The position numbers and the translations under genes were made by a program. Of a DNA stretch of 44,907 bases, positions 1 to 44,907 are shown in pieces. The stretch spans positions 1 to 44,907 of the forward strand of contig SLID01000045.1 in NCBI GenBank assembly GCA_007135805.1. The letters are read 5' to 3'. The notes below the pieces were generated by a model. It saw nothing but the letters and a program-made list of their open reading frames with translations. It was not told where the DNA came from and made no database searches. How positions within the stretch are numbered: position 1 is the stretch's first letter; each line of letters begins with the position of its first letter. Source of the DNA: Candidatus Omnitrophota bacterium (GTDB lineage: Bacteria > Omnitrophota > Gorgyraeia > Tantalellales > Tantalellaceae).

Positions 1-192
1 ACCGTGAAGACGGTCGGCGAGGCGGCCAAAGGAACCACTGAGACCGCGGTGAGTCCCATTGTATCCCTATGGAGATCGCTTACAGGCAGAGGAAAGGCCA
101 GGGATGTTGTCACAGAGCCCCTGCAAAAAGGCGGACAAACCGTACATGACGCGGTAGTGGGTACGGGCGAGACCGTAAGAGGGAAAAGGTAG
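1..192 (+). CDS. 3' end of a hypothetical protein (truncated by window start)
   Basis: Open frame from the window edge to TAG at 190-192, followed by a terminator hairpin. Confidence 0.55.
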   Translation, partial: TVKTVGEAAKGTTETAVSPIVSLWRSLTGRGKARDVVTEPLQKGGQTVHDAVVGTGETVRGKR

Positions 193-217
193 TTTAAAGA
201 CGGTTACGCGACGGAAT

Positions 218-263
218 AAAAGGTCCCGGGTATACTTCGCGGTGTGTCCGGGACTTTTTTTTT
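218..263 (+). terminator. Rho-independent terminator
   Basis: Stem AGGTCCCGGGTATAC / GTGTGTCCGGGACTT followed by a T9 run; short A-run upstream. Confidence 0.7.
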
Positions 264-371
264 CGACGGCCTGCCACCATCGGCTATAAGGTGTGGGGCG
301 ACGAATTACGGTGTGTCCGAAACCCACCTAAATTCTTTACCTGGCGCTTTACATACTATATAATGTGGGGC

Positions 372-1178
372 ATGAACGCTCCAAACCAAAGGCCTATAGG
401 TATTTTCGATTCGGGGGTCGGAGGACTCACCGTCGCCGCGAGCGTCAGAAAGGCGCTTCCCTCGGAAAACATTATATATTTTGGCGATACAGCGAGGGTT
501 CCCTACGGTAATAAGTCTAGATCTACCGTGACAAGGTTTTCCGGCCAGATATCTGATTTTCTTGTCGAGAAAAACGTAAAGGCCATAGTTATAGCCTGCA
601 ATACCGCTTCAAGCTTCAGCCAGTCTTACCTGCGTAGAAACTATGACCTGCCTGTTATCGGTGTTATAAAACCCGGAGTGGAAAAAGCCGTGTCACTTTC
701 AAAGAACGGCAGGATAGGCGTCATAGGTACCGAAGCGATGGTCTCGAGCCGGGCGTATGAGAAAGAACTTTTTAAAATATCCAGTAAACACAAACTTTTC
801 CAGGAAAGTTGTCCGCTTTTTGTCCCTCTTGTCGAGAACAGGATGACCTCGGGGGAAATAACTTCCAAGATCGCTGAGAAATATCTTCGCCCGCTTAAGC
901 GACGAGGGATAGATACTCTTATCCTTGGATGTACGCATTACCCCATGCTAAGGCCCGTATTGTCTGAAATATTGGAAGGGGTTAAAATGGTCGATTCCTC
1001 TGAGGCCGTGGCCGAAGCGCTGCGGAAAGTACTTGAAGAGCGGCATCTTCTGGCCTGCGGGAAACGAAGAAAGAACAGAACGGTTTGCTATGTGAGTGAT
1101 GACCCCTTGAAATTCGGCAAAATATCCGGAATGTTCCTTAAGTGTCCTGTATCGGTGAGAAAGGTGGTGCTGGCATGA
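372..1178 (+). CDS. murI: Glutamate racemase
   Basis: PIGIFDSGVGGL, IACNTAS and LGCTHYP motifs; ATG 372 chosen because it lies just after TATAAT 359-364. Confidence 0.95.
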   Translation: MNAPNQRPIGIFDSGVGGLTVAASVRKALPSENIIYFGDTARVPYGNKSRSTVTRFSGQISDFLVEKNVKAIVIACNTASSFSQSYLRRNYDLPVIGVIKPGVEKAVSLSKNGRIGVIGTEAMVSSRAYEKELFKISSKHKLFQESCPLFVPLVENRMTSGEITSKIAEKYLRPLKRRGIDTLILGCTHYPMLRPVLSEILEGVKMVDSSEAVAEALRKVLEERHLLACGKRRKNRTVCYVSDDPLKFGKISGMFLKCPVSVRKVVLA

Positions 1179-2020
1179 CGCGTAAAGTCCCGGCACGCGA
1201 GATCCAGAACAAAGTTAAAAAGCTTTTTTTTAAAGCCAATATTATGATGAGGCCGGATATAAAAAAAGCTCTGGAAAAAGCTTACGCGAAAGAGCGCTCT
1301 GTCCGGTCACGTTATATGCTGAAAATACTTCTTGATAACGCTGAAATCGCGAAAAAAGAAAAGCTGCCGCTATGCCAGGATACGGGTCTGGCGGTCATTT
1401 TCGTTGAGATGGGTTGTGACGTCCGGGTTACCGGAGGCGGGATTATGGAGGCTCTGAACCGGGGCGTGGAAGAAGCGTACACTGAGTATAATTTCCGGAA
1501 ATCAGTTGTTATGGACCCTGTCAGCCGTGAGTACCGTAATACCAATACGCCCGCGGTGGCGCATTTGAATATTGTAAAAGGCAGCGGTTTACGGATAACG
1601 GTTATGCCTAAAGGTTTCGGGAGTGAAAACAAAAGCAGAATAATGATGCTTGATCCTGTTCAGATCGGGGATGCGGTAACGGATTTTTGTGTTGAAACAG
1701 TTAAACTTGCCGGAGCGGATGCTTGTCCGCCGTACGTTCTTGGGGTTGGTGTCGGAGGTACCATGGACCTTTGCGCGCTTCTTGCCAAAAAGGCTCTGTT
1801 GAAGCCTTTGGCAAAAAGCGGGGCCGGTGGAAATTCTCTGAAACTCGGGAAGAGGATACTTAAACAGGTGAATTCCCTGGGAATAGGAGTGATGGGGCTT
1901 GGAGGAGAGTGTACGGCTCTTGGTGTTAACATTGAGATGGCCCCGACACATATAGCGGGATGTCCGGTGGCGGTGGCTTTGTCCTGCCATTCGCTTCGTT
2001 CCGCCTCTGGAATGGTATAG
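1175..2020 (+). CDS. Fe-S hydro-lyase (class I fumarate hydratase/tartrate dehydratase) alpha subunit
   Basis: PLCQDTG, PKGFGSEN, ACPP, GIGVMGLGG, THIAG, CH motifs; ATGA overlap with murI stop. Confidence 0.9.
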   Translation: MTRKVPAREIQNKVKKLFFKANIMMRPDIKKALEKAYAKERSVRSRYMLKILLDNAEIAKKEKLPLCQDTGLAVIFVEMGCDVRVTGGGIMEALNRGVEEAYTEYNFRKSVVMDPVSREYRNTNTPAVAHLNIVKGSGLRITVMPKGFGSENKSRIMMLDPVQIGDAVTDFCVETVKLAGADACPPYVLGVGVGGTMDLCALLAKKALLKPLAKSGAGGNSLKLGKRILKQVNSLGIGVMGLGGECTALGVNIEMAPTHIAGCPVAVALSCHSLRSASGMV

Positions 2021-2055
2021 AACGCTGGGCATAATTGTCTGTTACATTAATTACA

Positions 2056-2583
2056 ATGAAGAAAATTACGGCGCCATTGACCGGAAAACAGATAAGAAGC
2101 CTTAAAGCGGGAGAGCTGGTCTTTCTTTCGGGTATAATTTACACCGCGAGAGACCAGGCGCATCTTCGCTTGAAGAGAGATATCGGCAAAAATCGGAAAA
2201 CGCCCTTAGATCTGAAGGGCCAGGTCATTTATTACTGCGGTCCCACGCCTTCGGGCAAAAGAGCGATCGGCTCCTGCGGTCCCACCACCTCGGGACGAAT
2301 GGACGGGTCTACCCCTCAAATGCTTGAAGCCGGGGTCAGGGGTCTGATAGGAAAAGGCAGGCGCTCGGAGCCGGTAAGGAAGGCGATAAAGAAACACGGC
2401 GCGGTATATTTTCTGGCCCCGGCGGGGGCCGGGGCATATATTTCCGGCTGTGTGATAGATTCCAGAGCTGTGGCTTATGAAGAGCTGGGTCCCGAAGCCG
2501 TGTACCGCCTGGAGGTCAGGGATCTTCCCCTGATAGTGGGAATAGATTACGGGGGAAAGGATCTGTATTCCAGATCGATCTAA
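2056..2583 (+). CDS. Fe-S hydro-lyase (fumarate hydratase) beta subunit
   Basis: YTARDQAH, YYCGP, GPTTSGRMD, IGKG, ELGPEA motifs; follows the alpha subunit. Confidence 0.9.
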   Translation: MKKITAPLTGKQIRSLKAGELVFLSGIIYTARDQAHLRLKRDIGKNRKTPLDLKGQVIYYCGPTPSGKRAIGSCGPTTSGRMDGSTPQMLEAGVRGLIGKGRRSEPVRKAIKKHGAVYFLAPAGAGAYISGCVIDSRAVAYEELGPEAVYRLEVRDLPLIVGIDYGGKDLYSRSI

Positions 2584-2714
2584 AAATGAGTTAAGCCGGG
2601 TGCCGGCAGTATCGCAAACCGGGCCGGGGCACACGTTCAAAAATTCGTGACCGTCAGGCGGGGAATGTGGTAAACTTAAAACATTGAATACCGGCGATAA
2701 AAAGAGAGGGAATA

Positions 2715-3443
2715 ATGAGACAGGATGGAAGAATGCCCAACGGTATGCGCAAGATCAACATAATACCGGATTTTATGGAGTATGCTGAAGGCTCCTGCCT
2801 TTTCGAGGCCGGCAAGACTAAAGTTGTCTGTACGGCGAGTGTTGAGGATGGGGTTCCCCCTTTTCTCAGGGGAAAGGGGGTAGGGTGGATAACGTCGGAA
2901 TACGCTATGCTCCCGAGATCCTGCCAGAAAAGGGTCCAAAGAGAATCCACCCGGGGCAGATCCGGCGGGAGGACCCATGAGATACAAAGGCTGATAGGAA
3001 GGTCCATGCGAAGTGTGGCCGATATGAACGCGCTGGGTGAAAGGACCATATGGATCGACTGCGATGTCATACAGGCGGACGGAGGCACCAGATGCGTCGC
3101 TATTAACGGAAGTTTCGTGGCTCTTTGCCTGGCTCTCAACAAACTCAAGAAAGACAAAGTGTTCAATGAGCTTCCGGTAAGTAATTTTGTGGCGGCTGTA
3201 AGTGTCGGAATAGTCGGCGGAGTGGAGTGTCTGGATCTCAACTATGAGGAAGATTCTACGGCCGACGTTGATATGAACGTCGTTATGACAGATGACGGGG
3301 AAATGGTTGAGGTGCAGGGTACCGCGGAAAAAGAACCGTTCAGTCGTGAGAAAATGGACGCCATGCTCGTTCTGGCGGAAAAAGGCATAAACGGGATAGT
3401 GGAAAAACAGAAAGATACACTGCGAGGAGCCGGTGTTATATGA
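2715..3443 (+). CDS. rph: Ribonuclease PH
   Basis: EYAMLPRS, GGRTHEIQRLIGRS, DCDVIQADGGTR, EVQGTAE motifs. Confidence 0.97.
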   Translation: MRQDGRMPNGMRKINIIPDFMEYAEGSCLFEAGKTKVVCTASVEDGVPPFLRGKGVGWITSEYAMLPRSCQKRVQRESTRGRSGGRTHEIQRLIGRSMRSVADMNALGERTIWIDCDVIQADGGTRCVAINGSFVALCLALNKLKKDKVFNELPVSNFVAAVSVGIVGGVECLDLNYEEDSTADVDMNVVMTDDGEMVEVQGTAEKEPFSREKMDAMLVLAEKGINGIVEKQKDTLRGAGVI

Positions 3444-4045
3444 ATCTTTTATTAGCTACCCACAATACCAATAAGCGAAAAGAGCTGAAAGCTTTGCTGG
3501 AAGATTTCAAGGACGTCAAGATCATGATACTTGACGACTTGAAGGTGGAACCGCCCATAATTGTTGAGGACGGTAAGACCTTCAGGCAGAACGCGGTAAA
3601 AAAGGCGCTTACGCTTTCACGTTTTTTTGACGGTCTGGTCCTGGCCGATGACTCCGGACTTGAGATAAGCGCGCTGGGCGGGAAACCGGGTGTGCGTTCC
3701 GCCAGGTTCGCGCGAGCCAAAGCCACTGACCAGGAAAACAACCAGAAAGTCCTCAAATTGCTTGCCAGTATACCCGAAAACAACCGGTCAGCGCGTTTTG
3801 TATGCTATCTGGCGCTTGCCTCGGGAGGAAAACTGCTTGAGACCTTTGAGGGGGAGGCAAAGGGTGTTATACTAGAGACCCCCCGCGGAAAGAGAGGGTT
3901 CGGGTATGACCCGCTCTTTCTGCCCAAAGGAAAAGATAAAAGTTTCGCTGAAATGCCCGCCTCGGAGAAGAACAAGATAAGCCATCGCGCCCGAGCTCTC
4001 AAAAAGATGAGGTCCGCTCTTAAAAAGCACCTTAGGCAAAGATAA
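3440..4045 (+). CDS. rdgB: dITP/XTP pyrophosphatase (Ham1 family)
   Basis: ADDSGL, PGVRSARFA, GFGYDPLF, KNKISHRARA motifs; canonical position after rph. Confidence 0.95.
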   Translation: MNLLLATHNTNKRKELKALLEDFKDVKIMILDDLKVEPPIIVEDGKTFRQNAVKKALTLSRFFDGLVLADDSGLEISALGGKPGVRSARFARAKATDQENNQKVLKLLASIPENNRSARFVCYLALASGGKLLETFEGEAKGVILETPRGKRGFGYDPLFLPKGKDKSFAEMPASEKNKISHRARALKKMRSALKKHLRQR

Positions 4046-4074
4046 AGTGAACCAACCGGAGAAAGCCGTTGCCG

Positions 4075-7000
4075 TTACAAAGATCTTAGTATGGCGGCCT
4101 TAGCCATATAATCCTCTCTTATTTTGTTATGGTCTCTGGGGAGTACTGGGGGCAGAAATATCTCGAACCGCCTTGACAGGAAAAATTTAACGGGATCTTT
4201 TTCCGCCAGTTCCAGAAGGGAATCGGCTATGGCCTGTACGTCGGAACGGTCGGAGATCATCGCTATGGTCTGGGCGACTGTGCTTACCGCCCTGAAGTAA
4301 TCCCGGTTTGCCCGGGTGAGGGTATCATGCCTGCTGTGCGATATCACCTTGGAAAGATTAAGACGCGCTATACCATGGAGGGCGGCTTCGTTGAAAGGCA
4401 TTGCCAGTACGGCGGGACTTATGCCTTCACCCCGTTCCAGGAGGTCGTTTATCACATCCACCATGGCCGTCTCTGAGAGAAAAGACGTTACGGAATCAAA
4501 GTCTGTTCCAAGCATCCTGTTTATCTGTTCAAGCAGAGAAGAGTCCGTATCCAATTCCGCGAGGACAGTGCTGCTTATAGAGCATTGTATCCTGTGCTGT
4601 TCCGCGCCTTCGGCTGCCGCGGCGGCTATCCCCAGTATAGATGCGCGCGCCTTTCGGGTGCCGATCGATTGGGTAAGAGCGGTATTTTCGCTGAGGTTCC
4701 ATCTTTCGACCATGTTTCTCAACGCGCTTGAGGATCGCGACACGGGTGAGGCGAGAGTAAGCTCATGCGCGGTCGTTCCGTCCTCGAGGGAAGGAGTAGC
4801 CCCGATAACGAAAATATGCGACTTCTCGCCAAAGAAAATATCCTGGTAACAGCTTTTTATGGTTTGTCTCGCGCCAGCTTCGAAAGACAGCAGTTTTTCA
4901 GCGGGGTTTGCCAAGTCTTTGCCGTGTTTTTCCACGCCTTGTTCTACCATGACGGTGCCTTTTGCCGAGACGCGCGGCGCTGGTCCTCTAATGGCCGCCG
5001 TTTCGGGGAAGTCCTCGGCGGAGGTTCTCTGAAACAGATCTCTCGCCGACAGCATGGGGCCCATGTATCGGCGTATACGCGTGGTGTTACCGGCATGTAT
5101 TTCCGCTATCATCCCCGTTATATGCGCTTCAGCGCTGTCAATTAATTCTCGTTCTCCGCGCGCTATCTCTTCATGCTGGACTTGCAGAGAATAAGCCGAG
5201 GCGATCTCGTGCAGCAAGATACGCCCGGTGATAGCGTAGCGCTCTTCATTTGAAAGGGGAGCGGCCGAGGCTTCAATAAACGCGGCATATACCGCGGGAT
5301 CTGGTTCTGTGGGTAATCCTGTTTGACGTATCAGTTTCTTCATGGCTTCGACTCTTTCGGAGGGGTCAGTCATATCGCTTATCGCAAGTATTTCGTTGAC
5401 CGCTGTCCAGTTTATACTGATCCTTTTTCCGTCCGGGGAAACTGACGCGATATCGCCGGCTCCCCGGAGGCGGGACATCTTTATGCCGCGCCCGTTTATG
5501 GAAATATCTTCTCTGATGGGTTCAGCTTTCCCGTCTCGGTTTATCCTGAAATTGAGTTCTTTAAGTCCCACTCCGCCGCTTATGATAGAAGAGGCTACCT
5601 CTCCGGCTTTTTCTATGTATCTGCCAAGGTCGCCGGAAAGCACGGAGGCGGGAGTTCCTGTAAAATTGTCACCGCCTATCCAGGAAGTCGCAAATGATTT
5701 TGAGTCTTCTTCCTCTACCGGTATGGCCTCGGGTATGGGTTCGGGTTTTTCAGCGGCAAGCTGTTGGACCAACTCAAGAAAACGGGAAATGTCATCAGAT
5801 TTGTGTCTCCAGTAATCTTGAAGCTCTTCGGCTTTTTTCAGTTCTTTTTCGGCTTTTTCTTTTTTCGCGAGGAGTTCCGTTAGGGCTGCCCGGTTTTCCT
5901 CAAGTTCTTCTATATATTTGTTAAGTTCCCTTTTTGTATGTTCTTCCTGTTTCGTGAAGTCTTCGAGCTTCGCTTCCGCGACTTCCAGGTTTATGTCGAG
6001 GCTGGACGCTGTCATATCAATTGAGGATGTTCTGGATTCTGAGCTCTTCAATCCCCTGGTTCTTTTCGCTTCTCTGAGTGTTCTCAGTTTCTTGAAAGTT
6101 TCACTTTGATCATCACGAATGGATACAAGGACCTTTTCAGTTTTTTTGATCATATTTTCAAGATGTTTTATCTTTTTTTCTAAAAGAGGTTCTTTTTCTT
6201 CGAATGTTTTCCTGACAACCTCGAAGTTTTCTCTTCTGTCAAAAGTTTCGTGTAGATTCGCCATGAATTTGTGTATGATATTGTTATACTCCTCAGAGGT
6301 CTCTTCCACCAGGGGAGTATAATCCTCTGTCTGATGGGCCCGGGCAAGCTTCACCATATTTTTGACCAATGCCAGGTCCCTGCCGTTCTTTATCATCCTG
6401 TGTCCCATGCCTTTTGTAGAGAACCACATCCACGCTCTTGTGCTGAAGGGCTGGAATCCGTGGACCAGTTCGTCATAGATCACTTCCAGGGAGAACTTGT
6501 CCTGCGCCTTGAGGTAAGTAAAAAGGTCTCTATCGTCCAGGCTTCGTAACGCCGTGTACATATCTTTGTTCATCTGGTAGAAGTGAGAGTATCCGGGAGT
6601 CGCCGCTCTTATGATATCGGGGATGAGAAGTTTATCCTGGAACTTTTCCGTAAGAACGGCGGTCTCGAAATCTATTATGTAAACCTCGTTGTTCTTTATG
6701 TCTACCAGGATATTATCGGGTTTAAGGTCACGATGGGTCACCCCGGCCGCGTGAAGCTTTCTGACTGTTTCGCGCATCTTGTCGCTCCAGGAGGAAAGTA
6801 TCTTTTTCTTCTCCTCTTCGGATTTTCCGGAGAATACCTCGTCCAGGTCCTGTTTTATTTTTTCAAGTTCAGCGTCGAGCCTGGCTAATTCTTCGCTTGT
6901 GGCGACATGCGGAGCATCGTGAAGGTCGGGGTAAAGTACGTGTAGTATTTTGCTGAGAGTGAACCCTCCTTGAACCGTGGGAGAGGATGTGAAAAGGCCC

Positions 7001-10000
7001 TTGTCTTTGACCGTGAAGAAAGCGTTTATTATGTTATTTATTGTTTCAAAGTCTTTTTCTTTCCAGGCCTTGTTGAGCTTTTCCCCTTGTTTTTCATGTC
7101 CGATAGCTTCAAGGAACCCTACGGGGTCGTGAGGGCAGACAGATGTTATGCCTTTTTTTCGGGCGTAACCGCTTATTACCCACTCCTTTATCCAGTTTGA
7201 GATAGCTGTTGTGTCGTCCGGGAATTCGCCGAATTTGATAACCCATGCGGGAATCTGTTTTTTTCTTTCGGCGCTTTTTTTCCGCAAAGGCATATCAATA
7301 TCGAAGATATCGTCCTTATGTATCTTTTTTGTTTCTTCCGGCTCTTGTTCCCGTAGGTCAAGTGTTACTCCGAATATTCTGTGCGCCGCTCTTCCGCGAA
7401 TTCCTGTCCTGAAATTTGTGTCATCCGAGATAGCTAGATCACGCAAGCTGCGTTGAGTGAGAAGCTTGAGGAAAGGTTTCAGTTCGGTCACTTGCTGCCG
7501 GAGAGGACGCAGGGACATCTTTTGGGCTATTCTGTAGGGTAAAGGTTTTGACGGCTTCCTGCCGTAAAGGCCTGTGTAGGGTACATATTTGGGTACATGT
7601 TTGTGATGGTCGTCCGGCTGTATCCGGGCGAGGCCTGTTTCATTCGGTATCACTATGATCCCGGAATTGTATGCCCCGAAACGGTATCCGAGTCTTCCGG
7701 AAGCCACTGTGTTGGGGATTTTGTAAAGCTGGTCGCTTGTTGTGCCGTCTTCCGAAAAATTGGTTTGCATTTTGAACCAGCGGTTTACTCTCAGAAAGTG
7801 TTCCAGGTCCCTCAGGATTTCGTCTATCTTGTTCTGGTCCTGTATCGGCTGGCCGTCGGATTCTACCAGCCATATTACGAAGGATTTTCCTTCCTGATCG
7901 TATGTGTACTGCTCGTTCGCTGTTACTATTTTCTGCTGGGCGAGGTTAGCTATCTTGTATGGAAGGCCTTTTTCATTAAGTTTTTGTATGGCCTGCTCAA
8001 GCAGCTCCGGTATCATATTGCCTTCGTCGTCAGTGGCGTCGATATGCAGTTTGATGCCTTGCGCTATCTGGTTGTTTTCGCGCCAGAGATCCCTGAAGTT
8101 AGCAAGTTCCTCTGATTCATACCAGGACCCGTTTTGGGACATTTTCAGATGGTTGTTTCGCATGATCCTGGCGATCGACGCGAAACCTTCGGCGTAATCA
8201 CGAGGTATATTTTTCCGGTGTTCGGCAGACATTTCCCAGAGAGCTATTCGGTGTTTATCCGCCGACTCGAAAAGGCGCCGCGCTTCATATAGGTCCCCGT
8301 TTATGAGTAGTTCTGTTATCCTGCTTACGGTCTCATGGTTCTGCGCGAAACCCGCTATTATTCCGTGTACCATAGCGTTGAGTGCCTCGCTTCCGGAAAT
8401 ATCCGAACGGATGGAAACACCCCGTCCTCCTGCGTGTTCTTTGCGGCGTGTTTCCAGAAGGCCTGTGGACCTTTTTATTCCTATTGGATCCCCCGCGAGG
8501 TTTTTCCCCAACTGCAGGTTAATGATCTGAGCGTGTATCTCGGGAGAGTCGCTTATCTGCAGGGCAGTTCCGATCGCCGCGTCCATTTCGTCGTCGGTGA
8601 CCTCGAAAAACTCTCCGCGCGATATTCTTCGGTCAATATATTTTTCATGTGTCTCATATAACAATTCCCGGACGGTCATATGCCGGACATTTTCATGACC
8701 TTCGCCGAAGTGGATGGGGGAGGCGTTTTCAGGGGTGACCACAAGAGAGACGCCGCTAGCGACTTCACCGGCTATATAGGCGCTGACCTCGAACATCTCA
8801 AGATTTGAGGAATCGATCACGCCGGCTATTGGAGCCAGACGGCTGGGTATCTGCAAAGAATATACTAGTGGAAACATCCCGCCAGATATAGGAAGCTCCC
8901 GGCCCTCCAGGATCTCGAAATAAGGAGAATTGTAACCCTCGCTGTTCCTGAAAAAAGGCATCACGGTGATATACGCTATGCCTTCACGGCGAAAGATCCG
9001 GTTAAGATTTTTGGTATGAAATCCCCCCGTTACGAGCGCCGCGGTCCCGGTATCGTAGGGAAAACGCAAATTCCTTATGAAGGCCTCATCCCGTTCCAGC
9101 GAATATTCGTAAAAAGACGCCGCTTTCCGGATCAACTCGTCTGTTTTTAACGCGTCAATATCGGAGTTCTTGAAAATGCCATGCGTATGTAAAATATCCT
9201 TTAAAAGCTTCTTGGCGTTATGGAAAGAAAGTGCCGAAGAATTTTCCTTGTAAAAAGCGTATTCCTGAGGGGTTATAGCCGCGGAAAGGATACCCTCGAT
9301 CATACGCAGACCCTTACAAAAGAACAGAAGCTCTCTCTGGATATCGTTATCGGCAAAAATATCAGCCACGGTTTCTTCAAGAGCTGTCATCTCATCCATT
9401 ATGGCTATTTCGTTTATGTCAGCGTACCTGGCCGCGTAAGTGATGTATTTAGAGAGTTGTGGAAAGTTTTCCAGGGATGGGTCCATAAGCTTGGCCCGGT
9501 TCGAAAGGTAAATATAAAAATCAGCCGCCGATATGCTGCCCTGTCTGAAGAACAAGGCCAGACTTTCCAGTTCTGTAAGGTCTTCCCGGGGAAGATGCCC
9601 GTAAAGACGGGTCATTAAGGCACTTCGTTCAAGGTTGGCTTGCTTGAAATCTATTATTTCTTCGTCGGCCATCGTTATAGCGAGGGTCAGTACATTGGGA
9701 TAGCCGCTGAGATCAATTCCAGATTCCTCGGCCGCCGATACCAAGTGGGACAGATGATCACGAAGTTCTTTTTTTTCGTTCCGGTAAAGTTGGATTTTCC
9801 GATCGAGGTCGAGAAGTTTTTGTGTAAATACAAGCTTTTTCGCCTTCTCGAGATACGTTCTCAGCTTTGCCAAAGAGCTAAAAACCTCGTCGCGGTACTT
9901 TCGGGCGTTCATATACGCCATAAGGTTCTTTCTGTACAGTACAGGGTCTTCCACTCCCCAGAGAAAAAATTCCTTGTCAGTTATGCCGGCGTATTCCGCT

Positions 10001-10494
10001 CCGTTAAGCGTGCCCCTTTTAACAAGTATGTCGGCGGCTTTTTCGCGCGCCTCAAAGCTGGCGAGATGGTCGAAAATTGAAGTGTCATACTTCCCGCAAC
10101 CGCCCTCTACATTTACATGCGTTATTCCGTAGTTTTCCTTGAGGTAGGAAAGGATGTCGGCCACGGAAAGCTGGGCGTCGTAATTACAGTGGGCGTCCTG
10201 GATGTGTACAACGGTGAAACCTGTCCGGGATCCGTCCTCAGGCTCCCAGCGGTCTGTTATAAGTCCCATTGAGCGCGGTACATTTATAGTGGTTGCGGTC
10301 TCCGTAGCCTTCGCGTCGGAATGGGCAAACTTCTCCGAGGCGGAAAGGTTCGATACGGCGGTGCCCGAAATCAGCAGGGTGGAGCAGAGCGCGACAGACA
10401 AAACCTTTCTTGCCGTTTTGAGTACCCGGTATGGGAAACGATGGGCAAACACAATGATATGCTTGCATATCAAACTTTTTTCTACACTAATCAT
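4075..10494 (-). CDS. Giant (2139 aa) putatively secreted multidomain protein: signal peptide, HIQDAH/GGFH N-terminal domain, lyase-like domain, Ser/Thr kinase domain, coiled coil
   Basis: 6.4-kb uninterrupted ORF; hydrophobic N-terminus (RKVLSVALCSTLLISG); HRDLKPDNIL, IDFETA and ATPGY kinase motifs; E/K-rich heptad stretch ~5740-6260. Confidence 0.85.
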   Translation of the reverse strand: MISVEKSLICKHIIVFAHRFPYRVLKTARKVLSVALCSTLLISGTAVSNLSASEKFAHSDAKATETATTINVPRSMGLITDRWEPEDGSRTGFTVVHIQDAHCNYDAQLSVADILSYLKENYGITHVNVEGGCGKYDTSIFDHLASFEAREKAADILVKRGTLNGAEYAGITDKEFFLWGVEDPVLYRKNLMAYMNARKYRDEVFSSLAKLRTYLEKAKKLVFTQKLLDLDRKIQLYRNEKKELRDHLSHLVSAAEESGIDLSGYPNVLTLAITMADEEIIDFKQANLERSALMTRLYGHLPREDLTELESLALFFRQGSISAADFYIYLSNRAKLMDPSLENFPQLSKYITYAARYADINEIAIMDEMTALEETVADIFADNDIQRELLFFCKGLRMIEGILSAAITPQEYAFYKENSSALSFHNAKKLLKDILHTHGIFKNSDIDALKTDELIRKAASFYEYSLERDEAFIRNLRFPYDTGTAALVTGGFHTKNLNRIFRREGIAYITVMPFFRNSEGYNSPYFEILEGRELPISGGMFPLVYSLQIPSRLAPIAGVIDSSNLEMFEVSAYIAGEVASGVSLVVTPENASPIHFGEGHENVRHMTVRELLYETHEKYIDRRISRGEFFEVTDDEMDAAIGTALQISDSPEIHAQIINLQLGKNLAGDPIGIKRSTGLLETRRKEHAGGRGVSIRSDISGSEALNAMVHGIIAGFAQNHETVSRITELLINGDLYEARRLFESADKHRIALWEMSAEHRKNIPRDYAEGFASIARIMRNNHLKMSQNGSWYESEELANFRDLWRENNQIAQGIKLHIDATDDEGNMIPELLEQAIQKLNEKGLPYKIANLAQQKIVTANEQYTYDQEGKSFVIWLVESDGQPIQDQNKIDEILRDLEHFLRVNRWFKMQTNFSEDGTTSDQLYKIPNTVASGRLGYRFGAYNSGIIVIPNETGLARIQPDDHHKHVPKYVPYTGLYGRKPSKPLPYRIAQKMSLRPLRQQVTELKPFLKLLTQRSLRDLAISDDTNFRTGIRGRAAHRIFGVTLDLREQEPEETKKIHKDDIFDIDMPLRKKSAERKKQIPAWVIKFGEFPDDTTAISNWIKEWVISGYARKKGITSVCPHDPVGFLEAIGHEKQGEKLNKAWKEKDFETINNIINAFFTVKDKGLFTSSPTVQGGFTLSKILHVLYPDLHDAPHVATSEELARLDAELEKIKQDLDEVFSGKSEEEKKKILSSWSDKMRETVRKLHAAGVTHRDLKPDNILVDIKNNEVYIIDFETAVLTEKFQDKLLIPDIIRAATPGYSHFYQMNKDMYTALRSLDDRDLFTYLKAQDKFSLEVIYDELVHGFQPFSTRAWMWFSTKGMGHRMIKNGRDLALVKNMVKLARAHQTEDYTPLVEETSEEYNNIIHKFMANLHETFDRRENFEVVRKTFEEKEPLLEKKIKHLENMIKKTEKVLVSIRDDQSETFKKLRTLREAKRTRGLKSSESRTSSIDMTASSLDINLEVAEAKLEDFTKQEEHTKRELNKYIEELEENRAALTELLAKKEKAEKELKKAEELQDYWRHKSDDISRFLELVQQLAAEKPEPIPEAIPVEEEDSKSFATSWIGGDNFTGTPASVLSGDLGRYIEKAGEVASSIISGGVGLKELNFRINRDGKAEPIREDISINGRGIKMSRLRGAGDIASVSPDGKRISINWTAVNEILAISDMTDPSERVEAMKKLIRQTGLPTEPDPAVYAAFIEASAAPLSNEERYAITGRILLHEIASAYSLQVQHEEIARGERELIDSAEAHITGMIAEIHAGNTTRIRRYMGPMLSARDLFQRTSAEDFPETAAIRGPAPRVSAKGTVMVEQGVEKHGKDLANPAEKLLSFEAGARQTIKSCYQDIFFGEKSHIFVIGATPSLEDGTTAHELTLASPVSRSSSALRNMVERWNLSENTALTQSIGTRKARASILGIAAAAAEGAEQHRIQCSISSTVLAELDTDSSLLEQINRMLGTDFDSVTSFLSETAMVDVINDLLERGEGISPAVLAMPFNEAALHGIARLNLSKVISHSRHDTLTRANRDYFRAVSTVAQTIAMISDRSDVQAIADSLLELAEKDPVKFFLSRRFEIFLPPVLPRDHNKIREDYMAKAAILRSL

Positions 10495-10500
10495 AGATGT

Positions 10501-10529
10501 ACTTTACCGCAAAACAGGGGAAAAATCAA
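10501..10529 (-). promoter_or_regulatory. Sigma70-type promoter of the giant gene (probably leaderless)
   Basis: TTGATT-17 bp-TAAAGT, ending 6 nt before the ATG at 10494. Confidence 0.5.
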
Positions 10530-10663
10530 GAAAGTAAAAACAAGCTTTTTTATATTTAACTAAAGCCTGCCAAGGGTCGGTAGTGTTGGAATGGACCGGA
10601 GAAGATCAGAGCATAGTATAGTTGTCTGTCTTAGGAAAGTTTTTGCGGGAAAAAGAAAAAAAA

Positions 10664-10740
10664 TGGGGTGAGCGACGGGATTTGAACCCGCGACAACCTG
10701 AGCCACAGTCAGGCGCTCTACCAGCTGAGCTACGCCCACC
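10664..10740 (-). tRNA. tRNA-His(GTG)
   Basis: Cloverleaf, anticodon loop CT-GTG-GC, G-1 opposite C73, encoded CCA. Confidence 0.95.
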
Positions 10741-10764
10741 ACCGCATTTTTTTGTTTCGTTTTG

Positions 10765-11121
10765 TGGCACGCCCGGCAGGATTCGAACCTGCTACCCTCT
10801 GCTTAGCTTACCACTCCGATTTACATCGGCCTCTTTGTAAGAACAGAGTTGTGGCCTGGACTTTATCTTGGGCATCTCAGCCCCACCGTGTAAAGTCTCT
10901 ACACTCGACACGCAAGGGCGCGTCTAGCTCGGTATTGTCCTCATCGAAAGAGGATATCCACCGAATTAGCGGTGTCCACTTCAAGGGTTCGTTTTCCCGC
11001 ATGAAGGCTCCCGTTCCCGCTGGTTTAAGCGGAGGGTCCGGCTTCCGCGGTATAAAAAAACCTCCCGCGGTACATGGACCCGTTGAAAGGCAGATGCTCT
11101 ATCCAAATGAGCTACGGGCGC
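10765..11121 (-). tRNA. tRNA-Arg(TCT) interrupted by a group I intron (exons 11121-11087 and 10806-10765)
   Basis: Joined exons give a 77-nt cloverleaf: acceptor GCGCCCG/CGGGCGT, D-loop with Arg identity A20 (GGATA), anticodon arm TCTGC-CT-T|CT-AA-GCAGA, GTTCGAAT, CCA. Confidence 0.9.
10807..11086 (-). ncRNA. Group I self-splicing intron (280 nt, no homing endonuclease ORF)
   Basis: P element GCTAATTCGGTGGA (10957-10970), Q GGACAATACCGAGCTAG (10924-10940), R GTGTAGAGACT (10894-10904), S AAGATAAAGTCC (10858-10869), P3 CACCG/CGGTG, 5' exon ends in U, intron ends in omega-G. Confidence 0.9.
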
Positions 11122-11214
11122 GCGTTTCAAAGACCGATCACATTGATCTTCCGAATTTATCTTATCCCATCAGTAGTAAAACACAAAAGCTGTTATATTT
11201 CAACAGGACTTTTG

Positions 11215-11298
11215 TGGTGCGGGCGGAGGGACTCGAACCCCCACGGTAAAACCACTAGCTCCTAAGGCTAGCGCGTCTGCCAATTCCGCCACGCCCGC
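11215..11298 (-). tRNA. tRNA-Leu(TAG)
   Basis: Cloverleaf with variable arm, anticodon arm CTAGC-CT-TAG-GA-GCTAG, CCA. Confidence 0.95.
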
Positions 11299-11364
11299 GA
11301 TATGCCCGGTAACCGGGGATGCGCTACTGAACGGTTTTCGGCAAAATAACTGCCGCGACAAAAC

Positions 11365-11442
11365 TGGTCGGGAAGGTGGGATTCGAACCCACGACCCCCT
11401 GCTCCCAAAGCAGGTACGCTAGCCAAACTGCGCCACTTCCCG
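11365..11442 (-). tRNA. tRNA-Pro(TGG)
   Basis: C1-G72, anticodon arm CCTGC-TT-TGG-GA-GCAGG, CCA. Confidence 0.95.
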
Positions 11443-11490
11443 CGCGTTGAACCCGGCAATTGTTTCGTGAGGCCGGGAAAGAACTTCCAC

Positions 11491-11519
11491 ATTATATCAA
11501 CCTGTTTTACCTAAGTCAA
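11491..11519 (-). promoter_or_regulatory. Sigma70 promoter of the Pro-Leu-Arg-His tRNA operon
   Basis: TTGACT-17 bp-TATAAT about 50 nt upstream of tRNA-Pro. Confidence 0.8.
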
Positions 11520-11741
11520 TCAGGGGTTTTTATCGCGCCAGGATAAAGTTAAAATGTCCGGTATTGTTCTCTTTGTCTGGGCTTGCCGCTCCGGAGCGAA
11601 TACCGCGAAGACGTAAAAATTTCCCTCCCCATTCATCCGAGTGTTGTTCTGTTTTGAAAAGAAAAGGTTAAAAGACCTATCTTGCTTTGGGTAGTTTATT
11701 TTTGCCTTTGGAGGAGCCGGAAGGTAATATATAATGCGTAT

Positions 11742-13136
11742 ATGACCATGGCGGAAAATTACAGGCTTGTAATGGATGTTAATAAAGCTTTGCGGAAAGC
11801 TTTGCCGATACGTCTTGGTATCAATAAGCGTAACGAACTTACGCGCCTCTTATATGAGATCTGTATTTCCCGAAACATCTCTCCTGAAAAAGTACTGGCT
11901 GAGATGCCTTTTTCCGCCTCAGGTGACGAAAAGGGAGGTATTTTTCAGCGTGTAAAGCGAGATCTTGTTAAAACGCGCTACCCGGAGCTCCAAAAAAAAG
12001 ACAGGGTCAGGCTGATGCCCCTCAAAATAGACGGCGAAAGTAATGAAAGTGCTGTGTGGAGAGGGGAATTAGAGCCGCGCCGGATAATCGTCGAAAAAAG
12101 GTCCGCCGGACTTGAGTGGACGCGCGGGTTCCTTAAAATGTTTCCCGGGGCTGAGGTTCTGGAGACCGATAATATACACAGAGCGTCCAAAGAACTGCGC
12201 TTACGGGACAGAATTGATGGTTATGCCCTAAGGAGGGAAACGATATTTATTGTTTCCGGCAAGGCCTCGTTCATAAAAAAATGCCCCTGCACAAAGGGAG
12301 CCGTAAGATGCGGATACTGGGTGCTGAACCTGGGTTTTGGTTGTCCTTTTGATTGTTCCTATTGCTATCTTCAGACATACAGTAATATCCCCGGTTTGGT
12401 CTTTGCCGCTAATATCGAAGAATATTGCGGTCATATCAGAAAATTCGACGCTTCCCAGGCCCGACAAGTAAGAATAGGAACGGGTGAGTTTACGGACTCG
12501 TTGGCGCTTGACAAGTACACGGGCTATTCAAGTAAGCTGATAAGTGTTTTCAGAGAAACTAAAAATCTTATACTGGAGCTTAAGACCAAGACGGCGGATA
12601 TAGACAACGTTCTCAAAGAAAGGGCACATCCCGGTGTTGTGATATCATGGTCGATAAACACTCCCGGGATCGTGGAAAAATACGAGAAAGGAACCGCCGG
12701 GGTCTACCGCAGGATAGAAGCCGCCGCGCTCGCGGCTTCAAGGGGATATAAAGTGGGATTTCATTTCGATCCCGTGGTATGGTATGAAGGATGGGAAAAA
12801 GAATACCAGGACATTGTCAGGCGGCTTTTTTCACATGACAAGGTGCGGGAAAACACTGTATGGATAAGTCTTGGGACACTCAGGTACACACCCGGATTGA
12901 AACAGGCTGCCGAACAAAGATTTTCCGACAACAGGATCTTTTATGAAGGCGGTTTTTTTCTTGATTTTGACGGGAAGTTCCGTTATCCCGAAAAGCTTAG
13001 AAAAGAAATGTACGATAAACTTTTGAGGTACATAAAAGAGGCGGGTGTTTCATGCTGGACGTATCTTTGCATGGAACCCGGAGGGGTCAGTTCCGGGTTG
13101 GAAGGTCTTGAAAAGCCGGCATGGCCGGCGTCCTAA
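11742..13136 (+). CDS. Spore photoproduct lyase-like radical SAM protein with N-terminal extension
   Basis: GCPFDCSYCYLQ CxxxCxxC motif, RIGTGEFTDSL, ELKTK, GFHFDP, WISLG, YLCME; all typical of SplB-family proteins. Confidence 0.85.
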   Translation: MTMAENYRLVMDVNKALRKALPIRLGINKRNELTRLLYEICISRNISPEKVLAEMPFSASGDEKGGIFQRVKRDLVKTRYPELQKKDRVRLMPLKIDGESNESAVWRGELEPRRIIVEKRSAGLEWTRGFLKMFPGAEVLETDNIHRASKELRLRDRIDGYALRRETIFIVSGKASFIKKCPCTKGAVRCGYWVLNLGFGCPFDCSYCYLQTYSNIPGLVFAANIEEYCGHIRKFDASQARQVRIGTGEFTDSLALDKYTGYSSKLISVFRETKNLILELKTKTADIDNVLKERAHPGVVISWSINTPGIVEKYEKGTAGVYRRIEAAALAASRGYKVGFHFDPVVWYEGWEKEYQDIVRRLFSHDKVRENTVWISLGTLRYTPGLKQAAEQRFSDNRIFYEGGFFLDFDGKFRYPEKLRKEMYDKLLRYIKEAGVSCWTYLCMEPGGVSSGLEGLEKPAWPAS

Positions 13137-13152
13137 CAAGGAGGTGGTAAAA

Positions 13153-13860
13153 ATGAAGACAGGCAGATCGTTTTTGGCTTTCGCGGTATTTTTACTTTTG
13201 GGTTCGGCCTTTGCCGCGTTTTTCATTGCCGGGCGGGGAGTTCCCGGAGCTTACGCGATAGAACTGCCGGAACCCGACAGGGAAAGCGGTATTCCTGTCA
13301 GCCGGGCAATACACGGCAGAAAGTCCGTACGGAACTATTCGGCCGAGAGTTTGACCCTTGACCAGGCTGGACAGCTCCTATGGGCTGCCGGCGGCGCAAC
13401 GATCGACGGCGTGACGGGACCGACCAGGTCATATCCATCGGCAGGGGGGACTTATCCTCTCGAGATATATCTTGTGAGCGGAAATGTGGAAGGACTTGAA
13501 GCCGGGCTGTACAAATATCATTGGAGAACCCATTCTCTTGAGATGATATTGCCGGGAGATAAAAGAAGTGATCTTGCCAGCGCCGCCTACGGCCAGCGTA
13601 TGATAGGCGCGGCCCCTGCCACCATAGTGGTGACGGCTGTTTATGAAAGGACGACGAGGCGTTACGGAGATAGAGGGAGAGAGCTTTACGTTCCCATGGA
13701 CGCGGGGCATCTTGGTCAGAATGTGCATCTCCAGGCTGAAAGTATGGGTTTGGGTACGGTAATGGTGGGAGCTTTTTTTGAAAGCCAAGTCGCTTCGGTG
13801 CTTGAAGAACCGGAAGGGGACCCCATATACATGATGCCTGTAGGGTACATTGCCGATTAG
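13153..13860 (+). CDS. SagB/ThcOx-type nitroreductase-family oxidoreductase with N-terminal signal/TM helix
   Basis: RKSVRNY, QLLWAA, RSYPSAGGTYPLE, DAGHLGQNVHL, GLGTVMVGAF; SD AAGGAGGT upstream. Confidence 0.85.
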   Translation: MKTGRSFLAFAVFLLLGSAFAAFFIAGRGVPGAYAIELPEPDRESGIPVSRAIHGRKSVRNYSAESLTLDQAGQLLWAAGGATIDGVTGPTRSYPSAGGTYPLEIYLVSGNVEGLEAGLYKYHWRTHSLEMILPGDKRSDLASAAYGQRMIGAAPATIVVTAVYERTTRRYGDRGRELYVPMDAGHLGQNVHLQAESMGLGTVMVGAFFESQVASVLEEPEGDPIYMMPVGYIAD

Positions 13861-13881
13861 TTTCGTGGGGGCAAACTGGAT

Positions 13882-14988
13882 ATGGAGCTAAAGGATATAG
13901 ATCTCGGGATAAGCCGTTTGTCTCGGCAATTGCGTTTAAGCGCGCGGATAACGCCGCTTAATCGGGAAAGGGAAAAACAGAGATTTTTTGACGCGCTGTC
14001 CAAGGGCAGGCGCTACGATCCTGTTTTCGAGTATGAGGAAGTTTGTTTTGACCGTGAAAAGGAAGAACTGGAACAATTAAGGTCATCCTCCGCCGGGAAA
14101 GGTGTTCTGGGCGACGCTTTAAGAGCGAAAATAGATTTTTTGGCATCCGAACTTGAAATGGTCAGCGGAGGGGACGAGAGTTTTACAGACATCTCAGCCG
14201 TTATCTACGGTCTTCCTGACCAAAGATGTGTAGAGTACTCGAGGCAAATACTTTCCGGGGAAAAGGTGCCGGGTATCGCGGCTGGGCAGGAGACCGTAAC
14301 ACCTCAGCGGATGGCGGATATTATAAAGGGCGAGATAAGAAAAAGAGATCTGGGATGGGATTGTGTCCTTACCTCCAGAATAGTGCCTAAAATGACGGTA
14401 TCGGGTCGCGACAGGACTGTTTACATAAACACGGCGCTTAATTATGTTCCCGAAGAAGTGGAACGTCTTGTGGTACATGAGATAGAAACGCATGTTTTCA
14501 GGGGCATAAACGGGACATATCAGCCATACCGCGTGTTCGCTGAAGGCCTCGCGGGATATAACGAGACTGAAGAAGGCCTGGCCATACTGGCGGAGTTCCG
14601 GTCGGGGTGTCTTGAAAAAGACACCAGACAAATGCTTATATACGCCGCCCGGGCGTTAAGTGTGGCGATGTCACTCAAGAAAGGTTTTTATGAGGTGTTC
14701 GCCGCGATGAGAGAGTATTTTCCGGAGGAGATAGCTTATCGTCTTGTTGAAAGGGTCAAGCGGGGGTTTAAAGACACATCTCTGCCCGGATGTATTACCA
14801 GGGATTTTCATTATATAAGCGGATGGCTTAAGCTCCGTGAATATGCGGATAAAGGCGGGGATATGTCTATTCTGTACGCCGGTAAGATAGGTATAGGGGA
14901 TGTAGAATGGGTCAGAGCGGCGATTGACGAGGGTGTTCTGGTTTACCCGCGGCATTTGCCGAGGTGGTGTTCCGGAGAAACAGAATGA
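13882..14988 (+). CDS. DUF1704 / MATCAP-like gluzincin metallo-carboxypeptidase ('QEGLA motif' family)
   Basis: HEIETH (HExxxH) plus TEEGLA, RVKRG, TRDFHYISG, LYAGKI motifs. Confidence 0.8.
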   Translation: MELKDIDLGISRLSRQLRLSARITPLNREREKQRFFDALSKGRRYDPVFEYEEVCFDREKEELEQLRSSSAGKGVLGDALRAKIDFLASELEMVSGGDESFTDISAVIYGLPDQRCVEYSRQILSGEKVPGIAAGQETVTPQRMADIIKGEIRKRDLGWDCVLTSRIVPKMTVSGRDRTVYINTALNYVPEEVERLVVHEIETHVFRGINGTYQPYRVFAEGLAGYNETEEGLAILAEFRSGCLEKDTRQMLIYAARALSVAMSLKKGFYEVFAAMREYFPEEIAYRLVERVKRGFKDTSLPGCITRDFHYISGWLKLREYADKGGDMSILYAGKIGIGDVEWVRAAIDEGVLVYPRHLPRWCSGETE

Positions 14989-14999
14989 GAGGGGGGAGG

Positions 15000-16445
15000 A
15001 TGAAAGATATTCCGAGATATCTCAGTGAGCGGTATTCGCCCTGGGGCTGGATGGGGCAGAGGGCCCATGACGCTGAAGCGATAAACCGTATACTTCCGCT
15101 GGATATCATAATTAGCTGTAACTACGGCCGGGAGGTACCTTTATTCTTCAGTGATGAAAATATTTTTTCCGTGGAAAGGTCTAACGGAATAAGAAAGAAC
15201 TGGTCTAACGAGGACCTTGCTTCGGCTCTCGAAGGCCAGATAGGCGAAAAAGTGAAAGAAAGGTGTGACTTATACGACAGCCCGCTGAACCTTTTATGTT
15301 ACCGTTCCGTAAAATTTCTTGAGTCGAATGCTCTCAATTTTAAGATGAGGCCTGCCCTGATGGGTGTTCCGGAAAAGTTGAAGAGACATTTCGATAACAA
15401 GATACTTTTGCACAGAAACCTGCGTCCTTTAGGGTTGACGGCCATGGAGGCTCGGGTCGGTCCTCTATGCAAATTTACTTTTGACGTTTTGAGAAAAGAT
15501 CTGGGCATTCCTTTTGTCGTACAGTTTCCCTATGGGTCCAGTGGAAGTTCTACCCACATCATCGCGGCCGAACACGATTACAGGCGCCTTTCGCTGAAAC
15601 ATCGTTTAGATTCCGCTGTTATACGGGAATACATCAACGGCTACTCGATCAACATCAACGCCGTGGTCCTGACCGCGTCTAACGGCACGAGAACTTTATG
15701 TTCATATCCTTCAGTGCAGATAACCGGTGCCCCTGAATGCAGTAATTCTCCCGCGGCGTATTGCGGGAACGATTACACCGCGGCGGCGAGTGTGGAAAAG
15801 AAAGTAATGAGCGAGGTCATCCGGCAGACAAAAGTTACCGGGCAGTGGATGGCTCGATCTGGTTACCGGGGCATCTTTGGTATGGATTTTATAGTCAAGG
15901 GGAACAAGGTATATCCCGTGGAAATAAACCCGAGATTCCAGAACTCGACGGCGCTTCATGCGGCTGCCACGGTATCTCAGGGTGATCCCTCGAAAGCCTT
16001 ATTTCTCGCTCACATAGCCGAATTTCTCCGGGAGAAGGACAGCGTCATGGATACTTACGCTGAAAATATTGACGAGGACGATCTCATGTTTCCGATAAAG
16101 GGAGCGCAGATAATAGTATGCAACGGGCCGTCCGAGACAGTCGTAACGGGAGAAATATTCCCGGGGTTGTATAACATGGTGCTGGGCGAGCTTGTCAGGT
16201 TATCTGAAAAAGTCTCTTTGGCCGATTGTGAGACGCCCGGTGACATAGTTATTACATGTGGGGTCCCGAAACGCTATACCCGGATCGCGCCCGGCGCGTC
16301 CATATGCAAGATACAGTTTTTGACGAACGCGTTGGAACTTTCGGGGAAAAGAAGGCTTAACCCGACGGCGCGGTCGATGGTACGCGCCGTATACGGGGCC
16401 ACGAAACTCAAGGATCTTTCCGGACTGGAGGTGCCGGTCGTATGA
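15000..16445 (+). CDS. ATP-grasp ligase (PGM1/BesA-like branch)
   Basis: FDNK, PFVVQFPYGSSGSST, EYING, YCGND, GYRGIFGMDF, VEINPRFQNST; SD GGAGG before ATG 15000 (alternative start 14985). Confidence 0.8.
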   Translation: MKDIPRYLSERYSPWGWMGQRAHDAEAINRILPLDIIISCNYGREVPLFFSDENIFSVERSNGIRKNWSNEDLASALEGQIGEKVKERCDLYDSPLNLLCYRSVKFLESNALNFKMRPALMGVPEKLKRHFDNKILLHRNLRPLGLTAMEARVGPLCKFTFDVLRKDLGIPFVVQFPYGSSGSSTHIIAAEHDYRRLSLKHRLDSAVIREYINGYSININAVVLTASNGTRTLCSYPSVQITGAPECSNSPAAYCGNDYTAAASVEKKVMSEVIRQTKVTGQWMARSGYRGIFGMDFIVKGNKVYPVEINPRFQNSTALHAAATVSQGDPSKALFLAHIAEFLREKDSVMDTYAENIDEDDLMFPIKGAQIIVCNGPSETVVTGEIFPGLYNMVLGELVRLSEKVSLADCETPGDIVITCGVPKRYTRIAPGASICKIQFLTNALELSGKRRLNPTARSMVRAVYGATKLKDLSGLEVPVV

Positions 16446-18049
16446 TACAGAGGGACCCGAGATTTTATGTTACCGGATACTGCGGAAAAGATCCACGTGA
16501 AGCTCCTTTCTACCTGAGGTCTTTGTATTTTGACGGACCGGACGGCGACCTTAATGCCGGACTCATAGAAGAGTTCAATTCCCGTGTTGCTTCTTCGGAC
16601 AAATACGCCGGGAGCCGGCTCCTGCCGTTTGAAGCTCAGGCGCGAGAGCCGCGGGCGCCGGAAAAGGTCATTATAATAAACGCTTCCTTCGATAACCTGC
16701 CGACTTCTCACGAGACCGCCAGGATATTCCGCGAATACTTAACTGAGCGGGGTTACGACGCGGAAGTGAAGGTGGTAGATACACTGGAAGATCTTACGGC
16801 GGAATGTTCGGAAGACCCTGGTAATGTTCTGGCCATAAGCCAGTGTGTGGACCGCGATGCTTACAATGTTGATGTCTGCCGAAACCTTGAAAAAAGGGGA
16901 GTGGTGGTTGTTCCCGGAAAAGTGACCGCCCCGGGAAGCATTTTTTCTGACAAGGACTCTACGTACCGGCTGCTTTCGGAGGATCTGAAAAAATGGGACA
17001 AGGTTGCCAGATACGCGGCGGTAGATGTGAATGGCAGGAGTACCTCTCAGGTAGTGGATGAGGTGCTCCGACTTGTCGAGGAGCTTCGCGGGCTTACCGG
17101 AAAAGATGTTTTTTTTGTTAAACCCAATGAAGGAGGCGGAGGTCTGGGAGGTTTCAGGATAACCAGGACGAAAACAGGTTATGTCATTCCGGACCTGTCG
17201 AAGGTTTCGGGCGACATAAGCGATATCCATCCCACTTACATAGATCTCGATACGGAAAACCGCGATAAACTCGCGGAAGCGGTATGGATATACCGCCTGT
17301 TCCGTTCGGATGAGAAGATGGCCGCCAGTTATCTACGCGTGAACCTGCCGCTCCAAGACGATCCCGGGCCTCTGGACCAGGATGTCATGAAAAAATATCT
17401 CGAAGAGTCCGCCGTTAAGCGCTCCGCAATGCTCGAAAAAATGACATTGGATCCCGAAACGGCCCGGGAAAAACTTATTTCGGCCATAGGCGCTTTTGAA
17501 ACTAAGTTCAATAGGCGTTACGTTCCTCTGGTGAACGAACATCTGGATTTCGGATTATGGGGGCTCAGGGCTCATTACCGCGTTTCAAAAAGGGGGCCGG
17601 TACTTGAAGGGATGTACCACCGTATCTTCCAGTTGGCTTTTACGGAAGAGGGCCTTGGTTATCTGGGGTCTGACAACATTTCCAACAAGCAGACCGGGGC
17701 ACTCGAGATACCGCGATTGGGTCCTGTAAATAGCGTAATGCTCGGCGCGGTGGGAGGGAAAGAAGCGTTGTTCGAGACTTTGGAAAAAGGTGTGGACGCC
17801 GTTATCGCTCTTTCTGCGCTATTGCCGGAAGATGAGGCCCGGCGGGTCCCGGTGCGCGCCCAGCTTGACCTGGCGGCCCCGGCAAGACGTATCGGCGAAG
17901 GTAACGCTGATACCGCCAGGGGGCTTTGTCTGGCGTCCCGGTGGGTGGATTTTGTAGCTAATGCCAGAGAGTGGGCTGAAGACAGCTTGTCTTACTACGC
18001 GTGGAAGCGGCATGTTGAAAAAAAGTATAACCGTGATGCGACAACTTGA
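16442..18049 (+). CDS. Divergent ATP-grasp-fold protein
   Basis: SDKDSTY, FFVKPNEGGGGLGGFRI, NEHLD, QLDLA...IGEGNA (ExN); ATGA overlap with upstream gene. Confidence 0.65.
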   Translation: MIQRDPRFYVTGYCGKDPREAPFYLRSLYFDGPDGDLNAGLIEEFNSRVASSDKYAGSRLLPFEAQAREPRAPEKVIIINASFDNLPTSHETARIFREYLTERGYDAEVKVVDTLEDLTAECSEDPGNVLAISQCVDRDAYNVDVCRNLEKRGVVVVPGKVTAPGSIFSDKDSTYRLLSEDLKKWDKVARYAAVDVNGRSTSQVVDEVLRLVEELRGLTGKDVFFVKPNEGGGGLGGFRITRTKTGYVIPDLSKVSGDISDIHPTYIDLDTENRDKLAEAVWIYRLFRSDEKMAASYLRVNLPLQDDPGPLDQDVMKKYLEESAVKRSAMLEKMTLDPETAREKLISAIGAFETKFNRRYVPLVNEHLDFGLWGLRAHYRVSKRGPVLEGMYHRIFQLAFTEEGLGYLGSDNISNKQTGALEIPRLGPVNSVMLGAVGGKEALFETLEKGVDAVIALSALLPEDEARRVPVRAQLDLAAPARRIGEGNADTARGLCLASRWVDFVANAREWAEDSLSYYAWKRHVEKKYNRDATT

Positions 18050-18073
18050 GAATAAATTCGCTTTGGGGATAGT

Positions 18074-19792
18074 ATGGGCGCTGTAGCGATAGTTACTGCC
18101 GCAGTGGCCCTGTTCGCCGCGGCATACAAGTTTTACGGTTCTTTTGTGGCTCGCCGGGTGTTTGGCTCCGATCGGTCTGGGCCGGTTCCGAGCCGCGCGT
18201 TACGGGATAATGTGGATTATTTTCCCACCAGACGCGAGGTGCTGTTCGGGCACCATTTCGCTTCGATAGCTGGTACAGGCCCGATAGTCGGGCCTGCGAT
18301 AGCGGTAATATGGGGCTGGGTACCGGCGCTCATGTGGATACTACTGGGTTCTGTGTTTGCCGGGGCGGTTCACGACTATGGGGCTATGATCATATCGACC
18401 CGGAACAAGGGAAGATCCATAGGGGAGATATCGAGAGATATTATAAGCACCCGTGTGCGGACTTTGTTTCTCTTTATGACACTTTTTTCCCTGTGGATAG
18501 TGGTGGCGATATTTGGCATGGTCATGGCCGTTATCTTTGATATGTATCCACAGTCTGTTATCGCCGTATGGGTCCAGATACCCATCGCCATGGCAGTGGG
18601 GTATTTTTCCTACCGCAAGGGGTGGAACATTACGGCAATGTCTTTTGCCGCGGTCGCTCTGATCTATGTTCTGATCTATCTTGGGGTGATCTTTCCTTTG
18701 AAAATGCCCGCGGTACTGGGTTTATCTCCCATGGGGGTATGGATAGTTCTTCTTCTGGTGTACGCTTATGCAGCTTCGGTCCTGCCTGTATGGACGCTTC
18801 TTCAGCCGCGCGATTATATTAATTCGCATCAGCTTTTTCTGGGGCTTGGTGTTATAATGACGGCTATATTTTTCGCCCGTCCTGAAATAGTGGCTCCGGC
18901 TGTCCGGTTCGATCCTCCGGGAGCGCCGCCGATACTGCCGTTTCTTTTTATAACGGTCGCGTGCGGAGCTATATCGGGATTTCACGCTCTGGTGGGTTCA
19001 GGCACCAGTTCCAAACAGGTCGCGAGTGAAAAAGATGTAAAATTCGTGGGTTTTGGCGGAATGCTTACGGAAGGGTTTCTTGGTGTTCTGGTTTTAGTGG
19101 CTGTTGCGGCCGGTATAGGCATATACGCGAAGGGTAGCGCCGGAGAAGAACTTTCCGGTATGGCGGCCTGGAGCCACCATTATTCCAGCTGGGACACGGC
19201 TGACGGGCTTACCGCAAAAATAACGGCTTTTGTAAATGGCTCGGCCAATATGATGGGATCTATGGGGATACCTTTGAGATATTCGCAGGCGATGATAGGG
19301 GTTCTTGTCGCTTCTTTTGCCGGGACTACACTGGATACGGCCACGAGGATACAAAGATATGTTTTCGGGGAACTGGTTGCCGAGACTCCCTTGAAACCGC
19401 TATCCGAGAGGTACACAGCGACTTTTGTCGTGGTAGCCTGCGCGGCTTTTCTGGCGTTCTCCAGCGGAGGCGGGGTAGGGGCTTTGCTCTTATGGCCGCT
19501 TTTCGGCGTAAGCAACCAGCTGTTGGCGGCCCTGGTTCTTCTGGTCGTTACCATGTACCTGGTAAAAAAGAGGAACGGTAAGGTCTGGGTAACGGCATTT
19601 CCCATGGTTTTCATGATGATATTCTCGATATGGGCCATGGTTGTCAGCCTTCCCCATTTTCTGGCTACCCGGTCTTTTTTGAGGTTTGTAATAGGGCTTT
19701 TTCTTATGGCGCTTGTCGTATGGACTATTGTGGAAGCTCTCAGGTGTTTGCGCCCGGGGACTGGGGAACGGCAGCGGACAGAGGTTGTTTAG
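18074..19792 (+). CDS. cstA: Carbon starvation protein A family transporter
   Basis: LFGHHFASIAGTGPIVGP, LLQPRDYIN, ACGAISGFH, TTLDTATR, WPLFGVSNQLLA; many TM helices. Confidence 0.93.
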   Translation: MGAVAIVTAAVALFAAAYKFYGSFVARRVFGSDRSGPVPSRALRDNVDYFPTRREVLFGHHFASIAGTGPIVGPAIAVIWGWVPALMWILLGSVFAGAVHDYGAMIISTRNKGRSIGEISRDIISTRVRTLFLFMTLFSLWIVVAIFGMVMAVIFDMYPQSVIAVWVQIPIAMAVGYFSYRKGWNITAMSFAAVALIYVLIYLGVIFPLKMPAVLGLSPMGVWIVLLLVYAYAASVLPVWTLLQPRDYINSHQLFLGLGVIMTAIFFARPEIVAPAVRFDPPGAPPILPFLFITVACGAISGFHALVGSGTSSKQVASEKDVKFVGFGGMLTEGFLGVLVLVAVAAGIGIYAKGSAGEELSGMAAWSHHYSSWDTADGLTAKITAFVNGSANMMGSMGIPLRYSQAMIGVLVASFAGTTLDTATRIQRYVFGELVAETPLKPLSERYTATFVVVACAAFLAFSSGGGVGALLLWPLFGVSNQLLAALVLLVVTMYLVKKRNGKVWVTAFPMVFMMIFSIWAMVVSLPHFLATRSFLRFVIGLFLMALVVWTIVEALRCLRPGTGERQRTEVV

Positions 19793-19819
19793 GGGTATTC
19801 CTTATGGGGCGGTGACGCT

Positions 19820-19896
19820 TGGCGCGCCCGGCAGGACTCGAACCTGCGGCCAACTGGTTCGAAGCCAGTTGCTCTATCCATCTGAGCTACGGGCGC
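19820..19896 (-). tRNA. tRNA-Arg(TCG)
   Basis: Cloverleaf, A20, anticodon arm ACTGG-CT-TCG-AA-CCAGT, CCA. Confidence 0.93.
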
Positions 19897-19945
19897 TTAT
19901 GCAACTAAGAGTATCAGCTAACAGCGTAAAAGTAAAGGAGAAAAA

Positions 19946-20779
19946 ATGAACGAACAGAGTGACTTACAGGACAAAAGGATACAAAAAATACACTCGAAGC
20001 TTGTCGGGGGTATACGGGAATATATGACCATGCATGGTTTTAAAAAAACGGTTATAGGGCTTTCCGGGGGGGTTGATTCGGCAGTGGTCTGCTGTCTGGC
20101 CGAGGCAGCGGCCGGTCGGGAGAACGTGCTTGGGATATCAATGCCGTCGAGGTATTCAGCGCCCGAAAGCAATATCCTGGCGGCTATCCTCGCGGAAAAC
20201 CTCGGGATAACATTCAAGTCCATGGCGATAGATCCCGTATATGACTCTTACCTGGAGATCCTTGAGGAACATCTGGGGAAAAGCGAAGAAGACAGCGTGG
20301 AGATACACCATCAGAATATACAGGCAAGGATAAGGGGCAACATATTGATGGCATTTTCCAACAAATATGGTCATCTGGTCCTCGCCACCGGCAACAGGAG
20401 TGAGGCGATGATGGGTTATTGCACTCTTTACGGGGATACCGTAGGGGGGCTCGCGGTCATATCGGATCTGTCAAAGACCGATGTCTATCTGCTTGCTGAG
20501 TACATAAACCGTGATCAGGAGATCATTCCAACGCTTACTATCGAAAGGGAGCCCTCGGCCGAGCTTAAACCGGGGCAGAAGGACCGGGACTCTCTTCCGC
20601 CGTATGATGTCCTTGACGTGATATTGCGGCTTTATCTGGATGAAAAAGTTCCGCGAGACGGTATCGTCGAGAGAGGGTTTGATCCCGGCACGGTGAATGA
20701 GGTGCTGAGGGCGATAGAGACGTCGGAGTATAAAAGGCGACAATGCCCGCAGGGCATCCCGCTTGAGGATATCCGGTAA
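19946..20779 (+). CDS. nadE: NAD+ synthetase (single domain, no glutaminase)
   Basis: GLSGGVDSA, QNIQARIRG, TGNRSE, GYCTLYGD, PSAELKPGQKD motifs. Confidence 0.92.
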   Translation: MNEQSDLQDKRIQKIHSKLVGGIREYMTMHGFKKTVIGLSGGVDSAVVCCLAEAAAGRENVLGISMPSRYSAPESNILAAILAENLGITFKSMAIDPVYDSYLEILEEHLGKSEEDSVEIHHQNIQARIRGNILMAFSNKYGHLVLATGNRSEAMMGYCTLYGDTVGGLAVISDLSKTDVYLLAEYINRDQEIIPTLTIEREPSAELKPGQKDRDSLPPYDVLDVILRLYLDEKVPRDGIVERGFDPGTVNEVLRAIETSEYKRRQCPQGIPLEDIR

Positions 20780-20931
20780 TATCGCGGCGCGTTTTTTTGG
20801 AGCCCGGGCCTTAAGGGGTATCTTTCGACAGCAAGATCAGGGTTGAAAAATATCACTAAAGCATATATAGTACATCTCTAGGAAAAGTAACTAAGCGACT
20901 AAATACCAATAATATTAAAAGAAGGAGAGGC

Positions 20932-21870
20932 ATGGCTAACGAAACAGTATTCAAACGTTATAAAGGCAACCCTATAGTGACCCCCGCGGCGGTGCCCAGG
21001 GCGAACAGTATACACAACAGCGCCATAGTGCCGTTCGAGGACGGGTACGCGGGTGTTTTCAGGGTGGATGAGATAGACCTGAATTTCACCATGCATGTCG
21101 GTTTCAGTAAGGACGGTATTTCCTGGGAGATCGATCCGCAAGCCGTAAATCTGGATTGTCCCGAAGAATATCTCAAGATCAAGGATCGTACATACGACCC
21201 GCGTCTTACAAAGATAGAGGACACATATTACTTTACGTGGTGTCTTGACTCGCCCCAGGGGCCGCTTATCGGTATGGCCACAACCAAAGATTTTAAGACC
21301 TTTTCCCAGAAAGAGAACCTTACTTTACCCGCGAACAGGAATTGTGTGATTTTCCCCCGAAAAGTCGACGGCAAGTTCGCCATGTATTCAAGGCCCAGCG
21401 ATATGGGACACACGCCTTTCGGGGCCATTTTCTACTCGACCAGTCCCGATATGGTGCATTGGGGCAATCATCGCTTTGTGTTCGGTCCGCAGAGGAGCAG
21501 CTGGCAGTCGACCAAAGTCGGCCCCGGGCCGGCACCCATAGAGATAGAGGAAGGGTGGCTCCTGATATACCATGGGGTATGGACAAGTTGCAATGGGTAT
21601 ATATACTACGCGGGCGGCGCGATACTGGACAAGTATGAACCGTGGAAGGTGTTACATAGGACAAAAGATTATCTTCTGGCGCCCACGGAGGATTATGAGA
21701 GGGTCGGGGATGTCCCCAACGTGGTTTTTCCCTCCTCGGCGGTAGTTTTGGGAGATAAAGTTAGGATATATTACGGTTGCGCGGATACGTGCATCTCAAT
21801 CGCTGAGGCTGATCTGGGTGAGCTGGTAGATTTTATAAAGACCCGCGGTGTTCCGGAACCGAGTGTTTAG
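20932..21870 (+). CDS. GH130 family mannoside phosphorylase/glycosidase
   Basis: GNPI, YDPR, NRNCVIFP, SRPSD, WLLIYHGV, GDVPNVVFP, YYGCAD. Confidence 0.9.
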   Translation: MANETVFKRYKGNPIVTPAAVPRANSIHNSAIVPFEDGYAGVFRVDEIDLNFTMHVGFSKDGISWEIDPQAVNLDCPEEYLKIKDRTYDPRLTKIEDTYYFTWCLDSPQGPLIGMATTKDFKTFSQKENLTLPANRNCVIFPRKVDGKFAMYSRPSDMGHTPFGAIFYSTSPDMVHWGNHRFVFGPQRSSWQSTKVGPGPAPIEIEEGWLLIYHGVWTSCNGYIYYAGGAILDKYEPWKVLHRTKDYLLAPTEDYERVGDVPNVVFPSSAVVLGDKVRIYYGCADTCISIAEADLGELVDFIKTRGVPEPSV

Positions 21871-21916
21871 GCCGGGACCCATTACGAAAAGATGCTGAAA
21901 AAAGCGAACTCGACGC

Positions 21917-21946
21917 TTGCGGAATTTTCGGGTATTGTGATATAAT
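21917..21946 (+). promoter_or_regulatory. Promoter of tRNA-Lys/Gly
   Basis: TTGCGG-18 bp-TATAAT with extended -10 TGn. Confidence 0.6.
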
Positions 21947-21983
21947 ACGCAGGCCGAAGATAGCTGTAAGGCAAGAGTCCAGA

Positions 21984-22059
21984 GCCCGCATAGCTCAGCT
22001 GGTAGAGCAACTGACTCTTAATCAGTGGGTCCAAGGTTCGAATCCTTGTGCGGGTACCA
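21984..22059 (+). tRNA. tRNA-Lys(CTT)
   Basis: Anticodon arm ACTGA-CT-CTT-AA-TCAGT, CCA. Confidence 0.95.
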
Positions 22060-22175
22060 TGTTTCTGGATGTTTCAAAGGATGTTGGGGCCCGGCATGAG
22101 GCACAAGTTCGGGATGCTTTTGGGTTGTGTGGGTGCCGATTCCTCAGAGGCATTGAAATAAAACGAGTATGAAGG

Positions 22176-22251
22176 GCGGGTGTAGCTCAGTTGGTAGAGC
22201 ATCACGTTGCCAACGTGATTGTCGTCGGTTCGAGTCCGATCACCCGCTCCA
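22176..22251 (+). tRNA. tRNA-Gly(GCC)
   Basis: Anticodon arm TCACG-TT-GCC-AA-CGTGA, U73, CCA. Confidence 0.95.
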
Positions 22252-22361
22252 TATGTCAAGCCTGGATGAACAGGGTTTAAAGTGATAAAACCCATGGCCA
22301 AGTTGTCCCTGAGTTTCGAGATCCCGCGAAAACAAACCATATCTTACAAGAAGAGGAGAAA

Positions 22362-22832
22362 ATGAACATATACGAAATGCTCAACAAAGATGCGATAAGT
22401 ATAGATCTTGAGGCAGACGCTAAAGAAAGTGTTTTGCAGGAACTGGTAGGGCTTCTCGTGTCCTCGGGTAGTGTGAGGAAAGAGGACAAAGCGGATATAC
22501 TCAAAAAAGTCAGGGAAAGAGAGACCCTCGGTTCCACAGGAATAGGAAAGGGAATAGCCATACCTCACGCTAAGTGCGCCAAGCTCAAAAAAATGGGAGC
22601 GGCATTTGGGATATCGACAGCAGGTTTGAATTTCAAGTCTCTTGACGGAGAACCGACCCACATTTTTTTCCTTCTGGTTACTCCCGGTGAAACGCCGGGG
22701 CCCCATCTCAAGGCATTAGCTAAGATCTCTCGCTTACTCGATGACAAGTTCATACGGGATAAACTTAGAGCGGCTTCAAGCGCCAAAGAAGTTTTACGCA
22801 TCATCAAGGAAGAAGAGCTGAAAAAAGGATAA
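22362..22832 (+). CDS. ptsN: PTS EIIA component (Ntr/Fru type)
   Basis: RETLGSTGIGKGIAIPHAK phospho-His motif, HLKALAKISR. Confidence 0.85.
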   Translation: MNIYEMLNKDAISIDLEADAKESVLQELVGLLVSSGSVRKEDKADILKKVRERETLGSTGIGKGIAIPHAKCAKLKKMGAAFGISTAGLNFKSLDGEPTHIFFLLVTPGETPGPHLKALAKISRLLDDKFIRDKLRAASSAKEVLRIIKEEELKKG

Positions 22833-22882
22833 TTATCCAGGCGGTCAGCGCTGAACGGAACGCCGGTAGTTGCCGGAAAATT

Positions 22883-24127
22883 ATGAGTATTCAAAAGCTT
22901 AAGTGGCTTTACCCTGGTATGCTCGTCAAGAGATGGATAACCTTCGCGGTATTCGGGATATTCATGGTGTCGATGGGTTTTGTGGTGGTAATAGCCGAGC
23001 CCAATCCCCAGAACAAAGCTATGGCCGGCGTAGTAATAATGCTGGGGATAGGAAGTGTTATTTTCGCGGTCAAGCGGATACTAAGGTCTCTTATGACGGC
23101 TATCGCGCCCGTAGGGGGAATGGGCAGAAGCGATCTTGTCGAGAAGATATATGAGCGCCGGATATTGGAAAAGGGGCCGAAAGTGGTTGTGGTGGGAGGC
23201 GGGACAGGCCTTTCCACGCTCCTTAAAGGCCTTAAACACCGTACAAGCAACATAACGGCCATAGTGACGGTCGCGGATGATGGAGGGTCTTCGGGGCGCC
23301 TGCGTGAGGAATTCGGGGTTCTTCCGCCCGGGGATATAAGGAACTGTCTTGTCGCGTTGTCCGATTCGGAAGATATCCTGGGACCTCTTTTTCAGTTCAG
23401 GTTCACTCAGGGGAAAGGGCTTGACGGACACAATTTCGGTAACCTTTTCATAACGGCCCTGGCAAGGGTTACCGGGGATTTTGCCAAAGCCATAAGGGAA
23501 TCGAGCAAGGTCCTGGCGATAAGGGGCAGAGTATATCCCGCTACATTGGAAACCGTAAGACTCGTGGCCAGGCGGGAGAACGGGGTTGAAACCCTGGGAG
23601 AATGCCATCTGCGGGATGAAAAAGGCAGTCCCATAGACCGGCTCTTGTTAGACCCCAAAGACTGCCGCGCTACCAGCGAGTCCCTTGACGCGATCAGAGA
23701 AGCGGACGTAATAATTCTCGGGCCGGGAAGTCTTTATACCAGCGTTATGCCTAATCTGCTTATTGAAGGCATACAGAACGCGATAGTGAGGTCAAAGGCT
23801 GTTAAGATTTACATATGCAACGTGATGACGGAGTCCGGAGAAACCGATGGGTATTCGGTAAGCGACCATGTCAAGGCGATAATAAAACATACTCGCCCGG
23901 GTATTGTCAACTGCTGTGTGGCAAATGTCTCACGTGTTCCTAAAGATCTTTACGAAAGATACAGATCGGAAGGGCAGTTTCCCGTTAAGCTCGATGAAAT
24001 GGACGAGAAGTGGATGAAAGATGAAAAGATAACTTTGGTGAAATCTCAGATCTCCTGTGCCAGAGAGTTTGTCCGGCATGACCCTGAAAAGTTGACAGAA
24101 ATTTTGATGGATGTGATAGAAAAATGA
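22883..24127 (+). CDS. yvcK: YvcK/GlmR gluconeogenesis factor (CofD-like) with N-terminal TM helices
   Basis: GGGTGLS, VTVADDGGSSG, PPGDIRNC, GHNFGN, GPGSLYTS, RHDP. Confidence 0.9.
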   Translation: MSIQKLKWLYPGMLVKRWITFAVFGIFMVSMGFVVVIAEPNPQNKAMAGVVIMLGIGSVIFAVKRILRSLMTAIAPVGGMGRSDLVEKIYERRILEKGPKVVVVGGGTGLSTLLKGLKHRTSNITAIVTVADDGGSSGRLREEFGVLPPGDIRNCLVALSDSEDILGPLFQFRFTQGKGLDGHNFGNLFITALARVTGDFAKAIRESSKVLAIRGRVYPATLETVRLVARRENGVETLGECHLRDEKGSPIDRLLLDPKDCRATSESLDAIREADVIILGPGSLYTSVMPNLLIEGIQNAIVRSKAVKIYICNVMTESGETDGYSVSDHVKAIIKHTRPGIVNCCVANVSRVPKDLYERYRSEGQFPVKLDEMDEKWMKDEKITLVKSQISCAREFVRHDPEKLTEILMDVIEK

Positions 24128-26187
24128 GGAACGTCCGATCATACGGAAAACAGAAGAAAGCTAAATTCGCCATGGCGTTTCACGCGTTCCAGCCGGTGTT
24201 TAATTTTGAGGAGGAGCTGGAGAAAGCCTTCCAACTCGCGTATGGGCCTTTTTTAGGAGTTATGAAAAAATTCCCCGGCATAAAGGGCACTTTTCATTTT
24301 TCAGGGAATGTGCTGGAATGGTTGTCGAAACAACACCCCGAATATATCGAGACTTTGCGTGATATGCTTGGAAGCGGCCAGATAGAGATCATGGGAGGCG
24401 GGTTTTTTGAGCCCGTAATGTCGGTTATTCCCCGCAACGACGCGGTTGAACAATTGAGAATGATGAACGCGAAACTGGATGAGATTTTCGCCTTGAAGCC
24501 GGAGGGAGTATGGACCACAGAAAGAGTATGGCACAGAAACCTGGTGGATATTTTCAGGCAGGAAGGGATAAAATATACCATTCTTGACGACAACCATCTT
24601 TTGTCGACCTATTCCGGGGATCGCGGAAAGTTTTCCCCGTGTGTTACCTCGGGCGATACTGAAGATATAACCATCTGTCCTTCATCAGCCCAGTTGAGGT
24701 ACCTGATACCTTTCCGGCCTGTCAGGGAGATCTTGAGATACATGAAAGACGTTATGTCCAGGAGTGAAGGAGTTGCTCCGTGTTTCTTTTTCGCGGATGA
24801 CCTGGAAAAATTCGGCCTCTGGCCCCGCACACACGCTCATGTTTACAGTAAAAAATGGCTTGAGAAGTTTTTCAAAGCTCTGGAGAGAGAAAGTGAATGG
24901 CTAGAAACCGCGACTTACGCGGAACTGGCCGGCATCGAGGGGAAACCCGACCTGGGAGTCCTCCCGCCTGGAAGTTATGGAGAAATGGACGGTTGGAGCG
25001 GAGGGGACTTTACCAATTTCATGAAAAAATATCCCGAATCCGGACGCATGTACGAAAGGATGCTTGATGTGAGCGGACGAGTATCGGATATGGTCTCGCG
25101 GGCAGACCACCCCGACAGCGCCGCCCGTTTTGAAAATGCGAAAGAGGAACTTTTCAAAGCGCAGACAAGCTGTCCGTATTGGCACGGGACTTTCGGGGGC
25201 GTGTACCTTCCCCACCTGAGGAGCGGGGTGTATACGCACATAATAAGGGCTGAAAAGATGCTGCGCGCCGTGCCTGAGGGGCCGGAAAGCGATGTTTACC
25301 GCGGCGAAAGAAAGACCGGAGACGGCGGGGCCGAAGAAGTTCTTGGCAACAGTCATCTTAAACTTTACGTGAACCCCTGCCGTGGAGCCTGCATAGAGGA
25401 GATAGACCTTATGGCCAGGGAAATAAATCCGTTGACCGCTTTTTCCAGGCGCGAGGAAAAATACCACAGAAAGCTTGAAACAGGTTACGGTTCGGTTATA
25501 AGGAAGGCCCGGAGAAAGGCATTGAGAGGCGACCTGGGAGACATAGACATACACGAGTTGTTAGGTGTAGGGGAAAGGGGTCTCAAAAAGTTATTGTCTT
25601 ACGACGGGTACAGGAGAGTTGGTTTCATTACGCGGGTCATACCTGGCCGCGTGAAGTGGGAAAGCTTGGTGGACGTCGATAAGTCCCCCGGAGGTTTCAT
25701 GGATGGCAATTATCGAATGGATCCGGTAAGTTGTGACGGCTCCGTAACCCGCGTTTACACAAGGAGAGAAACTATTCAGGCAAACGCTGGCCGTTCGATC
25801 GATATGGAAATAACTAAAAAGGTAACGCTGGGTTTTACCCGGGATTTTAATATTTCACAGAGCGCGAGATCCTTTTCGGAACACGCGGAGGGCATCAGTA
25901 TATGCGCCGAATTCAACTTTCTGGTATGGGACACTGAGGCCATGAAAGGGCCGAAGACATATACGGCCGCCTCGGTACAGTTTGAGGACAGATATTCGGG
26001 GCTTACCATCGAGATCGTGTCGGATACTCCGCTGCAGATCACGACGTATCCGGTTTATACCGTCAACGAAACTGAGCGGGGGCTCGGTAAGACTTTTCAG
26101 GGGATATGTGTGGTGATGGGAGATAGCTACGCGCTTTCCGAGGGCCATGAGCAAATTGAACAGGCCATAACTGTTCGTATGAGGTGA
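24124..26187 (+). CDS. GH57 alpha-amylase/4-alpha-glucanotransferase
   Basis: HFSG, GGGFFEP, GVWTTERVW (nucleophile Glu), DDLEKFGLWP (acid/base Asp), YWHGTFGGVYLPHLR. Confidence 0.88.
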   Translation: MRNVRSYGKQKKAKFAMAFHAFQPVFNFEEELEKAFQLAYGPFLGVMKKFPGIKGTFHFSGNVLEWLSKQHPEYIETLRDMLGSGQIEIMGGGFFEPVMSVIPRNDAVEQLRMMNAKLDEIFALKPEGVWTTERVWHRNLVDIFRQEGIKYTILDDNHLLSTYSGDRGKFSPCVTSGDTEDITICPSSAQLRYLIPFRPVREILRYMKDVMSRSEGVAPCFFFADDLEKFGLWPRTHAHVYSKKWLEKFFKALERESEWLETATYAELAGIEGKPDLGVLPPGSYGEMDGWSGGDFTNFMKKYPESGRMYERMLDVSGRVSDMVSRADHPDSAARFENAKEELFKAQTSCPYWHGTFGGVYLPHLRSGVYTHIIRAEKMLRAVPEGPESDVYRGERKTGDGGAEEVLGNSHLKLYVNPCRGACIEEIDLMAREINPLTAFSRREEKYHRKLETGYGSVIRKARRKALRGDLGDIDIHELLGVGERGLKKLLSYDGYRRVGFITRVIPGRVKWESLVDVDKSPGGFMDGNYRMDPVSCDGSVTRVYTRRETIQANAGRSIDMEITKKVTLGFTRDFNISQSARSFSEHAEGISICAEFNFLVWDTEAMKGPKTYTAASVQFEDRYSGLTIEIVSDTPLQITTYPVYTVNETERGLGKTFQGICVVMGDSYALSEGHEQIEQAITVRMR

Positions 26188-26191
26188 TACA

Positions 26192-26470
26192 ATGCCCCAA
26201 CTTGAGAAACAGATAATAATAAAGAACAGGACCGGGCTTCACGCCCGGCCAGCGGCGCTATTCGTGCAGAAGGCCAATAAGTACGAAAGTGATGTGAAGA
26301 TCTTGAAAGACGATCAGGAGGTTAACGGCAAGTCCATAATGGGCATACTTATGCTTGCCGCTGAGAAGGGAGCTCAAATAAAACTGGTCATAAACGGCGA
26401 AGACGCCGAAGCGGCCATGGAGGAACTTGAGGAGGTTCTGGCCGGCGATCTGGAAAAGGAAATGTCCTGA
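26192..26470 (+). CDS. ptsH: Phosphocarrier protein HPr
   Basis: GLHARPA (His15) and NGKSIMG (Ser46). Confidence 0.96.
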   Translation: MPQLEKQIIIKNRTGLHARPAALFVQKANKYESDVKILKDDQEVNGKSIMGILMLAAEKGAQIKLVINGEDAEAAMEELEEVLAGDLEKEMS

Positions 26471-26507
26471 TATAGCCGGCAGGCGCCTCGTAAGACAGGT
26501 GGAACTT

Positions 26508-28295
26508 ATGGAAAAATCAAAGGGAACACCGCGCAGGAAAAAGCAAAAGAAACTTAAGGGGATACCCGCTGCTCCGGGAATAGTTATGGGCCGAGCTTAT
26601 GTTTTCGGCACCGAGACGGTCTCGCCTCCGGAGATCCCCGTAAACGCTCACGAAATGGCCGGTGAGATCGAAAAATTTGAAGATGCCATAACTAAAACAC
26701 GCAAAGAGCTGCTTGCGATAGAGAAAAAGATATCAAAAGAAATGGGAGTGGAACATGGCAGGATATTCAACGCGCATCTCATGGTCCTTGAGGACAAGGT
26801 GCTTCACGGACAGGTAATATCCCGGATGAAAAAACGCAAAAGGAACATTTCTTTTGTGTTCGCGGAAGTCCTGAATAGTTACATAGCGGCGCTTTCCTCC
26901 GCCAAAGACGAATATCTCCGGGACCGGAGCGGAGATATAGCGGATGTCGGGAAACGCATCTTGAAAAATCTTGTGGGCGCGCAGGAAAGAAGCATGGAGA
27001 ATCTCGGCGAAAAATCCATAATCATTGCTTACGACCTTTCTCCTTCGGATACCGCCATGATGCACAAGGGGCGGGTTCTGGGGTTTGCCACCGATATCGG
27101 CGGAAGGACTTCTCATACCGCGATAATGGCCAAGTCATTGGAAATACCGGCTGTTGTGGGCTTGGAAAACGTAACGGATATGGTATCGAACGGCGATTTC
27201 GTGATACTTGACGGCATACACGGGATGGTGCTGGTTAACCCCTCGCGCCAATTAATAGACAAGTACCAGGAAGAAAAAGAGAAGTACGAAAGCATTGAAA
27301 GGGACCTGGGAGAGTTAAGGCTTCTTGCCGGGGAAACGCTGGACGGGAAGAAGGTGGGTGTAGCGGGCAACATAGAGCTCCCGGAGGACGTGGCAAGTGT
27401 ATTGTCCCATGGGGCGCAGGGGATAGGTCTTTACAGGACCGAATATTTTTATATGAATCGCGCTGATCTTCCCAGTGAGGAGGAACAGTTCAACGCGTAC
27501 AAGTCGGTAGTGAAACGTATGTATCCGAACCCGGTAGTTATTCGCACGCTGGACCTTGGGGGGGACAAGTTCCTGTCCCAGCTTGATGTGCCCCGTGAGA
27601 TGAACCCGTTCATGGGATGGAGGGCCATACGTTTCTGTCTGGCAAGGCCTGATATTTTCAGGTCCCAGCTCAGGGCGATGCTGAGGGCTTCCGTGCATGG
27701 CAAGATAAAGATCATGTATCCCATGATCTCCGGATTGTCGGAATTGCGAGAGGCTAATAAATTCCTTGGAGAGGTCAAAAAAGAGTTACGTAAAGAAAAG
27801 GTGCCTTTCGATGAGAATATTCCTGTTGGGGCTATGATCGAAGTGCCCGCGGCCGCTGTAATGAGCGATATCCTGGCAAAAGAGGCGGATTTCTTCAGCA
27901 TAGGCACCAATGACCTCATACAGTACTCCCTGGCCGTTGACAGGGTAAATGAGAAGATAGCGTACCTGTATGAGCCGGCTCATCCCGGGGTGCTGAAGCT
28001 CATAAAGATGGTCATAGACAGCGGCCACCGTGAAGGCATCCCTGTGTCTTTATGCGGTGAGATGGCAGGGGACATATCACTTACCATGGTTCTTTTGGGG
28101 CTTGGGCTGGATGAGTTCAGCACTTCTCCGATAGCGGTCCCTGAAATAAAAAAAGTTGTCAGGTCCATCAAGTTCTCGGATGCCCGAAAAGTCGCCGAGA
28201 AGGTCCTCGCTTTCAATACGGGGGAAGAGGTGAGGAATTTTGCCCGGGAAAAACTGTATGAGTTCATTCCGGATCTTGCTCTTGAACTCTTATAG
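26508..28295 (+). CDS. ptsI: PTS enzyme I
   Basis: GGRTSHTAI, GLYRTE, RTLDLGGDK, SIGTNDLIQY, CGEMAG. Confidence 0.96.
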   Translation: MEKSKGTPRRKKQKKLKGIPAAPGIVMGRAYVFGTETVSPPEIPVNAHEMAGEIEKFEDAITKTRKELLAIEKKISKEMGVEHGRIFNAHLMVLEDKVLHGQVISRMKKRKRNISFVFAEVLNSYIAALSSAKDEYLRDRSGDIADVGKRILKNLVGAQERSMENLGEKSIIIAYDLSPSDTAMMHKGRVLGFATDIGGRTSHTAIMAKSLEIPAVVGLENVTDMVSNGDFVILDGIHGMVLVNPSRQLIDKYQEEKEKYESIERDLGELRLLAGETLDGKKVGVAGNIELPEDVASVLSHGAQGIGLYRTEYFYMNRADLPSEEEQFNAYKSVVKRMYPNPVVIRTLDLGGDKFLSQLDVPREMNPFMGWRAIRFCLARPDIFRSQLRAMLRASVHGKIKIMYPMISGLSELREANKFLGEVKKELRKEKVPFDENIPVGAMIEVPAAAVMSDILAKEADFFSIGTNDLIQYSLAVDRVNEKIAYLYEPAHPGVLKLIKMVIDSGHREGIPVSLCGEMAGDISLTMVLLGLGLDEFSTSPIAVPEIKKVVRSIKFSDARKVAEKVLAFNTGEEVRNFAREKLYEFIPDLALELL

Positions 28296-28345
28296 CCGGA
28301 ACGGATAAGGTTGTTTTAAGGACAAACACAAGGGAAAGGATACTT

Positions 28346-29107
28346 ATGAAAGCTTTGATACTGGCCGCGGGATACGGGACTCGTCTGTATCCGCTTACGC
28401 TTGACAGGCCTAAACCGCTTGTAAAGGTGGGCGGGAAGACAATACTCGAAAGGTTGCTTAGAAAGATCGAGAAAATAGATTTCTGTGACGAAGTCTATAT
28501 TGTCACGAATGACAAGTTTTTCGACAGGATAGACAAATGGATAAAGGGTAAAAGTTTTAACGTGCCGATAAGCGTGGTCAACGATTTTACTACCTCCAAC
28601 GACGACAGGCTTGGGGCGATAGGGGATATTGACCTTGTCATCGGCGATAAGGATCCCGATGATGACATACTTATCGTGGCCGGCGACAATCTTTTCGAGT
28701 TCAGCATACTTGATTTTGTCACCAAGATCAGGGAAGCCGACAGGTTCGGTGTCGCGCTCTACGATGTCAAGGATATCAAACTGGCGCAGAGATACGGCAT
28801 TGTATCACTCGACGGCGAAAGTTTTATAAAAGGGTTCCAGGAAAAACCCTCGTCTCCCGCGAGCACATTGGCTTCGACCGGGATCTATTATTTTCCCAGG
28901 ACCAAACTTGCCATGCTGTCCGAATACATGGAGACTTCAATGGCGAAGGACGCGCCCGGGAATTTTGTTAAATGGCTTTCGGAAAAAGAAAAGGTGTACG
29001 GCTATGTGTTCGACGAAGGGTGGTATGACATAGGGGACAAGGTCTCTCTGGAGAAAGCGGACATAGAGTACAGGGAAAAAGAGCTGGACGATATACAGAA
29101 GAGTTAA
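28346..29107 (+). CDS. Sugar-phosphate nucleotidyltransferase family protein
   Basis: [15 protein letters not shown]...PKPL, GDNLF, FQEKP, WYDIG. Confidence 0.88.
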
Positions 29108-29115
29108 GGAGGAAG

Positions 29116-30258
29116 ATGAAGGAAAAATACCTGTTCACGTCAGAGAGCGTCACCGAAGGGCATCCAGATAAGGTTTGTGACCAGATCTCTGACGCTATAC
29201 TGGACGAGATATATAAAGAAGACCCTTCCGGAAGAGTAGCCTGTGAAACTATGGTGACCACTGGTCTCGCGATGGTCGCGGGGGAAATAACCACATCATG
29301 TTATGTGGACATACCCAAAGTCATACGAAATACGATAAAGGAAATAGGGTACACGAGCGCTGAGTACGGGTTTGACTACCTTACTTGCGGGGTCGTTACT
29401 TCCATACAGGGGCAGTCCCCTGATATCGCCATGGGTGTGGATCCCGGCGGGGCGGGGGACCAGGGGATGATGTTCGGTTACGCGTGCAATGAGACCCGCG
29501 AGCTTATGCCTCTACCCATAATACTCGCGCATAAACTTAGCCGTCGGCTCGCCCGGATAAGAAAAGAAGAAAGAGTGGATTATCTGCGTCCGGATGGTAA
29601 GAGTCAGGTAACTGTTGAGTATGAAGGGACAAGGCCCGTGAGAGTAGAGGCGGTCGTGGTGAGCGCCCATCATAGCCCCAGGGTCAAACTTAACGACCTG
29701 ACGGATGACATAAAGGAACTTGTAATAAAAGAGATAATACCTCCCGAGCTCATGGACAACAACACCCGTATATTTGTAAATCCCACTGGAAGGTTCGAGA
29801 TAGGCGGGCCGCACGGGGATACCGGGGTTACGGGAAGAAAAATAATAGTGGATACTTACGGGGGAGTGGGAAGCCACGGCGGAGGGTGTTTCAGCGGTAA
29901 AGACCCGACCAAGGTCGACAGGTCCGCGTCCTACATGGCAAGATATGTGGCCAAAAATATAGTGGCCGCGGAGCTTGCCGAAGAATGTGAGGTCCAGTTT
30001 GCTTACGCGATAGGTGTTCCGGAACCTGTAAGCGTTATGATAAATACCTTTGGAACCGGAAAGGTCTCTGAAACGGACCTTTGCCGGCTTGTGCGAGAGA
30101 AATTCGATCTTACCCCTTCCGGGGTGATAGAAAAACTGAAATTGCGAAGGCCTATATACAGGAGAACGGCCGCGTACGGACATTTCGGCAGGGACGAGGA
30201 AGGTTTTACGTGGGAAGAGATAGATATGGCGGATGTCCTCAAAGGCGCCGCCAGTTAG
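29116..30258 (+). CDS. metK: S-adenosylmethionine synthetase
   Basis: [39 protein letters not shown]. Confidence 0.98.
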
Positions 30259-30277
30259 TTGAAGGAGTATAGAGGCC

Positions 30278-31744
30278 ATGGAAGGAAAGAAGCAAACTTG
30301 TCCAGATACAAAAATCATGGAGAAAAAAGATATGGGACCTGACAGAGATTATAAGATAAGGGATCTGTCTCTCGCGGATTTCGGGAGAAAAGAGATCGAC
30401 ATAGCCGAAAAAGAAATGCCGGGACTCATGTCTATCCGGGAGAAGTATTCCTCGGGCAAGCCCCTTGATGGTGTCCGGATAATGGGGTCGCTTCACATGA
30501 CGGTCCAGACGGCGGTGCTTATTGAGACACTTATTGCGCTCGGCGCCGATGTCAGGTGGGCAAGTTGCAATATTTTCTCGACCCAGGACCATGCCGCCGC
30601 CGCCATGGTAAAGCAAGGAGTTCCGGTATTCGCCTGGAAAGGCGAAACCCTTGAGGAGTACTGGTGGTGCACGGAAAAAGCGCTTACTTTTCCCGGGAAT
30701 AAGGGGCCCCAACTCGTGGTTGACGACGGTGGGGACGCGACCATGATGCTGCACCTGGGCTTGGCCGCTGAAAAGAATAGGGCTGTGCTTGAAAGGAAAT
30801 TTTCGGGTGAGGACGAAAAAGAGCTTTTGAAAGTTCTTGGAAGCTCAATAAGCGCCGAGCCCGGTAAGTGGTCCGCGCTTACATCTGAATGGCGGGGCGT
30901 TTCAGAAGAAACTACGACAGGAGTGAACCGGCTTTACCGCATGATGAAGGATAAAGAGCTAATGGTCCCGGCGATAAACGTAAATGACGCGGTGACGAAA
31001 TCCAAGTTTGATAACCTATACGGATGCCGTGAATCACTGGCGGATGGCCTTAAAAGGGCCATGGATGTTATGATAGCGGGCAAGGTTGCCGTAGTCTGCG
31101 GTTTTGGTGACGTGGGTAAAGGATCAGCAAGGTCTTTGAGGGGGTTTGGAGCCCGTGTGATCATTACCGAGATAGATCCCATTTGCGCTTTGCAGGCCGC
31201 CATGGAAGGTTATGAGGTTACTACCGTTGAGAAAACCCTTGGAAACGCGGATATATATGTCACGGCCACCGGGAACAAGGACGTTATTACCATCGATCAT
31301 ATGAAAAAAATGAAAGACCAGGCGATAGTCTGTAACATAGGCCATTTTGATAATGAGATACAGGTATCGAGTCTTGAGGAATATCCCGGGGTCCAAAAGA
31401 CTAATATAAAACCGCAGGTGGATAAATACTTATTTCCCGATGGCAGAGCTATTTTTCTTCTGGCGGAGGGGCGCCTTGTCAACCTTGGTTGCGCCACCGG
31501 GCATCCGTCTTTCGTGATGTCAAATTCTTTTACTAATCAGGCTCTTGCCCAGATAGAACTTTGGCGTAACAGGGACGCGTACGAGAATAAAGTGTATGTC
31601 CTGCCGAAAAATCTTGACGAGGAAGTGGCATATCTTCATCTCGAGAAAATAGGGGTAAAATTGACAAAGATGACCCCGGAGCAGGCAGAATATATAGGGG
31701 TGCCTTTAGACGGGCCCTATAAACCCGAACATTACAGGTATTGA
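30278..31744 (+). CDS. ahcY: Adenosylhomocysteinase
   Basis: [34 protein letters not shown]-terminal HYRY. Confidence 0.98.
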
Positions 31745-31779
31745 TGGGTGAGCTTTTATGACAAGTGTGGGAGGTTAGA

Positions 31780-32763
31780 ATGGGTGTTGACATCAGGAGA
31801 ATAGGGGTATTGACTTCAGGGGGAGATGCCCCGGGGATGAATGCCGCTATAAGGAGCGTTGTCAGGACCGCGGTTTACAAGGGGCTCGAGGTCAGAGGGA
31901 TAATGCGTGGCTACGAGGGTTTGATAGCGGGAGAGATATTCGAGCTTTCTTCGCGCAGTGTAAGCAACATACTTGGCCGCGGCGGGACCATTCTCAAAAC
32001 GGCTCGGTCCCGGGAATTCCTCACGGAAGCCGGCCAGATGAAGGCGGTTAAAGTAATACGTGACAACGGTATTGACGCCCTGGTCATTATAGGCGGGAAC
32101 GGCTCGTTGCAGGGAGCCATGGCCCTCGAAAGGGTAGGAGACGTTAGGACCATAGGTGTTCCGGGGACCATAGACAACGATCTTGGCGGCACCGATTACA
32201 CCATAGGTTGTAACACGTCGGTAGACACGGTACTTGACGCCATAGATAAGATACGTGATACCGTTACGAGTATGGAACGCGTATACGTGGTCGAGGTCAT
32301 GGGGCGAGAAGAACCGTACATCGCTGTGAGGGCGGGCCTTGCGGGGGGAACGGAGGAAGTCCTTTACCCGGGCAATACAATGGATCTTAAGACTGTGGCT
32401 TCAGACATAAAAAAAGCCAAGACGAAGGGTAAAAGAAGCTGGATAATAATTGTCGCCGAGGGCTACGGGAGCGCGGTGGCCATATCGCGTGAAATAGAGA
32501 GTCTTACCGGTTATGAAGTAAGGCCGGTCACGCTGGGACATATACAGAGGGGAGGTTCTCCCACGGCCCCCGACCGCATACTTGCCTCGGTGATGGGCGC
32601 TTATGCCGTAGAATCCATTGTGTCTGGGAAAACGGGTAAAATGGTCGCGATAAAGGGGCATGGGCTGGATCTTGTAGATTACAAAGAGGCCTGTTTCGAG
32701 CGCGAAAAAGATAAAAAGCTCAACAGTGACCTCTACTCCACAACCAAACTTCTGGCCTCTTAG
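31780..32763 (+). CDS. pfkA: ATP-dependent 6-phosphofructokinase
   Basis: TSGGDAPGMN, GGNGS, PGTIDND, EVMGR, LGHIQRGG. Confidence 0.95.
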   Translation: MGVDIRRIGVLTSGGDAPGMNAAIRSVVRTAVYKGLEVRGIMRGYEGLIAGEIFELSSRSVSNILGRGGTILKTARSREFLTEAGQMKAVKVIRDNGIDALVIIGGNGSLQGAMALERVGDVRTIGVPGTIDNDLGGTDYTIGCNTSVDTVLDAIDKIRDTVTSMERVYVVEVMGREEPYIAVRAGLAGGTEEVLYPGNTMDLKTVASDIKKAKTKGKRSWIIIVAEGYGSAVAISREIESLTGYEVRPVTLGHIQRGGSPTAPDRILASVMGAYAVESIVSGKTGKMVAIKGHGLDLVDYKEACFEREKDKKLNSDLYSTTKLLAS

Positions 32764-32817
32764 AGGGATTTGCCCCGCAAAAGTTTTGTTAACTTGTCTC
32801 AAGACAAAAACAACAGT

Positions 32818-33909
32818 ATGAGAATAATAACCGGATATACACTTAAGGAAATGGGCGGACCTTTCATGGGCTCGCTGTTCGTCATGACCATTATACTGGC
32901 GGCCGGGAACATAGTGCAGATGGCCGATATGATAATGAACAGGGGAGTGGATGTCTTTCAGGTCATGCGCGTATTTATGTACTTTATGCCGTATGTCCTT
33001 ATTTTCACTATTCCTATATCGGTTCTGGCGGCGGTACTTCTGGGGTTTGGGCGGTTATCCAGCGACAACGAGCTTACCGCTCTCAGGACCAGCGGTATCG
33101 GCCTGCATAAAATAATTTTACCAGTGATCGTGTGCGGTTTTATCGTAAGTCTTGTAAATGTGCCTTTGAATGACCGTATACTGCCCGAATCGGAGTTTGC
33201 CGCCCGAAAACTCATACAGGAAATAGGCATGCAGAATCCCACGGCTCTCATAGAACCGGGGGTTTTTGTGAAAGGGTTTCAGGATTATATAGTGTTTGTC
33301 CATAACAAGAAGGGTGATATTCTTGAGGATGTAAGAATATATCAGCCCCGGACGGGGAAGCCCACAAGGACTATAGTCGCTAGAACGGGCAGAATATATC
33401 CCCTCGCCGACGGTACGGGTGTTCGTCTTGAGCTGATGGATGGGTCCGCGGATGAGATCTCGCCCGAAAACCCAGACGAGTTCTACAAGATATCTTTTAA
33501 GAATTATCAAATGACACTCAATCTGGACAGGATAGTTGATGTGGACAGTATACAGAAAAAGGCCCGGGAAAAAACCATGAGCGAACTCACGCGGGAGATA
33601 GAGGAGCTGGGGGACTCCCCTCGGACTATACCGCTCCGCGTGGAGTTTCACAAGAAACTGGCGTTATCTTTCTCGAATTTTGTTTTTGTGCTTTTGGGGA
33701 TTCCTCTTGCCATTACTACTCATCGCAGGGAAAAGTTCATTGGCCTGGCCATGGCGGGAGTTCTTTTTTTAGTTTATTGGGGCGTAATGCTGGGCGGTAT
33801 AGCATTCGCGGTGAAAGGTATTCTTCCTCCCTGGTTGGGGGTCTGGCTGGCTAATATTTCGCTTACTTTGCTCAGTGTTGTGATGTTCCGCGGAGTGTTA
33901 CAAAGGTAA
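32818..33909 (+). CDS. lptF: LPS export permease LptF
   Basis: GRLSSDNELTALRTSG motif, 3+3 TM layout with periplasmic domain. Confidence 0.85.
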   Translation: MRIITGYTLKEMGGPFMGSLFVMTIILAAGNIVQMADMIMNRGVDVFQVMRVFMYFMPYVLIFTIPISVLAAVLLGFGRLSSDNELTALRTSGIGLHKIILPVIVCGFIVSLVNVPLNDRILPESEFAARKLIQEIGMQNPTALIEPGVFVKGFQDYIVFVHNKKGDILEDVRIYQPRTGKPTRTIVARTGRIYPLADGTGVRLELMDGSADEISPENPDEFYKISFKNYQMTLNLDRIVDVDSIQKKAREKTMSELTREIEELGDSPRTIPLRVEFHKKLALSFSNFVFVLLGIPLAITTHRREKFIGLAMAGVLFLVYWGVMLGGIAFAVKGILPPWLGVWLANISLTLLSVVMFRGVLQR

Positions 33910-33912
33910 AAT

Positions 33913-35019
33913 ATGCAGATACTGGAAAAACACGTTCTTAAAAGTTACCTGGCGAGTTTTGTTTTCTGCATTACCATGCTTATAGTCGTGGGGGTGATCG
34001 GGGATATTTTCAGTATTATCGAGGATATCTTTAAGCACAATATATCTTTGGGCAGCATCTTCGGATTTTATTTTTATCTGGGGCCTTTCGCTTTTGTGAA
34101 CATGTTGCCTTTCGCCTGCCTCCTGGCGGCGGTATATGTTTTTAATTCACTGAGCAAACATCATGAGATAACCGCTGTTATTGCCAGTGGTATAAGCTTG
34201 TGGAAGTTGCTGAAACCAGTAATGGCGGCGACATTCATACTTTGCGTTATAACTTTCATAGTCAGCGACAAAATAGTGCCCCCCACGCTCGAAAAAGCTA
34301 ATACCATAAAACGTGACGAACTGGAGGCCTACAAGGTCTACGATACCGAAGGCCCCGCGATACGGGATCTGGCAGTGTACGCTGACGGCGGACAGATAAT
34401 ATTCGCCCAATATTTTTACACGGACAAAAATATCCTGAAAAACCTCATCATCGACAGACAGGATGACGACAATATAATAACGGAAAAGGTGAGTGCCCGC
34501 GAGGTGATGTGGGTCCCCGGAGGCAACAGTGGGGGGTACTGGGAAGGCACCGATGTTATGGTCTTTCAGCTGGAACCTTCAGGCGCTTTCAGGGGGGATC
34601 CGGCCGTCTTCAAAAAAAAGATCGTCAGGATATCCGAGACCCCCGAGGTTCTCAGGACGGCGAGGTCCGAGCCGGCCCTTATGAGCTACGCCCAGCTACA
34701 GGCTCATATCGGCCGGATGCATTCGGGTTTCAAGGATACTGTGAGACGTCTTGAGGTGGATCTTTATTACAAGCTGGCGTTCCCTTTCATGGCGATGGTG
34801 ACGGTCCTTATCGGGGTGCCTTTCAGTATCGAGACCGGAAGGGGTAACGCTTTGGTGGGTATAGCTAAAGGGATAGCGGCCGGTGTAGCTTACCTGCCTT
34901 TTGTGGCGGTGAGTTTGGCCCTGGGAAAGGGCGGATATATCAGGCCCGAGATAGCGCCATGGTTGGCCATGGCTATTTTTTGCCTGGCGGGGATATATTT
35001 GGTTAACAGGAAAAGTTGA
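33913..35019 (+). CDS. lptG: LPS export permease LptG
   Basis: LSKHHEITAVIASGIS, KLAFPF motifs; tandem with lptF. Confidence 0.85.
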   Translation: MQILEKHVLKSYLASFVFCITMLIVVGVIGDIFSIIEDIFKHNISLGSIFGFYFYLGPFAFVNMLPFACLLAAVYVFNSLSKHHEITAVIASGISLWKLLKPVMAATFILCVITFIVSDKIVPPTLEKANTIKRDELEAYKVYDTEGPAIRDLAVYADGGQIIFAQYFYTDKNILKNLIIDRQDDDNIITEKVSAREVMWVPGGNSGGYWEGTDVMVFQLEPSGAFRGDPAVFKKKIVRISETPEVLRTARSEPALMSYAQLQAHIGRMHSGFKDTVRRLEVDLYYKLAFPFMAMVTVLIGVPFSIETGRGNALVGIAKGIAAGVAYLPFVAVSLALGKGGYIRPEIAPWLAMAIFCLAGIYLVNRKS

Positions 35020-35068
35020 TCTTAATTTTCGGGGTTTTTGAAGCGCCGGCAAAAGGACGGGATATGCT

Positions 35069-36139
35069 ATGCTTGACGCGACAATGAAAAAAATAGACCT
35101 TTCTCTCCGGGAATTCGTGGACGCTTCGGGAAAAAGGATAGGCATAAAGAAAGCTTCCCCGGTCCTGCATTCCGGGATCCTGGAGTTTGTTACAAGACCC
35201 GGCAAAAGGATAAGGCCTGTACTTTTTACCATCAGCTACCGGGGATATTCCAAAGAAAGGTCACTCCCCGGGAAGGATCTGATAAGGTGTTCGCTGGCAT
35301 TTGAACTTCTTCACGATTTTCTCCTCGTCCATGATGATGTTATAGACAACTCATCTCTGAGGCGCGGGAAGCCCACTCTTCACGAGGTGTTTAACGGCAA
35401 AATGAAGGTAGCTCCCGGAAGCGCTATTGGATCAGATCTTGCGATAGTTGCCGGGGATATAATAGCCGCTATGGCTTTTGAGGCTCTGCTGTCGTTCAAG
35501 GCCCCAGCGGACCGTAAAGAAAAGGCGATGCTCGAGTTTACAAGGGCGATGTCTGTTACCGGTGTAGGCGAGTTCATCGACATAGTTAACAACCTTACAC
35601 GTATTGAAAAAGTCAAAGAGAACGATGTCCTGCTTACTTATATGTACAAGACCGCGAGGTACACTTTCGAGGCCCCTCTTGTAGTAGGGGCCATTCTCGC
35701 GGGCGCTGAGGATGCCGAAATAAAGAAACTGTCTCGTCTCGGGAAAGCCTTAGGACAGGCGTTCCAGCTTCAGGACGATATGTTGGATATATTTTCCTCC
35801 GCCAAAAAGACGGGTAAACCCGTGTTGTCGGACATAGCTGAATCCAAGAAAACACTTATGGCCTGGAAAACCTATCAGACGCTGAAAGGCCGGGACAAAA
35901 AGAGAGCCGCCGCTATACTCGCTAAGGACGCTAAAACAGTTTCCGATATGGAAGATTTCCGTGATCTTATAACGTCCTCCGGAGCGGCAAGCTACTGCCG
36001 CGGGCTGGCCGATTCTCTCCTTGCCACTTCCGGGGAACTTATTCCGCGGCTTAAGATGTCCCGGACTTCCAGAAAACACCTTACGGATTTTGTGGAAATG
36101 TCATTCGCTAAGATGGGCAGCTTGAGTGGCGGGATATGA
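35069..36139 (+). CDS. Polyprenyl diphosphate synthase
   Basis: GKRIRP, LVHDDVID (FARM), RRGKP, KTA, FQLQDDMLD (SARM). Confidence 0.92.
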   Translation: MLDATMKKIDLSLREFVDASGKRIGIKKASPVLHSGILEFVTRPGKRIRPVLFTISYRGYSKERSLPGKDLIRCSLAFELLHDFLLVHDDVIDNSSLRRGKPTLHEVFNGKMKVAPGSAIGSDLAIVAGDIIAAMAFEALLSFKAPADRKEKAMLEFTRAMSVTGVGEFIDIVNNLTRIEKVKENDVLLTYMYKTARYTFEAPLVVGAILAGAEDAEIKKLSRLGKALGQAFQLQDDMLDIFSSAKKTGKPVLSDIAESKKTLMAWKTYQTLKGRDKKRAAAILAKDAKTVSDMEDFRDLITSSGAASYCRGLADSLLATSGELIPRLKMSRTSRKHLTDFVEMSFAKMGSLSGGI

Positions 36140-36216
36140 CCGCGCGCCGTGAGGGCAAAGTGTTATTCTGAGAATTTCTTAATAAGAGGACTGTCTTAAA
36201 GCCGTGTTTTTTCACC

Positions 36217-37677
36217 TTGCCTGAGATGAGAGATTTTTTTCCTTCTTTAAAAGAAAGACCCGTTATAGAAAAAATATCCTGTGCGCTTACCCCGGAGCAA
36301 GTTTTTTCCTTTTTCGCCGGATACGACCGGTCTGCTTTTCTTAATAGTTCAATGCAAACGGATACCTCAAGGTATAGCTTTATTGGGATAGATCCCTTCT
36401 TTTCCGTTAAGGCGAAAGGCGCTCTGGCAGAGATAAGATTTTCCGGCCATAAGATCAAAGTTTTCGGTAACCCCCTCAAAATACTTAAGTCCGCCTCAAA
36501 TGCTTATCGTGTTGTGAACGATACTCCATTTCCTTTTGTCGCCGGAGGGGCGGGATACTTTTCCTACGAAGCCAAAAACCTCATGGAAAAACTTCCGGAA
36601 CCATCCCTGGACGATATGGGAATGCCAGATATTTTCTTTAGTTTTTACCGGGCGATACTCATATTTGACAGAAAAACCCCCGGGGAATTTTATATAAGCG
36701 CGCTTGACATCGCCTCTGGAAGTGATGTTCCGGCGAGAGAGGTGATATCCCGTGTAAAACAGACTGTCAAAAAAAGCCTGCCCGATGATGTTTGTTTTTC
36801 AACGGGAAAACGGCCGTATGGTCAAAAAAGCTTGGACAATAAAGGTATCTTACACTCTAATTTTACTCGTGAGGGATACACAAGTGCCGTTGAACGGGTT
36901 CTTGAGCATATAAGGGAAGGGGACATATACCAGGCATGTCTTTCACAGAGGTTCAACACTTTGTGGCAGGACAGCGCGTACCGGCTTTACGCGGAACTTG
37001 ACCGCATAAATCCTTCTCCTTTTGGCGCTTATTTGAATGTCGAGGATTTCACAGTGATATCGTCTTCTCCTGAACTTTTTCTGCGCCGTCGGGGCGACAC
37101 TGTCGAGACCAGGCCGATGAAAGGGACAAGGCCCCGCGGCGTTTCTCCGGAAGAGGACGAGAGTAACCGGCGAGACCTTGATAGAAGCGGTAAGGACATC
37201 TCGGAACTTTTAATGATAGTCGATCTTGAAAGGAACGATATGGGTAAACTGGCTCTTCCTGGAACTATAAAAGTAGCCGAACAGAGGCGTATCGAAACTT
37301 ATCCAACGGTCTTTCAGGCTATATCTGTTATAACGGGAAAAGTCCGGGATGATACTGATAATATGGATATCCTGGAAGCGTCCTTCCCGGGAGGGTCCAT
37401 AACTGGTTGTCCAAAGATCAGAGCCATGGAAATAATAAACGATATAGAAGGCTGCGCTCGCGGGGTATATACCGGTTCGATAGGCTATTTAAGTTTTCAT
37501 GGGACCATGGACATGAATATAGCTATACGGACCATGATACTTAAGGGTAACGACCTGTATTTTTACGCAGGCGGGGGAATAGTTGCCGAGTCCGACCCGG
37601 GGGCTGAATATGAAGAGACGCTTGTCAAAGCCCGCGCTTTAATGGACGCCGTGGGAATAGAGGGACAAAAACCCTGA
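36217..37677 (+). CDS. pabB: Aminodeoxychorismate synthase component I (chorismate-binding family)
   Basis: GDIYQ, SSSPELFL, TRPMKGTRPRG, MIVDLERND, FPGGSITGCPK; start uncertain (36217 or 36226). Confidence 0.85.
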   Translation: MPEMRDFFPSLKERPVIEKISCALTPEQVFSFFAGYDRSAFLNSSMQTDTSRYSFIGIDPFFSVKAKGALAEIRFSGHKIKVFGNPLKILKSASNAYRVVNDTPFPFVAGGAGYFSYEAKNLMEKLPEPSLDDMGMPDIFFSFYRAILIFDRKTPGEFYISALDIASGSDVPAREVISRVKQTVKKSLPDDVCFSTGKRPYGQKSLDNKGILHSNFTREGYTSAVERVLEHIREGDIYQACLSQRFNTLWQDSAYRLYAELDRINPSPFGAYLNVEDFTVISSSPELFLRRRGDTVETRPMKGTRPRGVSPEEDESNRRDLDRSGKDISELLMIVDLERNDMGKLALPGTIKVAEQRRIETYPTVFQAISVITGKVRDDTDNMDILEASFPGGSITGCPKIRAMEIINDIEGCARGVYTGSIGYLSFHGTMDMNIAIRTMILKGNDLYFYAGGGIVAESDPGAEYEETLVKARALMDAVGIEGQKP

Positions 37678-37706
37678 TTGACGGCCCAGTTAGGGCGTGA
37701 TACAAT
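37678..37706 (+). promoter_or_regulatory. Sigma70 promoter of tRNA-Ser
   Basis: TTGACG-17 bp-TACAAT. Confidence 0.7.
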
Positions 37707-37817
37707 TTCACTTGTGCCGCTCCCGCATCAGGCGGGGATGAACACTGTTGTAAAATAGCTTGCGGGACTTGCCCTCTGAGAACATGAGCGGAGAACTCCC
37801 GAGCTGACGATAGAATC

Positions 37818-37905
<88 letters not shown>

Positions 37906-38026
37906 TTCTGCTTCCCCATTCAACGTGAGAACCTCAGGTATGGCTTCGCAGGAATTGTAGCAAGTTGAAAGCAGAATGTCTCTGCGAAGCCCTACCATTG
38001 TTTTTGTGTTGAAGGGCGAAGCAGGA
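37906..38026. repeat. ~120-nt imperfect long hairpin between tRNA-Ser and the GIY-YIG gene
   Basis: TTCTGCTTCCCCATTCAACG pairs with TGTTGAAGGGCGAAGCAGGA; GGTATGGCTTCGCAG pairs with CTGCGAAGCCCTACC. Confidence 0.75.
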
Positions 38027-38037
38027 CAATAACTGAT

Positions 38038-38280
38038 ATGCACACAGTCTATATTCTCATCAGCAAAAAATATCCAGACAGGATCTATATCGGCTTGACG
38101 GAAAACATTTCTCGTCGAGTAAATGAGCATAATGCCGATAAATCGCCTTACAGTCGTAAGTACGGACCTTGGGAATTAGAAACATACATAACCTTCAGTC
38201 AAAAGAAAAAAGCCGTTGAATTTGAAAGATATTTAAAATCCGGATCAGGATTTGCGTTCCTGAAAAAAAGATTTATCTAA
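38038..38280 (+). CDS. Small GIY-YIG nuclease family protein
   Basis: VYIL...YIGLT...RR..EHN...PWEL...FERYLKSGSG. Confidence 0.9.
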   Translation: MHTVYILISKKYPDRIYIGLTENISRRVNEHNADKSPYSRKYGPWELETYITFSQKKKAVEFERYLKSGSGFAFLKKRFI

Positions 38281-38524
38281 AAAAGTTTCAAGAGATCCAC
38301 CTGTCGATGATGGTTAGTGAAAAGCACAGCATTAATTCTAATAAAATGTTTATAGATCGGTAAAACTCTTCTGATATATTCCGGGCACATCCTTTACACT
38401 TTATTCCGAGCACATAGTTTGCACATTTTGGCCTGCTTATCATAGGTGGTGTTTTCGGACAGCTATTGCCGATCTGGGCAAAATATTTTGTTAATTTGAG
38501 CAAGCTTGATGAAACAAAAAACCG

Positions 38525-38553
38525 TTGACATTTTAAAGTTACACTTTAAAATG
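38525..38553 (+). promoter_or_regulatory. Promoter overlapped by a perfect 11-3-11 palindrome (candidate operator)
   Basis: TTGACA-16 bp-TAAAAT; CATTTTAAAGT-TAC-ACTTTAAAATG at 38529-38553. Confidence 0.7.
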
Positions 38554-38559
38554 GTAAAT

Positions 38560-39783
38560 ATGTATATCAGCAGATTATTAGAAAAAACCCTGAAAGAAGC
38601 GATCGGGACTTTCCCCGCGGTGCTTATCACCGGTCCGAGACAATCCGGTAAGACTACATTGGTTAGAGAGCTTCTAAGCAAGAAATATAACTATGTTTCA
38701 CTGGATGAACTGGATATAAGATCTTTTGCCGTCCAAGACCCGAGAGGTTTTTTGGAAAGATACGGCAGCCCGCTTATTATCGATGAAATTCAAAACGCGC
38801 CCCAAATACTGTCGTATATCAAATCTAAGATCGACAATGATAGGAAGCCGGGGAAATGGATATTAACCGGCTCACAGCAGTTTCCCCTAATGAGGAATGT
38901 TAGTGAGTCTTTGGCAGGGCGGGTGGCGGTCTTAACTTTGTTGTCATTTTCACAAGCGGAGAAAAGCCGTAATCTAAGAAGTGATCTAAAAACAGCAGAT
39001 GCTTACATAGAGCATCTATGCGCGGGTAGTGAGAAGGTTAAAAAAAACGGTACCACAGGAGATTGGATTTTGCAGGGCGGCTATCCTGAGCTGTTTGTCA
39101 ATAAAAAGATCTCACGGAAAATATGGTTTTCAAGCTATATTCAAACATATATTGATCGTGATGTGAGAGGGAACATTAAGTCAGCTAATCTTAATGATTT
39201 CGAGAGGTTTCTGACTTTACTGGCCGGCAGGACCGGGAAAGAAATAAATTTTTCAACGCTTTCTCGGGAGATCGGAGTTTCGGTACCGACAATCAAATCA
39301 TGGATGTCTTTTCTTGAAGCAAGCTCTTTGATATATCTTTTGTATCCGTATTACAAAAATTTCGGCAAAAGAGTTATAAAATCCCCTAAATTATATTTTA
39401 CTGACACAGGATTAGTTTCGTATTTAGTGGGTTTACAAAATCCGGATCACTTAATAAAAGGGCCTATGGCCGGAGCATTGTTCGAGACAGCGTGTATTAT
39501 GCAATTCATTAAGAGATTTTCTGCGCTTATGGATAATTGTAAACTTTATTTTTGGCGTAGTGTCAGCGGTTTTGAAGTTGATCTCCTGGTTGAGACATCC
39601 CAGGGAATTTTTCCTATTGAATTCAAATTAGCTTCAACAATAAACTCTCAGCATATCGCGGCATTGAGCGAATGGTCTAAGATGGCAGGTTTTCCTGATG
39701 GCAAAGGATTAATAGTTTCGAGTTCTGATCGCTCGGGATCGGTCGGCAAGAATATCCATAATTGTCATTATTCTTTACTCTAG
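38560..39783 (+). CDS. AAA_14 ATPase with DUF4143 and C-terminal PD-(D/E)xK-like motif
   Basis: GPRQSGKTT Walker A, IIDEIQ Walker B, LTGSQ, GGYPE, KSPKLYFTDTG, EVDLL...PIEFK. Confidence 0.9.
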   Translation: MYISRLLEKTLKEAIGTFPAVLITGPRQSGKTTLVRELLSKKYNYVSLDELDIRSFAVQDPRGFLERYGSPLIIDEIQNAPQILSYIKSKIDNDRKPGKWILTGSQQFPLMRNVSESLAGRVAVLTLLSFSQAEKSRNLRSDLKTADAYIEHLCAGSEKVKKNGTTGDWILQGGYPELFVNKKISRKIWFSSYIQTYIDRDVRGNIKSANLNDFERFLTLLAGRTGKEINFSTLSREIGVSVPTIKSWMSFLEASSLIYLLYPYYKNFGKRVIKSPKLYFTDTGLVSYLVGLQNPDHLIKGPMAGALFETACIMQFIKRFSALMDNCKLYFWRSVSGFEVDLLVETSQGIFPIEFKLASTINSQHIAALSEWSKMAGFPDGKGLIVSSSDRSGSVGKNIHNCHYSLL

Positions 39784-39829
39784 GGGTTACTCTTTCCTGT
39801 TTGAAAGAGTTGATCTTTTATAAAATCGC

Positions 39830-40075
39830 ATGAGCACAATATTCATATCCGAGGATCTTAAGCGCAATTTTAAGGAGTTCATAGCTTCGAGGAGCGGACT
39901 TTATTTCAAAGATCACAATCTGAAGGATCTTGAGGAAAAGATAATCCGGCGGATGGGGGTTTTGGGAATGGAGTCTCCACTTTCTTATTACTCGCATCTC
40001 ACATCTTCAAATCATAAAGAAGACGAGCTGAGAGAACTTTTTAACATACAGAATATTGTAAATGGAGGACATTGA
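39830..40075 (+). pseudogene. N-terminal fragment of CheR-type methyltransferase
   Basis: FKEFIASRSGLYF...LEEKIIRRM...YYSHL...DELREL resembles CheR_N; stops before the T-x-FFR motif and SAM domain. Confidence 0.6.
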
Positions 40076-40209
40076 CACCACTAGATTTAAGTCATAACAT
40101 AATGTAAATAAATGGCTTATAAAACATTTTTTAATCTAAGATTCCCGAGGAAAGAAACAAGACAATGTTAATTAATAGTTAAAATATGTGATTTTTTGTT
40201 AAATCATAC

Positions 40210-40238
40210 TTGACAAAAAGTTTTGCTCGGGGTATACT
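40210..40238 (+). promoter_or_regulatory. Sigma70 promoter of the XRE-cupin gene
   Basis: TTGACA-17 bp-TATACT, then SD AGAGG and ATG 40256. Confidence 0.75.
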
Positions 40239-40255
40239 CTCAGAAAAGAGGACAA

Positions 40256-40807
40256 ATGAAGATAGTTGGTGTAAACATAAAAAGTGCACGAAAAGAAATG
40301 GGGCTTACCTTGAGGGGACTGGCCGAAAAACTCGGGGTAAGTGCCAGTTTTATTTCTCAGGTTGAGAGCGGAAAGGCCTCTCCGTCGCTGTCCACACTTA
40401 AGAATATCGCTGACGCTTTAGGATACACGGTAAGCGCCTTAATAGATGACGGGCAAAAAACAGAGACCAATCCTATTGTCAGGGCGAATGAAAGAAAATA
40501 CCTTCATGAAGCGGGTAAGGGGATGAACATGTACCTGTTGACGTCTCGAGACCCCAACAAACAGATGGAACCATTGTTATTTAAGATCAAGGAGGGGGCT
40601 GATTCAGGAGCGGCTTCATACAAACACTTCGGACAGGAATTTGTTCTGGTCCTTAAGGGGGCTATAGAGATCACACTTAACGATATTGCGTACATTTTAA
40701 AAAAAGGGGATAGTATCTATTTTAATTCAAGCGTGCCGCATGCTTTTAAAAATCTTGGAAAAGAAGAAGCCGAGGCCGTTTGGGTTGTAACGCCGCCTAC
40801 ATTCTAA
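40256..40807 (+). CDS. XRE-family HTH regulator with C-terminal cupin (PuuR/SutR-like)
   Basis: GLTLRGLAEKLGVSASFISQVESGKASPS HTH; H-x-GQE...GDSIYF..SVPHAFKN cupin. Confidence 0.92.
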   Translation: MKIVGVNIKSARKEMGLTLRGLAEKLGVSASFISQVESGKASPSLSTLKNIADALGYTVSALIDDGQKTETNPIVRANERKYLHEAGKGMNMYLLTSRDPNKQMEPLLFKIKEGADSGAASYKHFGQEFVLVLKGAIEITLNDIAYILKKGDSIYFNSSVPHAFKNLGKEEAEAVWVVTPPTF

Positions 40808-40887
40808 GGGAAGCAACTTTTTTTTGCGCGTTAAGTTAATTAATACTGCAATATATTAAATATTATAAAACAAAAGAGAGGTGTATC

Positions 40888-42105
40888 GTGAAAAAACTGA
40901 TGATGATGAAAATGCAGGGGTTAAAAAAACCGATCGACAAGTTTACAAAAAAAATAGAAAAACTTGATCCCGGAAATGGCAAGTTTGCGGAGTTCATGGA
41001 TATTATTTCCAGTGAAATGGAGGACATGGCCTTCAATGACGTAAAGAAAGATAAAGCGGGTAATATAGTGGGGACTATAAAAGGGCATAGCGACAAAGAC
41101 GCTATGGTAATGGTATCGCATGTCGATGTCATGCCCGAGATACGTAAAAAAATGGAAGATTTTAATGACAGGGGAATGGCAAGGTTCAAAGCAGGAGTTA
41201 TCTCAAGTTTGTACGCGGGGGCTTTGGTGAAAAGGTGTATGTTGCCGCTTACGGGAGACCTTATAGTATGTTGTGTGCCCAGGCATGAATACAGCGATCC
41301 CGGTGTTAAATATCTTTTTGATGATTTTCTTAAAAACCGGAAAGACAAAATAAAAGGGGTTATGCTTTGTGAGCCCACAGCTTTCAATATCAATTTAGGG
41401 CATAAAGGAAGGATGGAGTACGAAATAGTGGTAAGGGGAAAGCTGAAAAGGAATTTTCTGGAGAATCGCGGGATGAACATGCTAGGGACGATGTTCCCGC
41501 TTATAAGCGAACTGGAAAAGGTTTCAAAAGAACTGCCCAATGATATGAATATGGGCCGGTCAGATCTAAGGATAAAAGATGTACTTTACCGTGGATATAG
41601 TGCCGGTGACGAGATTAACGAATTCCGGGTGGTCGTTGACAGGGTTTTTGTTCCGGATGAGAACGGAGGGGCCATATTGAATAAAGCTAAGACCATAGCG
41701 AAAAAGGTATATAGTTCTGAGCCCGAAGTGACCGTGCGTACCATGCTGGCTAAAGAACGGTTCAGGACCCACACAGGACTTGAGATGATGTCCAAGAAAG
41801 AGTTCAAACCGTGGATAATGGAAGGCCATCAGCCTTTCGCTACGGAATCCTTGAAGTGCCTGACAGAGAACGGGTTCAGGTCACGTTTCGGGTTTTGGAA
41901 AAAAATAGTTACAGAGGGATCATATACCTGCGCGGAGCTAAAAATACCCACCATAGGATTCGGCGCGGGAGATGAAGATGAGATTTATACCGGTGATGAA
42001 AAATTAAATGTGAGAAGTATAGAAAAAGCCGTGTATGGCCAGGCTCTTATTGTACAAAGAAACATAGGGATGCCGTTTTTTGGATGGAGTTCTGACAGTA
42101 TTTAA
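40888..42105 (+). CDS. M20/YgeY-like metallohydrolase homolog with degenerate metal site
   Basis: GNIVG, SHVDV, CEPT..NINLGHKGRME, IPTIGFGAG; several metal ligands substituted. Confidence 0.75.
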   Translation: MKKLMMMKMQGLKKPIDKFTKKIEKLDPGNGKFAEFMDIISSEMEDMAFNDVKKDKAGNIVGTIKGHSDKDAMVMVSHVDVMPEIRKKMEDFNDRGMARFKAGVISSLYAGALVKRCMLPLTGDLIVCCVPRHEYSDPGVKYLFDDFLKNRKDKIKGVMLCEPTAFNINLGHKGRMEYEIVVRGKLKRNFLENRGMNMLGTMFPLISELEKVSKELPNDMNMGRSDLRIKDVLYRGYSAGDEINEFRVVVDRVFVPDENGGAILNKAKTIAKKVYSSEPEVTVRTMLAKERFRTHTGLEMMSKKEFKPWIMEGHQPFATESLKCLTENGFRSRFGFWKKIVTEGSYTCAELKIPTIGFGAGDEDEIYTGDEKLNVRSIEKAVYGQALIVQRNIGMPFFGWSSDSI

Positions 42106-42115
42106 GGAAAAAGCT

Positions 42116-43318
42116 ATGAATATATTGGTTTTGAATTGCGGGAGTTCGTCTCTGAAATATAAGATCTTGAAGATGCCGGAGGGAACAGAACTTATTAAAG
42201 GTGAAGCGGAAAGAGTAGGGATAAAGACAAAGGAAAAATCCGTTATATCTCATTTTGTCCGCGGTAAAGAGAAAAGAGTTGAGCTTTCCTTGAAGGATCA
42301 TCCGGCGGCGCTAAATGCCGGGTTTGAGTTGATGGCGGAAGATATTGGCGTTGAGCGGGAATTAATGTTCGAGGCGGTCGCGCATAGATATGTACATCCC
42401 GGGACATTTTTTGAGTCAACGGTGAAGATCACGAGAAATGTGCAAAGTAAATTAAAAAAGACATTTCCCTTTGCTCCTATTCATAATCCGGTGTCGTACG
42501 GCCTTATTGAAGTTTGTCGGAAAAAATATCCCGGTATCGCGCAATGCGCGGTATTTGACACTTCTTTCCATCGTGATATTCTTCCCGGGTTTTCGCGTTA
42601 TGCTATGCCATGGAGGGTATCAAAAAAGTTCGCTATAAAAAAAGTCGGGTTTCACGGGATATCACACCGGTATGTAGCGGAAGAAGCCTGCGGATACATA
42701 GGGAGAAGTTTTTCACAACAGAAGATAATAAGCTGTCATCTGGGGACAGGCGGTTCCAGTGTCTGTGCCGTAAGAAATGGTAGATCAATAAATAATTCCA
42801 TGGGTTTTACTCCGCTTGAAGGGCTCATGATGAACACCAGATGTGGGGATATAGATCCGGGAGCCATATTTTATATAATGTTCAAAGAGAAATTTTCTTC
42901 AGAGCAAGCAGAGACGATACTCAACAAGAAAAGCGGGGTGCTTGGGGTCTTTAATACATCGTCTGATCTCAGGGACGTCATAAGAAGCATGTCTTCTGAT
43001 AAAAAAGCCAGGATGACTTACGATATGTATGTAAGAAGGGTAAGGACATACGTATGCTTTTACGCTCTCATATTAAAAAAAGCCGATATCTTGATATTCA
43101 CAGACTCCCTGGGACAGGGATCTTCGGTTTTACGGGAAAGCGTTTGTCAAAATATGGATTTTATGGGGATAAAGATCGACAGGGATCTGAATGATAATTA
43201 TAGGACAGGGATAACTGATGTTACGGGAACGGCCTCCCAAACCAGGGTCTTGGTCATACCAACAGACGAAGAAATGATGATAGCGCGCGAGGCGTACAAG
43301 GAGCTTGTGAAGAGATGA
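42116..43318 (+). CDS. ackA: Acetate/propionate kinase family protein
   Basis: LNCGSSSLK, HRYVH, APIHNP, FDTSFH, GFHGISH, MGFTPLEGL, TRCGD, IPTDEE. Confidence 0.88.
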   Translation: MNILVLNCGSSSLKYKILKMPEGTELIKGEAERVGIKTKEKSVISHFVRGKEKRVELSLKDHPAALNAGFELMAEDIGVERELMFEAVAHRYVHPGTFFESTVKITRNVQSKLKKTFPFAPIHNPVSYGLIEVCRKKYPGIAQCAVFDTSFHRDILPGFSRYAMPWRVSKKFAIKKVGFHGISHRYVAEEACGYIGRSFSQQKIISCHLGTGGSSVCAVRNGRSINNSMGFTPLEGLMMNTRCGDIDPGAIFYIMFKEKFSSEQAETILNKKSGVLGVFNTSSDLRDVIRSMSSDKKARMTYDMYVRRVRTYVCFYALILKKADILIFTDSLGQGSSVLRESVCQNMDFMGIKIDRDLNDNYRTGITDVTGTASQTRVLVIPTDEEMMIAREAYKELVKR

Positions 43319-44421
43319 TACTGGTTGTTGACCGTGATAGTAAAAACGTTAAGGTGTCGTGTTTTAAGCAAGATGGGTCATTTTACAGGATCATCCTGGA
43401 AGATGGCATCAACACCGCCGTTTCCGTTAGGAAAGCTATTCTGAAAACAACGACAAAAAGCCGAATAGAAGCTATTTCTTTCAGGTGTTTTTTTGGTGGC
43501 GATATTTCTGAAGGCCCGGTATTTATAGATGAAACACTTTTGACGGACATGGTAAAACTGACGGAATTTTTTTCATTATATGTGCCGGCTATGATAGATC
43601 TGATAAAAACTTTTCGATCTGCTTTTCAGGATGTACCTCTAATAGCGTTTTTTGAGAATTCATTTTTCAGGGATTTACCGGAAGAAGAAAAATGTTATGC
43701 CCTCCCGTATGAATACTGCGAAAAGCACAGGGTGCGAAAATGGGGTTTTCACGGTATATTCCACGAGGAGAATTCCGTAGTTGCGGGCTTGAAAAAAAGG
43801 ACAATATCCATAGTTCTTGATATTCAGACCACGGTTTCCGCAATATCTGGAGGGAAGCCTCTTTCCATAAGCCTTGGATACACGCCTCTTGAGGGCATAA
43901 TGTCCCGGACAAGTTGCGGAGACCTCGACCCCGGGATCGTGTTCTACCTAATGAATGTGCAGAAGTATTCGCTTCAAAGAATAGACGACATGCTTAAAAA
44001 TGAAAGCGGATTCGTGGGTTTGACCGGTTACGATATATCAATCGAGGATATGGTAAAACTTCTCGGCAAAGATAAAAAAATAGACCTCGCGTTTGATGTT
44101 TACAGGTTCCAGATAATGAAATATATGGCCGAAGGAATGGCAGCTATGGGAGGGGTGGACAATATAGTATTTTCCGGGCAGAATACCGGGGTACTAGCTT
44201 CAGTTATCCATAATATCCTTAAAGACCTTATGTTCCTGGGAGTTAATGTTGGAAGTGTGCCCGGAGCCGTTGATGGAGATGTTGTCACGGTGTCTTCAGC
44301 TGAATCAGAGATAAAAGCGCTTATAAATAAAATGAGTGTAGAAAGAATAATATTCCACCAGAGTATATCCTTCCTTAGAAATACTAACAAAAACAACACA
44401 ATGACGTTCGGTAGAAAATAA
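43315..44421 (+). CDS. Divergent acetate kinase paralog, probably catalytically impaired
   Basis: YALP, GFHGIFH, LGYTPLEG, CGDLDPG, ESG..GLTG retained; N-terminal NxGSSS loop and TxEE lost. Confidence 0.8.
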   Translation: MILVVDRDSKNVKVSCFKQDGSFYRIILEDGINTAVSVRKAILKTTTKSRIEAISFRCFFGGDISEGPVFIDETLLTDMVKLTEFFSLYVPAMIDLIKTFRSAFQDVPLIAFFENSFFRDLPEEEKCYALPYEYCEKHRVRKWGFHGIFHEENSVVAGLKKRTISIVLDIQTTVSAISGGKPLSISLGYTPLEGIMSRTSCGDLDPGIVFYLMNVQKYSLQRIDDMLKNESGFVGLTGYDISIEDMVKLLGKDKKIDLAFDVYRFQIMKYMAEGMAAMGGVDNIVFSGQNTGVLASVIHNILKDLMFLGVNVGSVPGAVDGDVVTVSSAESEIKALINKMSVERIIFHQSISFLRNTNKNNTMTFGRK

Positions 44422-44526
44422 AAGAAACATCAGTGAGTCGGGGCGTAGAGGCTGAAACCTTCCGATTTCTGGGAACAGGTAGTATTAAGGATCACCTGGG
44501 CTTTGTAGAAAAGCGGATCGATCTAG

Positions 44527-44689
44527 AAATCAGGGAAGATGGAATTCCTTGGCTGAGGACTCAAAGAATGCCATGGGCTTAAAGGAAGAGGCTGATTATG
44601 GCAGGAGTTTTTCAGAAAAAGGAGCCAACGCCTCCATAAAAGCTGCGGAGAGATTTCTCGTTTCCACGAAACAAATATTGAAAAAGTGA
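44527..44689 (+). pseudogene. C-terminal remnant of a HEPN-domain protein
   Basis: Manual translation SLAEDSKNAMGLKEEADYGRSFSEKGANASIKAAERFLVSTKQILKK* resembles the HEPN C-terminal L-R-E-x-ADY...A...AE-x-FL pattern; no intact 5' half. Confidence 0.5.
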
Positions 44690-44761
44690 CACATTTTTAA
44701 CACGTTGGCTTTTCTGGTATCATAACCTGTTTTAAAATAATGAGATAGGCGAATAGGAATA

Positions 44762-44783
44762 GAATCCCTGCCTCTCCGCCATT
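44762..44783 (+). repeat. attR-like duplicate of the tRNA-Ser 3' end
   Basis: Exact 22-bp match to 37886-37907. Confidence 0.9.
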
Positions 44784-44789
44784 TAACAG

Positions 44790-44817
44790 AAAAGGCCCCT
44801 GAAACAGGGGCTTTTTT
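44790..44817 (+). terminator. Rho-independent terminator (possibly bidirectional)
   Basis: AAAAAGGCCCCTG-AAA-CAGGGGCTTTTTT directly after the duplicated tRNA end. Confidence 0.8.
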
Positions 44818-44907
44818 GTTAATTAGTAATGCAGCAGAGGTTATAGCAGACGCTATGAATAATCCTTTATAAATGCTGGAGTTACATATTAAATACTGGT
44901 AAGGGAA

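Follow-up and report, generated by a model that had tools for sequence, protein, structure and literature searches.

The minus strand of the window, the whole stretch of 44,907 nt analysed here, carries at 11121-10765 a tRNA-Arg(UCU) gene with an encoded CCA end, which is split between tRNA positions 34 and 35 by a 280-nt intron (11086-10807). All features described below lie on this strand. The 5' exon (11087-11121) comprises tRNA positions 1-34 and ends with C32 U33 U34 (...GCCUU); the 3' exon (10765-10806) begins with C35 U36 A37 A38 and runs through CCA (CUAAGCAGA...GCCA). BLAST alignments against relatives break at query positions 35 and 316, and the two halves are contiguous in the relatives. 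In two genomes of the same genus (G002 and G003), ARAGORN called an uninterrupted Arg(tct) gene of 77 nt within a Pro(tgg)-Leu(tag)-Arg-His(gtg) cluster, as found in the window. Both junctions are fixed because these genomes hold the uninterrupted gene in the matching cluster. The exons are 97-100% identical to the same-genus genes (100% for G002). Joined together, exon 1 and exon 2 match the uninterrupted orthologues exactly, and taking out the intron leaves a canonical tRNA whose anticodon loop has 7 nt. In the relatives, the sole Arg(tct) gene occupies the corresponding position in the cluster. The initial annotation had described two tRNA halves 280 nt apart and assigned them to Arg(UCU) split at 34/35; sequence and BLAST give exactly this spacing, and the uninterrupted orthologues agree with both the identity and the site. 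In the DNA sequencing run X1, one contig piece crosses the 5' junction with zero differences, and the 3' junction is crossed by two shorter pieces, which extend less than 31 letters past it on one side. Misassembly therefore does not account for the junctions.

Standard tRNA finders miss or miscall this gene, as had been anticipated. With default settings, ARAGORN did not report the split Arg(UCU) gene. With the intron option, it modelled a Lys(ttt) gene with a 260-nt intron at 37/38, giving a 97-nt 'tRNA-Lys' that is contradicted by the uninterrupted orthologues. On the loci of relatives, ARAGORN calls scatter over Ser, Glu, Ile, Gly, Pyl, SeC, and Leu. Among the 37 tRNAs found in the assembly of this small bacterial genome, which is 90.45% complete and consists of 137 contigs, no second gene of this specificity, intronless or split, turned up.

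Based on the BLAST breaks, the alignment, pair counts, and a profile match, the intervening sequence (10807-11086), which contains no ORF of at least 60 aa, represents a group I intron. Its fold was analysed using two alignments: A1 contains 17 homologues, and A2 is a core alignment of 48 sequences including MAGs of other phyla. In A1, 98.8% of the 977 cells pair, compared to 35.5-47.5% when the partners are slid; both sides change in 28 of the 58 pairs, and none of 500 shuffles attained any of the five measures. A2 gave a similar picture, with 98.3% of cells pairing vs 30-45% when slid, and with compensated pairs between subtypes in P4 (4/5) and P7 (1/7). The canonical core order P3-P4-P5-P6-P7-P3'-P8-P7'-P9, including the P3/P7 pseudoknot, is present and backed by covariation. 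The P/Q/R/S-type elements, P2, and P3, which had been noticed in the single sequence, are present and covary, as do the remaining helices of the core.

The 5' strand of P1 (11085-11089) consists of exon nucleotides C32 U33 U34 and intron nucleotides U+1 C+2, with the 5' splice site after 11087, and its partner is the internal guide sequence GGGAG (11012-11008). The first three pairs (C-G, U-A, and U.G) are invariant in 17/17 homologues, and the fourth is C-G in nine and U.G in eight. U34 (11087), which directly precedes the intron, wobble-pairs with G 11010. GGAGCC is invariant in all 17 homologues, and the GAG originally proposed as a guide (11010-11008) lies immediately 5' of P2. P1 contains only three exon pairs and would have to close over a 72-nt loop, L1 (11013-11084), with an insertion of about 70 nt that is predicted to fold into two hairpins. 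When the P1/L1 stretch was folded alone by free energy, the two L1 hairpins were supported and the exon was placed in a different register, with a modest z-score of -2.2; P1 was defined without use of this fold. The insertion is flanked by two copies of AACGGG, one within the L1 span (11084-11079) and one extending into the guide (11015-11010). It is missing in 9/17 homologues, and the other 8/17 carry insertions of 25-120 nt. No second copy of the L1 insertion was found elsewhere in the genome. The guide residues G 11011-11012 could pair either with intron positions +1/+2 in P1 or with C35 U36 of the 3' exon in P10. The complementarity is consistent with the earlier proposal that this GG contacts the 3'-exon CU, and P10 is to be regarded as a putative helix.

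Downstream of the guide, the P2 hairpin (10979-11006) shows changes on both sides in 7/9 pairs and has one U-U mismatch in the window copy. The 5' strand of P3, CACCG (10970-10974), pairs with CGGUG (10888-10884), which closes the P3/P7 pseudoknot according to the pair counts; 100% of cells pair, and 4/5 pairs are compensatory. Covariation likewise defines the P4-P5 domain (10929-10964), in which P4 joins 10964-10960 with 10933-10929 and P5 joins 10954-10950 with 10942-10938. P4 is invariant within the subtype and changes in compensated pairs only between subtypes, and 3/5 pairs of P5 are compensatory. All four counted pairs of the P6 hairpin (10907-10924) are compensatory; its loop is the site of an endonuclease ORF in long relatives. 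The P8 hairpin (10870-10883) pairs in 100% of cells, and 3/4 of its pairs are compensatory across phyla.

The 5' strand of P7, G[A]GACUUU (10892-10899), pairs with AAAGUCC (10864-10858) and has a bulged A that is invariant in 48/48 sequences. Its compensated pair is U-A in 30/48 and A-U in 18/48, and at the one P7 pair that the motif leaves free, 134 of 135 contexts are complementary. By analogy with known group I introns, P7 is presumably the guanosine-binding helix, and which of its pairs would bind G is likewise suggested by analogy. J8/7 (AAGAU) and the 3' strand of P7 (together 10858-10869) are conserved in all homologues, and this stretch aligns to the corresponding stretch of an RF00028-scored intron. 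The P9 domain (10810-10855) comprises P9 (10855-10851 with 10814-10810), P9a (10848-10831), and P9b (10830-10815). P9 and P9b are supported by compensatory changes in 3/5 and 5/6 pairs, respectively, and P9a is a candidate helix seen in the sequence. The P9b loop is GUAA (10824-10821) and conforms to GNAA in 17/17 homologues. The last intron nucleotide (10807) is the omega-G. It is G in 17/17 homologues and in 69/69 further complete Arg(UCU) cases, which were chosen by requiring U(-1) and G. The combination of U(-1).G and omega-G noted initially is therefore a constant feature of the homologues.

Of 100 alignment columns in which the 16 other homologues do not vary, the window copy matches 99, and it forms 56/58 pairs; its oddities are the P2 mismatch and a P9b closing pair that has A where 16/16 relatives have U. 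We compared four sequencing runs, including the RNA runs X22 and X15 and the DNA run X1. The two RNA runs cover the tRNA exons only, at a likeness of at least 90%, and contain zero intron cover and zero splice-site joints assignable to this organism, which is neutral on splicing. The sole joint from 10806 to 11087 comes from X1, as expected because intronless relatives exist. It could be argued that the element descends from true group I introns but that this copy is splicing-dead, for example as a result of the L1 insertion. Under this scenario, the split gene is a pseudogene, and decoding of AGA falls to an Arg(UCU) gene in the unassembled 10% or so of the genome. The fragmented, incomplete assembly, the 72 nt inserted between 5' splice site and guide, the two mismatches relative to the family, and the lack of splice evidence in X22 and X15 speak for such a decayed copy. 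However, the near-complete retention of invariant columns and pairs, the identity of the exons to the functional G002 gene, and the equivalent location of the relatives' single Arg(tct) gene argue against it. Moreover, L1 insertions occur in 8/17 homologues, showing that the family tolerates them. We consider loss of splicing quite improbable and favor an intact intron.

The group I covariance model RF00028 and all other Rfam families gave zero group I matches on the window at the gathering score. The same was true for a scan of 10600-11500 with all Rfam families at E<=10 and, for RF00028, for the whole genome at E<=10. Among 20 homologous loci, RF00028 produced only one weak partial match (20.9 bits, E 0.48). 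RF00028 has a cut-off of 50 bits and is a detection tool, not a definition of group I introns; according to the text of a 2020 preprint, its seeds do not include any bacterial intron (10.1101/2020.01.27.920355). A YrlA match (33.5 bits, under its cut-off of 69) covers tRNA-like parts only and was rejected.

Four introns at Arg(UCU) 34/35 in the window's class, here called subtype B (L186-L189), reached RF00028 scores of 62.3, 56.0, 53.7, and 47.5 bits; the intron of the window itself gave no match. Against an nhmmer profile of A1, the same four loci yielded E = 1.3e-13 (a truncated locus), 3e-28, 3.4e-23, and 9.4e-28, and three of the four matches run end to end. Subtype B shares the tRNA, the splice sites, the GGAGCC guide, and the P2/P3/P8/P9 layout with the window subtype. 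The two differ in P4 (UGCAA/UUGCA in subtype B vs UCGGU/ACCGA), in P7 (GACUAU/AUAGUC vs GACUUU/AAAGUC), and in J6/7, which is longer in subtype B. The A1 profile also gave collinear matches to 3 of 12 other RF00028-scored tRNA introns (E = 2.4e-7, 1.4e-4, and 1.7e-3), and the Rfam structure line of one such intron agrees with our helix assignment. Thus, the expected hit to the group I covariance model failed for the window itself and held for its sister subtype; since this subtype occupies the same site, is homologous over the full length, and passes RF00028, it outweighs the silence of the model on the window.

These data also bear on the idea that the insertion is not a ribozyme at all but a bulge-helix-bulge tRNA intron, a miniature transposable element, or an assembly chimera. 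ARAGORN's 260-nt intron model at 37/38 and the silence of RF00028 would be in line with this, but the ARAGORN model requires a 'tRNA-Lys' that conflicts with the uninterrupted orthologues. No other type of element accounts for the covariation across P2-P9 together with the homology to RF00028-scored introns, a second genomic copy is absent, and X1 contig pieces cross both junctions, so that we regard an element of another kind as extremely improbable.

Group I introns of the IC3 subgroup are compact, lack P5abc, and have a P2 hairpin and a P9 region with a GNRA loop. The compact architecture of the window intron and its homologues' conserved GNAA loop fit this subgroup as known by description, which makes it a candidate IC3-like intron of the kind found in small bacterial tRNA introns. 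Compared by description, the tRNA-Leu(UAA) intron and the window intron are both small, tRNA-borne, and end with G. Both also interrupt the anticodon loop at 34/35 after a 5' exon ending in CUU, which implies a short P1 with a GAG guide. The window intron differs in its host, Arg(UCU), in its 3' exon (CUAA vs AAAA), and in the insertion of about 70 nt in L1. The text of the preprint gives the Leu(UAA) site as CUU/a...g/AAAA (10.1101/2020.01.27.920355). The introns of alpha-proteobacterial tRNA-Arg(CCU) ('Arg.5Ug') and Azoarcus tRNA-Ile(CAU) ('Ile2.5Ug'), compared by description, are likewise compact bacterial anticodon-loop group I introns without P5abc. They are inserted at 36/37, in contrast to 34/35 in the window, and the Arg isoacceptor is CCU instead of UCU. 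Both are marked as IC3 in a curated database, as far as the preprint's text conveys (10.1101/2020.01.27.920355).

The core motif was detected in 46 of 401 genomes of the window's class and in 0 of the 23 other genomes of the window's own family; the intron family is therefore sporadic in this class. The window copy was probably acquired horizontally within the class, which is the route of acquisition that we infer. Public MAGs assigned to many phyla, dozens of them, have the same intron at Arg(UCU) 34/35. In such MAGs the host gene is mostly Arg(UCU) and rarely Lys(UUU) at 34/35 or Tyr(GUA) at 35/36. In the in-silico splicing screen, products were limited to 72-78 nt; a looser version let ARAGORN accept long variable arms. 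That Lys(UUU) 34/35 also has this core following a CUU is consistent with a possible retargeting via the shared CUU. Long forms of the intron (in the relatives L013 and L016) carry a PD-(D/E)XK homing endonuclease ORF in the P6 loop. These ORFs match PF11645 (E = 1.7e-28 and 5.3e-25) and PDB 2OST (E = 2.1e-6), an entry which itself reads 'putative endonuclease' and which we take to be I-Ssp6803I. They belong to the same ORF family as the I-Ssp6803I-type endonuclease of the tRNA-fMet intron, in contrast to the 280-nt window intron, in which no endonuclease ORF was found.

The initial annotation had treated Arg(UCU) 34/35 as a possibly undescribed site. This view has to be revised: the site is not rare, and novelty is smaller than assumed because dozens of MAGs share it and because the 2020 preprint, as far as its text goes, catalogues 21 types of tRNA introns, up from four (10.1101/2020.01.27.920355). 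In the text of the literature searched, where the preprint's table of 21 types appears as an image, no passage names tRNA-Arg(UCU) as the host of a group I intron. Cyanobacterial 'tRNA-Arg group I introns' (PMC5733544) were rejected as a precedent; they are not comparable, since they measure 22-49 nt and reside in Arg(ACG) and other tRNAs.

With high confidence, we interpret 11121-10765 as a gene for a precursor tRNA-Arg(UCU) in whose anticodon loop a group I intron of 280 nt, one of the small type known from bacterial tRNAs, separates U34 from C35. The splicing chemistry and the activity in the cell are predicted from sequence as follows. The gene would be transcribed together with the adjoining Pro, Leu, and His tRNA genes, and the intron would fold into P1-P9 with the P3/P7 pseudoknot. 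The exon end C32-U33-U34 would pair with the guide GAG (11010-11008), including the U34.G wobble, across the structured P1-loop insertion. A free guanosine bound in P7 would attack after U34; the terminal G (10807) would then occupy the guanosine site, and U34 would be joined to C35. The exons may be held mainly by the anticodon stem of the tRNA itself and by a 2-bp P10, and the product would be a 77-nt tRNA reading AGA. The window copy is a member, without an endonuclease gene, of a mobile family whose long forms have the PD-(D/E)XK endonuclease in P6.

Because P1 and P10 are so short, the ribozyme alone might be too weak, and splicing in the cell could require help from a protein, for example an RNA chaperone or a factor resembling a maturase. 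The three exon base pairs of P1, the approximately two of P10, and the formation of P1 across a long loop are compatible with such a dependence. However, the window intron contains no ORF, and its short CUU/GAG P1 is shared by the classical Leu(UAA) intron, which is known to self-splice and to rely on the anticodon stem. We judge a requirement for a helper unlikely and retain the self-splicing group I intron described above.

A broader reading, which we offer tentatively, is that the intron belongs to a subfamily that is undescribed in words and invisible to the Rfam model. This subfamily might have spread by PD-(D/E)XK-driven homing into Arg(UCU) 34/35 across MAGs of a dozen or so phyla or groups and moved to the CUU-sharing Lys(UUU) 34/35 and to Tyr(GUA) 35/36. 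If true, current annotation would under-count Arg(UCU) genes in those groups, and the window copy would show P1 formation across a structured L1 insertion of about 70 nt. Default finders report zero tRNA-Arg(UCU) in a genome where AGA makes up a fifth of the Arg codons (19.5% in 606 long ORFs). Since these finders and the Rfam model are blind to the gene, inferences of completeness and codon capacity go wrong at this gene in Omnitrophota-like and other uncultured bacteria. The occurrence of one core in Arg(UCU), Lys(UUU), and Tyr(GUA) provides material on target change by homing introns, and this compact ribozyme, which lacks an ORF and whose very short P1 must close over a long insertion, offers a natural test of how tRNA structure may replace intron-exon pairing.

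On contig SLID01000045.1, the His, Leu and Pro tRNA genes flanking the split Arg gene were detected by default ARAGORN and by the Rfam tRNA model, and the split gene itself was missed by both in the window. With its intron option, ARAGORN placed a 260-nt intron at 37/38 of a supposed 97-nt 'tRNA-Lys(ttt)', a call that is wrong since uninterrupted orthologues contradict it. The expectation in the initial annotation that standard tRNA finders could miss or miscall this gene was thus well founded. The 5' tRNA half (11121-11087, minus strand) comprises the acceptor stem, the D arm and an anticodon stem ending ...UCUGC-CUU, and the 3' half (10806-10765, minus strand) comprises CUAA-GCAGA, the variable loop, the T arm, the acceptor stem and an encoded CCA. 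The insert between them (11086-10807, minus strand) is exactly 280 nt long, with a U before it and a G as its last base. Using the 357-nt split gene as BLAST query against 61 genomes (the window's own and 60 related ones), we found the match interrupted at query positions 35 and 316; in most relatives both pieces are directly adjacent. ARAGORN identified an uninterrupted 77-nt tRNA-Arg(tct) in the same-genus genomes G002 and G003, whose exons are 97-100% identical to those of the window; in G001, a 75% complete genome of the same genus, BLAST matched only other Arg genes. The BLAST breaks and the intact same-genus orthologues place the end of the 5' exon at U34 and the start of the 3' exon at C35, exactly the junction proposed earlier, and the anticodon of the split gene reads UCU.

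The split gene lies in a tRNA cluster (10664-11442, minus strand) ordered Pro(UGG)-Leu(UAG)-Arg(UCU)-His(GUG), an order kept in G002 and G003; in the same-family genome G023, the order Pro, Leu, Arg matches that of the window and His is located upstream of Pro. Most of the intron-bearing class loci that were retrieved also have a Pro or His gene near the split gene. Elsewhere in the window, at 19805-19896, ARAGORN called a tRNA-Arg(tcg) on both strands with overlapping coordinates. The minus-strand gene (19823-19896) is backed by the Rfam tRNA model at 72.2 bits, and its plus-strand counterpart seems to be a mirror artefact.

The initial annotation had named the Rfam group I intron covariance model as a check, and this check came back negative: RF00028 gave no match on the window at the gathering score, on positions 10600-11500 even at E<=10, or in the whole genome. 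RF00028 does not reach the window's subtype, in agreement with a preprint's statement that the model's 12 seeds include no bacterial one (10.1101/2020.01.27.920355). Because RF00028 was silent, we tested the fold by comparing homologues. Alignment A1 contained the window intron and 16 ORF-less homologues; five long forms (L013, L016, L052-L054) were kept out due to ORF inserts of about 450 nt. The tested structure consisted of the anticodon stem, P1, P2-P6, P7 as a pseudoknot with P3, P8, P9, and P9b. Standard pairs occupy 98.8% of 977 cells; sliding the 3' partners by 1-3 columns brings this down to 35.5-47.5%. Both sides change in 28 of the 58 pairs, and none of 500 shuffles reached any of five measures. 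Compensatory pairs are present in each of P2, P3, P5, P6, P8, P9, and P9b, and the P9b loop is GNAA in all 17 sequences.

P4 and P7 are invariant within A1, and the covariation missing there was supplied by a wider core alignment (A2, n=48) of the window intron, the 16 homologues, three loci of a sister subtype (B) and, drawn from named MAG records, 28 Arg(UCU) introns lacking an ORF, several from records that bear the labels of other phyla; four duplicates and two sequences of excessive length had been removed first. Here, 98.3% of cells were paired versus 30-45% after sliding. Four of the five P4 pairs switch, from UCGGU/ACCGA to UGCAA/UUGCA in 11 sequences, and one P7 pair is U-A in 30 and A-U in 18 sequences and complementary in 134 of 135 distinct sequence contexts with the core motif. 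P7 carries a bulged A, as is typical of the group I guanosine-binding helix, and we infer that it represents this helix. In A1, anticodon-stem pair 29-41 (columns 5 and 356) is a U-C mismatch in five of the 17 split Arg(UCU) genes (L041, L045, L046, L048, and L049); this pair adjoins those holding the exons together.

Within the window's class, RF00028 matched 94 of 151 genomes at E<=0.01, with 77 scoring over the cut-off of 50 bits. Four of these matches coincide with core-motif matches, and each of the four loci (L186-L189) is a tRNA-Arg(UCU) gene that a subtype-B intron interrupts at 34/35, with scores of 62.3, 56.0, and 53.7 bits over the cut-off and 47.5 bits under it. A profile built from A1 matched three subtype-B loci end to end over profile positions 1-219 (E = 3e-28, 9.4e-28, and 3.4e-23) and the fourth, which is broken off by a contig end, at E = 1.3e-13. 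It was also collinear on three of 12 other RF00028-scored tRNA introns (E = 2.4e-7, 1.4e-4, and 1.7e-3), and the remaining nine gave no profile match below 0.01. For one profile-matched intron, the Rfam structure line agrees with our assigned P3, P4, P5, P6, and P8. By its end-to-end matches to introns that pass the curated model, the window intron is their full-length homologue. Together with the covarying fold, this homology bears out the original reading, and we conclude from these comparisons that tRNA-Arg(UCU) is interrupted at 34/35 by a genuine group I intron, predicted to be self-splicing. The best 12 RF00028-scored loci in the class (L174-L185) are all split tRNA genes. ARAGORN called seven of them Tyr(gta), and visual inspection of two of these gave Tyr(GUA) 35/36; by eye, L182-L184 are Asn(GUU) 35/36 and L177 and L185 are Lys(UUU) 33/34.

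The proposed guide sequence was likewise recovered. The hexamer GGAGCC stands directly 5' of P2 in all 17 A1 sequences and its GAG pairs with the exon in each (C32-G, U33-A, and a U34.G wobble); in the window the guide sequence is 11012-11008. The G preceding GAG pairs with intron position +1, a C in nine sequences and a U in eight. The G's at 11011-11012 could instead contribute to a 2-bp P10 whose 3'-exon partners are C35 and U36. In the Leu(UAA) intron, the exons are held together by the anticodon stem of the tRNA. The window intron would work like it, sharing its loop position and its CUU/GAG P1. The exon contacts of the window intron are minimal, and by analogy the anticodon stem probably holds its exons together. 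The guide sequence lies 4-9 nt past the 5' splice site in nine of the 17 homologues; in the window, 72 nt (11084-11013) separate the two. This L1 stretch folds into two hairpins and is flanked by two copies of AACGGG, and no other copy of it was found in the genome. Seven other A1 homologues carry L1 insertions of about 25-120 nt. In one of these seven, L040 (1450-1714, minus strand), the guide-P2 segment is repeated in tandem within L1 in diverged form, which hints at local duplication as a plausible origin of L1 insertions in the family.

Several observations suggest that the window copy is likely to work. The intron agrees with 99 of the 100 columns invariant in the other 16 A1 sequences and forms 56 of the 58 pairs. 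Of the 37 tRNAs identified in the assembly, no other is Arg(UCU), so that the intronless copy whose search had been proposed did not turn up. AGA accounts for 19.5% of the arginine codons counted over 606 long ORFs. Against this stands the completeness of the assembly (90%), and the RNA runs yielded no evidence of splicing.

Of the 401 class genomes sampled, 20 contained the intron core by BLAST. In all 19 fetched loci besides the window's, the intron sits inside a split tRNA gene, which in 18 adjoins tRNA-Pro or tRNA-His. The core motif occurs in 46 of the 401 genomes, and a reversed control pattern in none. It is absent from all 23 other genomes of the window's family and both others of its genus, and the nearest introns, 80-81% identical, are in other families; this sporadic pattern fits gain by horizontal transfer. 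A core-motif scan of one genome per species returned at least 119 matching stretches. Titles among the matches listed were most frequently Omnitrophota and further included Acidobacteriota, Planctomycetes, Elusimicrobiota, Anaerolineae, several Bacteroidota, Ignavibacteria, Patescibacteria and Saccharibacteria, Armatimonadetes, a deltaproteobacterium, and Clostridium. The matches listed comprise 80 loci, at least six of which are the same records as class loci already in the set. Run with introns, ARAGORN called a split tRNA enclosing the motif in 75 of these 80 loci. In a splicing screen (U(-1)/omega-G rule, product of 72-78 nt), 69 of the 75 fit Arg(UCU) 34/35, and for 26 of the 69 the screen also admitted another tRNA product. 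By eye, four loci from Planctomycetes and Patescibacteria/Saccharibacteria MAGs (L086, L088, L091, and L092) are Lys(UUU) 34/35, again after CUU, and two from Clostridium MAGs (L082 and L118) are Tyr(GUA) 35/36. Among the five uncalled loci, which have truncated sequence, four show an Arg(UCU)-type exon end and one neither.

The long forms contain an ORF of 136-154 aa in the P6 loop, with matches to the PD-(D/E)XK endonuclease family PF11645 (E = 1.7e-28 and 5.3e-25) and to PDB entry 2OST (E = 2.1e-6). In the long Arg(UCU) introns L013 (ORF at 1396-1806, minus strand) and L016 (1056-1520, plus strand), a Shine-Dalgarno-like AGGAGGTGA precedes the ORF, whose 3' end overlaps the P6 3' strand. 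The window's copy contains no ORF.

According to the preprint, a curated database holds four bacterial tRNA-intron types, all IC3, namely Leu(UAA) 34/35, Arg(CCU) 36/37, fMet 33/34, and Ile2(CAU) 36/37, and the preprint raises the number of types to 21 using an RF00028 threshold of 18-20 bits (10.1101/2020.01.27.920355). Since subtype B scores well above this threshold, Arg(UCU) 34/35 is very probably among the 21 types, provided that such genomes were in the data set. Full-text literature searches found no paper naming a group I intron at Arg(UCU) 34/35 in words, and a term search of a 2014 review (PMC3984707) returned neither 'UCU' nor 'tRNA-Arg'. As judged from its sequence relatives, the window intron belongs to a large, sporadically distributed, endonuclease-mobilised family. 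Its interest is modest and twofold: its subtype is invisible to standard tools, and its P1 must close across a long L1 insertion.
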